Positions 1 through 64,000 of a stretch of 64,000 nucleotides of DNA are shown in pieces. The translations under genes were made by a program, and so were the position numbers. This stretch comes from an uncultured Bdellovibrionales bacterium (lineage in GTDB: Bacteria > Patescibacteriota > Minisyncoccia > Moranbacterales > UBA11712), in the NCBI GenBank assembly GCA_964519445.1, contig CAZFIH010000001.1:2144-66143 (forward strand), written 5' to 3'. The notes under the pieces were generated by a model. The model ran no database searches, had not been told where the DNA came from, and saw only the letters and a list, made by a program, of their open reading frames with translations. Position 1 is the stretch's first letter; the number at the start of each line of letters is the position of its first letter.

Positions 1-615
1 CCGCGAGAACTTCTTCCACTTCTTCCGTTTCTTCTTCGTCGTCTCCGCCGCGTCCGGCTCGCGCTTGGGCGGCGTTTAATCTTCCTTCAGCCGCACGCGC
101 GAAGATATCAATGGCCGCTTCGGGATCTCGCTGCGCAATTCCGCGCAATGCTTCAATTTGACCAGTCATCGTTCGCTCTTTGGCGGCTCGCACCTGCTCG
201 CGCGCTTGTTCCGGCACGCGCTCAAGAACCTGGTCAAGGACTGCCAAGTGCCGCGTCGTCGCGTCGGTCACTTCGGCTTCAAGGTCAAGCTCTCCTGTGC
301 GTCCGGCGCGTTCCTTTGCTTGGGCAAATTGTTCTTCGTACAGCCCTGCTGCTTTTTCTGTGTTTTCGCTATCTTGCCGCTCGGCAAGCGCTTGTGCTTC
401 TGCTAAACGCTCCTCGGCAAGCGCGAGATAACGCCGCGTTTTGTTGGCTTCGCCAAAGGTAAAGAATGTGCCAACGCCCTCAAAGAGGCGATCCAAAAAA
501 TAGAATGGGCTTCCCGGCGTTGTTCCCGCCGCCGGCAGGCTATTTGTCTGCGCGCTTGCCGCACCGGAGAACAAAAACACTCCGAGCACGGCGATTACAA
601 TGATTTTCTCTCTCA
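1..615 (-). CDS. DUF5667-like secreted protein (partial; runs off the window start)
   Basis: The minus-strand ATG at 615 gives MREKIIVIAVLGVFLFSGAASAQ (signal peptide), then a PGSPFYFLDRLFE motif, then an Ala/Arg-rich coiled-coil-like region. The edge-truncated ORF is absent from the track. The plus ORFs at 148-462 are antisense to it. Confidence 0.5.
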
Positions 616-837
616 TATTTTTTGACGGTTAATGATTATTTAAGCGAGATTCGACTCATAATTATTATACCATATATCTAATTAATTATCTGTTGCAACG
701 CGAAGAAGAAAGTTTTGACGAAGGCTAAGTTTTCGTCAGGCTTAAATAAGACCTTAATCCTGTTTTATAGTAACATCGGGCTACCTTTTCCGATAGATCA
801 TTTTTTGGCAAGGATAGTCTTAGGGCGGGGTTAATGC

Positions 838-1092
838 TTATAGCTTTTCAATTTCTTTTAAGTCCTTATCCGGCAGATAAAGGACAAGAAGTCCGATTAC
901 AATCCCGCCAAGAGCGGTCCAGACGTGGCTGCCGCCGAAAATCCATGCGTCCAGTCCGTCCAGCACATACCAGATTCCGCGCCAGATCAGAACCAAGCCG
1001 ATAACGATGGAAATGTTTTTTGCGAGATTCTGCAATGTAATTTTATTTTTCAGCATGGTTTTTAAATAAATATTTTTTTTATTTCCCAGCAT
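838..1092 (-). CDS. small 2-TM membrane protein (hypothetical; alternative start at 1056)
   Basis: 84-aa ORF with two hydrophobic helices. No Shine-Dalgarno is visible. Confidence 0.4.
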   Translation of the reverse strand: MLGNKKNIYLKTMLKNKITLQNLAKNISIVIGLVLIWRGIWYVLDGLDAWIFGGSHVWTALGGIVIGLLVLYLPDKDLKEIEKL

Positions 1093-1122
1093 CGGGTGTT
1101 GGGAAGCGATTAAAGATTGTTG

Positions 1123-1395
1123 TCATTTTATCTTGTCTTCGTACTCGGGGAAGTATTGGGAGATGACCGAAAGATCAAATTCCCGGAGTATTGATTCTTT
1201 CGGCTCTCGTTCCAATAAAAAATCAAAAGATTTTCTCACAAGCTCTTCCGGAGTAGCCGCGCCAGCGGCTAGTTTTTTGTAATAATCCTCACTCACACTG
1301 ACTCGGTGGGTGGTGCTGCTGCCATCTTTGTCTTCAACCACGACTTCCAAAACGGCGCTTGGCAATGATTCTATTTGCTTAACAAGTATTTTCAT
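1123..1395 (-). CDS. hypothetical protein (90 aa)
   Basis: Intact ORF in the co-directional minus-strand run. An ACATTCT/AGAATGT palindrome ends 14 nt upstream of its ATG. Confidence 0.45.
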   Translation of the reverse strand: MKILVKQIESLPSAVLEVVVEDKDGSSTTHRVSVSEDYYKKLAAGAATPEELVRKSFDFLLEREPKESILREFDLSVISQYFPEYEDKIK

Positions 1396-1612
1396 ATTTA
1401 CAGTTTACAACATTCTCACATTCTTCCTCCAGAGGCGGGCAGGCAAGAATGTTGGAATGTCGTGTCGTGTCGTGTAGTGGAGTTGGGGTTTTTGGTATTA
1501 TGAAATGCACTGGGTTTGTGATGCTTCCCCGCCGCGGGCGGGAATTACGGGATTATTTTTCTCGCTCCCCACTAAAGTTCAACCTCACTTAGCAAAGCTT
1601 TATGATTTCTCA
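1396..1612. repeat. family-1 mosaic repeat, copy A (ACATTCTCACATTCT...AGAATGT module, GTCGTGT module, CCCCGCCGCGGGCGGG hairpin plus ATTATTTT, CTAAG hairpin)
   Basis: Modules shared with copies at 2490-2635, 56741-56905 and 57660-57806. Confidence 0.65.
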
Positions 1613-1651
1613 AACTGATCCTATGCAATTCTGATCTCGGTAAAGTTCCAT

Positions 1652-2269
1652 TTATGAATCGCTGTCATCATCCCTCAATGTCTCTCTGATCATCTTGAAA
1701 AGCCTTTCAAGCTGCCTAATGCCCTCGTCCCCTTCCCTTTCGAGCCCCTTAAGGACTCGCCACGCACCCTTTTCTTTTTCCGGTTCCGCGTCAGTAACTG
1801 CCTCCATATAGTCTTTCTTGATTTTTTTTAATAAAAGGTTAAAGGCTTTATCTTCTGAAATATTTTTTATTCGGGCTTCAATGCTTCTTAATTTCCTGTA
1901 AAATTCCGTCTGTCTCTTGCTGACTGGTGATATATCCATTTCCGGAATTTCCAAAGGTTTCTGCTTTTGAATCTGTTCCAGTTCCTCTTTGGCTTCGCGC
2001 AAGATGTCCAAGCCTTCTTTCCAGTTTCTGATCATGTACGTTTCCGCTTCAGGGTTTTTGAACAACTTTATTGTTTCACCGGCAGTTTCCCGGAAACTTT
2101 TTTGTATATCGATATAGATCTCATTATCAGGTAGGCTCTTGTTCTTAAGAGCGGCGTTGATAAAACTCAAAAGCGAAAAGACTTCGGATGATAGATCTTC
2201 CATTGTTTCCGGATAGCCGGAATCAGACTGTTCAATTTTTGGCGGACCGCTCTCCCGGTCAAAAGTCAT
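1652..2269 (-). CDS. hypothetical protein (205 aa, charged/helical)
   Basis: Intact ORF, flanked on both sides by copies of the family-1 mosaic repeat. Confidence 0.45.
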   Translation of the reverse strand: MTFDRESGPPKIEQSDSGYPETMEDLSSEVFSLLSFINAALKNKSLPDNEIYIDIQKSFRETAGETIKLFKNPEAETYMIRNWKEGLDILREAKEELEQIQKQKPLEIPEMDISPVSKRQTEFYRKLRSIEARIKNISEDKAFNLLLKKIKKDYMEAVTDAEPEKEKGAWRVLKGLEREGDEGIRQLERLFKMIRETLRDDDSDS

Positions 2270-2489
2270 AGCTGGTTTTCATTTTTTGTTACTAAATGTA
2301 GCATATATCCCCCGCCGAACAAAAACCATCCGGGGAGACTGAAAAGGAATTTACTATTTAGCATAATAAGACGGCCGTATCAAAATGCTAAGTCTGGCAT
2401 AAAGAACGGAAAAGGCGGTAATTAATTGGGATTGGCAGAAAAATGCTGCGGGCATCAAAGAATGCTTAGTTGGGGAGGCTGGGAGAGGT

Positions 2490-2635
2490 GGTGGTAACGT
2501 ACCGGGTAACGTAGAATGGAACGTTACATTACCGCCTATGGCCGGGCTTCCCCGCCGCGGGCGGGGGGGGGTTGCAAGATTATTTTCCTCGCTCTCTGCT
2601 AAGATTCGACCTTAGCGAAGCCTTATAACTTATTT
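2490..2635. repeat. family-1 mosaic repeat, copy B
   Basis: GTAACGTACC module, CCCCGCCGCGGGCGGG(G7), ATTATTTTCCTCGCTC and the GCTAAGATTCGACCTTAGC hairpin. Confidence 0.65.
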
Positions 2636-2641
2636 TCAAAA

Positions 2642-3766
2642 TCATTTGTATGAGTCTGTCAGAATTTCTGAATAATTGTCCGGGTTGTGGTAACCGCCTT
2701 CAGTCGGATCATAAGCGGAAAGAGGCAGAGTGTAGCTTCGCCCGGTGGAAGGCGAAACCAGATCCGATTCCACGCCCATAATGGCATCGCTGAAATTATG
2801 CGAAGCGCGATCCTGGACGCTATTGCGATATTCCCAAGCTTCCATCAAGGGACTCGAATCATTCTCCAGATCCGCCGCAGTCGTCAGTTTGACCATATCC
2901 GCGCCGCCGACTTTTGAAGGATTGGTTATTATCGCGCTTAAAGCCACCCTTTCCAGAAGCGGCGCCCACTTGTCCCACTTGTCCGGTGTTGTCTGAAAAC
3001 CTTTGAAAACGGCAACATACTGCCCCTGGCCGTTGATAACACCGGCATCGGCTTTTATTTTCAGGGGAGTGTTCTCTTTTTTGCAGGTGAAAATTTTTGT
3101 CTTTTCTTTCCAGACATAGCCGGGAGCGGACGGATTGGCAATTTCTCCTTCTTCGGATTGTGAAATATAGTTTATGCTTGTCAGGCCGCCCATATCGGCT
3201 ATTTTTTCGATGAAAGCGTCCGGGCTGCTTTTGCCGGGCCAGCCCGAAACTGCGATCAGGGCGACGCCTATATTGCTGTCTTCAGGATTGACAATATTGA
3301 TTCCGTTTATGCTTTCATCCGTTTTCCAGCCTTCGGGAACCTTGGCGGAAAATATTTGCCCGTTGTAAGCGGCCAGCTTCAGGGAAGAATTTACATAATT
3401 TTCAGATAAGAATTCCGATCCGGCCGCGTCGTATTTTTCTGCTTCCTCCCTTGAGATGCATTTTTTTCCGTTGAAACATTCGCCCTTGCCGCAACTGCAG
3501 AATTTCACTTCATGGCTGTATTCAGGCGCGCAGCCGCAGGCCCCGATGGCGCAATTGTCCGGAAAATCTTCGGCTGACTCGCAGCAGGACGCGGCGGTAA
3601 CGGTGCCTCCCGAATCCAAACAGGCCTGTTCCCGGTCAGACGGCGTTTCAATATCCGCCGTTTTTTTATTTTCCGCCGGCATTTTTGTTTTTGAAAACTG
3701 AACTGCCGCCCAAACGGCCGTGCCGGCGATAATTATTGCAATAGCCGCCAAATAAATTTTTTTCAT
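2642..3766 (-). CDS. secreted/membrane-anchored Cys-rich protein (hypothetical)
   Basis: The ORF is trimmed to the internal start MKKIYLAAIAIIIAGTAVWA (signal anchor), because the longer start overlaps the upstream gene. An N-terminal Cys-rich module follows. Confidence 0.5.
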   Translation of the reverse strand: MKKIYLAAIAIIIAGTAVWAAVQFSKTKMPAENKKTADIETPSDREQACLDSGGTVTAASCCESAEDFPDNCAIGACGCAPEYSHEVKFCSCGKGECFNGKKCISREEAEKYDAAGSEFLSENYVNSSLKLAAYNGQIFSAKVPEGWKTDESINGINIVNPEDSNIGVALIAVSGWPGKSSPDAFIEKIADMGGLTSINYISQSEEGEIANPSAPGYVWKEKTKIFTCKKENTPLKIKADAGVINGQGQYVAVFKGFQTTPDKWDKWAPLLERVALSAIITNPSKVGGADMVKLTTAADLENDSSPLMEAWEYRNSVQDRASHNFSDAIMGVESDLVSPSTGRSYTLPLSAYDPTEGGYHNPDNYSEILTDSYK

Positions 3767-3788
3767 AAGCTTTCGTTTAATGTTTATT

Positions 3789-4742
3789 TTATTTTCTGCA
3801 TAGCCATACAAATTCACTTTGGCTGTCTTTTGAAAAGCATTCTTGTTTTTCACAGTCAAAACCTTGTTTCTTATATTCAGGCAGTTCGCTGCTTTCCGAT
3901 TTCAGATATTTCCAATCATCATATTTTGATTCACAAGTCCATTCCACTTTTGTCACAGATGGCTCGGGCATTACGCTCCCCTCCGCTTCACCTCCTGAAA
4001 ATTCCAAAGGCATGGGGTAACATTTATAATTTTTGTTTTCAAAGCCAATTACTTGGGCAGGCAGGCGTTTTTTGTCCCAATTTTCACGCGAAGTGATAGT
4101 GACTTCAGTATACTTTTCGTCAGTAAATGTTTGAAGATCTTTAAACGGCTCAACTGTTCCGTTTAGCAGATTAGTGCAATCTTTTCCGGAAAACGAGATA
4201 TCCGAACCAGTATTCGACTTAAAACTCCGGGCCATGCTCTCAAAAACGGTTCCAAATCTTTTGTATACGGACTCATTTTCATAAGTGCAAAAAAGACCAA
4301 GTCCTTCTTGGCCATTTAAAGTATAAATTGCGTCTTTCATTCCTTCGGGCTGCCGGGTAAGTAGATATATGGCTTTTTGTCCGGCTAAAAGCGTCTCTTT
4401 CTTTCCTAAAACTTTTTCCTCCGATGCCGGATCTTCCATAAGCCAGCTGATAAATTCTTCAAGATTTTGAGGCTTTCCTTGTTCGTTTGTCAGGGCATTA
4501 GAAAATCCGTAAGCATAACAAATGACCTCTTCTCCTGGAGCAATCATTTCTCGTCCGGCATTATTGGTTTCCGCTTCGCCCAACTGCCAGTTAGGCGGAT
4601 ATTTCAAACTGAAACCATAACGGGAGTTTTCATAAACGTTCCAACTGCTCCATTTCTGACCTTTAAAATATAAATAAAAAAGAAAAAAACAAAACAAGAT
4701 TATTACAATAATCACGATAAAGCAAATGACTTTCTTTTTCAT
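3789..4742 (-). CDS. membrane-anchored secreted protein (hypothetical)
   Basis: 317-aa ORF with an N-terminal TM (MKKKVICFIVIIVIILFCFF). An extended -10 TGTTATAAT lies upstream at 4775-4783 (minus). Confidence 0.5.
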   Translation of the reverse strand: MKKKVICFIVIIVIILFCFFLFYLYFKGQKWSSWNVYENSRYGFSLKYPPNWQLGEAETNNAGREMIAPGEEVICYAYGFSNALTNEQGKPQNLEEFISWLMEDPASEEKVLGKKETLLAGQKAIYLLTRQPEGMKDAIYTLNGQEGLGLFCTYENESVYKRFGTVFESMARSFKSNTGSDISFSGKDCTNLLNGTVEPFKDLQTFTDEKYTEVTITSRENWDKKRLPAQVIGFENKNYKCYPMPLEFSGGEAEGSVMPEPSVTKVEWTCESKYDDWKYLKSESSELPEYKKQGFDCEKQECFSKDSQSEFVWLCRK

Positions 4743-4921
4743 TTTTATTTTCTAAGGATTTCTTGCACCTAAATTATAACATTTTTTTGCAAAAGACAAG
4801 GAACAGTTCTAAAAAAACCGGATTTGTCCAATGATTTCCAAGAGGGATCTTTCAGAACCCAGTCGAGGACGGTCTTCGATTTATCGGGAGCCAACAGGGT
4901 TGCCTGACCTCCCGCGCTAAG

Positions 4922-4992
4922 CTCGGGGAGAAGGATTCGAACCTTCATGCCGTGATCCAGAGTCACGTATCCTACCATTAGATGATCCCCGA
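4922..4992 (-). tRNA. tRNA-Gln (anticodon CUG), no encoded CCA
   Basis: The minus strand reads TCGGGGA TC ATCT AATGGTA GGAT A CGTGA CTCTGGA TCACG GCAT GAAGG TTCGAAT CCTTC TCCCCGA G. It folds as a cloverleaf with U1:A72, G73 and the GGTTCGAATCC T-arm. The track ORF 4769..4978 overlaps it and is spurious. Confidence 0.8.
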
Positions 4993-5154
4993 ACTTAGCG
5001 CAAGACAGGTGCCGCCAGATGCCTTATTCGTCGGCTCTGATGAAACGGCCGCTAGACGATCCTCGAATGTCTGGGTATTCTATATCAAAATAAATCTTTT
5101 TTCAATACAAAAAGCCCTCCAGGAGCTTTTTTCAAAACGGCTAGGCTGTTTTAT

Positions 5155-6066
5155 TTATATTCTCAAATACCTTCTGATGGCGATGAGACTGCTTACTGTG
5201 CCGAGAGCCATGCCGGTCAAGAGCTGAACGATGAATATGAGCCAGTACCAGCGCATGAAGTTGGCCTGAACTTCAGCCACGGAAACTTGTCCGGCGACAA
5301 AAGGCGCCAGGAGCTTCATGGCGGGAAAAAGGAGAATGGAGACGATTATCGCGGAAATAGCGCCGTAAATAATTCCCTCAAAAATGAAAGGCAGGCGTAT
5401 ATAATGGTTGGAAGCGCCGACGAGGCGCATAATTTCAATTTCCTGGCGATGGGCATAGATCGTGATCCGAATGGCGTTGAAAGTGATGAGAATGGCGATG
5501 AGCGAAAACAAAAGCACCAGAACAAGGCCCACGTTCCGGGATGTATTCAAAATGGTATTCAGTCTCTCGATTATGATTTTGTTTTTGGCGTAGTTTATCC
5601 GGCTTATGTCTGATTTGAATTCAGAATTTTCAATGGCGTTGGCAATTGTGTCGTACTGATTGGGACTGACAGCCTTGATGTTGACCGACGCGTTGAGGGG
5701 ATTCCCGCCGATGGCTTCGAGCGACTGGAGTATGACGGGATTATCCTCGTTTTTGGCTTTGAATTCCTGAAGAGCTCTTCCTTTCGACACGTAATCCGCC
5801 GATTTAACCTCCCGATAGGAAAGAATTTTCGAGCGAAATTCGAGAATCCGTGATTCTTCGGTCTCGCTCACGAAATAGACGCTGATGTCCACTTTGTCCT
5901 GGACGGATTTGATCACCAGGTTGGCCGAGATGGAGAGCACGATAAGGAGGCTGATGATAAGAAGAGTCAGAATCAAAATGCTCATTACGGCAAAACTCAA
6001 CCAGCCGTTTCGCCAGAAATGCTGGAGGCCGGACTTGAATGTGCGGGAAAACGTAAGTAATATCAT
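5155..6066 (-). CDS. ftsX: cell division permease-like protein FtsX
   Basis: 303 aa with an N-terminal TM, a large periplasmic loop and three C-terminal TMs (FtsX topology). It lies immediately downstream of ftsE. Confidence 0.85.
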   Translation of the reverse strand: MILLTFSRTFKSGLQHFWRNGWLSFAVMSILILTLLIISLLIVLSISANLVIKSVQDKVDISVYFVSETEESRILEFRSKILSYREVKSADYVSKGRALQEFKAKNEDNPVILQSLEAIGGNPLNASVNIKAVSPNQYDTIANAIENSEFKSDISRINYAKNKIIIERLNTILNTSRNVGLVLVLLFSLIAILITFNAIRITIYAHRQEIEIMRLVGASNHYIRLPFIFEGIIYGAISAIIVSILLFPAMKLLAPFVAGQVSVAEVQANFMRWYWLIFIVQLLTGMALGTVSSLIAIRRYLRI

Positions 6067-6086
6067 AAATATATTGTTTTTTACTT

Positions 6087-6203
6087 TCTCTGCGAACTAC
6101 GAAATTATACGAACATACGAAAATAAATTTCTCTTGTCGCGCGATTTACAAAATATTTGAACAACAATTTTTTATTTTAGTACATTTTCGTAGTTCGCAG
6201 AGA
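6087..6203. repeat. TACGAA-arm palindromic element between ftsE and ftsX (18-bp perfect inverted repeat TCTCTGCGAACTACGAAA, 81-nt spacer)
   Basis: Arms at 6087-6104 and 6186-6203. The loop contains AATATTTGAACA. Confidence 0.7.
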
Positions 6204-6205
6204 GT

Positions 6206-6892
6206 TCAAATGGAATATCTCCCCTTGCTGTGGTCGCGGGACAATCGTCCCTGGTCGAGAGTAATGACTCTTTTTTTGACGCGGTTCACGATGTCTTTGT
6301 TGTGAGTGGCCAGAATCACGGTTGTGCCGAGCTTGTTGATCTTCAGCAAAAGCTGAATGATCCCCCACGAGCTGATCGGATCGAGGTTCCCCGTCGGCTC
6401 GTCGGCAATGATGAGCGGCGGACGATGGACTAGGGCCCGCGCGATCGCCACTCTCTGTTGTTCCCCGCCGGAAATTTCTCTCGGATAGCTTTCCGCTTTG
6501 TGGGCAAGTCCCACGATTTCGAGAATTTGGGGAACGCTTTTTTCAATTTCTTTGGCGGGATAATCGGAAACTTCCAGGGCAAAGGCGATGTTTTCGTATA
6601 TTGTTTTATTGGGAAGCAGTTTGAAGTCCTGAAAGACGTTGCCTATCCGGCGCCGGTGCAGAGGAACTTCCTTGGGTTTGATCTGGGTGATATCCTGGTT
6701 TTCGAAGAGCACTTCTCCGGATGTGGGCTTTTCTTCCGCGGCGATGATTTTGAGAAGAGTCGACTTTCCGGCGCCGCTGTGCCCGACTATGGAAACAAGC
6801 TCTCCTTTTTTAACTTCAAAACTGATGTCATCCAAAGCGACAGTGTTGATTCCCCCGGTATAGACCTTTTTTACGTTTCGGAATATTATCAT
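6206..6892 (-). CDS. ftsE: cell division ABC ATPase FtsE
   Basis: Walker [13 protein letters not shown] signature [15 protein letters not shown] and Walker [13 protein letters not shown]. Confidence 0.9.
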
Positions 6893-6914
6893 AAAAATTC
6901 AAAATTAACACATC

Positions 6915-7012
6915 AAAATGCGAAACCGCAGCGTGAAATTCAAAATGAAAAAATATCAAAATCGATTCCGGATTCTATTTTGATATTTTTTGCGTTTCGC
7001 ATTGTCGCCTTG
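6915..7012. repeat. long imperfect hairpin between prfB and ftsE (AAATGCGAAAC...GTTTCGCATT arms)
   Basis: AATGCGAAACCGC / GCGTTTCGCATT and AAAAATATCAAAAT / ATTTTGATATTTTT pair around CGATTCCGGATTCT. Confidence 0.5.
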
Positions 7013-7016
7013 ATTT

Positions 7017-8106
7017 TTATATTTTGCATTTGGCCAGGTATGCTTCGATGAATCCGTCAATATTTCCGTCCAGCGCTTCCTCCGGATTTTTTGACTCAAA
7101 GCCGGTGCGATGGTCTTTCACGAGTTTGTAGGGATGCAGGACATAGGACCTAATCTGGCTTCCCCACTGGACGCTTTTGTGCTCTCCTTTGAGCCGAGCG
7201 TCTTTTTTTTCTTTTTCCTCAATTTGTTTGTGAAGCAACCGGGCTTGGATAATTTTCATAGCCGTTTCCCTGTTTTGAAGCTGGCTTCTTTCACTCTGCG
7301 ACGATGAGGTTATTCCCGTCGGCAGATGCGTTATGCGCACGGCGCTGGACGTTTTGTTGACGTGCTGTCCTCCCGCTCCGCCGGCCCGGAAAGTATCTAT
7401 CCTGATGTCCGCCGGGTCGATTTCCACTTCCCTAATTTTATCAGTTTCGGGCAAAACTTCAACAAGGGCGAAGGATGTTTGCCGCAAATTGTTGGCATTG
7501 AACGGTGAGAGTCTCACCAAGCGGTGAATTCCGGCCTCCGCCTTGAGGTGGCCATAGGCGTGATTTCCCTTTATTTGAATCGTGGCGCTTTTCAGGCCGG
7601 CTTCCTGGGCCCTTGTTTCCGAAATAATTTTGACTTTCCATTCTTTTTTTTCCGCGAAACGCACGTACATTCGAAGGAGCATTTGGGCCCAATCTTGAGC
7701 GTCCGCTCCGCCCGTCCCGCTGTGAACGGAGACGATTGCGTTTTGTCTGTCGTACTCTCCAAAAAATAACGTTTGAAATTCGAGATTCTCGACTCTTTCT
7801 TCCAGGCTCCGCAAGCGCTCGCCGATTTCTTTTTCTATTTTCCTGTCTTCGGATCCGAGTTTCTCCATTTCTTCCATTTCGGAGATTTCTTGGGCGAGGT
7901 CTCCAGCTTCGCCCACTTCTTTTCTGAGGTTTTCCAACTCCTTCAACGTATTCCGGGCGGATTCCGGGTTTTCCCAGAAATTTTCTTTTTTTGATTGATC
8001 TTCCAATTTCTGAATTTTCTTTCCTTTTTCAGCCAAGTCAAAGACAGTCACCCGCAAGGGTGATTCTATCCTTAAGTTCTTTGATCTTTTCTCGGATATC
8101 TTGCAT
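7017..8106 (-). CDS. prfB: peptide chain release factor 2 with programmed +1 frameshift
   Basis: SPF and GGQ motifs (LSPFNANN, GGAGGQHVNKT). Frame 0 from the ATG at 8106 reads MQDIREKIKELKDRITLAGDCL and then hits TGA inside the classic CTT TGA C site (plus 8037-8043). The +1 frame continues DLAEKGKK... through to 7017. Confidence 0.85.
8037..8043 (-). promoter_or_regulatory. prfB autoregulatory +1 frameshift site CTTTGAC
   Basis: The canonical RF2 shift heptamer sits at codons 22-23 of prfB. Confidence 0.8.
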
Positions 8107-8116
8107 TTATGAAAAA

Positions 8117-8128
8117 ATTATATCACAA
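8117..8128 (-). promoter_or_regulatory. extended -10 promoter (TGTGATATAAT) for prfB; near-leaderless start
   Basis: The minus strand reads TTGTGATATAATTTTTTCATAAATGCAAG. The -10 box ends about 10 nt before the prfB ATG. Confidence 0.45.
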
Positions 8129-8404
8129 TTATCATTTATACGCTAAAGTGGCAAATTCCATTGCGCGAAGCGCGAAAAGTATTTTAGGTTCAATGGTTTT
8201 TTTGCAATTTTTTTGCGAATTTAGTAATTTGCCGCCGAACGGCGTCGAGCTTTCTGCCAATTTAAAAAGTAACGTACAATGTCTGCCCGCCTCCGCCCGA
8301 AGCGGCTAAATCCGGAGAGGTGCGTTACCGCCCCATAACATTTTCCATTATTTAGCGACATCCGCTACCCTTCTCTAGTGAACTAGAATCAATGCCGCCA
8401 TATT

Positions 8405-8440
8405 GTTCAAAAAAAGACCTTTTTTTTCGGAAGGTCTTTT
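8405..8440 (-). terminator. intrinsic terminator (AAGACCTT / AAGGTCTT hairpin plus U-tract)
   Basis: Perfect 8-bp stem flanked by A and T runs. It sits downstream of the 8610..8906 gene on the minus strand. Confidence 0.6.
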
Positions 8441-8609
8441 TCATTTTTTTTATTTTTTTGGTTTCGTTCGGATGTAGCAGACGATCAAAATAATGTTGAG
8501 TATGGGCCAGATGAAGACGGAGAAGTATAATAGCCAAACAATGTTGTAGGAATCAAATATATCAGATTTAGTAAGTTCCGCAAAACATAATTTTATTCAA
8601 TCCGCGCGC

Positions 8610-8906
8610 CTATTTCTTTTGAAAATATTTATTTTTGAGAAAGCCAAGAGCCAGCAGAATGGCAAGCGCTATGTTTATATACGGCCAAATAATGACAATT
8701 ATGAAATATAAGGCCCTTGGGTGAAAACTGTACCGACCCATAAAGTATAAATATAATAGAATATTTAAAATGACCGACATCCATAAAATCGCTCCGAATA
8801 TTTTCTTTCTTGCAACGAGGAACCAGGACCCATATGCACCGATGATAATAATAGCTAGATAGATTACATTTGCGATTGCCTTTCCTAGCCCTATGTCATC
8901 AAACAT
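8610..8906 (-). CDS. small multi-TM membrane protein (hypothetical)
   Basis: 98 aa with three hydrophobic helices. A terminator follows. Confidence 0.45.
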   Translation of the reverse strand: MFDDIGLGKAIANVIYLAIIIIGAYGSWFLVARKKIFGAILWMSVILNILLYLYFMGRYSFHPRALYFIIVIIWPYINIALAILLALGFLKNKYFQKK

Positions 8907-8962
8907 AACTTTTGTTCAATCCACACAAAGAGATCTTTGCAAAGATTGCTTTTAATTAATGT

Positions 8963-11716
8963 TTATTTAATTCTTATCGCACTTAGACTCTCAACTATTA
9001 AATCTGCTGCTTTTTCATTGACCCACCGAGGAGATTTTTTCTTTATCTGGTGAACAATGACATCTATATCTGCATTGATAATTTTACTCAATACTGCAAC
9101 TGATTTTTGTTTTAGTTTCGGTTTCAAGCTTGAATCTTCGATTTTTCGCAAAAGCTTGAAAAGATTTTCCAGTGTTTTTAGCTTTTTACGGAAATACTTA
9201 TAGGCAACTGTTTTCTTAATTAAGCCTAATTTATGATAATGATCAAAGTTTTTCCGGATGGCGCTGATATCTGTCCCTACTTGGAAATTCGCCTCTTTTT
9301 CAGCTGAATTCCCAGCTTCATCAGTAGCGGAAATTTTCAGTGTATATTCTCCCAAGCGCTCAAGCGAGAGGTCTATACTCTTCTCCATCCAGTCGAGTGC
9401 TTCTCCGTTTTTCTTAACTTGCCATGATTCAATACTAATTCTTGATTCGAAATCTTCGATTTTATAATCAATCATCAAAGTTCTATCATTAGTATAGCTT
9501 GTTTCCTCGGGGGAGAAAATAGTTATCATTGGCGGTTCCGTGTCCGGATTGTACAATACTTGATCATCGGCAACTTCAATTTCAAACTCTTGCACTACGC
9601 CTGCTTGGGACTCACCCGCTATTTCAGTCGAAGATTCGATCGCATTTCCTAGATCATTGGGATTTTCAGTGATTTTAGTTGTTTCTATTGTATAACTCCC
9701 TCCTTCTCCCGTTCCTTGCACCAGAATCTTATATTTTCCATTCTCCGAATTTGGGATGGTGACAAATTCATTTTCAGTATCAGATCCAGTGTAATAAGCT
9801 CCTTCGATTTCATTCACTTCTTCCCCCGTTTCAAAATTCTTCCCTATTTTCCTGCCGCTTGGAGATTCGATTTGAATGTCTGCGGGCGAAAAAACACCGA
9901 ATGTCAAAATGTCGACAACTCTGTCGAAAATATTCGCGGCGGAACAATCCTGATTCCCTGACAATTCTGTGAACACATGACATTGAGCCGCCGTGGGAAG
10001 ATCGCCGTGAGATGAATTCAGGATTATTTCTTTGTTAGACGCAATTCCTTTTGCGCTGGAGAACGGCACTGTTTCATCCCCGGGTCCGTACTCGATTCCC
10101 TGATCAGTACTGTCATCATAATAATTTTCCGGCATCCCGTGTTTCCATATGCCGTCGGTATCACTTTCAGCAACTCTTAATTTTTCTATCGTGTTGTTTC
10201 TTTCCGTGTCTGAAATGATATTCGTAAAATCAATGTTGTTTAGACGATTTAACCTACCTGAACCATTCAAAAAATCCAGGAAAGTATTTCGCGGATAATC
10301 ATTCGGGTAATTTCTCATCTCCCCGCTTGATGATTCCCTTAAATAGTCGTAATCGGGAAGGAGTTCTTTTACGGAAATCACCCTTCCCTGGATATAATCC
10401 TTCAGATTATCAAATCCCGAATGTTTTGCTTCGATTTTAAACATGCTTTCAACAATATTATCATCAAATGCTGTTCCTATTTCGCCAGCCTCCCATGTTA
10501 AATAACTTTTCGGTGCTCCTTTGTGCGGAGTTCCTAATGTAATGAGTTGATCAATGTCATTTTCATAGCTTTCTCCTTCTATATAATAGCGTGCAATAAG
10601 TCCTCCCATCGAATGAGCAACTATATCAACTTTTGGACGGCCTGTTTGATTTTTCACTTCACTGATTTTTTCTTTCAGTTCTTGCGCGGTTAGAATATTG
10701 CTGTCACGCCATTCGTATGGAAACTCAAAAAGCTTTTCTTCTTTTTCATAACCATTCTTTTCTAGAGATGCAATTAAATTATCATAAGTGTGGAGTATGG
10801 GATCGATTTTCAGTTCTCCAACTCCTCCTGGATATTTTGTAGCTGACCCCATAATCCCCGGAATGATGATCACCGGATCGGGATTCTCAATTGGGTCTTC
10901 TTCGAGCCATGGATCAAAAGTGAGCTGGCCGGTAACCGGATTTCCTTCGCCGTCTGGATTTTCATCTTCGTTGTAAGGTCCTGATTCGTCTCCCCACCAG
11001 TTATACCTCGCGTCCAATGCCGGTATGTCCGGATCAGAAGAATTTGTCGCGATTACTCCCGTATCGTTTTCCAATATTACGTTGTTCACCGCAACTGAAG
11101 TTTCTCCGGATTCAAATGTTATTCCTCTGGTATTATCACTGATTATGTTCGAATCAATCACAAATTTTGCATTTCCCAAATATTTAAGAGCAGTGCCGTT
11201 TTTCTTGAATTCACAATTTTTAACCATAATCTCACGATTTTGTTGGTTCGAAGCCTGGATTTGAACAGCCAAATAACTATAAAAAAATTGCGCGTGTTCA
11301 ATTCTGATTTTGACATCATCTGATGGAGAAATGCTAATATAATGCCAATCCCCGATTGAAGGCTTATGCGCACCTCCGTCACCGTTTGTGTCTCCGCCGT
11401 GCTCGTCATCCCTCATAGAAGTGAAAACCACGGGTTTTTCCTTCGTACCTTTAACGATAAAATCGTCTTGAATGATCAGTCTTTCCAGGCTTCCTCTGTT
11501 GAACTTTATCAGGGTTCCCTCCTCGATTGTTAAAGGTGCGGCAATAATATTCCAGCCGGATAGAATGTATGGACTGTTTTCTTTTGTCCAAGTTGTGGGC
11601 TCTGTTATTGTTCTCGCCGCAAGCCGTGTCGGCCCTTCGGCGTTCGTCAGGTCAGTAAATAGTGAGAACGCAAGAAAAAAAGTGACGAGATAGAAAATCG
11701 GTTTTACTGTTTTCAT
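8963..11716 (-). CDS. large secreted protein: right-handed beta-helix region plus lipase-like alpha/beta hydrolase domain
   Basis: Signal peptide [20 protein letters not shown], pectate-lyase/NosD-like repeat segments, and a lipase nucleophile elbow [14 protein letters not shown]. Confidence 0.55.
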
Positions 11717-11971
11717 TTCCCGAATTTAGAAATTTTATAATTCATCAAAAAACACCGCCAAAAGCAGTGAAATTAAAAAAGGCCTTCCTGAAACCCCAAG
11801 CGATATTTTTCTTTTCTTTTCATCGCCCTCCGCGAGAATGTTTACCCGTTTATTATACCAAAAACCCTGTCCAAATCCCACTTCCACTTATCCACACCTT
11901 CAAAAATTGTTTCAGAGACTGATATTTTTTGGCTTGGATTGAATTTTTTCCATTGCAGAATGCGAAAAAGT

Positions 11972-11980
11972 TGGTATAAT
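11972..11980 (+). promoter_or_regulatory. extended -10 (TGGTATAAT) promoter for the tRNA-Gly/tRNA-Thr pair
   Basis: TTGGTATAAT lies 12 nt upstream of the tRNA-Gly 5' end. Confidence 0.45.
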
Positions 11981-11992
11981 TCTGATGTCGAC

Positions 11993-12064
11993 GCGGGTGT
12001 CGTATAGTGGCTATTATGCAAGCTTCCCAAGCTTGAGAGGGCGGTTCAATTCCGCTCACCCGCT
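11993..12064 (+). tRNA. tRNA-Gly (anticodon CCC), no encoded CCA
   Basis: Acceptor GCGGGTG/CACCCGC, anticodon stem-loop CAAGC TTCCCAA GCTTG, T-arm GGCGG TTCAATT CCGCT and discriminator U. The D-stem is weak (3 bp plus a mismatch). Confidence 0.75.
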
Positions 12065-12080
12065 AAAAGTTATTAATTTT

Positions 12081-12153
12081 GCCCACATAGCTCAGCAGGC
12101 AGAGCAATGCTTTCGTAAAGCAGAGGTCGTCGGTTCGATTCCGACTGTGGGCT
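12081..12153 (+). tRNA. tRNA-Thr (anticodon CGU), no encoded CCA
   Basis: GCCCACA TA GCTC AGCAGGCA GAGC A ATGCT TTCGTAA AGCAG AGGTC GTCGG TTCGATT CCGAC TGTGGGC T. Confidence 0.85.
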
Positions 12154-12188
12154 CAAAAATCCGGCCGAAATGAGAGGCCGGATTTTTG
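12154..12188. terminator. bidirectional intrinsic terminator (ATCCGGCC / GGCCGGAT)
   Basis: An A-run, an 8-bp GC stem and a T-run, directly after tRNA-Thr. Confidence 0.65.
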
Positions 12189-12213
12189 TATTAGAGCCAC
12201 GGTTTGTGGAATA

Positions 12214-13257
12214 TCAAGGAAAAACCGACGGATCTCCTTGGGAATGAAGAGCCGTGTTTTTTTCGAATTCAATCATTCCCGGGTCGGTGAATTCCACTCG
12301 TCCGTCGTCGCTGTTCCAGCGATAGTCCCGCAAGAATACGATTATCCGGTGTTCTTTCACTTTCTCCTGAAGCCAGTCGCCAAAGGTCGTTTTTTTGACG
12401 AATATTTGGCGGATATGGGCCAGTTCCTCACCATCCTCGTCTTTCTTTTCTTCCAGCTTGATGATGTGAAAACCCAGCGGACTGGAGATCACTTCGCTCA
12501 TTTCCCCAATTTTCATGGAAAAAGCTGTTTCGGCGATCGGTTCTATCAACTGATCCCGGCTCGACCAGCCCAAATCCCCGCCGTCCTTGGCGCTCGCCCC
12601 CTCCGAAAACTGGCGGGCCGCTTCGTCAAAATTTTCTTTACTTTTCGAAACCCGCTCCCAGAGTTCGTTGATTTTTTTCTCTTCATCGCTTGTGTCAATT
12701 TCATCGAGATATATTTGCTCCAGTCTGCGCGCGTACAGCTCCGGCCTGACCACATGTTCCTGAAAATCAAGAATCGTCCAGCCGTAGAGCCGCGCCAGTT
12801 CGCTCATGAGTTTTTCCCGGTTGCCGAATTGCTCGATACTTTGGTTGACTTGGCTGCTTACTGTCGCGTCAGAAACGCGAATCCCTTCCCTTTTCGCCAG
12901 ACCCTCAACGATTTCGTTTTCAATCATTTTGTTCAGCACTTCCTTTTCTTTTATTTTGAGCCGTTTTTTGCCCTGTTCTGTTCCGAAATCAACACGAAGA
13001 CCCAGTTTCTCGAAATCCTGGGATTCGTAGAATTTTTTGACCGAGGCCGTGTTGTCCTTGATTTCTTCCACTTTTATAATTCCGTTTCCCGATATGTAGA
13101 CGGCCGGAAAAGGAAAAATTCTTTCGGCCATTCGAACGAGACGGTTGCCGGAATTGTATTTGTAGACAGCCGCGGTCAGCACTCCAAGACCGACGAAAAA
13201 AACAAGGCTTGCGACCAGAATACCGATGACAATTTTGAACTTATCTCTTTTTTTCAT
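12214..13257 (-). CDS. peptidyl-prolyl cis-trans isomerase, parvulin type (SurA/PrsA-like), membrane anchored
   Basis: N-terminal TM and a C-terminal PpiC/parvulin domain (GGDLGWSSRDQL...GFHIIKL). Confidence 0.7.
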   Translation of the reverse strand: MKKRDKFKIVIGILVASLVFFVGLGVLTAAVYKYNSGNRLVRMAERIFPFPAVYISGNGIIKVEEIKDNTASVKKFYESQDFEKLGLRVDFGTEQGKKRLKIKEKEVLNKMIENEIVEGLAKREGIRVSDATVSSQVNQSIEQFGNREKLMSELARLYGWTILDFQEHVVRPELYARRLEQIYLDEIDTSDEEKKINELWERVSKSKENFDEAARQFSEGASAKDGGDLGWSSRDQLIEPIAETAFSMKIGEMSEVISSPLGFHIIKLEEKKDEDGEELAHIRQIFVKKTTFGDWLQEKVKEHRIIVFLRDYRWNSDDGRVEFTDPGMIEFEKNTALHSQGDPSVFP

Positions 13258-13261
13258 GAGT

Positions 13262-13690
13262 TCACAGGTTTTTTTCCTCGAAGAAAAAAATTATCCATTT
13301 CTGCCAGTTGGGGTAGCCGTCTTTCTCGACCGCCAGTTTTTCCTTGGTCTCCTCTTCTTTTTTTTCTTCCTCGGGCTGCTCCATTTCTTTGCGCAGGACT
13401 ACCATTTTCTCATCCTCTTTTTGGAGGTTCAGTTTTTCACGGGCTTCCCTTTCCTGAAATTCTTCCGATGAAAAATAGGTAGTTAGGTTTTCCAGCTCGC
13501 TGTTTTCCTGGTGGAGCTGGTTGATTTCCTTTTGCAGGACTTCAATTTCCCCTTGAATTTGTTTTTTGCGGTATGTTTCTTTTCCAAGGGAAATGCCGAT
13601 CAGCACTAACGCGGCCAGTCCCGCTAAAAAGAAAAAACCGGAAAGAATTTTGGTGGAGGTTTTGGCTTCAGTTTTTTTTCTTTTCTTCAT
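13262..13690 (-). CDS. septum formation initiator-like protein (FtsB/DivIC family), start at internal MKKRKK
   Basis: Short basic N-terminus, a single TM (ILSGFFFLAGLAALVLIGISL), then a coiled coil (IEVLQKEINQLHQENSELENL). Confidence 0.45.
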   Translation of the reverse strand: MKKRKKTEAKTSTKILSGFFFLAGLAALVLIGISLGKETYRKKQIQGEIEVLQKEINQLHQENSELENLTTYFSSEEFQEREAREKLNLQKEDEKMVVLRKEMEQPEEEKKEEETKEKLAVEKDGYPNWQKWIIFFFEEKNL

Positions 13691-13840
13691 CCGAGAATGG
13701 GAGCGACGGTAAAGGCAATCATTGACAAAACAGCCACGATTGAAATAACTATCCAAATTATCCTCACTTTTTTGCGGTTGCGAGAAATCATATTTGTTAT
13801 TGCTTTCTTAGGTCAAGTTGATTTTCTGTTTTTTGTAATG

Positions 13841-15535
13841 TTACACTATCTTGATGGGAAGCTCAAGAGTGAATTTGCTTCCCTTGTCCCTTCCTTCCGA
13901 CTCCGCCCAGAGACTTCCCTTGTGAGCGGCTACAATCTTCCTTCCGACGTACATGCCCAGCCCCGTTCCTTCGGTATGGTAGTGGCTAACCTGCTTTCCG
14001 CGCTGAAACTTCTGAAAAATTTCTTTGATTTCTTGTTTGTCCATGCCGATTCCGGTATCCGAGACAATGACCCTGACAACGCTTTTTTGCTCTTTGCTGT
14101 CATGGTCAAAATAACTGCCGCATTCGGTTCGCACCGTGACGCTGCCCTTTTGGGTGTACTTTATGGCGTTGTCGACCATATTGGATATCACTTCCTTGAT
14201 CTTGGTGGCATCCGCGCTGACCTTGCGAAGAGGCTGGGCTGGCTTTTGCCAGTCGAGATGAAGTTTTTTGGCCTTGGCAGCCAGCTCGAGGGTGTCCACG
14301 ACCTCACGAACCAGATCCTCGATTTGAACTTCCTGGAAATCAAATTCCATCCGGCCGGCTTCAATGCGGGAAATGTTCAAGAGATCCTCCACGAGATGAA
14401 TAAGCCTTTCATTGGCGATGTATATTTTTTCCAGAGCGTTTTTCTGAACTTCAGAAAGCGCGCCGTATGTTCCCTCGAGGAGCAGGGACCCGAAGCCCTT
14501 GATGGAGGTCAGCGGCGTCCGAAGCTGATGGGAAGCAATGGAAATAAATTCCGATTTGGCTTTATCGAGAACGTGGAGCTTGTCATTGGCGGCGGCAAGC
14601 AGTTTGGAAAGATTTTCCAGCTCCTCTTTGCGTCGGACTTCCAAATTCACCGATCTCACCAGCATATAGCCAAAGACGATGGAAAGCGCAAGGGTTATTC
14701 CATTAAGAATAATATTAGTCGGGTTTTGGATAAAGAAGAATTGAGAGCCAATAAGGATGACGAGAGCTACGACAAGGACTTGAGCGGCGAGGAGTTTTAT
14801 GTTTAAGACTTTGAACTGGACGATCAAATATGCGAGAAGACCGATAAAAATAAACAGTCCAACTGGCCCAATAAAATTCAGTTGGTAGTATCGAGTCAGT
14901 TCCCCCAGGACATCGCTTAACCAGGCTAGGAGCAAAAAAATTGTTGATCCCAAAGTCAGCGTAGCTGTGATTATTTTTGATTTACGATCCTTTTCCTGGA
15001 GATACCTCTTTACTCCGATAAAAATAATACTTAGAATAATTACAAGCTCTATCGTGTAAATGTAATACCACAGCAAACCTATTTCTCCTTCACACATGGA
15101 CGCGTCAAAAAGGAGCATATTGTAGCGGGTTGGCATGAGGAACAGTACGGGCAATACAGTTAATGAAAAAAATAATTTTGAAACGAATGAAGAGTCTTTC
15201 TTATATAAAAAGACATAGACGAAATAAAGAGTGAGATAGTAAAAAGGCAGTATGAGAAGCGCTCCAAGAACCCAGGAAAACATATCGGGGTGAACATAGG
15301 CAATGGTCCACTGGAAGACATAGTTTGATACCCATAGGGAAAAAGAAATTGTTATGAAAAGCAGGAGCTTGCTGGGCAGGGAAAAATTGCTTCTCATCAT
15401 TACATAAATTCCAATGAGAAGCGACACGACAATTGCCGGGATATAGGAATAGAGCATGAGCGGAGGGGCCACACTGAAATCAAAGTAGGCGAAATTGGCT
15501 GGCACGGCATCCGAGCAAAGCAATGATACATCCAT
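13841..15535 (-). CDS. sensor histidine kinase with polytopic N-terminal membrane domain
   Basis: About 8 TM helices, a HisKA H-box ASHQLRTPLTSI, and a HATPase_c domain (NAIKYT, DTGIGM, GTGLGM). Confidence 0.8.
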   Translation of the reverse strand: MDVSLLCSDAVPANFAYFDFSVAPPLMLYSYIPAIVVSLLIGIYVMMRSNFSLPSKLLLFITISFSLWVSNYVFQWTIAYVHPDMFSWVLGALLILPFYYLTLYFVYVFLYKKDSSFVSKLFFSLTVLPVLFLMPTRYNMLLFDASMCEGEIGLLWYYIYTIELVIILSIIFIGVKRYLQEKDRKSKIITATLTLGSTIFLLLAWLSDVLGELTRYYQLNFIGPVGLFIFIGLLAYLIVQFKVLNIKLLAAQVLVVALVILIGSQFFFIQNPTNIILNGITLALSIVFGYMLVRSVNLEVRRKEELENLSKLLAAANDKLHVLDKAKSEFISIASHQLRTPLTSIKGFGSLLLEGTYGALSEVQKNALEKIYIANERLIHLVEDLLNISRIEAGRMEFDFQEVQIEDLVREVVDTLELAAKAKKLHLDWQKPAQPLRKVSADATKIKEVISNMVDNAIKYTQKGSVTVRTECGSYFDHDSKEQKSVVRVIVSDTGIGMDKQEIKEIFQKFQRGKQVSHYHTEGTGLGMYVGRKIVAAHKGSLWAESEGRDKGSKFTLELPIKIV

Positions 15536-15619
15536 AATTTCTGTCTGTATTTAAGATATTGTTATAGTAAAGCGAATTATTTCTAAATTATATATCACAA
15601 TCAACCCAGAGGCAAATAT

Positions 15620-16942
15620 ATGAACATATTGTTCGTTTCTGAAGATTTAGTTGCCGGAAATTTGGCCTATATTTTGAAAAAAGAAGGACATAGCGTCAAA
15701 CTGTACATAAAGGACAAGAGACGCAGAAAAAATTTTTCCGGATTAGTTGAAAAGATTCCAGATTGGAGAAAAGAACTGGACTGGGTCCGAAAAGATGGGC
15801 TCATTGTGTTTGACAGCGGTTCACATGGGAAAACTCAGGAAAGCCTGCGAAAGCAAGGTTATTTGGTTTTCGGCGGCTGCAAGCTGGGTGACAGGATAGA
15901 AAGCGACCGCACATATGGAGCCGACGTTTTTTCTCGCTTTGGAATGAAAACCGCTCCCCTTTGTGATTTTGAAAACTCGAATTCCGCTGTCCGGTTTCTG
16001 AAAAAAAGAAGGGGTCCGTGGGTTTTGAAACAAAATGTCGCCGGAACGGGTCTTAAAAGCCTCAATTATGTCGGGATGCGGGAAGACAATCGGGACATGA
16101 TAGATCTTTTTTCTCATTATCAGAAAAGAGGATTTCTCAAGAAGAGCAAGAGTCTGACCCTTCAAGAAAGAATTTTCGGTGTGGAGATGGGAGTAGGGAG
16201 ATTTTTCAATGGAAAAGAATGGACCGGACCAATTGAAATCAATTTGGAACATAAGAAATTCTTTCCAGGCGATCTGGGTCCGTCGACCAGCGAGATGGGA
16301 ACTTTGGCCTGGTACGACGAAAATGAAAGCAATAAGTTGTTTTCCGAGACCCTCGCAAAACTGAAGCCATATCTTCGCAAAATCGGTTTTCACGGAGACG
16401 CGGAACTCAACTGTATCGTCAATGAAAAAGGGGCATTTCCGCTTGAGGCGACCATGCGTTTCGGATCGCCCATCATTCATCTCCAAACCGAAATCCACGA
16501 ATCTCCCTGGGGAAATTTCTTGCAGTCGGTTGCAAAAACAAAAGAATACGATCTGAAATGGAAAAAGGGTTATGGAATTGTCGTAGTAGTGACAGTTCCG
16601 ACTAGTAATCCCTTTCCTTTTTCGAAAAACGAAAGCTACGTTTCGCCGGAAGGACTCAATATCTATTTTGACGAAAGATTGAACAAGAATGATATGAAAC
16701 ACGTCCACTTTGAAGACGTGTCTTTGAAAAAAAAAGGCGGTCTTGATCAATTTTATATTTCAGACAGTCGAGGATATATTCTCTATGTCACCGGAATAGG
16801 AAAAACCGTTGCCGAAGCGAGAACAAAAGTCAATTCAATTTTGAAGAAAATTCAAATACCCAAAATGTTCTACCGGAACGACATCGGATTGAAATTTTTG
16901 GACCGTGACCAATCCAGACTAAAAAAATGGGGATATCTCTAA
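15620..16942 (+). CDS. ATP-grasp enzyme, PurD-like (phosphoribosylamine--glycine ligase family)
   Basis: N-terminal MNILFVSEDLVAGNLA; PGDLGPSTSEMGTLAW resembles the PurD GPNTGGMGAYSP loop; C-terminal YVTGIGKTVAEARTKV...RNDIG matches the PurD C-domain. The track ORF 15821..16750(-) is antisense noise. Confidence 0.55.
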   Translation: MNILFVSEDLVAGNLAYILKKEGHSVKLYIKDKRRRKNFSGLVEKIPDWRKELDWVRKDGLIVFDSGSHGKTQESLRKQGYLVFGGCKLGDRIESDRTYGADVFSRFGMKTAPLCDFENSNSAVRFLKKRRGPWVLKQNVAGTGLKSLNYVGMREDNRDMIDLFSHYQKRGFLKKSKSLTLQERIFGVEMGVGRFFNGKEWTGPIEINLEHKKFFPGDLGPSTSEMGTLAWYDENESNKLFSETLAKLKPYLRKIGFHGDAELNCIVNEKGAFPLEATMRFGSPIIHLQTEIHESPWGNFLQSVAKTKEYDLKWKKGYGIVVVVTVPTSNPFPFSKNESYVSPEGLNIYFDERLNKNDMKHVHFEDVSLKKKGGLDQFYISDSRGYILYVTGIGKTVAEARTKVNSILKKIQIPKMFYRNDIGLKFLDRDQSRLKKWGYL

Positions 16943-16974
16943 TCGCACCATTCTGTGATGAAACATATTTGGGG

Positions 16975-18135
16975 CTAAATGCAGATTGTTTTTACTTTTG
17001 GAAGAGAAATAAATTCGGATCCAAAAGAATAGGCTCCGGCAGCCGTGAATATTAAATAGTCGCCGTTTTTCAGTTCTGGTAGTCTCATATTTCTTCCGAA
17101 AACATCCAATGAATCTGGTGTGCTGCCGCGAAGCATATAGTTCTTTGTCTTCGTGTGTCTTTCTTTTTCGAGACAGCAAACTGGCAGATAAAGGTCGACA
17201 ATTAGGGTGTCCATCGCGGCGTTGTAGAGAGAACAATTAAGAATAGCGATTTGGTCTCGCTTGAATTTTTTCAAGTGGACAACTTGACCTACCAACACAA
17301 TCGATTCGGCGACCAGCTTTCTGCCGGGTTCGTATATATATTTTATTTTCGGGAATATTCCGGATATTTTTTTTCTGCCCTCGGTTAGAATCTTGCCGAC
17401 TTGTTCGAGGCTCGGCGCGTCTTTTTTGTATGGCACCGGATATCCCCCGCCAAAATTGACATGGTCCAATTCGATACCCTCTTTTTGGAGCTTAGCCGAA
17501 AATGCGGATATTTTGTCTATGTTTTTTTTCCAAACATCAAGATAAGTGTTTTGAGAAAGAAGATGATTGTGAAGCCCCAGCTTGATGTTGTTTTTCTTTT
17601 TGAGTCTGCCGAGCTTTTTAAGGACCACGAGAGCGTCTTTGAGAGGAAAACCGAGATAAGAATCCATTCCGTAGGGAAGCTCCGGATTCTTCACCTTCAC
17701 TCCGGTGTTTATTCTGACGAATAACTCAAAACTATTTTTTTTGAAAGGGACATTTTTCAAAACAAGATTCAATTGGTCCCAGGAATCTATGCTGAATCTT
17801 TTCACGCCAAGACGCAAAAGTCTTTCCAGTTGCTTTTTTGTGAGACTGGGTGACTGGAAAATGATTCTGTCTCTTCGGACCTTTTTTATCCGCTTCAGAT
17901 TTTCAAGCTCATCCGGAGAAGATACAAGAAAACTGCATCCGTTTTGGCAGATAAGCTTGGCGATTTGCATCTCCGGATTTGTTTTGAAAGAGTAGGCAAT
18001 TTCTCCCGGAAGATTTTTTTTGAGTTCGCCTATAACAGCCGTCAGCTTTTTGGTGTCGGCCACAAAACAGGGAACATTTTCAATCCATTTCATTTTGTTC
18101 TGTTTGAGGAGCGCTGGGAAATTATCTTTTTTCAT
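16975..18135 (-). CDS. PLP-dependent decarboxylase, Orn/DAP/Arg decarboxylase family 2 (LysA/NspC-like)
   Basis: PLP-lysine motif YSFKTNP, GGGYPVPY, EPGR and C-terminal GAYSFGSEF. Confidence 0.7.
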   Translation of the reverse strand: MKKDNFPALLKQNKMKWIENVPCFVADTKKLTAVIGELKKNLPGEIAYSFKTNPEMQIAKLICQNGCSFLVSSPDELENLKRIKKVRRDRIIFQSPSLTKKQLERLLRLGVKRFSIDSWDQLNLVLKNVPFKKNSFELFVRINTGVKVKNPELPYGMDSYLGFPLKDALVVLKKLGRLKKKNNIKLGLHNHLLSQNTYLDVWKKNIDKISAFSAKLQKEGIELDHVNFGGGYPVPYKKDAPSLEQVGKILTEGRKKISGIFPKIKYIYEPGRKLVAESIVLVGQVVHLKKFKRDQIAILNCSLYNAAMDTLIVDLYLPVCCLEKERHTKTKNYMLRGSTPDSLDVFGRNMRLPELKNGDYLIFTAAGAYSFGSEFISLPKVKTICI

Positions 18136-18221
18136 TGATTTTTTTTAGAGCCTGTTAATATACGCCAAGTACTTCAAATAATATTATTTCGCGAAATTTT
18201 ATGCAAGTCGCAGCCAAGAGA

Positions 18222-19154
18222 CTAAAGACTTATCAAATATATTCCGAAAGCCATAGTGGCAATTGAGACAGTTTTGAGAGGTAGGCCAGTGAACTGCTCT
18301 CGATAAATAATCTTGATAACCTTCTTTTTTCCGAAGGAGTACGCGGGATAGCTTAGCAGGAGCAATACGCTGAAAAAAATTACAAACGCGGGGACAAAAC
18401 TTTCAATGACAGCCACGAAAGAGACGGAGGGACTGATGCTGATAGCTCTTTGTGAAAAAATTATGGCTCCCAGATTGATTGACTCAATAAGGAAAAACCA
18501 GAAAAAATATTTCTTACTCAACTGATATAGATAGCTCACGCTCTTGCTTTTTGTGAAGTTGAGTATAATGAGGGATCCGATAAAGTAACCAAGGGCGAAA
18601 AAAAGCAATCCGCTGATAAATTCTGTTTTTTGATAGACATGCTCCTGCACGACCATGCTCAGTGAAAGAAGCACAATAGCTCCGGAAATTATGATCAGGA
18701 AACGGCTGAAATTGTTTCTTCGGATATTGCCGCTAAGCGACAAGAGAGTCGCTCCCAAAAATGTGGTGATTATGCCGGTATACTGAAGGCCGGATAGTCT
18801 TTCCTTGAGAAAAATAAAAGCAAGAATCGGGACGAGAATAGCCGTCAGATTCCAGAAAATTTGAATGAGCGAAACGTCTCCAGTTATGAATAGCGCCTTG
18901 AAGTAAAAAAGCATAGCGGCGCTGAAAAGCAGTCCGCCAAGGAGCGCTAGTATAGTCGTGCTTCTGTCCGGCATGGAAAGACCAAGGAAAGGAACAAGAA
19001 GCCATGGCGCAATTTGAAAAAAACCCGAGATGATGGCGCCGTCGTATTCATCCTGGTAAATATCTTTTACGAAATATACGTCTATCAGGTTCACCAACGC
19101 CCAAAGCATTGGCGCCAGAAAGGCAATAATCAGCCAGTTATTCCAAAGAATCAT
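18222..19154 (-). CDS. polytopic membrane protein (about 10 TM; EamA/DMT-like, tentative)
   Basis: Hydropathy only. Confidence 0.4.
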   Translation of the reverse strand: MILWNNWLIIAFLAPMLWALVNLIDVYFVKDIYQDEYDGAIISGFFQIAPWLLVPFLGLSMPDRSTTILALLGGLLFSAAMLFYFKALFITGDVSLIQIFWNLTAILVPILAFIFLKERLSGLQYTGIITTFLGATLLSLSGNIRRNNFSRFLIIISGAIVLLSLSMVVQEHVYQKTEFISGLLFFALGYFIGSLIILNFTKSKSVSYLYQLSKKYFFWFFLIESINLGAIIFSQRAISISPSVSFVAVIESFVPAFVIFFSVLLLLSYPAYSFGKKKVIKIIYREQFTGLPLKTVSIATMAFGIYLISL

Positions 19155-19193
19155 CGTATATAGAGAAAATCAACAAAAAAGGTTAGTTTATTT

Positions 19194-19883
19194 TCACATG
19201 ATTATATCCGCTTCGTTTGATGGAAGTTCCGGAAGAGGATTCTCGTCTTTCAATTCTTGATTTTCCGGATTTTCTTCCGATTTTTCGTAATTATTTGATT
19301 CATCGAAAAGATTTTCCATCAGCCGCGTTCGATCCTCCGAATTTTCATTTTCCGCCGCCTCCGCTGATTCAAGCGATGCGTCTTTCTCGATCACATCATT
19401 GATTTCTTCTTCTGCTTCATATGCTTCGGGAGGATTTTCAAGAAGATATTGTTCCGGATCACTGCACAATTCCCCGGTGGATTCATCTTCGGGCGCGCAA
19501 AAAATTTCTTCGCATTCCGATTCTCCCGGCTGGCAAGCAAAAGCGTCGCATTCTTCGTCTTGGGGATCACAGTTGGACATATTTTTGGCGTTGCGCCTGA
19601 CAATCTTGTAGTACCAAATGTCTTCGTCGGGAATTCCGGTGCATCTCTCCCATTCTTCAAGAGATTCGGGATCGCATTCCCAGATGAAACAAGCATCGGT
19701 TTCTGGATCGCAGTCAACTTGAGCTTGAATGATATAATCGGCTTTCACGATGTATCTCCAGTAAGTTATTCCCAGAGAGACAAGAACAAGAATCGCCAAT
19801 GCTATGAAAAATATTTTTGAGCGAAGGTCAACTTTTATTTCGCCCGTTTCGTTTTTATTTTCTTTTTCCAGTGTCAATCTCAT
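19194..19883 (-). CDS. membrane-anchored acidic Cys-rich protein (hypothetical)
   Basis: One TM followed by a Cys/Asp/Glu-rich ectodomain. Confidence 0.4.
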   Translation of the reverse strand: MRLTLEKENKNETGEIKVDLRSKIFFIALAILVLVSLGITYWRYIVKADYIIQAQVDCDPETDACFIWECDPESLEEWERCTGIPDEDIWYYKIVRRNAKNMSNCDPQDEECDAFACQPGESECEEIFCAPEDESTGELCSDPEQYLLENPPEAYEAEEEINDVIEKDASLESAEAAENENSEDRTRLMENLFDESNNYEKSEENPENQELKDENPLPELPSNEADIIM

Positions 19884-19898
19884 AAATCCAGTATAACA

Positions 19899-21743
19899 TC
19901 ACTTCCTCAAAACCGCCAAAAAGGCGGAGGTGGGGATTTCGACCTTGCCGAACTGGGTCATGCGTTTTTTTCCTTTTTTTTGCTTTTCAAGAAGCTTTCG
20001 CTTTCGGGTGACATCTCCGCCGTAGAGCTTGGCCGTGACGTCTTTTCGGAAAGCTTTTACTGTTTCCCGGGCGAGAATTTTCCCGCCGACCGTGGCCTGA
20101 ATGGCGACTTGAAAGCTCTGCCTCGGGACCACATCTTTCAGTTTTTCCACAATCCCTTTTCCTTCCGAATAGGCTTTTTCTTTGGGAACGACGCGCGAAA
20201 ATGCGTCCACCTTCTCACCGGCGACCAATATATCGAGTTTCACCAGGTCATTGGGTCGGTATCCAATAAGTTCGTAGCTCATGGAAGCAAATCCGCTTGA
20301 AACGCTTTTTAATTTGTCATGGAGGTCAATGATGATGTCGATGAGCGGCACCTCGAACGCGAGAACCAGCCGCTCGCTGTCGAGATAGTCGGTGTTCTTA
20401 TATTCGCCCCGGACAGTCCGCATAAGCTCCATCAGCTGGCCCAGATATTTCGCGGGAGAAAAAATATCCAGCTTCACGTAGGGCTCTTCGATGGATTCAA
20501 TAACCGAGGGATCAGGCAATTCAAGGGGAGAATAAATATTTCGCGGCCTGTCTTCTTTTGATTTGATCTTCACTTTATACACCACACTGGGCGTTGTAAT
20601 CACCGGTTCAATCTCAAACTCGCGGCGCAAGCGTTCCTGGAAGATTTCCATATGAAGAAGTCCGAGAAAGCCGCAGCGAAATCCCCGGCCAAGAGCCAGG
20701 CTCGATTCCGGCTCAAAGGAAAAAGCGGCGTCGTTGAGTTTCAATTTTCCGAGCGCGTCGCGCATGAAGTTGTAGTCATCCCCTTCTTTTGGATAGAAGC
20801 TGGCGTAGACAACGGGTTTTATTTCCCGATATCCCGGTAATTTTGCTATTTTATTTTTGATATTTAATATGGTTATCGTGTCTCCCACCCGGCAGTCTTC
20901 GACGCTTTTGAAACCGGTGGCGATATATCCGATGTCACCGGCCGTGAGCATTTCTGCCTTTTTGAGTTCCGGAGAAAAAATACCGGTTTCAATGGCCGAA
21001 CTTTCTTTTCCGGTGGCCATCGCGACAATGTCGTCTTCTGCTTTCACTTCTCCGTCGATGATTCGGATATAGGCCAAAACGCCTTTATAGACGTCGTATT
21101 TTGAATCGAAAATAAGAGCCCGAAGCGGCTTTAGGGCATCTCCTTTCGGCGGAGGAATTTTTGCGACAACAGCTCGAAGAATTTGCTCAACGCCCTCCCC
21201 CGTTTTTCCGCTGGCAAGGATTATTTCATCTTCGGAACATTCCAGCAGGTGAATTATTTCTTTTTTGACTCTTTCTATTTCAGCGTTGGGAAGGTCAATT
21301 TTGTTGACGACCGGAATGATTTCCAGATTCTGCTCAACGGCTTGGTACAAATTGGCGACTGTCTGGGCTTGAACGCCCTTGGTCGCGTCCACGAGCAAAA
21401 TCGCCCCCTCTACCGCCGCCAGCGAGCGGGAAACTTCATACGAAAAATCGACATGACCGGGAGTATCTATAAGATTCAAAATATAGTAATCCGGTCGCGA
21501 AGCGACACCAAAATTTTGAATTTTGAATTTTGAATTTTGCATTTCAAGCTTCATCCTTACCGGTTGCAGTTTGATAGTTATTCCCCTTTCCCGCTCTAGA
21601 TCCATTGTGTCAAGAAGCTGGTCTTTCATTTTCCGCTCTTCGACGGTCTTGGTTATTTCCAATATCCGATCGGCAAGCGTGGACTTACCATGATCAATAT
21701 GGGCTATAATACAAAAATTTCGGATGTTTTGTTGATTATTCAT
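19899..21743 (-). CDS. lepA: translation elongation factor 4 (LepA)
   Basis: G-domain motifs AHIDHGKST, DTPGH and NKID. LepA-specific C-terminal domain. Confidence 0.95.
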   Translation of the reverse strand: MNNQQNIRNFCIIAHIDHGKSTLADRILEITKTVEERKMKDQLLDTMDLERERGITIKLQPVRMKLEMQNSKFKIQNFGVASRPDYYILNLIDTPGHVDFSYEVSRSLAAVEGAILLVDATKGVQAQTVANLYQAVEQNLEIIPVVNKIDLPNAEIERVKKEIIHLLECSEDEIILASGKTGEGVEQILRAVVAKIPPPKGDALKPLRALIFDSKYDVYKGVLAYIRIIDGEVKAEDDIVAMATGKESSAIETGIFSPELKKAEMLTAGDIGYIATGFKSVEDCRVGDTITILNIKNKIAKLPGYREIKPVVYASFYPKEGDDYNFMRDALGKLKLNDAAFSFEPESSLALGRGFRCGFLGLLHMEIFQERLRREFEIEPVITTPSVVYKVKIKSKEDRPRNIYSPLELPDPSVIESIEEPYVKLDIFSPAKYLGQLMELMRTVRGEYKNTDYLDSERLVLAFEVPLIDIIIDLHDKLKSVSSGFASMSYELIGYRPNDLVKLDILVAGEKVDAFSRVVPKEKAYSEGKGIVEKLKDVVPRQSFQVAIQATVGGKILARETVKAFRKDVTAKLYGGDVTRKRKLLEKQKKGKKRMTQFGKVEIPTSAFLAVLRK

Positions 21744-21774
21744 ATTCTTAAATCTAGCTCATTTCCCTATTTTT

Positions 21775-21802
21775 GCAAATAAAAAATAGTCGCGTAAGCG
21801 AC
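21775..21802 (-). terminator. intrinsic terminator after murJ (GTCGC GTAA GCGAC hairpin plus U-tract)
   Basis: The minus strand reads GTCGCTTACGCGAC then TATTTTTTATTTG. A second GC hairpin CCTGCCCGTAGGCAGG lies just upstream. Confidence 0.5.
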
Positions 21803-21865
21803 ACCAAATATTTTGCATTCCTGCCCGTAGGCAGGCAGGTTGATTTTTGATATTTGATTTTTTTT

Positions 21866-23500
21866 CTATATCCCGCTCGCTTGCGTCGGGTCTTCGGGAA
21901 TGGTCGGGCGGGCTCGCAGGAATTTTCCGGAAAGGAGTTTCTTAACTATTTCAAATTCCTCCATCTTGAGAAGCCAGGTGACGAAGAGATATACGCCTAT
22001 GCCCAAGGATCCGCTGATCGCAAGTTGAGCAAAAACGGCCAGAAATGTATCCAAAGTGATGAAGGGGTCGATGGCATATTTAGCGGCTTGAGCAATCGAT
22101 CCGGCGATAATGGTTGCAAGGGATATCCGGAAAAGGGAAGAAATAATTCTTTTGTCCGCGAAAACGTTCATTTTCTTGTTGAGGATGAAAAAAAGGAGCC
22201 CCATATTGACGATGCTGGCGATGGTAAAGGCCCAAACAAGCCCCAGAACGCCGTAGAATTGAGCGAGATATATGGCCAAAACCACGTTCACAATTTCGCC
22301 GACCAGTCCGGTAAAAAACGGTATTCTCGTATTTTGAATGGCATAGAACGACCTGGCAAGAAGCGGGATCAAGCCTTGAGCGAAAAGACTGAAAGCGAAA
22401 ATCCCGAGTGCTTGGAAAGTGAGAATCGTGTCTTCCCAGTCGAATTTTCCGGCTCCGAGAACCACTCTCACAATTTGGGCCCGCAGGATAATAAGAAGGA
22501 TACTGGCCGGGAGAATGAAGTAGAGAGTCTGCCGAAGAGTCTTCGAAAAATTTTCAATGAAAATATTTTTTTCTTCTTTCACCGCGTGGTGGGCCAGGGT
22601 CGGAAAGACAGCCAAAGCAAACGGGATGGCAAATATGCCGACGGGAAAGTTTTGAAGATTGTTGGCAAAATTGAAAACAGCCAGACTGCCGGCAGTCAGA
22701 GTGGAAGCGATGATAGTGATAACCAGAAGATTGATTTGGGCCATGGCAAGTCCCATCGTCCGGGGGATCATCAACCGCACCACTTTTCGAAAATAGGGGT
22801 CTTTGAAATCCAGAGACGGTCGAAAGCTGAAGCCGGTGACTTTGACTACCGGATACTGAATGAACATATGAAGGAAGGCCCCCAGGATGACTCCCCAGGC
22901 CAGGCCGGCGATGCCCGTGAATTGAACGAAGAACACGGCACCGATGATGATTCCCAGATTATACAAAATTGGAGCGAGAGAATAGACCAGGAATCTCTTG
23001 AAGGAATTAAGGATTCCGCCAAACACCCCGCTCACTCCGAGAAGTATGGGGCTCAAGAACATTATTCTCGTGAGATGAATCACCTGATCCAGTTTTTCGC
23101 CGGAAAAGCCGGGAGTGACAAGCTTCATGAGCTGGGGCGTGAAGATGGCGAAGACGATGCTAATCACTGCCAAAACAAGAAGGACGGTGCTCAAAAGGCA
23201 GTTGGCTAGTTTCCAGGCTTCACTTTCGTCATCTTTCGCCAGAAGTCCCGTGAAAACCGGAATGAAAGCGGCGCTCAAAGCTCCCAGGACGAGAAGATTA
23301 TAGATAAGATCCGGTACGCGAAAAGCGGCATAGTACACATCCAGAGCATCCCCGGCTCCGAACTGGGCCGCCAGGATCCTGTCGCGGACAAGTCCCAGGA
23401 GCCGGCTCAAAACCCCCGCCGCGCCAATTATCAGCGCGGCGGAGTTGATTGAATTGGAGGGGGTGGAATTTAGTATTCTATGGGTAAGGGTTTTGATCAT
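21866..23500 (-). CDS. murJ: lipid II flippase MurJ (MviN)
   Basis: 544 aa with about 14 TM. The N-terminus LLGLVRDRILAAQFGAGDALDVYYAAFRVPD is typical of MurJ. Confidence 0.85.
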   Translation of the reverse strand: MIKTLTHRILNSTPSNSINSAALIIGAAGVLSRLLGLVRDRILAAQFGAGDALDVYYAAFRVPDLIYNLLVLGALSAAFIPVFTGLLAKDDESEAWKLANCLLSTVLLVLAVISIVFAIFTPQLMKLVTPGFSGEKLDQVIHLTRIMFLSPILLGVSGVFGGILNSFKRFLVYSLAPILYNLGIIIGAVFFVQFTGIAGLAWGVILGAFLHMFIQYPVVKVTGFSFRPSLDFKDPYFRKVVRLMIPRTMGLAMAQINLLVITIIASTLTAGSLAVFNFANNLQNFPVGIFAIPFALAVFPTLAHHAVKEEKNIFIENFSKTLRQTLYFILPASILLIILRAQIVRVVLGAGKFDWEDTILTFQALGIFAFSLFAQGLIPLLARSFYAIQNTRIPFFTGLVGEIVNVVLAIYLAQFYGVLGLVWAFTIASIVNMGLLFFILNKKMNVFADKRIISSLFRISLATIIAGSIAQAAKYAIDPFITLDTFLAVFAQLAISGSLGIGVYLFVTWLLKMEEFEIVKKLLSGKFLRARPTIPEDPTQASGI

Positions 23501-23632
23501 GGTTAGCTAAGCCGCAGGGAAACATATTTAGGCAGTAGGTAGAGCTATAAGTGGTAAGCTGTAAGTTATTGCTTAAAACACCCATGACCTAAGCCTACAT
23601 CCTAACCTGCTGCTTCTTCCCTATTTCCCCTG

Positions 23633-26218
23633 CTACTTACGTTCTATCGCCATTCCAACATATTTATCCGCGTTCAAAATTGTTTCCACTTGAAAAGTGT
23701 TCCCGTTCCGATTGACGCTTTCCGGCCAGTGCCAGACGGTTTTCATGCTGTCCGGCAGAGTTATTTTTGAGTCCAAGCGGCTTCCCTGGCTTCCCGACTG
23801 TTTTTGATACAGCACCGAAAAAGAATCGGCCGGATGGTGAAGATTGTCAAATTTGACTTGGAACGGCAGACGGTACTTGTAGCGCATCGTGACGCTTTCG
23901 CCCGGACTCACATAAACCCAGTTGGCAAAGACCGTCTTGCGGTTTTCGGTGTAAATTTTTGTTCCCGTTTCTTCATCTGTCCGCAAAGAATCCCGATTGG
24001 CCTCGACTTGAGGATCGGCCTTAAAGTTGAGCGAATTGTAGTCAAGGGGCGGTGAAACGAACTCGCGGGTTTGACCCTCGGCTTCAAGAAGGGCGGAGCC
24101 TTCCGGAACATAAACGCGCATCCAATCCCCGTTCACCTTGTTCCACCAGTCGTATTTTTCATTTCCTCCCTTGTGAACTCTCGTTATTTCAACCGTGTCA
24201 ACAATGCTTCCGTCGCTTTGAATTTCAATTTGATGTCTAATATTCTCGTCTATGACGCCGTCCGTTTTGTACCCGTTGATGTTTGTGTTTATGACGCTCA
24301 AATAATCTTTTGGGGTATTGAGAATTTCTCCCGACCAGCCTTCTTTGGAAATAAGATTTTGGATGTTGTAGTTTTTTGAGTAAAGAAGCAGATGCTTCTC
24401 CCGGAGAGCTTCATTGAGAGCCGAAAGAGTTTTCACGATTTTGGCAACGTCTTTGGCGTTCAAAACCTCATCCAGTACTTTGGGGGTCAAATCGGCAATG
24501 AATTTTTTGGGGCGGTTTTCCTCTTTGTCGTAGTCGACCTCGACTTCATATTGAGTTTTTTCAATGAAATTGCGGGCGTCCACCGTCGTGCCGTATTCGG
24601 GCATTTCAATGGGTCCGGTTATCTCCAGCAGATTCTGAATCAAGTTCGGAGTAATCGCAACAACTCCGTCCACGGTAGGCCCTCCCGTTTTTTCATAGAA
24701 AAGCGACACTTTTTCAGCTGATGTCGGGAAATCCGGAAACCAGTTGGCGTCGTGCATCGTCCAAACAGCGCTCATTTTCTGAATTGGCTCGGGCGGAATG
24801 ACGCGGGCCTGGAGTTGGCCGTCCGGGTTATATATGTTGTCAACAAAGAGATTTTTTATCCTTCCGTCTCTTATGTCGAGAATTCCGTAGCTTCCGATAA
24901 AGCCGCCAGTGGCTCTCATTTCCTGATTATTTTGAAAAAGGAAGAGAAATTTTCGCTGGCCGTGGTAGCCGAGGACGTCGAGAAAAATTTCAGAATAATC
25001 AAGAAAATTTTCGAGATTGCTTGTTATGACAGGCAATTTTTCCTTGAGGGTCAAAAATTGAGGCTTCATTTCGTCCGGCAGATCGTCGATATTGACTTTG
25101 TTGATGTTTTCTTCCGCTTCCTTCATATCGTTATTGGCTTTTTCGATCCCCTTTTGGAGGTTCAAAAATATTTCCGTGAGCGACGGTCTTTCGGTGCTGT
25201 CGCCCGAGAGCGGGTTTTGAAATGATCCAAGGACCGATGTGGATTCAGAAATGTTTTTTCCGGCAAGAGCCAGATTTTCTCCGGCCGCGAGCACATAGTT
25301 GGCGCTGGCTACTTTTGAAATTCCCGGAATGAATCGGAGCACCTCGCTGAATTTTCCGCCCATTGACGATATGTCTTCCTTGGCTTCGGAAAGAATTTGG
25401 TATGATTCTTCGAAGTTGGCGGCGGCCCCGCCAAATTGTCCGGAAGAAAGGTTGTTTTGCGCCTGGACGAATCCGCTCAAGGCCGCTTGCCCGCTTTCAG
25501 TTATCCGGGCTTCCATGTCAAAGCCTTTTTGAAGATAAGCCATTCCCGGAAGCGCGAGGGAAAAGACGGCAAGGACCGATGCGAATGTGCCGATATATTT
25601 GAGCCTAAGAGGGAATGGTATTGTGTCAGTTTCTCTTTTTCTCCTGATTTTTTGGTTTGGCTTTTTATCTTCAAGCAAACTCAAAATATTATCGGCGGAC
25701 TGGTCGATTTCGCTTTCTTTTGACGGGGAAAATGAAGGGGAATCTTCGGGTCGGAAAAAGCCATCGATCTCTGTCTTTTTTTTGATAATTTTTTCTTCCA
25801 AGAATTGCCGATCGGTTTTTTGAAAGTATTCTTTTTTTGGCTTTGTTTCTGGTTCAAAATGATCCTCGGGAGCGGCCGGCGGTTCCGGAACCTTGGAAAT
25901 GGAAATGCAGTCATAAGGAACGACTTTTCCCATCTGAATGGCGTTGGCACGTCGTCTTCGTTGCTTTTCTATAGTTTTTTTCCGGGAAGACAAATAGCTT
26001 TTCTTCGGAAGAGGCGCGATTTCTCCATATGGAGTATAACTTTTTTTCAAGTCGGATATGCGCTTCTGTTTGTTTCTTGCCAAATTATCTTTTCTCTCGC
26101 GGCCAATGACGGCAGTTCTTTTCAATCCTTTGATTCTGTTCATATCCAAAGACCCGTCTGCCTTCACGGGACGCACATCGAACATTTCGGAAAAAATATT
26201 TTTTCGTCTTGATGGCAT
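23633..26218 (-). CDS. DUF4012 domain-containing membrane protein
   Basis: Hallmark RATGGFIGSYG motif. Single TM, large ectodomain, next to the glycosyltransferase cluster. Confidence 0.7.
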   Translation of the reverse strand: MPSRRKNIFSEMFDVRPVKADGSLDMNRIKGLKRTAVIGRERKDNLARNKQKRISDLKKSYTPYGEIAPLPKKSYLSSRKKTIEKQRRRRANAIQMGKVVPYDCISISKVPEPPAAPEDHFEPETKPKKEYFQKTDRQFLEEKIIKKKTEIDGFFRPEDSPSFSPSKESEIDQSADNILSLLEDKKPNQKIRRKRETDTIPFPLRLKYIGTFASVLAVFSLALPGMAYLQKGFDMEARITESGQAALSGFVQAQNNLSSGQFGGAAANFEESYQILSEAKEDISSMGGKFSEVLRFIPGISKVASANYVLAAGENLALAGKNISESTSVLGSFQNPLSGDSTERPSLTEIFLNLQKGIEKANNDMKEAEENINKVNIDDLPDEMKPQFLTLKEKLPVITSNLENFLDYSEIFLDVLGYHGQRKFLFLFQNNQEMRATGGFIGSYGILDIRDGRIKNLFVDNIYNPDGQLQARVIPPEPIQKMSAVWTMHDANWFPDFPTSAEKVSLFYEKTGGPTVDGVVAITPNLIQNLLEITGPIEMPEYGTTVDARNFIEKTQYEVEVDYDKEENRPKKFIADLTPKVLDEVLNAKDVAKIVKTLSALNEALREKHLLLYSKNYNIQNLISKEGWSGEILNTPKDYLSVINTNINGYKTDGVIDENIRHQIEIQSDGSIVDTVEITRVHKGGNEKYDWWNKVNGDWMRVYVPEGSALLEAEGQTREFVSPPLDYNSLNFKADPQVEANRDSLRTDEETGTKIYTENRKTVFANWVYVSPGESVTMRYKYRLPFQVKFDNLHHPADSFSVLYQKQSGSQGSRLDSKITLPDSMKTVWHWPESVNRNGNTFQVETILNADKYVGMAIERK

Positions 26219-26246
26219 ACTGTTCCTTGCGAATTTTAGAATTTTC

Positions 26247-26362
26247 TTTACGAAATACGAATTTTGCGAAATACGAAAAAGTTAAAATAGCAGAACATTT
26301 TTTCACTAATCAACCAATCAATATTTGAACATCTGTTTCGTATTTCGTTGTTCGTAAATACG
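26247..26362. repeat. TACGAA-arm palindromic element upstream of the DUF4012 gene
   Basis: Arms TTACGAAATACGAATTTTGCGAAATACGAAA / TTTCGTATTTCGTTGTTCGTAAA. The loop contains AATATTTGAACA. Confidence 0.65.
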
Positions 26363-27484
26363 CTATGCGCAGTTTTTATAAATATCCAGCGTCTCCCTCG
26401 CCATTTTTTCCCAACTGTATTTTTTTACCTGCTTGTGACCTCCTGAAATGAGTTTTTGCCGGACCTCTCCGTTGGTTGCGACTTTTTCAATGGTCTCTGC
26501 CATTTCCGTAAGCGCTTGGGGGTCGAAATAGCAGGCGGCGTCGCCGAGAATTTCCGGAAGACAAGAAGCATTCGAACTGGCGACGGGAAGATTCCAGCTC
26601 ATGGCTTCAAGCGGAGGAAGGCCGAAGCCTTCGTAGAGCGACGGAAAAATATAGAGCAGGGCTTCCTTATAGAGGGTCCCCAGCTCGCCGTCCGGAACAA
26701 AATCAGTGAAAATAACTTGCCTTATTCGATTGTCTTTCACGAATTTTTTCAGTCGCCTGTAGAAATAGTCTTCTTTCCCCACCAGAACCAGATGAAGGTG
26801 AGGATGCTTCCGCACGAATTCCCTAAACACCAAAACAAGCCTCTCCAGGTTTTTATGAGGATAGGCGTTTCCCACGTACAAAATGTACGGCTTTATTATA
26901 CCATATTTTTTGTGAATCTGTTGAGGGCTGGCTCGTAGAGGCTCAAGAGTCCTGTCGACCGCTTCCAGAGTAACGGCTATTTTCCTCGAAGAAACGCGAA
27001 AGTGCTTCAAAATATCTTTTTTTGTGAATCGGGAAACAGCGATGATTTTTTCTGATTTTTTGACGGCGTTTCGTATGACGATCCGGTGGGCTATTTTTTT
27101 GAGAAAATAATAGAATGGCGACAAAGTCGTGGCGCGCTGAGTGGGAAAATGAAACAGGATCAGATCGTGAATAGTGACAACGAATTTTCCTTTCCAGAAA
27201 ACGGGAACGTTGAAATGCGGAAAATGGACCAGGTCGAGATTGTATTTTTTGAGTATTCGCGGAAAAAACACCTGTTCGCGGACTCCATACCAGGGAATAT
27301 TGGCCAACACCTTCGAGAAATTCTTGTTGGCCGGCTGATATTCATCCCAGTTTTCTTTTCGGAGAAAAATGAAAAATTTGTCTTCTGAAGACACTTTTTC
27401 CAGGTTCTCTATCAGTTTTTGGGTATAGCGGCCAAGTCCTTTTCCGAGAGATCCGTAAAAACGGGCGTCGATTCCAATTCTCAT
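26363..27484 (-). CDS. glycosyltransferase family 4 (GT-B, Glycos_transf_1)
   Basis: EGFGLPPLEAM...PV motif. Paralog of 27581..28714. Confidence 0.8.
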   Translation of the reverse strand: MRIGIDARFYGSLGKGLGRYTQKLIENLEKVSSEDKFFIFLRKENWDEYQPANKNFSKVLANIPWYGVREQVFFPRILKKYNLDLVHFPHFNVPVFWKGKFVVTIHDLILFHFPTQRATTLSPFYYFLKKIAHRIVIRNAVKKSEKIIAVSRFTKKDILKHFRVSSRKIAVTLEAVDRTLEPLRASPQQIHKKYGIIKPYILYVGNAYPHKNLERLVLVFREFVRKHPHLHLVLVGKEDYFYRRLKKFVKDNRIRQVIFTDFVPDGELGTLYKEALLYIFPSLYEGFGLPPLEAMSWNLPVASSNASCLPEILGDAACYFDPQALTEMAETIEKVATNGEVRQKLISGGHKQVKKYSWEKMARETLDIYKNCA

Positions 27485-27580
27485 ATTGACTCGCGCCTGC
27501 CTGCCGGCAGGCAGGAATTGTGAGTGGATTAAAACGAATGGGAGCGAATGATTCGTTCCAATTCGTACGCAATTCGTTCT
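27485..27580. repeat. duplicated upstream element R1 (GCCTGCCGGCAGGC palindrome plus TTCGT repeats) before GT4 gene 26363..27484
   Basis: About 80% identical to 28715-28812. Confidence 0.6.
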
Positions 27581-28714
27581 TCAATTTGTGAGTATTTTTA
27601 ATGTTTCATTGGCGCATTTCCTCCAGCTGAATTTTCGGGCTTGTTCCAGTCCTCTTTGACGGAGCGTTGTTTGGAGCTTTTCGTCTCCGAGTATAGACTT
27701 CATAGCTTCGCGTAACTGCTCGGGACGATTTGGGTCAATTGCTATGGCCGATTTTCCGGCAACTTGCGGAATCGAGGAATTATGAGAGGTGATTACCGGC
27801 GTTCCGCAGGCCATCGCCTCGAGGACCGGCAGGCCAAATCCCTCAAAATGGGAGGGATAGACAAAAAGGGAGGCCAAATTGTATAAGAAAGGCTTGTCGT
27901 CTTTGGCGACGTACCCAATGGAAAAAATGCCGTTTTTTTCCCGATTGAAAATATCCGTATATTGCCTGCTGATGTTTCCGGCAAAAACCAGTTTGCACCT
28001 TCCGAACTGCGCGTTGACTTTTTGAAAATCCTTGAAAGCCTCGATGATTGAAACTATATTTTTTCGCGGCTCGATATTGCCAAGATACAATATGTATTTG
28101 TATGGGAGTCCGTATTTCTTCTGGATCTCGAGGAGTTTTGGATCATTTCGATCAATAATTCTATATTCTTCTCCGACACCGTGCCGAACAACCCGCACTT
28201 TTTCCGGCGAAATGCCGTATATATTTTCCAAATCAGTTTTTGTTGATTTGGAAACCGCGATAACGGAATCAGAATTTCGGGCGATTTTTCGGGGATTCAC
28301 AAACCATGAATGCCAGAGCATGGTTTTGTGCCGGAAGAATTCCGGAAAATACTCAAAAGAAAGATCGTGAAAAGTGGTGACGAATTTGCAATTCCGGCTG
28401 ACGGTTAAAAAATTTATATTGGGTGCGAAAAAAACGTCGACTCCGCCGATCAGCTTGTCCAGTTTCGGCCAATTCAGGTACCAAAGAAAAAGATTCAGCA
28501 GCTTGTTGGGAAATCGAAATCTGGCCAGCTTGACATTGGAATATTCATCGATAAAAGAAAAATTCTCGTTTTGATTTCGAAAGGCATTGGAGAAAATAAT
28601 ATAGTCGTTTTTTCTGTCCGCTTCCAGCAAACAACGAATGATCTCCAGCGTGTACTCGCCTACTCCGGAAATATTTTCTTCCTCCAGGCTTCTCAAGTCG
28701 ATGCCAATCCTCAT
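27581..28714 (-). CDS. glycosyltransferase family 4
   Basis: EGFGLPVLEAMACGTPVITS motif. Confidence 0.8.
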   Translation of the reverse strand: MRIGIDLRSLEEENISGVGEYTLEIIRCLLEADRKNDYIIFSNAFRNQNENFSFIDEYSNVKLARFRFPNKLLNLFLWYLNWPKLDKLIGGVDVFFAPNINFLTVSRNCKFVTTFHDLSFEYFPEFFRHKTMLWHSWFVNPRKIARNSDSVIAVSKSTKTDLENIYGISPEKVRVVRHGVGEEYRIIDRNDPKLLEIQKKYGLPYKYILYLGNIEPRKNIVSIIEAFKDFQKVNAQFGRCKLVFAGNISRQYTDIFNREKNGIFSIGYVAKDDKPFLYNLASLFVYPSHFEGFGLPVLEAMACGTPVITSHNSSIPQVAGKSAIAIDPNRPEQLREAMKSILGDEKLQTTLRQRGLEQARKFSWRKCANETLKILTN

Positions 28715-28812
28715 AAAAACTCGCGCCTGCCGGCAGGCAGGCAGGAATTAGGAGTGAATTAGAAACGTGTGAAAACGAACTTTTCGTTCCGATTCGCGTG
28801 GAATTCGTTCTC
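28715..28812. repeat. duplicated upstream element R2 before GT4 gene 27581..28714
   Basis: The CCTGCCGGCAGG palindrome ends about 10 nt before the ATG, with AATTCGTTC repeats beyond it. Confidence 0.6.
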
Positions 28813-29424
28813 TCATTCGTGAGTTATATAATGCTTCCCGAAAGCCGCAAGTGTTCCGAGAAACAGCCCCGCCAAGATAGCTGCCAAAAGATTGATTCTC
28901 AAATCCTGTCTGTTTCTGGCTGCGACAAAATCAGAAGATTCGACCACAAACCAGTTGGGATCCTGGGATGCGGCGTTCAGCGCGTTTGTTTTTTCGCTTA
29001 TGACGTCCTCGATGGAATCGGCCAATTTTTTGGCCTCTTCTTCATTTTGGGTTGAATAATTCACCCGAATGACATTGGATGCAATTTTTTCCGGACGAAA
29101 ACTTTTGGAAAGCTGTCGAACAGTTTTTCCTCCCGGATCAAGCTCCGCTTTTTCCAGAATCGATCTTGAAACGCCGGCTGATTTGAGCCAGACTTCAATG
29201 GCTTCAGCGAATTTTTCATCGGCCTGCAGGCGATAGAACTGGTCATAGCGGTAGTCAGAAGAGGACTGGAAATTGTTCCGGCTGATTTCAAGCAGTTGGG
29301 AGGCGGAATAGCTCTCCGACATTCGAACTGACCAGGCGTAAGCGGCAACGATGGAAATCAAAACGACGTAAATTACGACGGAAATGTGATGCCTCCATAT
29401 TTTGTAATATTCTCGGAGTTCCAT
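28813..29424 (-). CDS. two-TM polysaccharide co-polymerase-like protein (Wzz-like, tentative)
   Basis: N- and C-terminal TM helices bracket a periplasmic-type domain. Sits inside the glycosyltransferase locus. Confidence 0.35.
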   Translation of the reverse strand: MELREYYKIWRHHISVVIYVVLISIVAAYAWSVRMSESYSASQLLEISRNNFQSSSDYRYDQFYRLQADEKFAEAIEVWLKSAGVSRSILEKAELDPGGKTVRQLSKSFRPEKIASNVIRVNYSTQNEEEAKKLADSIEDVISEKTNALNAASQDPNWFVVESSDFVAARNRQDLRINLLAAILAGLFLGTLAAFGKHYITHE

Positions 29425-29497
29425 AAGTTAAATTTCCAAATTACAAGCGCCAACCACAACAAAATAAGATTCAATTATCAATTTTCAAATGACAGAA

Positions 29498-29550
29498 TTT
29501 TTGGATTTGAACATTGGAATTTGGTGCTTATTTGGAATTTGAGATTCGGT
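29498..29550. repeat. AT-rich TTTGGAATTTG-type repeat (also present inside rnpB at 35171-35211)
   Basis: TTTGGATTTGAACATTGGAATTTGGTGCTTATTTGGAATTTGAG compared with GGTATTTGGAAATTATTAGGTATTTGGATTTTGAAATTTGGAATTTCC. Confidence 0.45.
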
Positions 29551-30651
29551 TTATTGGTATTTGTGCGCGCGGAGCGCGTTCTCAATGTGGTATTTCATTT
29601 TACTCTTAAATATTTCTCTGTCAAATGGGAGAGCTCTCTGGCGGATCGCGTCAGAGTCGAAGTTTTGAGCATTGAATTTTCGAAGAATATTCATAAGAGA
29701 AGCAGAAGTTTGATCTTCGAAGAAAAGGCCGTCAACGCCTTCCCGCACGTGTTCAACGATATCCCCTCCCCGAAAAGCGATAATGGGTTTTCCGGAGGCC
29801 ATGGCCTCAACAGCCACGATTCCAAAATCTTCTTCCTGCGGAAAAATGAAAGCTTGAGCTTGAGCGTACACTTTGGCCAGTTCTTCATCACTCACTCGAC
29901 CCATGAATTCAATCGTGGGGCCGGCCATTTTCTGAAGCCGGTTTTGGTCGGGGCCGCGGCCAATGATTTTGAGAGGCCAGCCGAGCCGGTTGAAAGTTTC
30001 GATGACGATGTCAAATCTTTTGTAAGTCATCAGTCTTCCCACCATCAAAAAATAATCGCCTCGATTGGGATCGAGATGGAATTTTCCAGTGTCAACTGGA
30101 GGGTTTATGACCGTGGATTCTTTTTTGTAGTATTTTTTTATCCGCCCGGCCACGAACTTGGAATTGGCGACATACTCGCTCGGCCTTTCAGCGCTTAGCC
30201 GATCCCAGACGCGTATGAAATTCATGAAAAACGGGACCGACTTTCTGATAATCTTGGGAAATCCGAATTCGTCGATGTATTTTTGGCAATCATCCCAGGC
30301 GTATCGCATCGGCGTATGGCAATAGCAGACGTGGTGGACATGGGGCGGCGAGATGACGCCTTTGGCGTAGCTTGAAGAGTCCGAAAGAATGACGTCGTAT
30401 TTTGAGAGGTCGAACTGTTCGATGGCGAGCGGCATCAAGGGTGGAAATATGCGGTGATTTTTTCGGGAATAGGGAAAATTTTGGAGAAACGAGGTATATA
30501 TCCTTTTTTCTCTGAAAATGCCGTGAGTCTTTTTTTCGTCGTAAATAAGCGTATAAATCGGCGCGTAAGGCCAGATTTCAGCGAAGCATTCGAGAACCCG
30601 CTCGGCTCCGCCGTATTGGACGAGATAGTCGTGAACAAGGGCTATTTTCAT
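29551..30651 (-). CDS. glycosyltransferase family 4
   Basis: EDFGIVAVEAMASGKPII motif. Confidence 0.8.
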   Translation of the reverse strand: MKIALVHDYLVQYGGAERVLECFAEIWPYAPIYTLIYDEKKTHGIFREKRIYTSFLQNFPYSRKNHRIFPPLMPLAIEQFDLSKYDVILSDSSSYAKGVISPPHVHHVCYCHTPMRYAWDDCQKYIDEFGFPKIIRKSVPFFMNFIRVWDRLSAERPSEYVANSKFVAGRIKKYYKKESTVINPPVDTGKFHLDPNRGDYFLMVGRLMTYKRFDIVIETFNRLGWPLKIIGRGPDQNRLQKMAGPTIEFMGRVSDEELAKVYAQAQAFIFPQEEDFGIVAVEAMASGKPIIAFRGGDIVEHVREGVDGLFFEDQTSASLMNILRKFNAQNFDSDAIRQRALPFDREIFKSKMKYHIENALRAHKYQ

Positions 30652-30798
30652 AAGAGATGATGCTAATCCGCCAACCTTATGCTAATCAACGAATTGCGAA
30701 TTGTGCGAATAAATTTTAGCTTTTTTGGGCGGTTTTAGCAAATGAAAAGCCCTGCCGTCGTTTGGCGGCAGGGCTTGGGTTGCCGAAAAATATCTCCC

Positions 30799-30984
30799 TT
30801 ATTTGTAGGGCGGAAAAGGAGCACCCGTAGCGGCTAGAAATGCCGCTACTCCAATTAAAGTAAGTAAGAAGTGCCAACCCTTTTCCGGTACCCATAATCC
30901 CCCACAAGTGAATGCGGTGACAATCGCCGCTCCGATACAGAACCAGATCGCAACTTTTACATAAACCCAACTTGGAACTGGCAT
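30799..30984 (-). CDS. small 2-TM membrane protein (61 aa)
   Basis: Perfect SD AAGGAGGA 8 nt upstream of the ATG. A GCCCTGCCG/CGGCAGGGC hairpin lies downstream at 30748-30773. Confidence 0.5.
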   Translation of the reverse strand: MPVPSWVYVKVAIWFCIGAAIVTAFTCGGLWVPEKGWHFLLTLIGVAAFLAATGAPFPPYK

Positions 30985-31024
30985 GATTTAAATCCTCCTT
31001 GGATTGTTGAGATGAGACCTCGTC

Positions 31025-31369
31025 TTAATATTGCATTGGTCGATAGAAACCAGTAACGAAGTTGTTAAAAGATTCAGCGATCTGATCCCATCGTCGGTAC
31101 CATTTGCAGTTTTCCGGTCGAGCGAGGTAGGGCTTACTATTGGCTTGATCCCAAGGTCGTGGACAAGTGAACACCCAGGCGATATCTTTGGCCTGAGTAT
31201 TAGTAAGTCCAAGTTTACTAAAAAACTTACGAGCGTCTCCGTAGGATTCTAACGACGCCCATACTTCAGGTGGTATGAAAACCCCGACCTTTTTATTGTA
31301 AACATTAAAAAGCGCAATTGCGTCCTTTATCCGCTCCTTTTTGTTTTTTGGCCGTATGTATCCAGACAT
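31025..31369 (-). CDS. hypothetical Trp/Tyr-rich protein (114 aa)
   Basis: Intact ORF with no family recognised. Confidence 0.4.
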   Translation of the reverse strand: MSGYIRPKNKKERIKDAIALFNVYNKKVGVFIPPEVWASLESYGDARKFFSKLGLTNTQAKDIAWVFTCPRPWDQANSKPYLARPENCKWYRRWDQIAESFNNFVTGFYRPMQY

Positions 31370-31385
31370 AACTTTTCTATCCTCC

Positions 31386-32390
31386 TCAAGATTCTAATTT
31401 TAGGATTTCGTAATTTCCGCTTTCATACAGTTCCAGAACAAAGAAACTTTTGGTCTCAGCAACGGACGGAATGTACAGCAAGTCATACTTCTCGAATAGT
31501 TCGAACCGATGCAAGTTTCCTTCGGCCCAGGCAATGATCCGGTTTGCCCGATCGAAGCGGTTTTGAAGTCCCCAAAATGCACGAAGCAATAGCCGACCCC
31601 AAAAGCTTTTGGCGAGTTTTCCGACGGTTCTGTATCCGCGGAAGTTTCTTTCTCGATGGAAATGTCCGCATATTACTTTCGTGATTTTATCCGCGCCGGG
31701 GAACTGGTCAATGACCTCAATTGCGTCCGCGTCGTGGAGAAAGAGGAAAACTTTCTGGCCGGCGGGGACGTTCAGGAGATATTCCGTGAGAAATATTTCC
31801 TGTTCATGCTTCAGAGATTCGATCTCTTTTCGTTCTTTGTCTTCAAGATGATCAGTGCTCTGAATGAAAAGCGAAGAAGAGACTGTGATGAAATGAAAAT
31901 CTCCATTTCGCCAGGCGTCGAAAAGCGGGCCGAGAATTTTCCTGAAATTCTCGAGGCTTGCCAGCCTCATTCCGCCCCCGGGGTCGACTTTGACGGGCAG
32001 TTGGTAGCCAAGTTCATGATCACCAGAAATAAAATGGGCACTTTCAGGCTCGATTCTGACAGAATAGAGCATGAAATTTTTCAGCATAGTGATTTCTTCC
32101 ACGTCAACTGAAGTGACGATACCCCTCTCGTTGTATACACATTCAATGAGATCGCCTGTAAAAATCAATCCGTCAAGATGTCCGATCTCCCCAGACATTT
32201 TCAAGTCATAAATCTTTAGGAGAGTTATTCGGAAATTTTGATTATTCAGCTTTTTCTGTTTTCGGAAAATTAGCCAATCCCACAATCTGTCCCAGCCCTT
32301 GACGACAATTCCCTTTTGTTTTTCAGGCGGAACAACCATCCACCAGTGGGCGTCCGACATCAGCAAATATCTGGCCAGCAGCTGGCTCAT
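31386..32390 (-). CDS. calcineurin-like metallophosphoesterase
   Basis: Motifs SDAHW, TGDLIE, GDHELG and CGHFH. Confidence 0.6.
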   Translation of the reverse strand: MSQLLARYLLMSDAHWWMVVPPEKQKGIVVKGWDRLWDWLIFRKQKKLNNQNFRITLLKIYDLKMSGEIGHLDGLIFTGDLIECVYNERGIVTSVDVEEITMLKNFMLYSVRIEPESAHFISGDHELGYQLPVKVDPGGGMRLASLENFRKILGPLFDAWRNGDFHFITVSSSLFIQSTDHLEDKERKEIESLKHEQEIFLTEYLLNVPAGQKVFLFLHDADAIEVIDQFPGADKITKVICGHFHRERNFRGYRTVGKLAKSFWGRLLLRAFWGLQNRFDRANRIIAWAEGNLHRFELFEKYDLLYIPSVAETKSFFVLELYESGNYEILKLES

Positions 32391-32467
32391 TTTCAGATCC
32401 CCCTAAGAAGGAATTTTATTCAAATTTTAAAGAATTCGGTGCATTGTATTACAAAAAAATAGCCTTG

Positions 32468-33085
32468 TCAATTTCTTTTGTCAGGCTTGGAATTGCCGAG
32501 TAAAACTTTCGACCGGCGTTTTTTGTAGATAGTGAAGACGATGAAAAACAAAACGGCGGCGGAGAAAATGACAATTCCCGCGTATTCGATGTACTGGCTG
32601 ATTTGCTCCGCGGCGTAGCCGAAGAAATAGCCGACAATCACCAAGCCCGTGCTCCAAATGAGTCCTCCCAGAACCGAAAAAGTGACAAATTTTCGAAAGC
32701 GCATTTTGAGCGTTCCGGCGGTGATGAAGGTGATATAGCTCAAGCCGGCCGTTGTTTTGATATAAAAAATTATTTTCCCGCTATTCTCATGAAATTTATT
32801 TTTGAGCTTTTCAACTGTAGCGGAATTGATTTTCAAAAATTTTTCCGCTTTGGCCAGGACGCGGGATCCGCCGAAGTAACCGATTCCGTAGAGAATAATA
32901 TCACCCAGGACATCGCCCAGAACGCTCATAACAAACACGATGAAAACATTGAAAAAACCCATGGAAGCCAAAAAAGCCGCGATCATCGTCGCGAAGGGCC
33001 CCTCCAGAGTCATAAAAAGAAGCATGGCCGGATAACCCCAATACGGGAGATGTCGGATGAATTCCCGGGAAGTTAGGTCAAGCAT
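32468..33085 (-). CDS. DedA/VTT-domain membrane protein
   Basis: GPFATMIAAFLASMG and GYFGG motifs with polytopic TM helices. Confidence 0.7.
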   Translation of the reverse strand: MLDLTSREFIRHLPYWGYPAMLLFMTLEGPFATMIAAFLASMGFFNVFIVFVMSVLGDVLGDIILYGIGYFGGSRVLAKAEKFLKINSATVEKLKNKFHENSGKIIFYIKTTAGLSYITFITAGTLKMRFRKFVTFSVLGGLIWSTGLVIVGYFFGYAAEQISQYIEYAGIVIFSAAVLFFIVFTIYKKRRSKVLLGNSKPDKRN

Positions 33086-33099
33086 AATTTATGAACTAT

Positions 33100-33194
33100 G
33101 AAATAAACGAAAGTACGAAACAGATTTCAAGATATTGATTGATTCATAAAGGGAAAAAGTTCCTGATATTTCAACGCTTTCGTATTTCGTAATG
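33100..33194. repeat. TACGAA-arm palindromic element between the dedA-like gene and the sugar transferase gene
   Basis: Arms ACGAAAGTACGAAAC / GCTTTCGTATTTCGTAA. The loop contains GATATTTCAACG. Confidence 0.6.
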
Positions 33195-34613
33195 CTAAAG
33201 ATTTTTCCTTTTCTTCATCAGCACGAAAAATGTTTTAAATAGAATTTCAATATCCATCCAGAGCGACCAGTTTTCAATGTAGTAAATGTCCAGTTGAGCC
33301 TCCTCGGAAAAGCTCAAATCGGACCGTCCCGAGATTTGGGCCATTCCCGTCACGCCGGGCTTGATGGAGAGAGTCCTCTTCTGCCAGGTCTCGTATTTTT
33401 CGACTTCGCGCGGCTGGTGAGGGCGCGGTCCGACAAGACTCATGTCTCCTTTGAGAACGTTCCAGAGCTGGGGAAGCTCGTCAATGGAGAGCGGTTCAAT
33501 GATTTTTCCCACTCGCGTTTTGCGAGGGTCCTTTTTTATTTTGTAAAGGGGGCCTTTGCGCACACTTTGCTTTTCGATAAGCTCTTTCTCATATTCCAAG
33601 GCGTCTTTCATGTTAGGATTTTGGGAGCCGACGCAATACTCTATTTTCATATAGCGAAATTTCAAAACATTGAAATTTCTCTTGTGGCCAACCCGTTCGT
33701 TTTTGAAGATGATGGGGCCTTTTGAATCGAGCTTGATGGCGATCGCCGTAAGAAGGAGCACTGGAGACATGAGCACGAGTCCGGTGAATGATCCGACAAT
33801 GTCAAACGCTCTTTTGATTATTTTCCCCCATCCGTCGAGCGGCGTGTTCTTGATGGCGATAATTGGTTCATCAAAAAGAGTTTTGATTTCAAAATTAGTG
33901 CTGACTGACTGAAGAATTGCCGGAACAAATTTGAATTCAATCCGATTTCGGTGGCAGAAGTCGCTGGCTTCGCGGAGTTTTTCCATGGCAATGTGCGGAT
34001 CGCAAACCAGAATCTCGTCTATTTTTTTGACTTTGTGGATTTCTTGAAGAGAATCAACGTTTATGTCATCTTTCCTGGCGATGATTTTGTACCCAAGACT
34101 GGGATTTTTGTGAAACTGTTCACACAGTGTGTCGCAGTATCTGCCGCTTCCAATCAGAACCATTCTGTGAAGGCCGATGCTCTTGTAGACAAGAAGGAGC
34201 CGTTGAAAGAAGTTAATGGCATAGCGGGACGTGGATACCAGGACGATAGCCAATCCCCAGGCTGTGAGTATGACAAAACGCGAAGAAAACCAGTCCCTTT
34301 GCAGGAATATGACAAAGATAATTAGTGTCACACCGACAGTGACGGAAAAAGCAATTTCAATCAGTTCTTTCCAGAAAACTCGGGTTGATTTGAGTGAATA
34401 TAGGCCCTGAATCGCAAAAATGACCAAAAAAAACGGGGCGATAATGAGGACCACCTTGAGATAAGCATTGAAGGGGAAATCAAATAAAACCGGCTTTATG
34501 TCGATGATGCCGGGAGTAAAACGAAACCAATAAGCAAGAACAGCCGCAGCTACGATCATCAGGAAGTCAACCGGAAGAAGCAGGAGAGCGAAGATTAGCT
34601 CTGATTTTTTCAT
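33195..34613 (-). CDS. polyprenyl-phosphate sugar phosphotransferase (bacterial sugar transferase, WbaP/EpsB-like)
   Basis: C-terminal [10 protein letters not shown]...[18 protein letters not shown] catalytic domain. N-terminal TMs. Confidence 0.85.
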
Positions 34614-34614
34614 G

Positions 34615-34660
34615 CGGTCGTTACGAAGTACGAACTCCTACGAAGTTGCGAACTCGTGCA
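34615..34660. repeat. tandem TACGAAGT(T)RCGAACTC direct repeat 3' of rnpB
   Basis: TTACGAAGTACGAACTCCTACGAAGTTGCGAACTCG. Homologous to the P3-internal TTACGAACATACGAACTACGAA. Confidence 0.55.
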
Positions 34661-34724
34661 AATTTATTATTTATATTCAAAAGCGAGTCCGATGGTGTTT
34701 CAAGGATTTATTTCAATAACACTA

Positions 34725-35416
34725 ATATATACAGTTAGCCAAAACCTGTAAGCCGGATTCTGTCCCCTCCCTTCACGAAGGAAGGGGGATAATCATTTAT
34801 CTAGCCCCGGCGTCGCCGACGGGGTCAAGCGTCTCCCCCTTTCTCTACCAAGGAAGGGGTACAGACTTGCATCAGGCAGGGTTTGCCAAGGCACGGCCGT
34901 TGCCAGCCGGCTCCAATCGCAGCTCAATACCTCACGTGAGTGAATATTGAACACCAATCGGCTTTTCACCTTTGACCGACGCGAAGCATCGGCTAGTATA
35001 GTCTCTGTGGCACTTTCCCTGAATCCATCTTTCAATGAAACCGATGGGCGTTATCCATTGCCTGCTTCCACCACTGCCTCGCAACGGGAGCTCCAATAAT
35101 CAAGCGCCAAATGACAAATAAATATCAATTACCGAAATTCTAATGACCAGAAGTTTTGGTTATCGGAAATTGGTATTTGGAAATTATTAGGTATTTGGAT
35201 TTTGAAATTTGGAATTTCCGATGCGAAGCATTGGAGGGATGTCCGGACTTTCCTCGCGGATCCTTACGAATTACGAATACGCTTCGCTCTTACGAACATA
35301 CGAACTACGAATTATCTTTATTAACATCAGAGGATGATGCGGGTTCGTAGATTCGTATTCATTCCGTAATTCGTAAGGATCCGCGCGATTATCCGGTTTT
35401 GGCTAACTGTATATAT
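34725..35416 (-). ncRNA. rnpB: RNase P RNA, about 690 nt, with expanded P3 and an inserted AT-rich hairpin
   Basis: On the minus strand: a 22-bp perfect terminal pairing ATATATACAGTTAGCCAAAACC / GGTTTTGGCTAACTGTATATAT (P1); GGATAATC/GATTATCC (P2); P4 5' strand GAGGAAAGTCCGGAC (plus 35241-35255); AAAGTGCCACAG (plus 35005-35016); P4 3' strand ACAGAATCCGGCTTA (plus 34749-34763). A consensus TTGACA-15-TATAAT promoter lies at 35417-35446. Confidence 0.75.
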
Positions 35417-35446
35417 TATAATACTTTGCCGACTTTGTCAACCTCG
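35417..35446 (-). promoter_or_regulatory. sigma70-type promoter (TTGACA ... TATAAT) for rnpB
   Basis: The minus strand reads TTGACAAAGTCGGCAAAGTATTATAATATATACAG. The transcription start falls at the P1 5' strand. Confidence 0.6.
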
Positions 35447-35884
35447 TTAGAAAATTCTCGATTGGGCCCGAGTGGCTTCGTCCAGGGCTATATTGGCCAG
35501 TTTGTCGGCTTCAACGTTTTTACTTCTGGGAATGTGGAAATATTTCACATCTTTGAAGTCTATGGATAGATTCCAGAGGAGTAAAAAAAATTTCTGAATA
35601 TTATCGTCGAGCACTTTGTATTTTTTGTTCAGTTGCTTCACCACCAGCTCGCTGTCCGAATAGCATTCCAGCTCCAGACTCTTGCTTTTTGTTTTTCCGT
35701 ATAGCAATTTGATTTTCTGGAGAGCAAAAACAAGAGCTTTGTACTCGGCTTCGTTGTTGGTGGCGTAGCCGATGAATTCTCGGTAGGTTTTTTTGCTTCC
35801 GGTACTCTCGATTACGACTCCGATGGCCGAAGGGCCGGGGTTCCCCCGCGCGGCTCCATCGGAATAGACTCGTATTTTACTCAT
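35447..35884 (-). CDS. rnhA: ribonuclease HI
   Basis: YSDGAARGNPGPSA, E-containing helix, HIPRSKN and ADKLAN motifs. Confidence 0.85.
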   Translation of the reverse strand: MSKIRVYSDGAARGNPGPSAIGVVIESTGSKKTYREFIGYATNNEAEYKALVFALQKIKLLYGKTKSKSLELECYSDSELVVKQLNKKYKVLDDNIQKFFLLLWNLSIDFKDVKYFHIPRSKNVEADKLANIALDEATRAQSRIF

Positions 35885-35901
35885 TTTTATTGGATAGTTA
35901 T

Positions 35902-37608
35902 TTAGGAATCCTTTCGGATGTCGATGATGTGAAGTTCAATCTTGTGATTCCCGTTGAATTCGTTGGATTTCAACTTAAAGGCAATAGAAACGCTCTCATT
36001 TTTTTTCAGCTGATAAAACTTCTCGTCGGCGTTGAAAAATATGCCTTCAAAATTTTTTGCCGGAATTTTTTTGGCGCTCAAGCGCAGTTTCAAATGCTTT
36101 CCCCCGTTTCCCACGAGCCGAGATTCTTCAATCAGCATGTTTTCAGCGGCGAAAATAGGCTCCCGATTTCCTTCTCCGAAAGGAGCAAATTTCTTGATTT
36201 CGGAAAGAAGATCCCAGTCAATCTGCTCCGGACCGATTGACAAGTCGATGTGAATGCTTTTCCCCCAGGTCTTTTTATCGTAGCTCTTTTCGGCGATTTT
36301 GCGCAAATTTTTTTCGAATTGAGGGAAATTATGCGGTTTTATTTTTATTCCCATGGCCTGCGCGTGCCCCCCGAAACTTTCCAGAAGGCGCTCCGACTCG
36401 GAAACGGACTCAATCAGGTTGAAATGCTCGATACTTCTTCCGGAACCCTCAATGATATGGTTTTCTTCTCGGAGCACGAAAGCGGGACAATGATATTCCT
36501 CCGAGAGTTTTCCGGCAACGACTCCCAAAACTCCCAAAGGCCAATGTTCCCCTTTTTTGATTATCAGCTTATGTTCAGTCTTCTCATCCATATTGGCTTT
36601 GATTTCCCTGTAAATTTCTTCCGTAATTTTTTGTCTCTGGCTGTTTTTCTTTTCCAGTTCCAGGGCGAGGACGCGTGCTTTGACCGGGTCTTTTTCGGAA
36701 AGGAGGTTGAGTGTTATGTCAGCGTGATCCATTCTTCCGGCGGCATTGAGCCGGGGCCCGATTTGGAAAGAGATCATCTCGGATTTCGGCGGACTGGCGT
36801 CACCAACGTTGAGACGGGCCGTTTTGATAATTTCTTGAAGGCCGAGCCGTTTTGTCTTTTGAAGAACGATAAGCCCGAATTTGGCAAAAATCCTGTTCTC
36901 TTCCAAAAGAGGGACGCAATCAGCGATTGTTCCGATAGCAACCAGATCCAGGAGCCATTTCAGTTGTTCTATTTTTCCCGGCATGGCTTTTTTCCAAAGA
37001 GCGCTCGCAACCTTGAACACGACGCCCACTCCGGCCAGTTCCTGAAAAGGATACTTCTGATCCGGAAGTTTGGGATTGATGAGAATGGCGCCTTGAGGCA
37101 GGGTCTTGGGAATTGAATGGTGATCTATGACGATTACATCCATGTCTAGTTTTCGAGCATAAAGAATCTCTTTCCTGTTTGATATGCCGCAATCGACCGT
37201 GACAAGCAGATCAGGATCATACTCTTTTTTCAGGAAGTCAAGAGCGGCGCTGTTGAGGCCGTATCCTTCCTTGTTGCGGTCCGGAATATAGGTATTGGGT
37301 TCCAAGCCTACTAATTGCAATGCTTCTTTGAGAACGAGAGTCGAAGTGATTCCGTCTGCGTCATAGTCGCCGAAAATGACCACAGACTCTTTTTTTTCAA
37401 GGGATTTTTCAAACCTCTCTATGGCTTCTTTTGCCCCTGACAAATCCGTCGGATTATGAAGATCCTCATATGTTGCGTTGAAAAAACGTTCGATTTCCTC
37501 TTTAGAAAAAAAACCTCTCTGGAGAAGGAGCTTGAGAGTTATGGGATTCAGGGTGAGTGGCCGTAGATTTTCCGGCATCTTGGGCACCGGGCGAAAAGTC
37601 CATTTCAT
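35902..37608 (-). CDS. recJ: single-stranded-DNA-specific exonuclease RecJ
   Basis: DHH motifs (IFGDYDADGITS, DHHS) and a DHHA1 domain. Confidence 0.85.
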   Translation of the reverse strand: MKWTFRPVPKMPENLRPLTLNPITLKLLLQRGFFSKEEIERFFNATYEDLHNPTDLSGAKEAIERFEKSLEKKESVVIFGDYDADGITSTLVLKEALQLVGLEPNTYIPDRNKEGYGLNSAALDFLKKEYDPDLLVTVDCGISNRKEILYARKLDMDVIVIDHHSIPKTLPQGAILINPKLPDQKYPFQELAGVGVVFKVASALWKKAMPGKIEQLKWLLDLVAIGTIADCVPLLEENRIFAKFGLIVLQKTKRLGLQEIIKTARLNVGDASPPKSEMISFQIGPRLNAAGRMDHADITLNLLSEKDPVKARVLALELEKKNSQRQKITEEIYREIKANMDEKTEHKLIIKKGEHWPLGVLGVVAGKLSEEYHCPAFVLREENHIIEGSGRSIEHFNLIESVSESERLLESFGGHAQAMGIKIKPHNFPQFEKNLRKIAEKSYDKKTWGKSIHIDLSIGPEQIDWDLLSEIKKFAPFGEGNREPIFAAENMLIEESRLVGNGGKHLKLRLSAKKIPAKNFEGIFFNADEKFYQLKKNESVSIAFKLKSNEFNGNHKIELHIIDIRKDS

Positions 37609-37641
37609 TTAGCTAGCTCAAAGAATGAGTAGATTAGAGAA

Positions 37642-38208
37642 TTATCCGCACCGGGGACATCTGAAAGAGGCATCAAATCTTGTTTCTTCGGCTTTGGGGC
37701 GAAGTTCGAGAAGCATCAGGCTCTGACAAACCGGACATTTGAAGCTTTTTTTTGAAAGCGTGGCCGCCAAGCGGGGAGCGTCCCAAGCATTCGAGTCAAA
37801 ACTGATTCGGTATGAATCTTCGGGCTTGCTGTGAGTGAGATTTTTTACTCGCTTGACAATTTCATTGGCGGTGACTGCTCCCTGAATCATAAATTCCGAA
37901 ATTCCGAATTCCCGAGCTTTTTTCCGGTCTTCTTCTCTTCCCAAATGAGAAAGAATAGCGACGGGGATTTTTTTTGTGTCGACATTTTCCCGAAGAGTTT
38001 TGATGAGCCCGAATCCGTCCATTCGGGGCATTATGATCCCCGTTAGGATTACGTCCGGATTCTCTTTGGTCGCCACGTCGACTCCCTCTAATCCGTCGGC
38101 GGCTTCCAAGACATCAAAACCCTTTTGCTTGAAAACCTGAACATATGTATCTCGAATAATATCATCGTCGTCCACGATAAGTATTTTCAGTTTTTTTCCA
38201 TTTTCCAT
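37642..38208 (-). CDS. response regulator receiver domain fused to a C-terminal Cys4 zinc ribbon
   Basis: Receiver motifs (ILIVDDDD, phospho-Asp region MPRMDG, K in ILSHLG) followed by CPVC...CPRC. Confidence 0.7.
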   Translation of the reverse strand: MENGKKLKILIVDDDDIIRDTYVQVFKQKGFDVLEAADGLEGVDVATKENPDVILTGIIMPRMDGFGLIKTLRENVDTKKIPVAILSHLGREEDRKKAREFGISEFMIQGAVTANEIVKRVKNLTHSKPEDSYRISFDSNAWDAPRLAATLSKKSFKCPVCQSLMLLELRPKAEETRFDASFRCPRCG

Positions 38209-40287
38209 TTAATTGAGAAAGATTTTCGCATCCGGTATCTCGTATCGGTTTCCATCATTATAAAGGATTACGGGGTTAATATCAATTTGTGAAATATCCG
38301 GATTTTCGGCGGCCATATCGCTGATTCCTTGGGCAATTTCCATGATTTCAGCGAGTTTATAGCCCGCCTTCCCCCGAAAACCTCGAAGAACCGGGAATAT
38401 CTGGAGTTTTGCCAGCTTTCTTTTGATTTCTTGATCCAAAAAGGGGGGGATGAGAAGGATCCGGTCTTTGAATATTTCAGTGAAAGTGCCGCCCCATCCA
38501 GCCAAAATCACCGGTCCGAATATCGGATCTCTCTTGAGGCCCAAAATCATTTCAAGCCCCTGATCCATTTGAGACTGAACCAGAAATCTTTTAGATTTCG
38601 TGCCCCGTTTCATCTTTCGAAACTCCGACCGCAGCTCTTTTTCATTTTGGATATTGAGCTTGACCGCCTTTTTCTCCCAGCGGTGGACAATTTGGGAATC
38701 GTCTGTTTTGAGGACGGCCGGGAAGGAAATTTGTTGAGTCATTTTTTTGGGAATTGAAGCAAGGGATAGGGAATCAGCCAGGCGAATTCCGTATTTTTCC
38801 AATACTTCGCGCGTTTCGTCCCAGAAAAGCAGCCTCCTTTTTTCTTTTCTCGCTTCTTGAATGAGCGAGTTGACTTTGAGTTTGAGATGAATTTCTTTTT
38901 TTCCGGGAACGGGAGAAATTTTTGTTTTGTTTTTTTGGTATCCGATCAGCTTTTCCAAGGCCAGGAGCGCTCTTTGAGGGCTGCCGAAATTGGCAATTCC
39001 CGAGGATCGAAGAATTTGCGAAGCTGCTTCAATTTTTTTTCCGCCCAAGAAAGACGCGGAAAGGCAGGGAATTGTTTTTCGGTATTTTTTGAGCAGCAAA
39101 GCCACTTTCTCCGGTTCGGTCTGGGTTTGAGGGGTGAGAAGGACGAGAACCGGGTGCGAGGCCATTTTTTTCGCGATGATTTCCAGAACAAATTGGTAGC
39201 GATCCGGCGTCGCGTCACCGATGATGTCAACGGGATTTCTGACCGATGCGCTTGGCGGCAGTTTTTTTCGGAGTTCTTTTTTGGCGGGATCAGGAATTTT
39301 CAAAAGTTTCAAGAATTTTGAATTGCCAATGAAATCGGAGGCTATCACTCCCGGCCCTCCGGCATTTGTCACAATCAGGACATCTTTTTTCGCAAAAATT
39401 CCGCCGGAGTTCAAAAAATAAATGACGTCTTGAAATTCTTCGATATTTTTGGCTTCGATAAGATTCAGTTTTTCAAACACGGCTTCAGCAACAGCCTCGT
39501 CTTGAGCCAGAGATCCGGTATGCGAAGAAACGGCTTGCTGTCCTGTTTTCGTTTTTCCGGCTTTCAATATAACGACCGGCTTTCGGGCCGAGATGTTTTG
39601 GGCGATTTGGAGAAATTTTGCTCCCGAAGAAATGTCTTCGACGTATATAGCCACCGCCTTGGTTGATTTGTCGCCGGCCAGGTATTGGAGGATGTCAGCC
39701 TCGTCGAGAACGGCTTTATTGCCTATCGAGATCACCTTGGAAAAGCCGAAGCCGGTCTTTTCTATCCAATCCAAAAAGGCGACCGCCAGAGCTCCGGACT
39801 GGGAAACGATGGCAATATTTCCCGAGCGGAATTTTCCGGAAGTGAAAGTGGCGTTGAGCTTCTTCCGGGGGTTTATGAATCCGAGGCAGTTGGGTCCGAG
39901 GATATTTAGCTTGTGGGTTTCGGCAATTCGCTCCAGATCATTTTCCAGTTTTTTCCCGTTTTCCCCTGTTTCTTTGAAGCCCGAGGAAATCACGACAAAA
40001 TTTTCAATTTTCGGATCGGATTCAGCTCCGTCTTTGAGTATTTGTCCGACAAAAGCGGAAGGGATGGCCACCAAAACAAGATCCACGTTTTTTTTGATCG
40101 TTTTGAGGCCGGGATAGCACTTATATTTCCCAACCCGCTTGTACTTCGAATTGACGCAGTATATTTTTCCCTTCCAGCCGCTCTCCACGAGATTCCGAAG
40201 AAGAACATTGCCCATTTTTTCTTTTCCGGGAGAAGCGCCGACAATGGCGATTGATTTGGGAGCAAAAAATTTATTGAGATTTTTCAT
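38209..40287 (-). CDS. acetyl-CoA synthetase (ADP-forming), fused alpha/beta (NDP-forming acyl-CoA synthetase family)
   Basis: N-terminal CoA-binding domain (KSIAIVGAS), succinyl-CoA-synthetase-like flavodoxin domain, C-terminal ATP-grasp. 692 aa. Confidence 0.85.
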   Translation of the reverse strand: MKNLNKFFAPKSIAIVGASPGKEKMGNVLLRNLVESGWKGKIYCVNSKYKRVGKYKCYPGLKTIKKNVDLVLVAIPSAFVGQILKDGAESDPKIENFVVISSGFKETGENGKKLENDLERIAETHKLNILGPNCLGFINPRKKLNATFTSGKFRSGNIAIVSQSGALAVAFLDWIEKTGFGFSKVISIGNKAVLDEADILQYLAGDKSTKAVAIYVEDISSGAKFLQIAQNISARKPVVILKAGKTKTGQQAVSSHTGSLAQDEAVAEAVFEKLNLIEAKNIEEFQDVIYFLNSGGIFAKKDVLIVTNAGGPGVIASDFIGNSKFLKLLKIPDPAKKELRKKLPPSASVRNPVDIIGDATPDRYQFVLEIIAKKMASHPVLVLLTPQTQTEPEKVALLLKKYRKTIPCLSASFLGGKKIEAASQILRSSGIANFGSPQRALLALEKLIGYQKNKTKISPVPGKKEIHLKLKVNSLIQEARKEKRRLLFWDETREVLEKYGIRLADSLSLASIPKKMTQQISFPAVLKTDDSQIVHRWEKKAVKLNIQNEKELRSEFRKMKRGTKSKRFLVQSQMDQGLEMILGLKRDPIFGPVILAGWGGTFTEIFKDRILLIPPFLDQEIKRKLAKLQIFPVLRGFRGKAGYKLAEIMEIAQGISDMAAENPDISQIDINPVILYNDGNRYEIPDAKIFLN

Positions 40288-40388
40288 GGGAATATTTTGC
40301 TTTTTTTCACTTGACTGTCTTTAAGATAGCACAAAAAAATAGAATTGCGAACCTAAAGAGCCAGTTTCTTTTCTTTCTATCTCGGCGG

Positions 40389-41267
40389 TCAGTCGGTGAA
40401 TTTTTTGATGCATTTGTTGAAGGCGGCCGCTTCCAAATTGTACTCCTTGATCAGGTCCTGGGTTTCCTTGACGAGCGTATTATACTTCCTCACTTTGGCG
40501 TTATAGTCGTCTATCGCCTCGGAATAGTCGGGATCTCGTGGCCGGAGAGATTCGGCTTCGTCCCTTTCGGATTCCAGTTCCTCGGAGAGATTTTCTATTT
40601 TTTCGATGTTGGATTCGATGATTTTTTTCTTTTTCGAGCTGGCGCGGGGGCAGTCGGAAAGAGGCGTTCCAAATTCCTGAACGGCGAACCAGGTCTTTTT
40701 TCCCTGGTATTTTCCCTCCAGGACGGCCACTCCGATTTCGTGAAACCCCTTGTTTAGAATATTTTCCCGATGTCCGGGACTGGCCATCCAGGCTTCCAAA
40801 AGCTCTTTGTCGTTGGCAAAGTTGCCCATGGCCAGATTTTCTCCTATGGAAATATATTCATAGCCGGCCTTCTCTGCCAGGTCTTGGGGACCGTTTCCTG
40901 AAGGAGATACGTGATCAAAGTACTGATTTTCAAGCATATCCTCTGCCTTTGCCATCGCCGCTTCGTTAAGATCCTGGTTTTCCGTAAGATTGGGCAGTCC
41001 GTTTTCATTGCGGTTTCTGTTTGTCCATTCGATAGTCCCGGAATGAGTGAGAACCGGATTGGGAGATTCTTTCTCTGACTTGAGGGGCGGAGGAGTGGAA
41101 ATATTGACTTCGATGTCCGCAACGGCTTCACCTATGCTGCCTTTCCGCAGAGTGTCCAACTGGCGGGTTGAATTGGTGATATACTGATCGATTTGTGGTT
41201 CCAAAAGAATCCACCCCATTATTAAAAGGAATATGACCAAATAGACAAAAGTTCTTCTTGCAAACAT
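40389..41267 (-). CDS. membrane-anchored CAP (SCP/PR-1-like) domain protein
   Basis: CAP signature MASPGHRENIL. N-terminal TM. Confidence 0.6.
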   Translation of the reverse strand: MFARRTFVYLVIFLLIMGWILLEPQIDQYITNSTRQLDTLRKGSIGEAVADIEVNISTPPPLKSEKESPNPVLTHSGTIEWTNRNRNENGLPNLTENQDLNEAAMAKAEDMLENQYFDHVSPSGNGPQDLAEKAGYEYISIGENLAMGNFANDKELLEAWMASPGHRENILNKGFHEIGVAVLEGKYQGKKTWFAVQEFGTPLSDCPRASSKKKKIIESNIEKIENLSEELESERDEAESLRPRDPDYSEAIDDYNAKVRKYNTLVKETQDLIKEYNLEAAAFNKCIKKFTD

Positions 41268-41278
41268 AGGATTTTATT

Positions 41279-41686
41279 TTAGGGCAGTTGTTCGTCTTTG
41301 GCTCTGAATCTCAAAGCAATTGAATTGACGCAGTATCTTTTCCCGGTCGGTGGCGGGCCATCCAAAAATACATGACCCAGGTGCGAACCGCAGCGGGCGC
41401 AAATCACTTCCGTGCGGCGCATCCCGCGGGAAATGTCTTCCTTCTCTTTCAGATGGCCCGGTTTCAAAGGCTCGAAATAGCTCGGCCAGCCGGTCCCTGA
41501 TTCAAATTTGCTTTTTGAAGCGAAGAGAGGCAAATCGCAGGCGGCGCAATGATATATTCCTTTGCCCAAATTTGGCCAAGCGCAGGAAAATGGCGCCTCG
41601 GTACCCTTTTGGCGCATTACCTTAAACTGCTCGGGAGTGAGTATTTTTTTCCACTCCTCTTCGGATTTTCGGATTTTTTTGATCAT
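41279..41686 (-). CDS. msrB: peptide-methionine (R)-S-oxide reductase MsrB
   Basis: Two CxxC pairs plus RCGSHLGHVF and the catalytic RYCVNS. Confidence 0.9.
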   Translation of the reverse strand: MIKKIRKSEEEWKKILTPEQFKVMRQKGTEAPFSCAWPNLGKGIYHCAACDLPLFASKSKFESGTGWPSYFEPLKPGHLKEKEDISRGMRRTEVICARCGSHLGHVFLDGPPPTGKRYCVNSIALRFRAKDEQLP

Positions 41687-41747
41687 GGAAGTTATACTTT
41701 GTCCCGGCAGAGTATAATACGCCGACTAAAATCGTTAAATTCCCTTT

Positions 41748-42059
41748 TTATGGATACAAGAACAAGATCAAAAGAAGAATAACCAAAAAAAGAATCAGCC
41801 AGCTGACAGTCAATATGAAAAGTTGAAGGGCTTCCTTCTTTTTTCCTTCGAGATAAAGAAGGGCCGGTTTTCCCAAAATTAGGGCCCCGGAAATGGCGGC
41901 CGAAACAACGAAAAGTAAAAGGGCGGCAATGATGCCGAAAATGCCGGGTTTGGCGCCAAATATTTCATCTCCATATCTCAAAACAAGAGAGATAAGAAAA
42001 ATATACGCTACTTGAGAAAGCGCGGCAAAAAAAGAGAATGTTAGTAATTTTTTTTCCAT
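41748..42059 (-). CDS. small multi-TM membrane protein (hypothetical; start trimmed to MEKK)
   Basis: Hydropathy only. Confidence 0.35.
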   Translation of the reverse strand: MEKKLLTFSFFAALSQVAYIFLISLVLRYGDEIFGAKPGIFGIIAALLLFVVSAAISGALILGKPALLYLEGKKKEALQLFILTVSWLILFLVILLLILFLYP

Positions 42060-42069
42060 AAATGAATAT

Positions 42070-42459
42070 TTAGGTTTTTTTATGCAATACTTCTTCGACC
42101 ATATGCGCCATTTTTTTTGGATCAAACTGGGACTTTATCAAGTAGAAACTGGTGTCATATTTTCCCACTTTTTTGACGATTTCCATATTATCAACATTGG
42201 TCATGATAATCACAGGAAGGCCGGACAATTCGCTGTCGCTGCGAATTTTTTGGAGGAGTTCTAATCCATCCATTCTGGGTATGATAAGATCCAGCAAGAT
42301 GGCGTCGGGCTTGTCGGATTTCAAGACTCGGAGACCTTCTTCGCCGTCGGCGGCCGTGGTCACCCGATAGCCTTTCTTTTTGAGGACTGTTTCGTAAATT
42401 TCTCGAATGGCGTCCTCGTCTTCAATGATGCATATTTTCTTTTTTCGAGTTTTTTGCAT
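42070..42459 (-). CDS. stand-alone CheY-like response regulator receiver (start trimmed to MQKTRKKK)
   Basis: ICIIEDE, DLIIPRMDG and PVIIMT receiver motifs. Confidence 0.7.
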   Translation of the reverse strand: MQKTRKKKICIIEDEDAIREIYETVLKKKGYRVTTAADGEEGLRVLKSDKPDAILLDLIIPRMDGLELLQKIRSDSELSGLPVIIMTNVDNMEIVKKVGKYDTSFYLIKSQFDPKKMAHMVEEVLHKKT

Positions 42460-42511
42460 AGGCAGTTTTTTTTGATAAAATTTTCCAAAAATAATTTTTG
42501 CAAGGCAAGCA

Positions 42512-43753
42512 TCAGAACCGGCAGCCGTGCTCAAGGAGGAAATTTCTGGCTGCCGCGGTGCCGTCGAGATTAGCGATGAATTCGGCCATGTTATTTTCGT
42601 CGCGAAGGTAGGTCGTTTTGGTGGCCTTTCTCATTTCGGTGGCGTATTTTCGAAACTGGGTTTTGAAATCCCCTTTTCCGATAAATCGGTACCAGGAAAC
42701 CATAGTCGCCTTTTGGCAGTCCGTCTTGAACCAGTCTTCCTTTCCGTACGTCGGAGCCGGCGGCATAATTGAATTGAATTCAACAAGATTTTGATTTCCC
42801 GTTCTGTCGTCTATGCTCGACTGAAATGATTCAATTGTCCCCTCGCCGCAAATGTATTCCGGAAACATGGACCAGACGACGTTTCCCACTTGTTCCTCGA
42901 ACCAGTTGGGGAGATAAAAAAAGTAATCCTTATCGGGCTTAATTTTGATTTGCGAAAAATTGTGGTTGATTTCATGGATCATATCCTGGCTGATATAACA
43001 GTTTTCCGGCCAGGCGTAAGAAATGGCGACTTTATCGGTGCTCCCGGGGCGATAATACGTTTTCTTTTCCGGTTTGAATTGGGTAAAGCGAAGAATTCCG
43101 GTCGTATTTTCAAAGTAGCCATAGGCAAAGCCTCCAAAAGGGAGCTCATGCCCTTCGTTGATTTTGTCATAGTGGTCCAGATATATATGTAGAGCCGGAT
43201 ACGGGGCCACAGACTTGCCGATGAAAGAGAGATCTGAAAATCCGTAAATATCCATCATGGTCGGAACAGTGACTTGATCCGTGAATTTGGCCGCGTTTAG
43301 GATATAGCCGGCATCCATTTCCGCCTGATGCGACGTCACGTCGAAAAAAACGTTCTCTCCATAGAGGATGATTCGCTCGGCCGATTTGGCCTCAAGCACT
43401 GTCGCGATTTCCCGCTCATTGGCGGCATAGAGATTGGCGCAAAAAAGAGTTTTTCCGGGGTAGGGGCCGTCCGAAGTGTACCAATAAAGATCGTCGCAAT
43501 CAATTTTTCTTGACCTTACCGCGGAACCCGGCTCTTGAATAGGATAATTTCTCGGCGGGCTGGCATTGAAAAGAATATTTTTTTCATCTTTCTTGCTTCT
43601 CAAGCCTCTAAAAAAACTGCCAACAAGACCAATATCCAAAAAAGTCAGGCTCTGGAGAAGAAGCAGGACAATCAGACATCCCGCGACAAGAAGTGAGCAT
43701 CCGCAACAGGAATATTTCAGACAACTGTCTTTTTTTGTTGATTTTTCTTTCAT
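42512..43753 (-). CDS. secreted protein with HExxH motif (putative zincin-like metallopeptidase; hypothetical)
   Basis: Signal anchor at MKEKSTKK.... HEINH motif in the C-terminal half. Confidence 0.4.
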   Translation of the reverse strand: MKEKSTKKDSCLKYSCCGCSLLVAGCLIVLLLLQSLTFLDIGLVGSFFRGLRSKKDEKNILFNASPPRNYPIQEPGSAVRSRKIDCDDLYWYTSDGPYPGKTLFCANLYAANEREIATVLEAKSAERIILYGENVFFDVTSHQAEMDAGYILNAAKFTDQVTVPTMMDIYGFSDLSFIGKSVAPYPALHIYLDHYDKINEGHELPFGGFAYGYFENTTGILRFTQFKPEKKTYYRPGSTDKVAISYAWPENCYISQDMIHEINHNFSQIKIKPDKDYFFYLPNWFEEQVGNVVWSMFPEYICGEGTIESFQSSIDDRTGNQNLVEFNSIMPPAPTYGKEDWFKTDCQKATMVSWYRFIGKGDFKTQFRKYATEMRKATKTTYLRDENNMAEFIANLDGTAAARNFLLEHGCRF

Positions 43754-43877
43754 TCTGCTTGATCTAAGAATAGCAAATATTCCGCGTTTCTTCAATGAAA
43801 ATGCCGGGCCCATGAACTTCTGTAAAATATTTTCACGACTATAGCGTAAAAAGAAATATAACTATTTTCGCAAAAAT

Positions 43878-45002
43878 ATGAGCAATGACATTCAAAAAGA
43901 CTGGTGGATCTTTCCGGGATTCAAAGTAGAGAAAAAAGTTTCTGATCTCAAACTGCCTGTCAATCTGGCTTTTGTTCCGAAACCCAAGTCCGGAAAGTCG
44001 ACGCCGCTTCTTTACGTCACTGAACTATACGGTCAAGTGAAGGCTATTTCACGGGACTGGAAAACGCATACCTTCGCAAAGAATCTCCTAAACTTCAAGC
44101 CGAGCCGCAAATTTCCGGGTACCGGAGAATCCGGCGTCACCGGCATATGCGTTGAACCCGAAACGGGCGATGTTTTCGTTTCTCTTATATACGAAGACAA
44201 GGAGGACAGAAAAAACAAGATCAAGAACAAATTATTGCGGATGAAAAGCAAAGACGGTCTCAAGATGGATTCGACCGAGACAATCATGGAAGGCATACCT
44301 TCCACGACCCGTGCCCATCAAATCCAGGCGCTTTCAATCGGATTTGACGGCAAACTCTATGTCAATGTCGGCGACGGCGGCTCTTGGCGCGAAGCTCCCC
44401 AGAACCTGAAGGACCTGCGCGGGAAGATACTCCGGATGAATCTGGACGGATCAATTCCGAAAGACAATCCCTATTCGAGTAGTTGCGTCTATGCCCGCGG
44501 ATTCCGCAATCCTTTCGGAGCGGCTTGGAGAAAAAAAGACAAATCACTCTACGTTTCCATCAACGGTCCGGCGGTTGATGATGTGATAGCGAAAGTGAAG
44601 CCAAAGGGGAATCACGGCTGGTATGGCGATATGCGAAAAAACGCTCTCTTCTGGTGGCATTTTACCCAAGCTCCGACGGCCTTGGCATTCAGTGACGGAA
44701 ATCAATTTCCAAAAAGGTACCGGGACGAAATGTTCGTGGCCCTTTTTGGAAATTCCTATCAGGAAGGCCGGTCCGTCAAAGGCAAAAAAATCGTCAAGAT
44801 GGCCATCAATTCGGACGCCACGGCAGTGAAATCCTATGATGAGTTTGTGACCTATGTCGGCGAAGGCGCCGCTTCGCCCTGCGGTTTGGCTTTCGGCCCG
44901 GAGGGCCTCTATTTCACTGATCTATTCGGCGGCCATGTTTTTCTGGTGAAGCCGATCGAAGGCTACGATTTTAGCATCGAGACTGAACACGTTTTTGCCT
45001 GA
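43878..45002 (+). CDS. glucose/sorbosone dehydrogenase-like beta-propeller protein
   Basis: ARGFRNPFG motif and beta-propeller repeats. A terminator follows. Confidence 0.6.
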   Translation: MSNDIQKDWWIFPGFKVEKKVSDLKLPVNLAFVPKPKSGKSTPLLYVTELYGQVKAISRDWKTHTFAKNLLNFKPSRKFPGTGESGVTGICVEPETGDVFVSLIYEDKEDRKNKIKNKLLRMKSKDGLKMDSTETIMEGIPSTTRAHQIQALSIGFDGKLYVNVGDGGSWREAPQNLKDLRGKILRMNLDGSIPKDNPYSSSCVYARGFRNPFGAAWRKKDKSLYVSINGPAVDDVIAKVKPKGNHGWYGDMRKNALFWWHFTQAPTALAFSDGNQFPKRYRDEMFVALFGNSYQEGRSVKGKKIVKMAINSDATAVKSYDEFVTYVGEGAASPCGLAFGPEGLYFTDLFGGHVFLVKPIEGYDFSIETEHVFA

Positions 45003-45007
45003 AAAAA

Positions 45008-45049
45008 GAAAAACCGGGTTTCCTGTTTCGGAAATCCGGTTTTTTTTGA
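45008..45049 (+). terminator. intrinsic terminator (AACCGGGTTTCC / GGAAATCCGGTT plus T8)
   Basis: 12-bp stem with one G.U pair, then TTTTTTTT. Confidence 0.7.
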
Positions 45050-45071
45050 ATTTAGCACGATTTTCAAATTT

Positions 45072-45485
45072 TCAAATGGACTGTTGTCGCCTGTTATTAT
45101 CAGGTAAAAGAGGCAACGGCTGTTCCGGGATAGGGTCCTGCGGCAGATCCGGTAAAAAATCATCAAATTCATCAGCCAGTATTATATACACATTCAGATT
45201 CTCTATGAAAGCCATGCTTTTCATTTCATTCTCTTCGCGAATTCTCTTTTGGAGAGAATGAAAGAAAATATCAATCGATCTTGCAGCTGCTAGATCGATG
45301 CTTGCTGGATGATTATTTTTGAATTCAACCCTCACTTCGAATTCCGATGAGCTTACAAGCACATCGGAATTTTTTTGTACGATTTGAGAATAGAAGTATG
45401 CACCGGCACAAAAAATCAATATGTAGATAAAAATACTTTCGAAACTCGGTCCGTGCTTCTCAAACGTACTAATTTGCTCTTCCAT
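45072..45485 (-). CDS. hypothetical single-TM protein
   Basis: ORF only. Confidence 0.35.
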   Translation of the reverse strand: MEEQISTFEKHGPSFESIFIYILIFCAGAYFYSQIVQKNSDVLVSSSEFEVRVEFKNNHPASIDLAAARSIDIFFHSLQKRIREENEMKSMAFIENLNVYIILADEFDDFLPDLPQDPIPEQPLPLLPDNNRRQQSI

Positions 45486-45724
45486 AACAGCCCCCTCTCA
45501 ATTAGATTAAAATGGATACCAAATGCCCAGGACATTGTGAATCCCCAGTCACCATACCAAAATGACTATGGAAATGACGATTGTTGTTCCAGCTCTGTTC
45601 CCGAGTTTTCCTGCACGCTTGCTCCCCATTTCGGGCCATCTTCGCATAGTACTTTTTTCGCTTTCCAAGAGGAGAGAAAAAAGACACCCGCGAGGAAAAC
45701 CAGAAAAAGTATCGTTGGCACCAT

Positions 45725-46183
45725 CTATTCTCCCTCATCGGAACCTTGATTTGTTACTTTTTCGCCCAGGAACGCATCCCAGTTTGACCCAAGACACAAA
45801 AGAGAAAATAGCATCATTATAAGAATAACAATCAAAGGAAGATATCCATGTTTAACTAAGGACCCAATTTTAAAATCGAGACCAAGCAAAAGAAACGAGA
45901 AAAAGAATAGCAAGCAGCCGTTTCTGAGCGACCAGTTAATATCACTTTCTCTCGATTGCTCCCATTTAACAGTAAATTCAAGTTTCTTATATTTTTTTCC
46001 ATGGAACACAGCGGCTCGCAACCATCCCAGGCAAACCAGGCTAAATCCAATGACGAATATACCATCAGTAAAATAATTTAGCCCAAAGAGATACGAAGAT
46101 GTCAGTGATTGTAGGGAAGCTATAGAACCAAAAAAGAAAAGATGGAAAACAATATCTTTATTGTGCATAATTATCCCTCTCAA
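45725..46183 (-). CDS. hypothetical polytopic membrane protein
   Basis: ORF and hydropathy only. Confidence 0.35.
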   Translation of the reverse strand: MRGIIMHNKDIVFHLFFFGSIASLQSLTSSYLFGLNYFTDGIFVIGFSLVCLGWLRAAVFHGKKYKKLEFTVKWEQSRESDINWSLRNGCLLFFFSFLLLGLDFKIGSLVKHGYLPLIVILIMMLFSLLCLGSNWDAFLGEKVTNQGSDEGE

Positions 46184-46356
46184 TGATAGATTTTTAAAGA
46201 ATCAGCCCATGAACCATGGGGCTTTGTATTATCCTGCGTTATCCCTTTTTCGTCAAGAAAAATCAAAAAACCCTTTCGGGCTTTTACAAATTTCACAATG
46301 CAAACACAGTCGAGTTTTTCTCGGAGCTTGGAAAGACTACTATTTTTCAACCGAGT

Positions 46357-46614
46357 TTATTCCTCTTCAACGCGGTAGACGGTGGCTCCTTCTTTGGTCG
46401 GATTGGGCAATTTGACGGCAATTTCCTCACCCGCTTTTCCGGATTCGATCGGTTCATGGTTGAGCTGCATTGAGTCAACCTTGAACTCGAACTCATCCTC
46501 ATTGCGGACGATTTTCACCGTATCCCCCACCTTAAGCGGCTCATCCAGCCGAACGACTGCTACCATGGCTTTGTCGTAGTAGTGAATCACTTTTCCGGCT
46601 TCTTTGTCTGCCAT
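46357..46614 (-). CDS. small beta-barrel protein (hypothetical, 85 aa)
   Basis: ORF only. A terminator-like hairpin AAAGCCCGAAAGGGTTTT lies downstream. Confidence 0.4.
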   Translation of the reverse strand: MADKEAGKVIHYYDKAMVAVVRLDEPLKVGDTVKIVRNEDEFEFKVDSMQLNHEPIESGKAGEEIAVKLPNPTKEGATVYRVEEE

Positions 46615-46651
46615 AGCTTTGATTAATTAATTATCTTCAATTATTGAAAGA

Positions 46652-47614
46652 TTACATACTCCTGTCAAGGTCTTTTTTCATCAACAGTCCTTTGGTTGTT
46701 CCGATATGCCCGACGACGCTGGCGCTGTTCACGATTCCCGCCCGAAGGCATTTTTCCAGTTTTTCACCCCTGATATAAAAGCCCAGAAATCCGCCGGCGA
46801 AAGCGTCTCCCGCGCCCGTCACATCCACAATTTTCACTTTTTTAACCGGAGAGTGGATTATTTTTTTTCCGTCGGAAGCCCAGGCCCCTTTTCTGCCATT
46901 TGTAATGGCAATGGTATCAGGACCTAACTTGAATAATATTTTAAATAAATCTTTTTCCGTTTTGACTGCTTTTTTCAGCTTTGAGGCAATTTCAAGCGCT
47001 TCGTTTTTGTTGAGGATAAGCACTTTTGAAATCCGGAGAAGTTTTTTGAGATCTGCAAAATCATCCCGAATCTGGCTGGTGCTCGGGTTCACAATTAAGT
47101 CGGCATTGTATTTCCTCACATAATCCAAAATTTTTTTTGTTTGCTCTCTAATTTTCCCCTTGAGCGACGAAACAAAAATATATCTTGCTCTAAATCGAGG
47201 GAGCGGGGCAAGATTCAAATCGCCTGAAGAATTTTGGGTGAAAATAATCCTTTCTCCGGTTTTCTTGTCGCTCAATATCACGGATAAGGGAGTTTTTCTT
47301 TTTTCTTCCATTCCAATTCCCGTCAGATCTACCTTTTTCTTTTTTAAGTTTTCAATTATCCATTTCCCTTCAAAATCTTTACCAATTGTTGAGAAAAGAA
47401 AAGCCTTTATCCCAAGCTTGCTTAATCCGATTGAAATATCAGTCGCCACCCCCCCAATGCATTGTTGTATTTCATCCGCCCGAATTTTCTCTCCCAGTTC
47501 GAAACCAAGCCATTCGGGGGCCAATTTGTCGCGAGGTGTCTTGAAAACTTTCCCCCGATCGGTGACAAGAAATATGTCTTTTGTGACAGAGCCGACGGCT
47601 ATAAGGTCATACAT
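46652..47614 (-). CDS. PfkB-family carbohydrate/nucleoside kinase (ribokinase-like)
   Basis: N-terminal GG motif, C-terminal DVTGAGDAFAGGF. Confidence 0.8.
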   Translation of the reverse strand: MYDLIAVGSVTKDIFLVTDRGKVFKTPRDKLAPEWLGFELGEKIRADEIQQCIGGVATDISIGLSKLGIKAFLFSTIGKDFEGKWIIENLKKKKVDLTGIGMEEKRKTPLSVILSDKKTGERIIFTQNSSGDLNLAPLPRFRARYIFVSSLKGKIREQTKKILDYVRKYNADLIVNPSTSQIRDDFADLKKLLRISKVLILNKNEALEIASKLKKAVKTEKDLFKILFKLGPDTIAITNGRKGAWASDGKKIIHSPVKKVKIVDVTGAGDAFAGGFLGFYIRGEKLEKCLRAGIVNSASVVGHIGTTKGLLMKKDLDRSM

Positions 47615-47617
47615 AAT

Positions 47618-49162
47618 TTACAAAATACTTTTTAGCTTCATTTCCTTGAGCTTGTCTATTTCCATTATATCACATAATGTCGGAGCGATGTTTCCCAGAA
47701 CTCCCCCGCTTTTCAGCTTTTTCCGAAGCATTTTTTTCGCGCATATGATGAAAGGGACCGGATTCTTTGTGTGAAAAGTCATTGGCCGTCGCGCCTTCTT
47801 GTCCCACACGCAATCGGCGTTTCCGTGGTCAGCCGTTGCAACCAAATCTCCGTCATTTTTTTCGATTTCTTTCCAAATTTTTCCGATGGCTTGATCGACC
47901 GCTTCGCAGGCCATGACAGCCGCTTTCATGTCTCCGGTATGGCCGACCATGTCGGCATTGGCGAAATTAACGGTAATAAAATCGTATTTCGCCTCTTTGA
48001 TTGATTTTAGAATGAATCCGGTAATCTTTCCAGCCGACATTTCTGGTTTTTGGGCGTAGTTGGAGACTTTTGGCGAAGGAATCATCATCCTGTCTTCCCC
48101 GGCAATCGGATCGGCGTAGCCGCCGTTCAAGAAATATGTGACATGGGCGAATTTCTCCGTTTCGGCAATGTAGAGTTGGCGCAAATTGCGAAGCGCCACC
48201 GGAAGTGTTCCATTGAGCGGATGGCTTAAAAAGGCGGTATGAACCGGCAAATCCGGACCGAAGTTTGTCATGGCGACAAAATAAAGATTTTTCAGCCGCG
48301 GCCGGGGAAGACTGGTTTCTTTTGATTTTTGCTGGACAAAAAGCTTTGTGAACTGCCGGGCGCGATCCGAACGCAGGTTGAAAAAAATGACGGCGTCATT
48401 ATCTTTTATTTTGGCGATTGGCTTTCCATTTTCGGTTATGACGCACGGTCCGACATATTCATCAGTGACTTTTCGTTTGTAGCTCTTTTCAAAAACTGTT
48501 TCCGCGTTTTTGAATTTTTTGCCCTTTGCCTTTACCAGCAAGTCATAGGCAGTCTGGAGGCGCTTCCAATTTTTGGCCCGGTCCATGGCGTAGAAACGGC
48601 CGATGACAGTGGCGATTTTTCCTATCCCTATGTCGTAGATGTTCTGTTTCCATTCCCCGATATGTTCCAGGCCCTGTTTTGGGTAGGCGTCGCGTCCATC
48701 GGAAAAAAAATGGATGTAAACGTTTTTTATACCGCTTCGCTTGGCGAGAACAAGAAGGGCTTCGAGATGGTAAGGGTTCATGTGCGGACTGTCTTCGTTT
48801 CCCAAAAGACCCATCAGATGAAGATCAGAATTGTTCTTCCTGACGTGCGATATGGCACCAAGAAAAGCGGGATTGTGAAAAAAAGTTCCCGAGGTGATGC
48901 TTTCCGAGATAAGGCGAGAATCTTGAGTTGCGACGCGACCGGCGCCGATATTCATGTGCCCTGTCTCCGAACCGCTGGTCTGTCGGTTTTCCAGTCCTAC
49001 GTCAGTTCCGGTCGCTTCGAGTCGGGTGCTCGGATATTTCTTAGCCAGATAGTCCACTGCCGGAGTTTTAGCCAGATGTATAGCGTTGGTATCGTCTCTG
49101 GGTCCGATACCCCAGCCGTCGAGGATGGCCAGAATCGTGGGTTTTTTTGAATGATTTTTCAC
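47618..49162 (-). CDS. gpmI: 2,3-bisphosphoglycerate-independent phosphoglycerate mutase
   Basis: ILDGWGIGP N-terminus. The alkaline-phosphatase-like catalytic Ser region and ADHGNADCV are present. 514 aa. Confidence 0.9.
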   Translation of the reverse strand: MKNHSKKPTILAILDGWGIGPRDDTNAIHLAKTPAVDYLAKKYPSTRLEATGTDVGLENRQTSGSETGHMNIGAGRVATQDSRLISESITSGTFFHNPAFLGAISHVRKNNSDLHLMGLLGNEDSPHMNPYHLEALLVLAKRSGIKNVYIHFFSDGRDAYPKQGLEHIGEWKQNIYDIGIGKIATVIGRFYAMDRAKNWKRLQTAYDLLVKAKGKKFKNAETVFEKSYKRKVTDEYVGPCVITENGKPIAKIKDNDAVIFFNLRSDRARQFTKLFVQQKSKETSLPRPRLKNLYFVAMTNFGPDLPVHTAFLSHPLNGTLPVALRNLRQLYIAETEKFAHVTYFLNGGYADPIAGEDRMMIPSPKVSNYAQKPEMSAGKITGFILKSIKEAKYDFITVNFANADMVGHTGDMKAAVMACEAVDQAIGKIWKEIEKNDGDLVATADHGNADCVWDKKARRPMTFHTKNPVPFIICAKKMLRKKLKSGGVLGNIAPTLCDIMEIDKLKEMKLKSIL

Positions 49163-49271
49163 TTATTGTCTTTTGATTATATTTTCCTAATTCCATCCGT
49201 GTTTCCTGTTAGTCAGTATAGCAAAAAGACCCCGAAAACAAAAACGAGTTTTTTTGAATGAAAATGTAGTT

Positions 49272-50024
49272 CTAAATTTCCTCCAGCGTTTTGAGAACAC
49301 TCAATACCTCCGCTTTGGCATCATCATAGGGTATCTCCGGATTATGTTTCTCGTTCACTTCGATTCCGAATTCGACGCTTTCACCCGAATCGGCGGAAAA
49401 CATATAAAATTCATTCCTGTATCCGGCCGACGACGATCCCATGCCAGCGGCCGTGTATTTTTTTCCAAACGCTTCGACTTCAATACTTGGAATTGAGCTC
49501 CATTCGGCGCCGACGCCGGTGCGCATGCAAAACATTTTATCCTCCTCGTCGTGCTTCTTGCCAAGAATGATAATAGTGCCATAGTCGAGATGCACTGATA
49601 CGCAAAACCCGTAGTTGGGATTGTAGTCCAGCTCATGTCCGTACGTTCCGGCTTGGGCGACTTGAGCGCTCGGAGGATAGCTGATTTTATAGCCCTGATT
49701 TTCATTGACAAAAGTTTTCCAGTCGGAAGTCTCGGCCTCATTTCGAGAGATTCTGTTATTTTCTTCCGCCGTCGAGTTTTCCGGGTAAAGATTTTGCGGA
49801 ACCGTCTTTTCTGTGCCTGTGTTTTGGCTGATTTTTGCCGGCATTTGAATCTTGGCCGGTACCGTCTCCAAAAGCAAGCGGTTGGTTTCTTTGTATGTCT
49901 TGCCTGCCAGAAAAATACCGGCTAAAAGCAATATAGTTGCCGCACCGGCAATTACCCAAATTATTTTTTGTTTTATTCCGTTTGTCATTTCATCGATATT
50001 ATTAGTTAAATTATTATATTTCAC
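49272..50024 (-). CDS. membrane-anchored secreted protein (hypothetical)
   Basis: ORF with an N-terminal TM. Confidence 0.4.
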   Translation of the reverse strand: MKYNNLTNNIDEMTNGIKQKIIWVIAGAATILLLAGIFLAGKTYKETNRLLLETVPAKIQMPAKISQNTGTEKTVPQNLYPENSTAEENNRISRNEAETSDWKTFVNENQGYKISYPPSAQVAQAGTYGHELDYNPNYGFCVSVHLDYGTIIILGKKHDEEDKMFCMRTGVGAEWSSIPSIEVEAFGKKYTAAGMGSSSAGYRNEFYMFSADSGESVEFGIEVNEKHNPEIPYDDAKAEVLSVLKTLEEI

Positions 50025-50075
50025 TCATTATTTATCATTCTAATGCTAAGTAAAGAATTGAAAGAAGCCAGCCAT

Positions 50076-50651
50076 CTATACCTCAATCCCGAAAAACTTC
50101 AAAAAATTCTTGTAGAAATAGTAGAGAGCTACGATCAGAAAGATGGCAAAAATAAACCGATATATTATTTTCATTTTTTTGTATTTTTTGCGCTGATGAT
50201 GGAAAATCAGGTCCAAAAGTTCGTCGCCAAAGTAAAGTCCTAAAAATGTGCCGATTCCCGAAATAACAATCACAATCCAGTTCGGCCAGGGGTTCACCAA
50301 AATCATTTTGAAAGCGTGAGTCACAATTGTTCGGTCATAGATTTCCGGACGCAAATTGATGTAAAAAATATTTGCCAGGATTGCCGCAATCCAGACAAAA
50401 ATTTCGGTGTATATCATTCTTATTCCCGTAAGGAGGCGGATTGGAAAGTCCAATATAAGGCCGCCATCCGGCAGGGGCGTGGCGAGGACGAAAGCGCTCC
50501 AGGTAATGATCCCAAGAGAAAATCCGTTAGCTCCCTGGTCCCAGACGAGATAAGCGGTATAAAAAAGCAATATCGTTACGGCGACGACAAATCGCTTGAG
50601 TTGGTGTTTTTTTGTCTCGTGGCTGAGAAGGTGTTTTGATTTTATGTGCAT
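50076..50651 (-). CDS. polytopic membrane protein (hypothetical)
   Basis: ORF and hydropathy only. Confidence 0.4.
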   Translation of the reverse strand: MHIKSKHLLSHETKKHQLKRFVVAVTILLFYTAYLVWDQGANGFSLGIITWSAFVLATPLPDGGLILDFPIRLLTGIRMIYTEIFVWIAAILANIFYINLRPEIYDRTIVTHAFKMILVNPWPNWIVIVISGIGTFLGLYFGDELLDLIFHHQRKKYKKMKIIYRFIFAIFLIVALYYFYKNFLKFFGIEV

Positions 50652-50668
50652 CGGGTGATTATTTTGTT

Positions 50669-51100
50669 TTATTTTTTTCTGCTTCGTCGCTTTCTGGCGA
50701 AAAACTTTTCCGGGTCAATAAAATTTCCGAAATCTTTGATTTGCACCTTTTTGCGGCTTATGTCGAGATGAAAATGCGGGCCTCTGGTCAGTTTGCCCGT
50801 GTTTCCGGTATATCCTAAAATGGCGCCCCGTCGATACCTTCCAATTCTAGAATATTTTTTTAGATGCATGAAGCGAAGGATGACTATTCCGTATCGCTTA
50901 TCGGATAATTTTACGTGAATTGTTTTTCCTCCTTCGGGAAAATTTCCGGTTTTCACGACTTCGCAATCTGCCGGTGCATAGACCGGTGTTCCTTCGGGAA
51001 CCAGGAAATCCGTCCCCAAATGCCGGCGGGAATAGAAAGTTTTCTCGCCGAATCTGTATCCCCTCTTTATCCGCGGCCAGTTTTTCAAGGGATATCGCAT
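50669..51100 (-). CDS. M23 family metallopeptidase (LytM domain)
   Basis: HLGTDF and GPHFHLD motifs (HxxxD...HxH). Confidence 0.75.
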   Translation of the reverse strand: MRYPLKNWPRIKRGYRFGEKTFYSRRHLGTDFLVPEGTPVYAPADCEVVKTGNFPEGGKTIHVKLSDKRYGIVILRFMHLKKYSRIGRYRRGAILGYTGNTGKLTRGPHFHLDISRKKVQIKDFGNFIDPEKFFARKRRSRKK

Positions 51101-51111
51101 TCAGTAATCTT

Positions 51112-51456
51112 TTAAGGTTTATACCTTACTATTGCGAACCACGCCAGTGAAAATATCATTCCCGCGATGCATAAAATGTTGAGCGCAAGAAGCCAAGAGG
51201 GAATCCAGTACGCGCCCGTTTTGATTTCAATAAAGTCAGTAATGCCGAAGATAATCAGGGTCATAAAAGCAAAAATTGTCAGCTTTTTATGCTTTTTGGG
51301 CACAGAATTGGAAAGAGACAGCGCGAAAAGCCCTAAGACAATCCAGTTTATACCCTCGATCAGATTGAATGTTCTGAAATCCAGATTGGAAAAAACTAGC
51401 AATGCCGAAAGACCGAAGTAGGCAACTATCAAAATAATGGATATGAAAAAGTGCAT
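51112..51456 (-). CDS. small polytopic membrane protein (hypothetical)
   Basis: Hydropathy only. Confidence 0.35.
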   Translation of the reverse strand: MHFFISIILIVAYFGLSALLVFSNLDFRTFNLIEGINWIVLGLFALSLSNSVPKKHKKLTIFAFMTLIIFGITDFIEIKTGAYWIPSWLLALNILCIAGMIFSLAWFAIVRYKP

Positions 51457-51516
51457 GGGAAAATATTTTATTGTTTTCAGACCGCAAAAACGTGAGTTTT
51501 CAAGGCACTGATCCGG

Positions 51517-51882
51517 CTAATTTTCATTTCCCTGCTCGAGTTCCGAACATTCCTCTTCCCAAATACGGAGGCATTTGCTTTTTGATTCGCACCAGCTGTA
51601 GCCGGCTCCAGTGAGGCATCCGTGCTCGTCCTTCTGCCCGTCAATGATCCGATTATCGGCATCATTCCCGTCGACTGGAATTCTGTTATTTTCGGGAGGC
51701 GCGACGCCTTCTTTTTCAAGCGGCGGACTGCTTTTTTCTTCCTTCGGCGAAACATCTCCTTCTTGCCGCGCTAAGAAAAATATCGTAAAAGCAAAAAGAA
51801 CGATTGCCGTGGCTGCCAATATGATTCCTATTGTCTTGCTCATAATTCGATGATTTTCTTGTTCAACAAGCTCCTTTATCAT
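51517..51882 (-). CDS. small secreted Cys-containing protein (hypothetical; probable start at 51843)
   Basis: Signal anchor MSKTIGIILAATAIVLFAF. Confidence 0.35.
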   Translation of the reverse strand: MIKELVEQENHRIMSKTIGIILAATAIVLFAFTIFFLARQEGDVSPKEEKSSPPLEKEGVAPPENNRIPVDGNDADNRIIDGQKDEHGCLTGAGYSWCESKSKCLRIWEEECSELEQGNEN

Positions 51883-51965
51883 TGTATTATATATTCATTT
51901 CAAAACAAAAACCAGCCGGAAACGAAAAGCGGTCCGGTCGAAACGACCGAACCGCGCATAGTTCC

Positions 51966-52373
51966 TTAAAATTGACGATGAGCCCATTTCTTTGTCTTGA
52001 GAAGAATTAGATACTTCAGATATCCCCCTTCGTGGGGCAGGGGGAAAATGCTCCGATCAAGGCAAGTATCGCTGGAAAGAGGATACCTTATTTTAAAATC
52101 AACGATTTTGTTCACCAATTCAGCGACAACAAGAATCTTGTCATCTAAGTCTTTCAAATTTACAACAGGTTCCCAGCCTTCGTGTATGAGAGCCTCTTCC
52201 ATTTCGCCCACGATTTTTTTGTGTTTCTGTGAGTATAAGATCTGAACAGCGTCAGGACCTTTCATCATTGTAATGATGTACGGCGAATAATGCTCCGCGA
52301 AGGCCGCTGCTGCATTTTGGGAAAAGGTTGTTACAAGAAGACAGAGCATCGCAATGGAGATAATCTTTTTCAT
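51966..52373 (-). CDS. secreted protein (hypothetical)
   Basis: SD AAGGAG upstream; signal peptide MKKIISIAMLCLLVTTFSQNAAA. Confidence 0.5.
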   Translation of the reverse strand: MKKIISIAMLCLLVTTFSQNAAAAFAEHYSPYIITMMKGPDAVQILYSQKHKKIVGEMEEALIHEGWEPVVNLKDLDDKILVVAELVNKIVDFKIRYPLSSDTCLDRSIFPLPHEGGYLKYLILLKTKKWAHRQF

Positions 52374-52385
52374 AGTTCCGGCTCC

Positions 52386-52799
52386 TTATCCCGCGCAGGA
52401 ATATACGAACTTCCTTTTGTAGATGAAATAATAGGCTCGTTGCCCGTCTTTCAGGTAGGCGGTGACCAGTAGCATGCCTGTGCGCGAACGGCAGAAAACA
52501 TATCCTTCTGTAATCCGAATCTTTCCCGGATTGAGAAGATCAAAGATCCAGCCATCGAGATACAGGCGCCCGTTGCAATCAAGCCAGACTTTGTTTTCAT
52601 CCATGGCTTGGGCGGTGTTGTTCAAAAAAACGAAGGTCACGCCTTTGATGTCTCCCATGGAAAAATAATCCGGATGATCGATAGCAGGAACAAATTTCCC
52701 GGTTCGGGAATCTTCGATCAAAAATTCTGCCCATGAAAAAGTTGTCAGAGTATTGATTGTCAAAAGAACAAGTGCGGCCAAAAAAAACATTTTTTTCAT
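52386..52799 (-). CDS. secreted protein (hypothetical; start at MKKMFF)
   Basis: SD GGAGGGAAGGAG upstream; signal peptide. Confidence 0.5.
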   Translation of the reverse strand: MKKMFFLAALVLLTINTLTTFSWAEFLIEDSRTGKFVPAIDHPDYFSMGDIKGVTFVFLNNTAQAMDENKVWLDCNGRLYLDGWIFDLLNPGKIRITEGYVFCRSRTGMLLVTAYLKDGQRAYYFIYKRKFVYSCAG

Positions 52800-52880
52800 G
52801 GCTCCTTCCCTCCTTGCTATTTTTTCGTTTCCAAAAAGCCTAGCAGTTTGCTGTCGGACAGTCAAGAAAACCGCAGAAGT

Positions 52881-53528
52881 CTATATTTTGAGCGCTTTTT
52901 CCTTCAGTTTCAAAGCTTCGTCGGAAAGAAGCATGAGCTGAACCTTGTCCCTTGAAGAGATTTTGACAAGATTGGCCATGGCCTTCTCGACGATTCCAAA
53001 GCATTCCTTGAGAACGTATTGGGTATAGTCAAAATCGAAATCGCCGTAATCATCGCCTTTTTCCATGTGCCAGCGATTTGTAAGCTGGCGGTATGTCTTG
53101 GCGCAGATTGTGTTCGCATACCAGAAAAGATCTTCAGCATCTTCGGTGAGCATCCAGGAGGCAGTTTCCTGATTTTTCGTGAGTGAATATAATGAATCCC
53201 TCCATTGCATCACTTCCCCATGAAAAGGAAATTCTTCCGGCTCGGGAGGCAACTGAATGTCATCAATGTTTTCGATTTCAAAACCGTGCTTTGCGGCATC
53301 CTGCTTGATGAGTGCCAGAGTTTCCTTGAGCGTGTCTCCAACTTCTTCAAGCGCGTATTTCAAGTCATCAGGGTCTTCACCCTGATCAATATGCTTTTGC
53401 CGATTCGCTTTTATTTTGCCGCAAATGGGACACGAATCTTTTCCGCAGGATTTTCTCCGCCAAGAGCAGTTAATCCACTCGGGCATGGAAAAATCTTTTT
53501 CCTTTTTCGATTTCCTTTTCTTCGGCAT
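52881..53528 (-). CDS. hypothetical protein with N-terminal Cys4 zinc-ribbon-like motif
   Basis: CSWRRKSCGKDSCPICG motif. Confidence 0.4.
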   Translation of the reverse strand: MPKKRKSKKEKDFSMPEWINCSWRRKSCGKDSCPICGKIKANRQKHIDQGEDPDDLKYALEEVGDTLKETLALIKQDAAKHGFEIENIDDIQLPPEPEEFPFHGEVMQWRDSLYSLTKNQETASWMLTEDAEDLFWYANTICAKTYRQLTNRWHMEKGDDYGDFDFDYTQYVLKECFGIVEKAMANLVKISSRDKVQLMLLSDEALKLKEKALKI

Positions 53529-53566
53529 AGCGATTTTTTTTGCGGAAAATTGATAAGTGTCAAAAA

Positions 53567-54364
53567 TTATTTCCCTATCAATCGGGCAAAAGTAGGCGAA
53601 AAATAATCGCCAAGTTCAGAAAAAGGAATTTCGATCGTTTGCGGTCCGGAAGCGGCCGGCGCAACGCTGTATGGGGCGGGAAATATTATCATCGAGTCGT
53701 CAGTCAAAGCAAAATCGGAAAAATTTTCCGCTTTCGGGGCAAGCGCCCGGGAAAGCATATCATCGTCGAACAAAGAATCTTTTGGCGCTTCGGCTTTGAG
53801 ATTTTGGATGGCCAGTTTCGAAAGCGGCACCAAATAATCCTTGCTCGTGTCGAACACATCAGTGAGCGCAATTTTTTGTCCGTTGGTGAGATCATAGCTC
53901 AATCCGTGAATTTCATTCGCGGGATGAGCCGATCCTTCGATAAAAGCAGAGTTCGCGAATTTGAAGCTGGCGATATTCTGGGTCAAGCCCTGCACCGCGC
54001 AGGAAACGTCAAGCGTGCTTTTGACTCCTTCTACGGGGTAACTATTATCCTGGACGCTCTTTTTGAAATCCGCGACAAGATTCTCGGCGTAACTTTTAAG
54101 TTCGCTGTTTACTGTTGTTTGGACCGAGCTATTCGTTGTGCCGGAGAGCACGGGATAACTGACGTTAATCGTCATTTTGTCGGTCGATTCCTGGATTTTC
54201 TGCTCCTTTTGGGTCGGGATTGCTGCCGCCGACTGCGTTGGAGTCGTCTGTTTCTGGCTTTGGTTATTTTGCTGCTCGGACGCGGGCTTTTTCCGATAAC
54301 CAGCGTAGACCAAGATACCGACAATCACAAAAGCCAGAATTATCAGCAATGTTTTTTTGGACAT
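53567..54364 (-). CDS. DUF3298/DUF4163 (RsiV-like) domain protein, membrane anchored
   Basis: N-terminal TM; C-terminal IIFPAPYSVAPAASGPQTIEIPFSEL. Confidence 0.5.
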   Translation of the reverse strand: MSKKTLLIILAFVIVGILVYAGYRKKPASEQQNNQSQKQTTPTQSAAAIPTQKEQKIQESTDKMTINVSYPVLSGTTNSSVQTTVNSELKSYAENLVADFKKSVQDNSYPVEGVKSTLDVSCAVQGLTQNIASFKFANSAFIEGSAHPANEIHGLSYDLTNGQKIALTDVFDTSKDYLVPLSKLAIQNLKAEAPKDSLFDDDMLSRALAPKAENFSDFALTDDSMIIFPAPYSVAPAASGPQTIEIPFSELGDYFSPTFARLIGK

Positions 54365-54407
54365 ATTTTTATAAGTTATGAGTTAACTTTTTAAATCTAG
54401 TAACGTG

Positions 54408-54803
54408 TCACCAGTTCAGGAAAGTTATCGTGAGCTGGAGTACTGTCGCGAACGCTATCCACAGAAGATAAGGGATGTTTGCATACGCGACCCAGCGCAT
54501 GCGCGGCCAAGCTGACGCCATAGCCCAAACAAGAGTCGCGAGAACGAGGATAACATCCACCGCCGCCAGCAGATTATTCCGGAGACCGAACTGGATCGGC
54601 GAGAAAGCGAAATTAAAAACGAGATTCAGCGCGAAAGGCAAAGCGACCAGCGAAGGCAGCTTCTTCCGGTACGCTTTCCAAAAAACAGCAAGGAAAGTGA
54701 CGGCAATAATCGCATAAAGCACCGTCCAAACAGGGCCGAACACCCAGGCCGGAGGAGCCCAAAAAGGCTTTGCGAGAGTTTGATACCAGTCAAAGGCTTC
54801 CAT
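54408..54803 (-). CDS. TspO/MBR family tryptophan-rich sensory protein
   Basis: WYQTLAKPFWAPPAWVFGPVWTVLY motif with five TM helices. A paralog sits at 62535..62942. Confidence 0.8.
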   Translation of the reverse strand: MEAFDWYQTLAKPFWAPPAWVFGPVWTVLYAIIAVTFLAVFWKAYRKKLPSLVALPFALNLVFNFAFSPIQFGLRNNLLAAVDVILVLATLVWAMASAWPRMRWVAYANIPYLLWIAFATVLQLTITFLNW

Positions 54804-54825
54804 TTTTTTATGTTATTTTTATGGA

Positions 54826-55341
54826 TTATATTTTTCGACTGTCGTAGGCCCAGTGGAGAATTGCCTGGCGCTGTTTCGGGCGGCACTTGAGATCACCGCG
54901 AGGGCAATTTTTTCTCACCTGGACGATGTGTCTCTTGATCGCTTTCCATCTCTTGATCTGCCGCAGGTCGTCAGTCGAGCGTCGGCCCATGTAATATCTG
55001 CAATACCACTGAAACCACCCGCGCGGATCATCTTTCCAAATCCAGCCTTTCTTGCGCCAGACGGAAAGCGGCTGGGAGGCATCGATACCGAAATAATTCA
55101 AATGGGGGTTATGTCCCGGAACACCTTCGGGATGGAATTTGGCTTTCCGGAACCAGCTGGAGGGAAATTCCCTGCGGCAATCGCGCATATACCGCCCGCC
55201 GAAGACCCCCAGGGCGAGCATCTCGGCGGGAGTAAGTTCCGGCTTGAATTCAGGCGCGAAATTTTCCCCCATCGGCTCTGTGAGCTCATAGCGGTAGTTT
55301 TTCTGCATCCTGTCTTTTACGAGAACGGTTTTCTTTTTCAT
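54826..55341 (-). CDS. conserved hypothetical protein (Trp/Arg-rich), higher GC
   Basis: Intact ORF with no confident family. Confidence 0.4.
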   Translation of the reverse strand: MKKKTVLVKDRMQKNYRYELTEPMGENFAPEFKPELTPAEMLALGVFGGRYMRDCRREFPSSWFRKAKFHPEGVPGHNPHLNYFGIDASQPLSVWRKKGWIWKDDPRGWFQWYCRYYMGRRSTDDLRQIKRWKAIKRHIVQVRKNCPRGDLKCRPKQRQAILHWAYDSRKI

Positions 55342-55449
55342 TTCTTTTATTATATATCATATGCCTCTCCAAACAAAAACCAGCCCGGGCGGGGCTGGCG
55401 ATTTTTTCTCGGAGTACAAAAGATAATCCTAAATACGTTCGATTCCACG

Positions 55450-56133
55450 CTAAACATCCATAGAATTGTATTCCTTTTCCATTTCTATTAGATTTTTCTT
55501 TTTCTGCGTTTCTCTCAGGACTCTAGCTGACGCGGTTTTCCATTCGTGGTTTTTTAAAAGTTCAATCGCGAATTTGATGAATCCCTTTCTTTTTTCCGGA
55601 TCAGTCAGATCGATTCCGAGTTCTTCCATCAATTTTGCCCTTTTTTCGAAAAAATCATCCCTGCCAAAATTGCTTACATCGGCATCCAAAACGTATCCAA
55701 ATTTGCTTTTTCCTTTGAGAAGATGGGGACCATTTTCTCGCATCACCATTTGAGTATCAAGAATATTGGAAATAATTTCCTGCTGTTCTTTTTCGGAGAA
55801 GGCATGATATGCTTTGCTTTTTCGAAAAAGTTCGACGGCTACAGGTTCATTGTTTTCAGGTTTTTCTACGTATCCGGTGTCATGCCAAGCGGCTGCAATT
55901 GCCTGCTGGCGGATAACCGACTGTTCAGCCCCGTCAGTCAAAGCGAAAAGAATTGTTTCCCTAATTACGTCGAAAGTATGATCTTTCGTATGGTATTTCA
56001 AATTTCTTGGCAATTTGTCCAATATCTCCAAAGCTTCGGCTACTTCCGGAAGATTGATCATCTCGGCGTACATATCTTCTGCTTTGACCTCTAAGTCCTC
56101 CGTTGACAATTTTTTTTTCTCAAGTTTTTCCAT
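55450..56133 (-). CDS. HD-domain phosphohydrolase
   Basis: Motifs H..HD (YHTKDHTFDV) and AAAWHDTGY. Confidence 0.55.
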   Translation of the reverse strand: MEKLEKKKLSTEDLEVKAEDMYAEMINLPEVAEALEILDKLPRNLKYHTKDHTFDVIRETILFALTDGAEQSVIRQQAIAAAWHDTGYVEKPENNEPVAVELFRKSKAYHAFSEKEQQEIISNILDTQMVMRENGPHLLKGKSKFGYVLDADVSNFGRDDFFEKRAKLMEELGIDLTDPEKRKGFIKFAIELLKNHEWKTASARVLRETQKKKNLIEMEKEYNSMDV

Positions 56134-56258
56134 AGATGTTTCCTGCAGTTGGAAGCTATGGCGGGAGCTTAGCCCCGGCAGGGGCGGGTTATAGCTTTAT
56201 TATACAAGTTTCAGATACGAAAAACCAGCCAGTATGGGTTAATGCAATTAGAAGCGAA

Positions 56259-56287
56259 ATAGAAAACCGGATCCGTATGCGGATCCG
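56259..56287 (-). terminator. intrinsic terminator (CCGGATCCG TAT CGGATCCGG)
   Basis: 9-bp palindrome followed, on the minus strand, by TTTTCTATTT. Confidence 0.45.
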
Positions 56288-56302
56288 GCAGCTTGTCGAA
56301 GC

Positions 56303-56611
56303 TTAGTGCGAGTGTAGGTTGACGTTGCTGATTGCCCATTCGGCATCTCCCTCCGGATCAAAAATAACGAGATCATGGTCTGGTTTGGGTTGTCGGATCC
56401 TCCCATCCCAAAGCACAAATTTCATTCGTTCTGCAGCGGGGTCATAAAGCCTGACGCAACATACCATGCAATCGTTGCCGAAAAATGCATAGATTTTCGT
56501 CACGTCGTGGTACACCGTCTCGTATCCAATACCTTTTAGCATATCAAGGACTTCTCTTACGGTTTTACCTCTTAGATCGAGCGGCTCATCCGGAATGATT
56601 AATGCGGCCAT
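56303..56611 (-). CDS. hypothetical protein (102 aa), higher GC
   Basis: ORF only. Confidence 0.4.
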   Translation of the reverse strand: MAALIIPDEPLDLRGKTVREVLDMLKGIGYETVYHDVTKIYAFFGNDCMVCCVRLYDPAAERMKFVLWDGRIRQPKPDHDLVIFDPEGDAEWAISNVNLHSH

Positions 56612-56740
56612 GGTCCATACCTCCTGGTATTCATTTTTTATAGCGTATCAGTCTGTTTTGTTTAGGTCAATCCTTTTCGATTCTATTCTAATTAGTGTAG
56701 TGGGTTGGAATGGATAATGATTGGAATATTTTCTAACGTA

Positions 56741-56905
56741 GAGTGGCACGTACCACTTCCCCGCCGCGGGTAGGGATAGCAGAATTTTTTCACAGAATGT
56801 CATACTTACATTCTCAAGTATGTAAGGATGTCGTGTTGTGTGCTGGGTTTGTGATACTCCCCCGCCGCGGGCGGGGAATACGGAATTATTTTTTCCTAAA
56901 GTTCT
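56741..56905. repeat. family-1 mosaic repeat, copy C (two GC-hairpin modules, one degenerate)
   Basis: CACGTACC; CCCCGCCGCGGGTAGGG; AGAATGT...ACATTCT; GTCGTGTTGTGTGCTGGGTTTGTGATACT; CCCCCGCCGCGGGCGGGGAATACGGAATTATTTTTT. Confidence 0.65.
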
Positions 56906-56925
56906 ATTTTTGGAGCAACTAGTTA

Positions 56926-57630
56926 TTATTTCTTTGTAACTCTGACAAAACCGACGTATTTCATTTCATCCGGCAGATCAAGCCGTTTGTTGCTGGGAGA
57001 ACGAGGATATCCAATTTCCGATTCAACCACATTTTTTTCTTCAAGTTGCTTGACTGTAGTCCAAAAATAGTCGCTAAATTCTTGTTGAACATCATCATTT
57101 TCATTGGTCAAAATATCTTTTGATCCCGGAGATGAAACAGGATAAACAAGCAATTGACCTCCCGGTTTCAAAACGCGGACAGCTTCGAGAATATTTTTTT
57201 TCAAACTCACTTTGTTTTCTGTGTGGTGATAGGCTGAATAGACGGATGTTATTAGGTCAAAACTGCCGTCTTTAAAAGGTAATTCTTCGCCGATAGCGGC
57301 CACCGCTGCCGGAAGATCCTTTTCCTTCCCGGTAAGAAATCGCTTTATTCTTTGCCACACCTTTTCCTGAAAGAATTTTTGCCTTCCCCTTTCCAAAAGA
57401 TACATAGGGTCAAGGGCCGTGACATTAACGCCGTAGTTTTTTGCATCTTTGGCAAAATAAGCAGAACCGGCCCCAACATCCAAAATTTTCTTATCCTTAA
57501 GATCATCGACTTTTAGATCGAAATAAGCAAGATAGAGGACAAGATCCCGATTTATTTCATTTGTTTCAAATTTTTCCGCCAACCTTTTCAAATTAGTTGT
57601 TTCGGAAGAATTTTCTTGTTCAATCGACAT
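56926..57630 (-). CDS. class I SAM-dependent methyltransferase
   Basis: Motif I ILDVGAGSAYFA and post-I VLKPGGQLLV. Confidence 0.8.
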   Translation of the reverse strand: MSIEQENSSETTNLKRLAEKFETNEINRDLVLYLAYFDLKVDDLKDKKILDVGAGSAYFAKDAKNYGVNVTALDPMYLLERGRQKFFQEKVWQRIKRFLTGKEKDLPAAVAAIGEELPFKDGSFDLITSVYSAYHHTENKVSLKKNILEAVRVLKPGGQLLVYPVSSPGSKDILTNENDDVQQEFSDYFWTTVKQLEEKNVVESEIGYPRSPSNKRLDLPDEMKYVGFVRVTKK

Positions 57631-57659
57631 GATTCAAATATATAAGACAATAGTTTTTT

Positions 57660-57806
57660 GTCACGTACCTTACCTGCCCGCCTTTGGCTGCGGTACGTAT
57701 CCGGTTACTTATAATTTGCCCGCCGCGGGCGGGAATCACGGAATTATTTTGCAAATAACATTCTCACATTCTCCCCCCAGAGGCGGGCAGGCAAGAATGC
57801 TGGAGG
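57660..57806. repeat. family-1 mosaic repeat, copy D
   Basis: ACGTACC...GGTACGT hairpin, GCCCGCCGCGGGCGGGAATCACGGAATTATTTTG, then a 45-nt near-identical copy of the 1409-1456 module. Confidence 0.65.
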
Positions 57807-57812
57807 GTTATT

Positions 57813-58571
57813 TTATATCTTATCAATCCACTTCAATAATATTTCCTTTATCTCATCCAAATGTTCCTTTTCTCTAAAGGTGTGCTCGGCGCCTTTTATT
57901 ATATGCAATTCCTTTTTTCCCGGCAGAGCGTCAAATAATATTTTCTGGTGATCGGGTAGAGTCCGTGTGTCTTTATCGCCGACAATCATCAGTACCGGCA
58001 TTGTGAGTTTATCGACATTTTCTAAAAGATCGTACTTCAGCCGATCCTCCATATGTGACCACGGTAGTTTTTTTACAATTCCTGGTTTTGATCTGCTCTC
58101 GGAAATTCGCCAACCGTCCTTCTTCCATTTTTTCGTATCTTCCGTATCGGCTGATAATTTTCCTGAAACAACCGTTGAAATCGGCGCAAGCGCTTTTACT
58201 TTTTCCGGATATTTTTCTGCATAGAGCGCCGTGCAAATTCCTCCCAAGCTGTGCCCTGCCAGCACGAACGGTTCCTGATACAACTTCTCGGTTTTCGCCC
58301 ACTCAATAACGTCTTCGAGATCTTCATAATAATTCGTGACTGTGGCTTTTTCAATATCACCCTCGCTTTCACTGAAGGAGTTCGTCGCATCAAAGCGGAT
58401 CACAGAGAAGCCTTTTTTTCTGAATGCATTCGCGAACGTTTCAATGTGCGGCTGTTCCTTGAATCCGCCTAACCCGTGCATAACGAAAGCCAATCCTTTT
58501 TGCTCGGGTATTTCCTCAATTAGCACCGCCATCTTCTGTTCCTTGCGGTTTTTGATAAATAATTTTTCCAT
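57813..58571 (-). CDS. alpha/beta hydrolase (esterase/lipase-like)
   Basis: LAGHSLGG nucleophile elbow plus Asp/His in the C-terminal part. Confidence 0.75.
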   Translation of the reverse strand: MEKLFIKNRKEQKMAVLIEEIPEQKGLAFVMHGLGGFKEQPHIETFANAFRKKGFSVIRFDATNSFSESEGDIEKATVTNYYEDLEDVIEWAKTEKLYQEPFVLAGHSLGGICTALYAEKYPEKVKALAPISTVVSGKLSADTEDTKKWKKDGWRISESRSKPGIVKKLPWSHMEDRLKYDLLENVDKLTMPVLMIVGDKDTRTLPDHQKILFDALPGKKELHIIKGAEHTFREKEHLDEIKEILLKWIDKI

Positions 58572-58615
58572 TTTGTCTTCTGTTATAATTACACCTACTT
58601 TTCCCTTCTCTCAAT

Positions 58616-58652
58616 TACGACATTCTCACATTCTGCAGAATATTAGAATGTT
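58616..58652. repeat. ACATTCTCACATTCTGCAGAATATTAGAATGT palindrome (family-1 H module) between arsR and the hydrolase gene
   Basis: Inner 7-2-7 palindrome ACATTCT GC AGAATAT with outer ACATTCT/AGAATGT arms. Confidence 0.65.
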
Positions 58653-58930
58653 TTTATGAATTTCAAAAATCTTGATCCGTAAGGCGAGAGGCTGTGCTCT
58701 ACCTGGCGGCCGCGGTATTTCTTGTTGACCAAGCCGGCCTGCACCAGTTTTCTGGTATGTTCCGAAATGGTTTTGATATTGCAATCCAATGCCGCCGCAA
58801 TCCCGTCAACGGTAATCCCTGTGTTTTTTGAAACAAGGCCCAATATTTCAATTCTCCGGTGATTGGCCACGCCCTTGAAATGCCTTTCTAGTTGCTTTGG
58901 AGTTTTGCTTCTTGCTTTAACTATTTGCAT
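58643..58930 (-). CDS. ArsR/SmtB-family HTH transcriptional regulator
   Basis: Winged-helix region HRRIEILGLV...DCNIKTISEHTRKLVQAGLV, 95 aa. Confidence 0.7.
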   Translation of the reverse strand: MQIVKARSKTPKQLERHFKGVANHRRIEILGLVSKNTGITVDGIAAALDCNIKTISEHTRKLVQAGLVNKKYRGRQVEHSLSPYGSRFLKFIKTF

Positions 58931-58975
58931 TTATTAGCAGTGCTACAATAGTATCAAATACGGAAGAATATTCCA

Positions 58976-58996
58976 ACATTCTGCAGAATATAGGAA
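58976..58996. repeat. ACATTCTGCAGAATAT palindrome upstream of arsR
   Basis: The same 16-mer as at 58623-58638, about 46 nt upstream of the arsR ATG. Confidence 0.65.
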
Positions 58997-59230
58997 TATA
59001 TTCTATTTGCTTCGCCAATCTCTAATTTGTATTCCTCCTCTTATTCTTGCGACTTTCACTTTCTGTCTTTCTCGCCAGCCGAGCTCGCGGAGCATTTCAA
59101 TTGGAAGGGTGATGCCCAGAGAACTCGCGCCGATTCGGGATATTTTTCGGATGTTTCGATTTTGAATTTTCCGCCTCGCCATAAAATAGGTATTTAAATA
59201 TGTATTTTAATAAGTATTTCTATTTTTATC

Positions 59231-60231
59231 CTATCCCACCAAGAGATTCGTGACAATCTTTATCATCTTATCCTTTTCTTTTGGGTCGCTGATGGCGATG
59301 AGAAGCGCCAGGGCTGTGAGAGCGTTGTCGTTGATTTTCCGCTCCCCGCTTTTTTTTAGGAGATAAAATTATTCCGGTCTAAAAAATAAACAAACAAAAA
59401 CGAACCGATTCGCTTGTTGCCGTCAACGAACGGATGGTCCTTGATCACCAAATACAAAAGATGGGCCGCTTTTTCTTCGAGGGAAGAATAAAGCTCCTTT
59501 TTTCCAAACGTTTGGCAGAGATTTCCTACGATGGCTTCAAGTTTATTTCCAGATTCTTGTCCGAACAAATCACTCGCTTCCTTTTTGGCGGTGAGCTTTT
59601 TCTTTATTTCGGCGATAACTGATTTGGCGTCTTTGTATTTCAGAATAAATTTCCCCTTGGCCTTTTTTGAGAGATGTAATTTTTCCTTATCATACTTTTC
59701 AAGAAGACTAAGTGTCTTTGAATAATTCTCAAGCAGATTCAATATTTCTTTCTCCTGCCCTTTGAGGAGCTTATGACTTGATTTTTCTCGGAGAAATAAG
59801 ATTGTTTCCCGCAAGTCTTCGAATTTATTCTTTTCCTGCAACAGTCGCTTTTCGTTAATCGTGTAGCCTTTGATCAAATGCTGTTTCAGTGTTTTCGTCG
59901 CCCAAATGCGGAATTGGGTAGCTCTTTTGGAGTTCACCCTATAGCCAACAGAAATAATCATATCTAAGTTATACATGTTCATCTTTCTTATTTTCCCATC
60001 AGCTGCAACCTGTTCCAAAATGGAACAGGTTGATTTTCTATCTAATTCGCCTGTTTTATAAATATTATTTATATGCTTAACAATAGCGGGACGATTCACA
60101 CTAAAAACTTTTGCGATGGAATGAGCGTCTAACCAAACAGAACCCTTTTCAAGTTTTACTTGAATTTCTGGTCCGCTTGGGGAGCGATAAATCACAATCT
60201 CTCCTTTTTTTATTTCCTTCTTTCGTGCCAT
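59231..60231 (-). pseudogene. RhuM-like N-terminal domain plus Fic/Doc-family domain, interrupted by a stop and -1 frame change at an A8 tract
   Basis: Frame A reads HPFVDGNKRIGSFLFVYFLDRNNFIS then TAA at 59356-59358. The -1 frame continues ...KKSGERKINDNALTALALLIAISDPKEKDKMIKIVTNLLVG, which resembles the Doc C-terminal helices. Confidence 0.55.
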
Positions 60232-60260
60232 ATATTTCCTTTATCCTACTCCAAAATCAC

Positions 60261-60758
60261 CTATTTTTCAAGAAAAAAGGCCGGTTTTGAAACATGAGGA
60301 TCGCCTTCGCTTTGAAATATGTGGATAATATCGCATTGCTTCCAGACATTTTTCAGGTCGCCCGACAACTGGAAATTTTCGCAGCCATATGTATTGTTGT
60401 GAGGCGTCGCGACGAGGAAAAGGGCGCCTATTTTCTTGGTAAATTTGTTTTCGGAAAGATATTTGGCAAGAAAAATTCCGCCCAGTGAATGGCCGATAAG
60501 AATTACGTTATTTCGAAAGAAGGGCCGCATTCTTTCGAACCAAATTTTCCATTCTTTATATTTCGCGTTCTGCTTGTTCGGCATTTGAGGCATAAGCACT
60601 TCATAATTGTTTCCTAAAGCAGCAGCTAACGTGCTTTTCCAGTCTTTTTTACGAAAAAAATATGCTGAATCTACTTTTCTGTTTTTCAGAAAATGCAAAA
60701 AGTCATCGTATTTATTGAACGACCATCCGCCATGTATGACAACTACTTGCTTTTTCAT
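60261..60758 (-). CDS. alpha/beta hydrolase, RBBP9/YdeN-like serine hydrolase
   Basis: VVVIHGGWS and ILIGHSLGG motifs. Confidence 0.6.
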   Translation of the reverse strand: MKKQVVVIHGGWSFNKYDDFLHFLKNRKVDSAYFFRKKDWKSTLAAALGNNYEVLMPQMPNKQNAKYKEWKIWFERMRPFFRNNVILIGHSLGGIFLAKYLSENKFTKKIGALFLVATPHNNTYGCENFQLSGDLKNVWKQCDIIHIFQSEGDPHVSKPAFFLEK

Positions 60759-60769
60759 TGGTAAATTCT

Positions 60770-61783
60770 TTATTTCAATAAATCATCCAATAATCTCAAA
60801 AGCAGATTGAGTCTCGCTTTCTTTTCTTTTTTTGGTTTTCGCGAAGCGGTGACGTCGGCTAGAATGGCGCCTAGGCATCTTTCCGTAAGACTGGCTTTGA
60901 GCAAGCTTTCCGGATTATTCATTTTGAGCTGTCTCATTATTGGAAGCACGTCCTTTGTCCATGAGCCAATTCCCCTTTTCCATTTTCGATAGTCCGTTTT
61001 CCAGTTGGCTCCGAGCATCCAATCCGACCAGATCATGAAACCGATTTCATAACCTTCGGGATAGAAGCAGGTATGAGCGAAATCGGTAAGGTAATAGACA
61101 TTCTTTTTCGGTGAAAAATATATTTCTTTGGCCTTGAAATGCCCGTGAGACCAGAGCATTTTTCGGGGTCGGAAAACTTTGCAAATGAGTTCTTGAGCTT
61201 GGAAATACAAAGGGAAAAATTTCTTGAGGTTGAGAGCTGGTTTTTCACCCCTGAGTTGCATCTCGATTTCCCTTTCGTTTGCCATTTCGAACCAGCGGTG
61301 AATCCTGGTAATGTGGAATTCATCGGCTGGCAGTTTCTCGGCAATGAGAAGAGGGCGGAAAGATTTTTTGGGAAAGTGTTTTTTGTACTCGAGATAAACC
61401 TCCAAAAATTCTTTTCTGCGGATTTTTTTCATAGGATTCGGGTAATCCGATTCGGACAAGAAATGTCCGTCTTTGGGAAGTTTTTCCATGATATACCAGC
61501 CGCGGGATGGTGAGATTTCTTTGTACTTGTATACTGCGGGACCAATAAGTTTTTTGCTTTTGTTGACCCGGTTGTAGTAAACCAGCGAGGAAGCCTCTTT
61601 GATTCTTCTCGGCTCGTCGTATATTTTGAGAACCACCGGTTTATTTCTGTAAACCCCGGAGTAAATTATATTTCTCAAATTGTCTGGTTGCCCCAGGTCC
61701 GAATGATATATTTTTCTCGGCGATTTTAGCCCCGTTTCTCCGATTACCTTCGCTGCCCATTTTTGCAGTAGAGTCTTTTCCAT
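60770..61783 (-). CDS. phosphotransferase (APH/choline-kinase-like protein kinase fold)
   Basis: HGHFKAKEIYF ... YLTDFAHT resembles the APH HGDxxxxN...IDxE motif (APH-type Brenner motif and DFG-like). Confidence 0.5.
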   Translation of the reverse strand: MEKTLLQKWAAKVIGETGLKSPRKIYHSDLGQPDNLRNIIYSGVYRNKPVVLKIYDEPRRIKEASSLVYYNRVNKSKKLIGPAVYKYKEISPSRGWYIMEKLPKDGHFLSESDYPNPMKKIRRKEFLEVYLEYKKHFPKKSFRPLLIAEKLPADEFHITRIHRWFEMANEREIEMQLRGEKPALNLKKFFPLYFQAQELICKVFRPRKMLWSHGHFKAKEIYFSPKKNVYYLTDFAHTCFYPEGYEIGFMIWSDWMLGANWKTDYRKWKRGIGSWTKDVLPIMRQLKMNNPESLLKASLTERCLGAILADVTASRKPKKEKKARLNLLLRLLDDLLK

Positions 61784-61820
61784 ATGTGAGTATACTAGCC
61801 CGAAATTCTTCTTTTTTCAA

Positions 61821-61852
61821 ATAAAAAAAGACCCCGGGTAGCACCTGGGGCC
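61821..61852 (-). terminator. intrinsic terminator (GACCCCGGG TAGCA CCTGGGGCC plus U7)
   Basis: GC stem. The minus strand follows with TTTTTTTATTTG. Confidence 0.6.
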
Positions 61853-61875
61853 TAAACAGGATAGATAAATGAATT

Positions 61876-62451
61876 TTATGCATAGGCTTGCTTTGCCGAA
61901 CCTCTGGCGAGCATTGCGGTGAGAAGTTTTTCCTCGCCTGCCTTAAATCGAGTGAGGGCAATCGTCGGCGGCTCCTGGAATGGAATTATTTTTCCCTCTT
62001 TCGCGGCGATCGCGAGCGCGGTCGCCCGATGATGACCCTCAATGAGAACAATTGATCCATCCGGCATGAGAACTCCAATAAATTCTGTGGGATCGGGGAA
62101 ATTTTCAAGGAGCCCCTCGACTTTTTCATTGTCTTTGAAAGATACGCGCTCGATAAGCGTTGAAAAAGCATGCCTCAGGCGCTCATGAGCCGGAAAATGA
62201 TTTTGCCAAGACCGGGTAGGGCCCACGCGAAATTGAGGAATTGCCTCAAGCGGATTGAGTATGATATAGCGACGCCATTCCCTATCCCGCGCTCCAATAT
62301 TTTCTGCCCACTCGGATCTCCATTCTGGCCATGAATTCCAGCCTTTATTCATGGCAACCTGTTGCCATTCTTTCATCGTGCCTTCCCGCTCTTGCCAAGC
62401 GCGAAAGACATCCTCCCAATTTGTTTCTTCCGTGAATTGTAATCCTTCCAT
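61876..62451 (-). CDS. ParB/sulfiredoxin-fold domain protein (hypothetical), higher GC
   Basis: LIEGHHRATALAIA resembles the ParB/Srx DGHHR box. Confidence 0.4.
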   Translation of the reverse strand: MEGLQFTEETNWEDVFRAWQEREGTMKEWQQVAMNKGWNSWPEWRSEWAENIGARDREWRRYIILNPLEAIPQFRVGPTRSWQNHFPAHERLRHAFSTLIERVSFKDNEKVEGLLENFPDPTEFIGVLMPDGSIVLIEGHHRATALAIAAKEGKIIPFQEPPTIALTRFKAGEEKLLTAMLARGSAKQAYA

Positions 62452-62534
62452 TTTTTATATCCCCCCAATGAGTGATTCTTTGACATTTTTTTCAAGTGAA
62501 TTTATCCTTCCAGATTTCATCCACTTCAAAAATA

Positions 62535-62942
62535 TTAGTTCCAATTCAAATAGGTTATCGTGAATTGAAGGCCGGTAGCGAAAATGACCCACAGGAGGTA
62601 TGGGATATTCGCAAGCGCGATCCAGCGGGCGTGCGGCCAAATCGCAACCATTGCCCAAATGAGGGTGCCGAGGACGAGGAGTATGTCAATCGCTGCCAAA
62701 AGATTGCTTTGAAGCCGGAATTGAATCGGAGAGAAGGCGAAATTAAAAATGAGATTCAGGATGAACGGAAGAAGAACCAGAAAGGACACGCGGCCTTTCC
62801 AAAATAAATACACCGCGTATCCGAACGAAACGGCAATGATTATGTACAAAGCGGTCCAAACCGGACCGAAAATCCACGCCGGTGGCGCCCAGGAGGGTTT
62901 TATAAGTTCTTGATACCAATTGAAAGTGTCCATATTGTTCAT
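62535..62942 (-). CDS. TspO/MBR family protein (second copy)
   Basis: WYQELIKPSWAPPAWIFGPVWTALY motif. Roughly 60% identical to 54408..54803. Confidence 0.8.
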   Translation of the reverse strand: MNNMDTFNWYQELIKPSWAPPAWIFGPVWTALYIIIAVSFGYAVYLFWKGRVSFLVLLPFILNLIFNFAFSPIQFRLQSNLLAAIDILLVLGTLIWAMVAIWPHARWIALANIPYLLWVIFATGLQFTITYLNWN

Positions 62943-62948
62943 TTCAAA

Positions 62949-63992
62949 TCACTGAATATATTCTATCGATTCGGCCATATGCCTGAAAATTGCCAGGGCT
63001 TCGAAAATTTCCGGATCCAGAGAAACGGAATTTTTTGGTTTCTGGAAATCAATTTTCGAAATATTTTCCAGTTTCAATTCTTCGCTTTGAGTGCCTGTTT
63101 TGATCATGAGCTGGTCGATAACCATCTCGAGGCACGTTTCGGGATACGGTTTTCCCGGCAAATAGTACCCGAGTGCGCTGAAAATCGGCTCCCCGTGGTT
63201 CACGAAGCGAAAATCGATTGCTCCAATGTCGCTGATCCTTTCGCATCCTTCTTCGCAGAATTGATCAAGGCTGTCGTATTCATAAGCGCAACTTCCCACG
63301 ATATTATTCGGATGGTCCGGTATAAATCCATGCTCTATGCCCAAGACTCTGACGTTGAGCGGGTCGGGCATCATTTCATCGTCCGAATCCGATTCTCCGG
63401 GTTTTGCAATTTTGACATACAATTCTTCCTTTCCAATCTCGGGTTCTGTCAAAATCCAGTTCTCCGGATAGTCGAATTGGATGCCATAAGTCGGATTGTA
63501 ATAATGCTTCCATTTGAGACCCGCCAGAATTTCCTCTTGCTGCCGCGTATTTAGTTCGGTATTGGTACCTGCGTCGGGCGGCTGGTCTTGTGAGTTTTGC
63601 TCGTCATTGCCAGATTCGGAAATAATTTTAGCGAGTTGCTTATTAATCCTTTCTTGGCGTTTCTGGCTCTCGGCTTGTGTGATTTTTTTGGTGATCTCTT
63701 CATTAACGCGCATTAACCGCATAGTGTCTCGATACGATAAGAAAATCGCAGTCCCTAAAATAACCGCTAAAGCGATAACAAGTGAAATTCGCAGTCGATC
63801 GAACGCTCTTTCTCTGGAATCCGTAGTTTCGAAATATTCGGCGCGGTTCAGGGTCGCAAGCCTTAGCCGATATGCGATAAAACCCACAAAAAGACCAATC
63901 AGTCCCCAGAAAAGTGGGGACGCGATCACGTATAGAAGCGTCTGTTCCCCCTCAAGTTGAAGAATCGGCTGGACGATTGCAATGAAAGGCAA
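62949..63992 (-). CDS. membrane-anchored hypothetical protein (start may lie beyond the window)
   Basis: ORF with a TM near the N-terminus and an acidic C-terminal domain. Confidence 0.35.
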   Translation of the reverse strand: MPFIAIVQPILQLEGEQTLLYVIASPLFWGLIGLFVGFIAYRLRLATLNRAEYFETTDSRERAFDRLRISLVIALAVILGTAIFLSYRDTMRLMRVNEEITKKITQAESQKRQERINKQLAKIISESGNDEQNSQDQPPDAGTNTELNTRQQEEILAGLKWKHYYNPTYGIQFDYPENWILTEPEIGKEELYVKIAKPGESDSDDEMMPDPLNVRVLGIEHGFIPDHPNNIVGSCAYEYDSLDQFCEEGCERISDIGAIDFRFVNHGEPIFSALGYYLPGKPYPETCLEMVIDQLMIKTGTQSEELKLENISKIDFQKPKNSVSLDPEIFEALAIFRHMAESIEYIQ

Positions 63993-64000
63993 AAGAGGAA

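What the first reader, a model, noticed from the sequence alone, without database searches (positions are those of the whole stretch)
56303..62942. Co-directional array of accessory-type genes interleaved with family-1 repeats
From 56.3 to 62.9 kb every gene is on the minus strand and the set is of a kind often found in mobile cassettes. It comprises a hypothetical protein, a SAM methyltransferase, an alpha/beta hydrolase, ArsR, a disrupted RhuM-Fic/Doc gene, a second hydrolase, an APH-like kinase, a ParB/Srx-like protein, and a TspO paralog of a gene 8 kb away. The first four are each separated by a family-1 repeat, and several have higher GC than the window average. The layout looks like a gene-cassette array or a recently assembled accessory island. 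No integrase or transposase is visible inside the window.
Basis: inference. Interest (0 to 1): 0.5.

Follow-up and report, generated by a model that had tools for sequence, protein, structure and literature searches.

The report
Variable gene neighbourhood with operator-like repeats
This stretch of a Patescibacteria (CPR) chromosome is not an integron-style cassette array: it is a conserved five-gene backbone with a few lineage-specific genes between, and the repeat between the genes is a 32-bp palindrome that brackets a highly conserved small regulator gene in every relative examined, so it is most likely that regulator's binding site.

Summary
The genes are real, but the cassette-array reading fails. 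Sixty-four of 76 greedily picked ORFs in the window are on the minus strand, so co-directionality is not special. Composition is ordinary: gene GC is 0.376-0.500 against 0.446±0.041. No attC core pair lies in any spacer. No integrase or transposase domain was found in the 61 window ORFs scanned with Pfam.

Five of the ten listed genes keep their relative order in related metagenomic loci. The other five are absent from those neighbourhoods: two hydrolases, the methyltransferase, the 102-aa and the 191-aa proteins.

The only repeat present in all three spacers is a 15-2-15 palindrome, ACATTCYnAYATTCT-GC-AGAATRTnRGAATGT. In four other independent lineages it flanks the wHTH gene, once upstream and once over the stop codon, in unrelated contexts. 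It is therefore most likely an operator. This window has extra, partly degenerate copies. A second, genome-specific GC-rich hairpin repeat is REP/MITE-like and unexplained.

Verdict: a variable chromosomal neighbourhood on an ancestral backbone, of low to moderate interest.

The parts
56266..56289 (-). Canonical intrinsic-terminator-like hairpin plus T-run directly after the 102-aa gene. It is the only such site on the minus strand between the wHTH gene and 56.2 kb.
56303..56611 (-). 102-aa hypothetical protein. It has no family hit and is absent from the related loci, so it counts as a variable gene.
56742..56792 (+). Degenerate copy of GC-hairpin module A (61% identity to the reference copy).
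56800..56831 (.). P3, a degenerate copy of the 15-2-15 palindrome. Twelve of 15 arm pairs are kept, and the centre is CA instead of GC.
56843..56893 (+). GC-hairpin module A (CCCCGCC-GCG-GGCGGGG followed by ...ATTATTTTT). It is 90% identical to the copy at 1510-1560.
56926..57630 (-). Class I SAM-dependent methyltransferase of 234 aa. It is rare (two homologues above 50% identity) and counts as a variable gene.
57671..57797 (.). Composite GC-rich unit. An inverted 15-19-nt repeat (CCTGCCCGCCTTTGG at 57673-57687, and its complement at 57777-57791) encloses module A (57701-57751) and one arm of P4.
57758..57803 (.). P4, a palindrome copy. The promoter-proximal arm is intact, a 21-nt GC-rich segment replaces the central GC, and the distal arm is degenerate. 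It is 94% identical to P5 at 1409-1456.
57813..58571 (-). Alpha/beta hydrolase of 252 aa. It is absent from the related loci, so it counts as a variable gene.
58620..58651 (.). P1, a canonical 15-2-15 palindrome. It overlaps the last two codons and the stop codon of the wHTH gene, and lies 48 nt upstream of the hydrolase start codon.
58643..58930 (-). ArsR-like winged-helix regulator of 95 aa. More than 2500 homologues exist, and the best 120 listed are 67-85% identical across Patescibacteria. It is a backbone gene.
58968..58999 (.). P2, a canonical palindrome 37 nt upstream of the wHTH start codon. By my reading it overlaps a candidate -35 box (TTGGAA, 17-nt spacer, TACTAT). It lies 3 nt after the MazE-like stop codon.
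   Evidence: the promoter reading is from the sequence
59003..59182 (-). MazE/AbrB (SpoVT)-like protein of 59 aa. It is 55-63% identical to copies in L001, L009 and L013, and is a backbone gene.
59182..59209 (.). A second palindrome family (TAAAATAGGTATTTAAATATGTATTTTA) directly upstream of the MazE-like start codon. It is conserved in L009 at 9687-9710.
59232..60231 (-). RhuM-Fic/Doc gene (PADLOC candidate PDC-S23), frameshifted at a T8 run near 59350-59357. It is a backbone gene: 58% identity to the intact 339-aa copy in L013, and the junction with MazE is 76% identical at DNA level to L001.
60261..60758 (-). Small serine hydrolase of 165 aa. It is absent from the related loci, so it counts as a variable gene.
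60770..61783 (-). APH/choline-kinase-fold small-molecule kinase of 337 aa. About 88 Patescibacteria-type homologues are 34-74% identical. It is a backbone gene.
61876..62451 (-). 191-aa protein with a conserved EGHHR motif, possibly of the ParB/Srx/DndB fold. It is absent from the related loci, so it counts as a variable gene.
62535..62942 (-). TspO2, 80-81% identical to the TspO upstream of the kinase in L001 and L005. It is a backbone gene.
54408..54803 (-). TspO1, a paralog 64% identical to TspO2. A TspO gene also lies 4-6.5 kb from the wHTH gene in L013 and L014.
1409..1560 (.). Distant second cluster of the same modules. P5 (1410-1460) is a palindrome with both arms intact and the 21-nt GC insert, 14 nt upstream of a 90-aa ORF. 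Module A is at 1510-1560, and a further A copy lies at 2546-2626.

Best explanation
The region is an ordinary chromosomal neighbourhood of a Patescibacteria (CPR) genome with two layers.

(1) An ancestral backbone: TspO, an APH-fold kinase, RhuM-Fic (decaying here), a MazE/AbrB-like gene and an ArsR-like wHTH. Relatives keep these in the same relative order.

(2) Lineage-specific genes between the backbone genes: the 191-aa protein, the small hydrolase, the larger hydrolase, the methyltransferase and the 102-aa protein. Relatives hold different genes, often defence genes, at those positions.

The repeat common to the three spacers is a 15-2-15 palindrome, ACATTCYnAYATTCT-GC-AGAATRTnRGAATGT. 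It travels with the wHTH gene in every lineage examined. One copy lies 26-47 nt upstream of the start codon and overlaps a -35-like box. The other overlaps the stop codon and lies 30-120 nt upstream of whatever gene follows.

Inferred mechanism: the wHTH dimer binds these palindromes. It would repress its own promoter and control the gene or genes downstream. In this genome, extra and partly degenerate copies lie upstream of the methyltransferase and the 102-aa gene. The only canonical terminator follows the 102-aa gene. The four genes therefore probably form one regulator-controlled transcription domain.

The GC-rich hairpin modules are genome-specific REP/MITE-like spacer elements. They are not recombination sites.

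Shown: the gene identities, the synteny, the conservation and placement of the palindrome, the absence of attC and integrase signals, and the normal composition. Inferred: protein binding, regulation, and insertion as the origin of the variable genes.
For: TAXON. Kinase and wHTH homologues carry Patescibacteria names.

BACKBONE SYNTENY.
- L001 has TspO (81%), three genes, kinase (70%), then RhuM-N and MazE (63%).
- L005 has TspO (80%), CYTH, kinase (70%).
- L013 has RhuM-Fic (58%), two genes, MazE-like (55%), wHTH (76%), then TspO further on.
- The RhuM-Fic/MazE junction is 76% identical at DNA level to L001.

VARIABLE GENES. They are absent from all 17 loci, and the methyltransferase is rare.

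PALINDROME.
- Thirteen copies from five lineages were aligned.
- The core ATTCTGCAGAAT is intact in 10 of the 13, and two more differ by one base.
- The copies flank the wHTH gene next to YchF/DapB (L009), DNA_alkylation/tRNA_bind (L013), lipase (L014) and SecA/DivIC (L016).
- In the window the motif is confined to five sites, four of them within 2.2 kb of the wHTH gene.
- Eleven 15-2-15 palindromes occur in the window, against about one in shuffles.

REGULATOR. The protein passes the Pfam ArsR HTH_5 cut-off. Established knowledge, not checked in a paper here: ArsR/SmtB repressors bind imperfect 12-2-12 inverted repeats over their own promoters (Busenlehner, Pennella and Giedroc 2003).

AGAINST AN INTEGRON. 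No attC core pair, no integrase or transposase domain, and normal GC and codon usage.

OTHER POINTS.
- The only canonical terminator follows the 102-aa gene.
- A different GC-hairpin family separates glycosyltransferase genes elsewhere in the window. Hairpin repeats between co-directional genes are thus a trait of this genome.
Against: - Binding is not demonstrated.
- The extra copies are imperfect. P3 has 3 mismatches in the 12-nt core, P4 has a degenerate distal arm, and P4 and P5 have half-sites split by 21 nt. They may not function as operators.
- P4 lies about 95 nt upstream of the best promoter match for the methyltransferase.
- Every copy also lies just 3' of a stop codon.
- Non-Watson-Crick positions are mostly G.T in the gene orientation: 14 against 4 C.A. 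An RNA-level role is therefore not excluded.
- 'Variable' rests on +/-10 kb around anchors in relatives that are only 55-85% identical. No close relative was available, so insertion here cannot be told apart from loss elsewhere.
- About 2.7 kb of the source contig lies outside the window and was not seen.
Confidence: 0.6

Rival explanations
1. The palindromes act at the RNA level. They would be 14-bp AU-rich hairpins at the 3' ends of the MazE-like, wHTH and hydrolase messages, serving as U-tract-less terminators, processing sites or 3'-end stabilisers. They would not be protein-binding operators.
For: - Copies lie 0-10 nt after, or over, stop codons. This holds for window P1, P2 and P4, the L009 copy after MazE, and the third L014 copy after the deaminase gene.
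- Non-Watson-Crick pairs in the gene orientation are 14 G.T against 4 C.A.
- Predicted hairpins reach -11 to -12 kcal/mol, z about -3.
Against: - The sequence is conserved, not only the pairing. The 12-nt core is intact in 10 of 13 copies across lineages whose proteins are 74-85% identical.
- No U-tract follows, although canonical terminators do exist in this genome.
- The upstream copy overlaps a -35-like box at a conserved distance from the wHTH start codon.
- The element co-occurs strictly with a DNA-binding protein gene.
Confidence: 0.2
2. The spacers are built from small non-autonomous mobile elements (REP, MITE or GC-cluster-like). These have spread within this genome, in two cases into the dyad centre of the palindrome. 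Recombination between copies assembled the variable genes here.
For: - Modules A and B-plus-insert recur at 90-94% identity 55 kb apart, in a different order.
- The exact 15-mer CCTGCCCGCCTYTGG occurs three times, twice as an inverted pair around module A.
- The module A pattern is absent from the GTDB representative genomes. In JGI metagenomes its single hit is an unrelated terminator hairpin.
- The spacers that hold these modules are among the longest in the window.
Against: - No transposase or RAYT domain was found in the window.
- No target-site duplications or clear termini could be defined.
- All five A copies share one orientation relative to the genes, which fits a selected cis role better than random insertion.
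- Only 64 kb of the genome could be examined.
Confidence: 0.15
3. It is an integron-like cassette array. The palindromes at the 3' end of each gene would be attC-like recombination sites, with a recombinase encoded just outside the window.
For: - The genes are co-directional and palindromic elements sit at or just after stop codons.
- The outer arms are conserved while the centre varies in length (2 or 21 nt).
- The genes between the palindromes differ among relatives.
- About 2.7 kb of the contig was not seen.
Against: - No R''/R' core pair lies in any spacer.
- No integrase domain was found in the window ORFs scanned.
- Relatives with the same palindromes show no tyrosine recombinase within +/-10 kb.
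- In relatives there are only two or three palindromes, always bracketing the same conserved regulator rather than an array.
- The upstream end of the proposed array (TspO, kinase) is conserved backbone.
- Sigma-70-like promoter matches lie in the spacers.
- Composition is normal.
Confidence: 0.04

Closest known systems
ArsR/SmtB-family autoregulated repressors with 12-2-12 inverted-repeat operators (for example SmtB, CzrA)
   Same: A small winged-helix protein that passes the Pfam HTH_5 cut-off. An imperfect inverted repeat with a 2-nt centre overlaps the regulator's own -35 region. A second site precedes the neighbouring gene.
   Different: - The arms are 15 nt and are built from tandem ACATTCT heptamers.
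- The protein lacks the alpha3 CXC and alpha5 His/Asp metal ligands.
- It scores below the NCBIfam metalloregulator cut-off (44.4 against 55).
- The second site overlaps the regulator's own stop codon.
- The downstream target gene differs in every lineage.
Chromosomal integron cassette arrays (intI, attI, attC)
   Same: Co-directional small genes of mixed function, a palindromic element at the 3' end of several genes, and gene content that varies between relatives.
   Different: - No attC R''/R' cores and no extended imperfect palindrome with extrahelical bases.
- No integrase found.
- Half of the genes are conserved backbone.
- The repeat is tied to one regulator gene in all relatives.
- Promoter-like sites lie in the spacers.
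REP/BIME and MITE-type extragenic palindromic repeats
   Same: Module A and the 21-nt GC-rich segment are short GC-rich hairpins. They are confined to spacers between co-directional genes, modular, genome-specific and recurrent at 90-94% identity.
   Different: - No RAYT or transposase was seen.
- No defined termini or target-site duplications.
- There are only five copies in 64 kb, clustered at two places.
- Two copies sit exactly at the dyad centre of another conserved palindrome.
Defence or variable-gene hot spots next to conserved anchor genes
   Same: Conserved anchors with different genes between them in each lineage. These include GmrSD, EcoRI methylase, DpnI, TIR and PIN in relatives, and a RhuM-Fic gene (PADLOC PDC-S23) here.
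   Different: - Most variable genes in this window are hydrolases, a methyltransferase and unknowns, not recognised defence systems.
- The one defence candidate is frameshifted and is itself part of the backbone.

Membership tests
Integron cassette array | attC site at the 3' end of each cassette, with R'' (RYYYAAC) and R' (GTTRRRY) cores 50-150 nt apart | tested here: not met
   A regex scan of both strands found one pair in 56-63 kb. It lies entirely inside the methyltransferase coding sequence, and none lies in a spacer. IntegronFinder's attC covariance model was not available.
Integron cassette array | intI tyrosine recombinase next to the first cassette | tested here: not met
   No Phage_integrase or other recombinase domain in the 61 window ORFs scanned. 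About 2.7 kb of the 66,660-nt source contig lies outside the window and could not be read.
Integron cassette array | Cassette content and order vary between close relatives while the platform is fixed | tested here: inconclusive
   Five genes are absent from related neighbourhoods. However, the relatives are distant (55-85% identity) and five interleaved genes are conserved.
ArsR/SmtB-type repressor with its operator | ArsR-type winged-helix DNA-binding domain | tested here: met
   Pfam HTH_5 scores 32.7 bits against a cut-off of 22. The best PDB match is the mycobacterial ArsR-family protein 2kko/3gw2, E 3.7e-4.
ArsR/SmtB-type repressor with its operator | Metal-sensing sites (alpha3 ELCVCD-type or alpha5 DxHx10HxxE), or a score at the metalloregulator subfamily level | tested here: not met
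   NCBIfam HTH_metalloreg scores 44.4 against a cut-off of 55. The sequence has a single Cys (LDCNIK), no CXC and no C-terminal His cluster.
ArsR/SmtB-type repressor with its operator | Imperfect inverted-repeat operator with a 2-nt centre overlapping the regulator's own promoter | tested here: met
   A 15-2-15 palindrome lies 26-47 nt upstream of the start codon in 5 of 5 lineages. The TTGGAA-N17/18 -10 arrangement is readable in the window, L009 and L016. Actual binding cannot be tested here.
Horizontally acquired genomic island | Compositional deviation (GC, codon usage) from the surrounding genome | tested here: not met
   Gene GC is 0.376-0.500 against 0.446±0.041. Codon-bias values are typical for the gene lengths.
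Horizontally acquired genomic island | Integrase, a tRNA target or flanking direct repeats | tested here: not met
   The tRNA genes lie only at 4.9 and 12 kb. No integrase was found. The only flanking similarity is the pair of TspO paralogs, 70% identical at DNA level over 240 nt.
Horizontally acquired genomic island | Presence or absence polymorphism among relatives | tested here: inconclusive
   This is met for five genes and not met for the five backbone genes. No close relative was available.
REP/MITE-type repeats (module A and the GC insert) | Multiple extragenic copies of a short palindromic unit | tested here: met
   Five A copies, three copies of the 15-mer, all in spacers.
REP/MITE-type repeats (module A and the GC insert) | A cognate RAYT or transposase, or terminal inverted repeats with target-site duplication | tested here: inconclusive
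   No transposase domain was found in the window. One inverted pair (57673/57791) encloses module A, but no target-site duplication could be defined. The rest of the genome was not available.
RhuM-Fic/Doc (PADLOC PDC-S23 candidate defence gene) | An intact protein with the RhuM N-terminal domain and a Fic/Doc HxFx(D/E)GN(G/K)R core | tested here: not met
   The domains and the HPFVDGNKR motif are present and PDC-S23 scores E 1.9e-102. However, the reading frame breaks 17 codons after the motif.

The most novel reading that the evidence does not exclude
The 15-2-15 palindrome would be more than an operator. It would be a preferred insertion or recombination site in Patescibacteria. Under this reading, genes are slotted in downstream of the wHTH gene at the palindrome and each event leaves another copy. 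A tiny GC-rich element also targets its dyad centre, as in P4 and P5. That would be an integrase-independent cassette-capture mechanism, or one that uses an unknown recombinase, tied to a regulator found across the phylum.
Probability: 0.07. Interest if true: 0.7.

Novelty: new member of a known kind. Interest (0 to 1): 0.3.

Why it matters
For the scan, a suspected integron or cassette array in a CPR genome becomes an ordinary variable neighbourhood.

The by-product may be of modest use. A 95-aa ArsR-like regulator is conserved at roughly 70-85% identity across Patescibacteria. In 5 of 5 lineages examined it carries the same 32-bp palindrome on both sides. These organisms have very few transcription factors, and four literature searches found no description of this pair.

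If the palindrome is the regulator's operator, it gives a directly testable regulon for an uncultivated phylum. The GC-rich segment at the dyad centre of two copies is a small unexplained oddity.

Tried and rejected
- Exact-sequence look-ups of window proteins (TspO, methyltransferase, kinase) found no record. The contig beyond 64000 could therefore not be read.
- A scan of the GTDB representative genomes with the kinase found no relative. The module A pattern had no hit there.
- The module A pattern in JGI metagenomes gave one hit (L007). It is just a GC-rich terminator after an unrelated gene, so it was rejected as a family member.
- Rfam found nothing in the spacers beyond one chance miRNA-model hit at E 1.6.
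- I guessed that the 102-aa gene after the wHTH gene in L009 was the orthologue of the window's 102-aa gene. That would have made the hydrolase and methyltransferase clean insertions. tblastn shows no similarity, so the idea was rejected.
- The single-sequence AF2 model of the 191-aa protein was unusable, with pLDDT 39.
- Profile searches of the kinase and 191-aa families against PDB sequences found nothing.
- DNA comparison with the phage and plasmid collections gave only short RhuM matches.
- The palindrome pattern is absent from IMG/VR viral contigs.
- I considered module A as an intrinsic terminator for the minus-strand genes and rejected it. In the gene orientation the A-rich run precedes the hairpin and no U-tract follows, whereas canonical terminators do exist in this genome.
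- Literature searches for integrons or a conserved regulator and operator in Patescibacteria found nothing relevant.

Full report
WHAT THE WINDOW IS. The 337-aa protein at 60770-61783 is identical to an NCBI protein on a 66,660-nt contig. Its homologues, and those of the wHTH protein, carry Patescibacteria names such as Kerfeldbacteria, Moranbacteria and Parcubacteria. The window holds ordinary chromosomal genes: a class-I release factor (PCRF/RF-1 domains), LepA, MurJ, RecJ, iPGM, FtsE/X, RNase P RNA and three tRNAs. Sixty-four of 76 greedily picked ORFs are on the minus strand, and nearly all curated genes are. Co-directionality at 56.3-62.9 kb is therefore a property of the whole window and not of an array.

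THE GENES. Pfam confirms the methyltransferase, both hydrolases, the ArsR-type wHTH, RhuM+Fic and TspO. The RhuM-Fic gene is broken by a single-base frameshift at a T8 run. The Fic tail (…LLKKSGERKINDNALTALALLIAISDPKEKDKMIKIVTNLLVG*) continues in another frame. The gene matches the PADLOC candidate PDC-S23 at E 1.9e-102. The 'APH-like kinase' has no Pfam hit. With a 25-sequence alignment, AF2 gives pLDDT 94, and Foldseek finds NahK, APH(4)-Ia and choline and ethanolamine kinases.

The 191-aa 'ParB/Srx-like' protein has no hit in Pfam, NCBIfam, PADLOC, PHROGs or PDB. It belongs to a family of about 290 representative clusters with a conserved EGHHR motif, and one of 41 members hits DndB. That label is plausible but weak. 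The two TspO copies are 64% identical.

COMPOSITION. Genes in the window average GC 0.446, sd 0.041. The ten genes of the finding run from 0.376 to 0.500. None is 2 sd away. The methyltransferase, RhuM-Fic and the small hydrolase are below the mean, not above it. Codon-bias values are typical for the gene lengths. There is no compositional sign of recent acquisition.

INTEGRON TESTS. A scan for R''(RYYYAAC)…R'(GTTRRRY) pairs 40-150 nt apart finds one in 56-63 kb, inside the methyltransferase coding sequence, and none in a spacer. No integrase or transposase domain appears in the 61 window ORFs scanned. Sigma-70-like promoter matches lie in the spacers upstream of the methyltransferase, the larger hydrolase and the MazE-like gene. 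By eye a TTGGAA-N17-TACTAT arrangement precedes the wHTH gene. About 2.7 kb of the source contig lies outside the window and could not be fetched.

THE REPEATS ARE TWO DIFFERENT THINGS. Module A is a roughly 35-50-nt unit, CTTCCCCGCCGCGGGCGGGrATyACGGrATTATTTT. Its copies are at 1510, 2546, 56742 (degenerate), 56843 and 57701, all in one orientation. Module B is an inverted repeat with arms ACATTCTCACATTCT and AGAATGTTGGAATGT. In three copies the arms are separated by 2 nt: P1 58620-58651, P2 58968-58999 and the degenerate P3 56800-56831. In two copies a 21-nt GC-rich segment separates them: P4 57758-57803 and P5 1410-1460, which are 94% identical to each other.

MODULE A IS SPECIFIC TO THIS GENOME. 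Its pattern has no exact match in 185,579 GTDB representative genomes. It has one unrelated terminator match in the JGI metagenome contigs. A different GC-hairpin family (27467-27534 and 28697-28764) separates glycosyltransferase genes elsewhere in the window. Hairpin repeats between co-directional genes are thus a habit of this genome.

COMPARATIVE EVIDENCE FOR A BACKBONE. Homologues of the kinase and the wHTH protein were traced to metagenomic contigs.
- L001-L003 (kinase 70%) read TspO (81% to TspO2), 289 aa, CYTH, PNPOx, kinase, RhuM-N-like, MazE-like (63%), HAD, GmrSD, EcoRI methylase, GmrSD-HNH and PIN.
- L005 reads TspO (80%), CYTH, kinase, then DpnI.
- L013 reads RhuM-Fic (58%, intact, 339 aa), 154 aa, DNA_alkylation, MazE-like (55%), wHTH (76%), tRNA_bind, TIR, and TspO further on.
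- The DNA from the RhuM-Fic tail to the MazE start codon is 76% identical to L001, where the RhuM gene is also shortened.

TspO2, kinase, RhuM-Fic, MazE-like and wHTH are therefore inherited in this order. The 191-aa gene, both hydrolases, the methyltransferase and the 102-aa gene have no counterpart in any of the 17 loci. The methyltransferase has only two homologues above 50% identity in 5.8 billion proteins. In contrast, the kinase has about 88 clear homologues. The wHTH has more than 2500, and the best 120 listed are 67-85% identical.

WHAT THE PALINDROME IS. In L009, L013, L014 (named Moranbacteria by its source) and L016 the same 32-bp palindrome flanks the wHTH gene. One copy ends 26-47 nt before the start codon. 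The other begins in the last two codons (ACA TTC TAA or TGA, reading T F stop). The gene neighbourhoods are unrelated: YchF/DapB, DNA_alkylation/tRNA_bind, lipase, and SecA/DivIC.

Thirteen aligned copies give the consensus ACATTCtaATATTCT-GC-AGAATGTtaGAATgT. The core ATTCTGCAGAAT is intact in 10 of them, and two more differ by one base. L009 and L014 each have a third copy just after another gene's stop codon. In L009 that gene is a second MazE-like gene. The pattern is absent from IMG/VR viral contigs. Of the 120 best wHTH homologues, 59 end in F (42 in TF) and 28 end in S. These are C-termini that the CATTCT arm could encode, an indirect hint that the stop-overlapping copy is widespread.

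A small winged-helix repressor with an imperfect inverted repeat of 2-nt centre over its own -35 box is the classic ArsR/SmtB arrangement. That statement rests on established knowledge of 12-2-12 operators and was not checked in a paper here. This protein lacks the metal-ligand motifs and falls below the NCBIfam metalloregulator cut-off. I therefore read the palindrome as the operator of this regulator. This is an inference and binding is untested.

AN RNA-HAIRPIN ROLE IS THE MAIN RIVAL. Every copy lies at or just after a stop codon. Non-Watson-Crick positions are mostly G.T in the gene orientation, 14 against 4. The hairpins reach -11 to -12 kcal/mol. Against this, sequence rather than pairing alone is conserved, and no U-tract follows.

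THE LOCAL PICTURE. P2 precedes the wHTH gene and P1 precedes the larger hydrolase by 48 nt. P4 together with module A precedes the methyltransferase. Module A, P3 and the degenerate A copy precede the 102-aa gene. The only canonical terminator on the minus strand in this stretch follows the 102-aa gene, at 56266-56289. The simplest reading is one regulator-headed transcription domain. Two or three lineage-specific genes have come to lie within it, with relic or modified operator copies and REP-like hairpins in its unusually long spacers. Those spacers are 314 and 182 nt against a window median of 64.

WHAT REMAINS UNEXPLAINED. The 21-nt GC-rich segment sits exactly at the dyad centre of P4 and P5. 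Its 15-mer core recurs as an inverted pair around module A, which gives a long-range helix with z of -2.7 to -3.2. The same modules occur in a different order 55 kb away, at 1.4-2.6 kb. A MITE or REP-like element is possible. No transposase was found in the window and only 64 kb of the genome could be seen.

VERDICT. 'Accessory island' holds only in the weak sense of a variable neighbourhood on an ancestral backbone. The regulator-palindrome pair, conserved in all five lineages examined, is the most useful thing to come out of the check.

Noticed in passing
window 58620-58651 and 58968-58999; L009 9860/10210/12061; L013 9329/9643; L014 6688/9922/10292; L016 9943/10259: A 95-aa ArsR-like wHTH gene has more than 2500 homologue clusters in Patescibacteria, and the best 120 listed are 67-85% identical. 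In 5 of 5 lineages it is bracketed by the same 32-bp palindrome, in unrelated gene contexts. Four literature searches found no description of this pair.
   Followed up: partly
window 59182-59209; L009 9687-9710: A second conserved palindrome or repeat (AAATAGGTATTTAAATACCTATTT) lies directly upstream of the MazE/AbrB-like gene. In L009 it lies upstream of an apparent MazE remnant. AATACTTA-type repeats precede other MazE homologues. It is probably the operator of that small DNA-binding protein.
   Followed up: partly
window 57758-57803 and 1410-1460; also 57673-57687: A 21-nt GC-rich segment (TGCCTGCCCGCCTCTGGrGGr in the gene orientation) replaces the central GC of two palindrome copies. Its 15-mer core also occurs inverted about 90 nt away, enclosing module A. 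The origin is unknown.
   Followed up: partly
window 27467-27534 and 28697-28764: Another GC-hairpin repeat family (GCCTGCCTGCCGGCAGGCAGG core, 84% identity over 68 nt) separates consecutive GT4 glycosyltransferase genes.
   Followed up: partly
window 26264-26345 and 33111-33192: An 82-nt inverted repeat (77% complementary) has arms 6.8 kb apart. It brackets the glycosyltransferase and sugar-transferase cluster.
   Followed up: no
window 6087-6122 and 6168-6203: A 36-nt inverted repeat (83% complementary) lies in the spacer between the FtsX-like and ABC-ATPase (FtsE-like) genes.
   Followed up: no
window 59350-59357: The RhuM-Fic frameshift lies in a run of eight T. It could be a genuine pseudogene or a homopolymer assembly error. 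In L001 the orthologous gene is also shortened, to 149 aa.
   Followed up: partly
L001 13441-19069; L005 4488-5258; L013 10205-11128: Relatives carry defence-type genes at the same backbone: GmrSD, EcoRI methylase, a GmrSD_N+HNH-domain protein, PIN, DpnI and TIR. This suggests a variable or defence hot spot in the lineage.
   Followed up: no
window 54408-54803 and 62535-62942; L013 16131-16526; L014 5685-6080: A TspO gene lies within 4-6.5 kb of the wHTH gene in L013 and L014. The window has one on each side. The two window copies are 64% identical, and TspO2 is the closer match to the copy next to the kinase in relatives.
   Followed up: partly
window 1123-1395: A 90-aa ORF with no family hit starts 14 nt after palindrome P5. 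If the palindrome is an operator, this gene would be a distant regulon member.
   Followed up: no
window 8963-11716; L014 7236-9866: The 917-aa LCAT/lipase-domain protein of the window is 41% identical to the 876-aa lipase directly upstream of the wHTH gene in L014.
   Followed up: no
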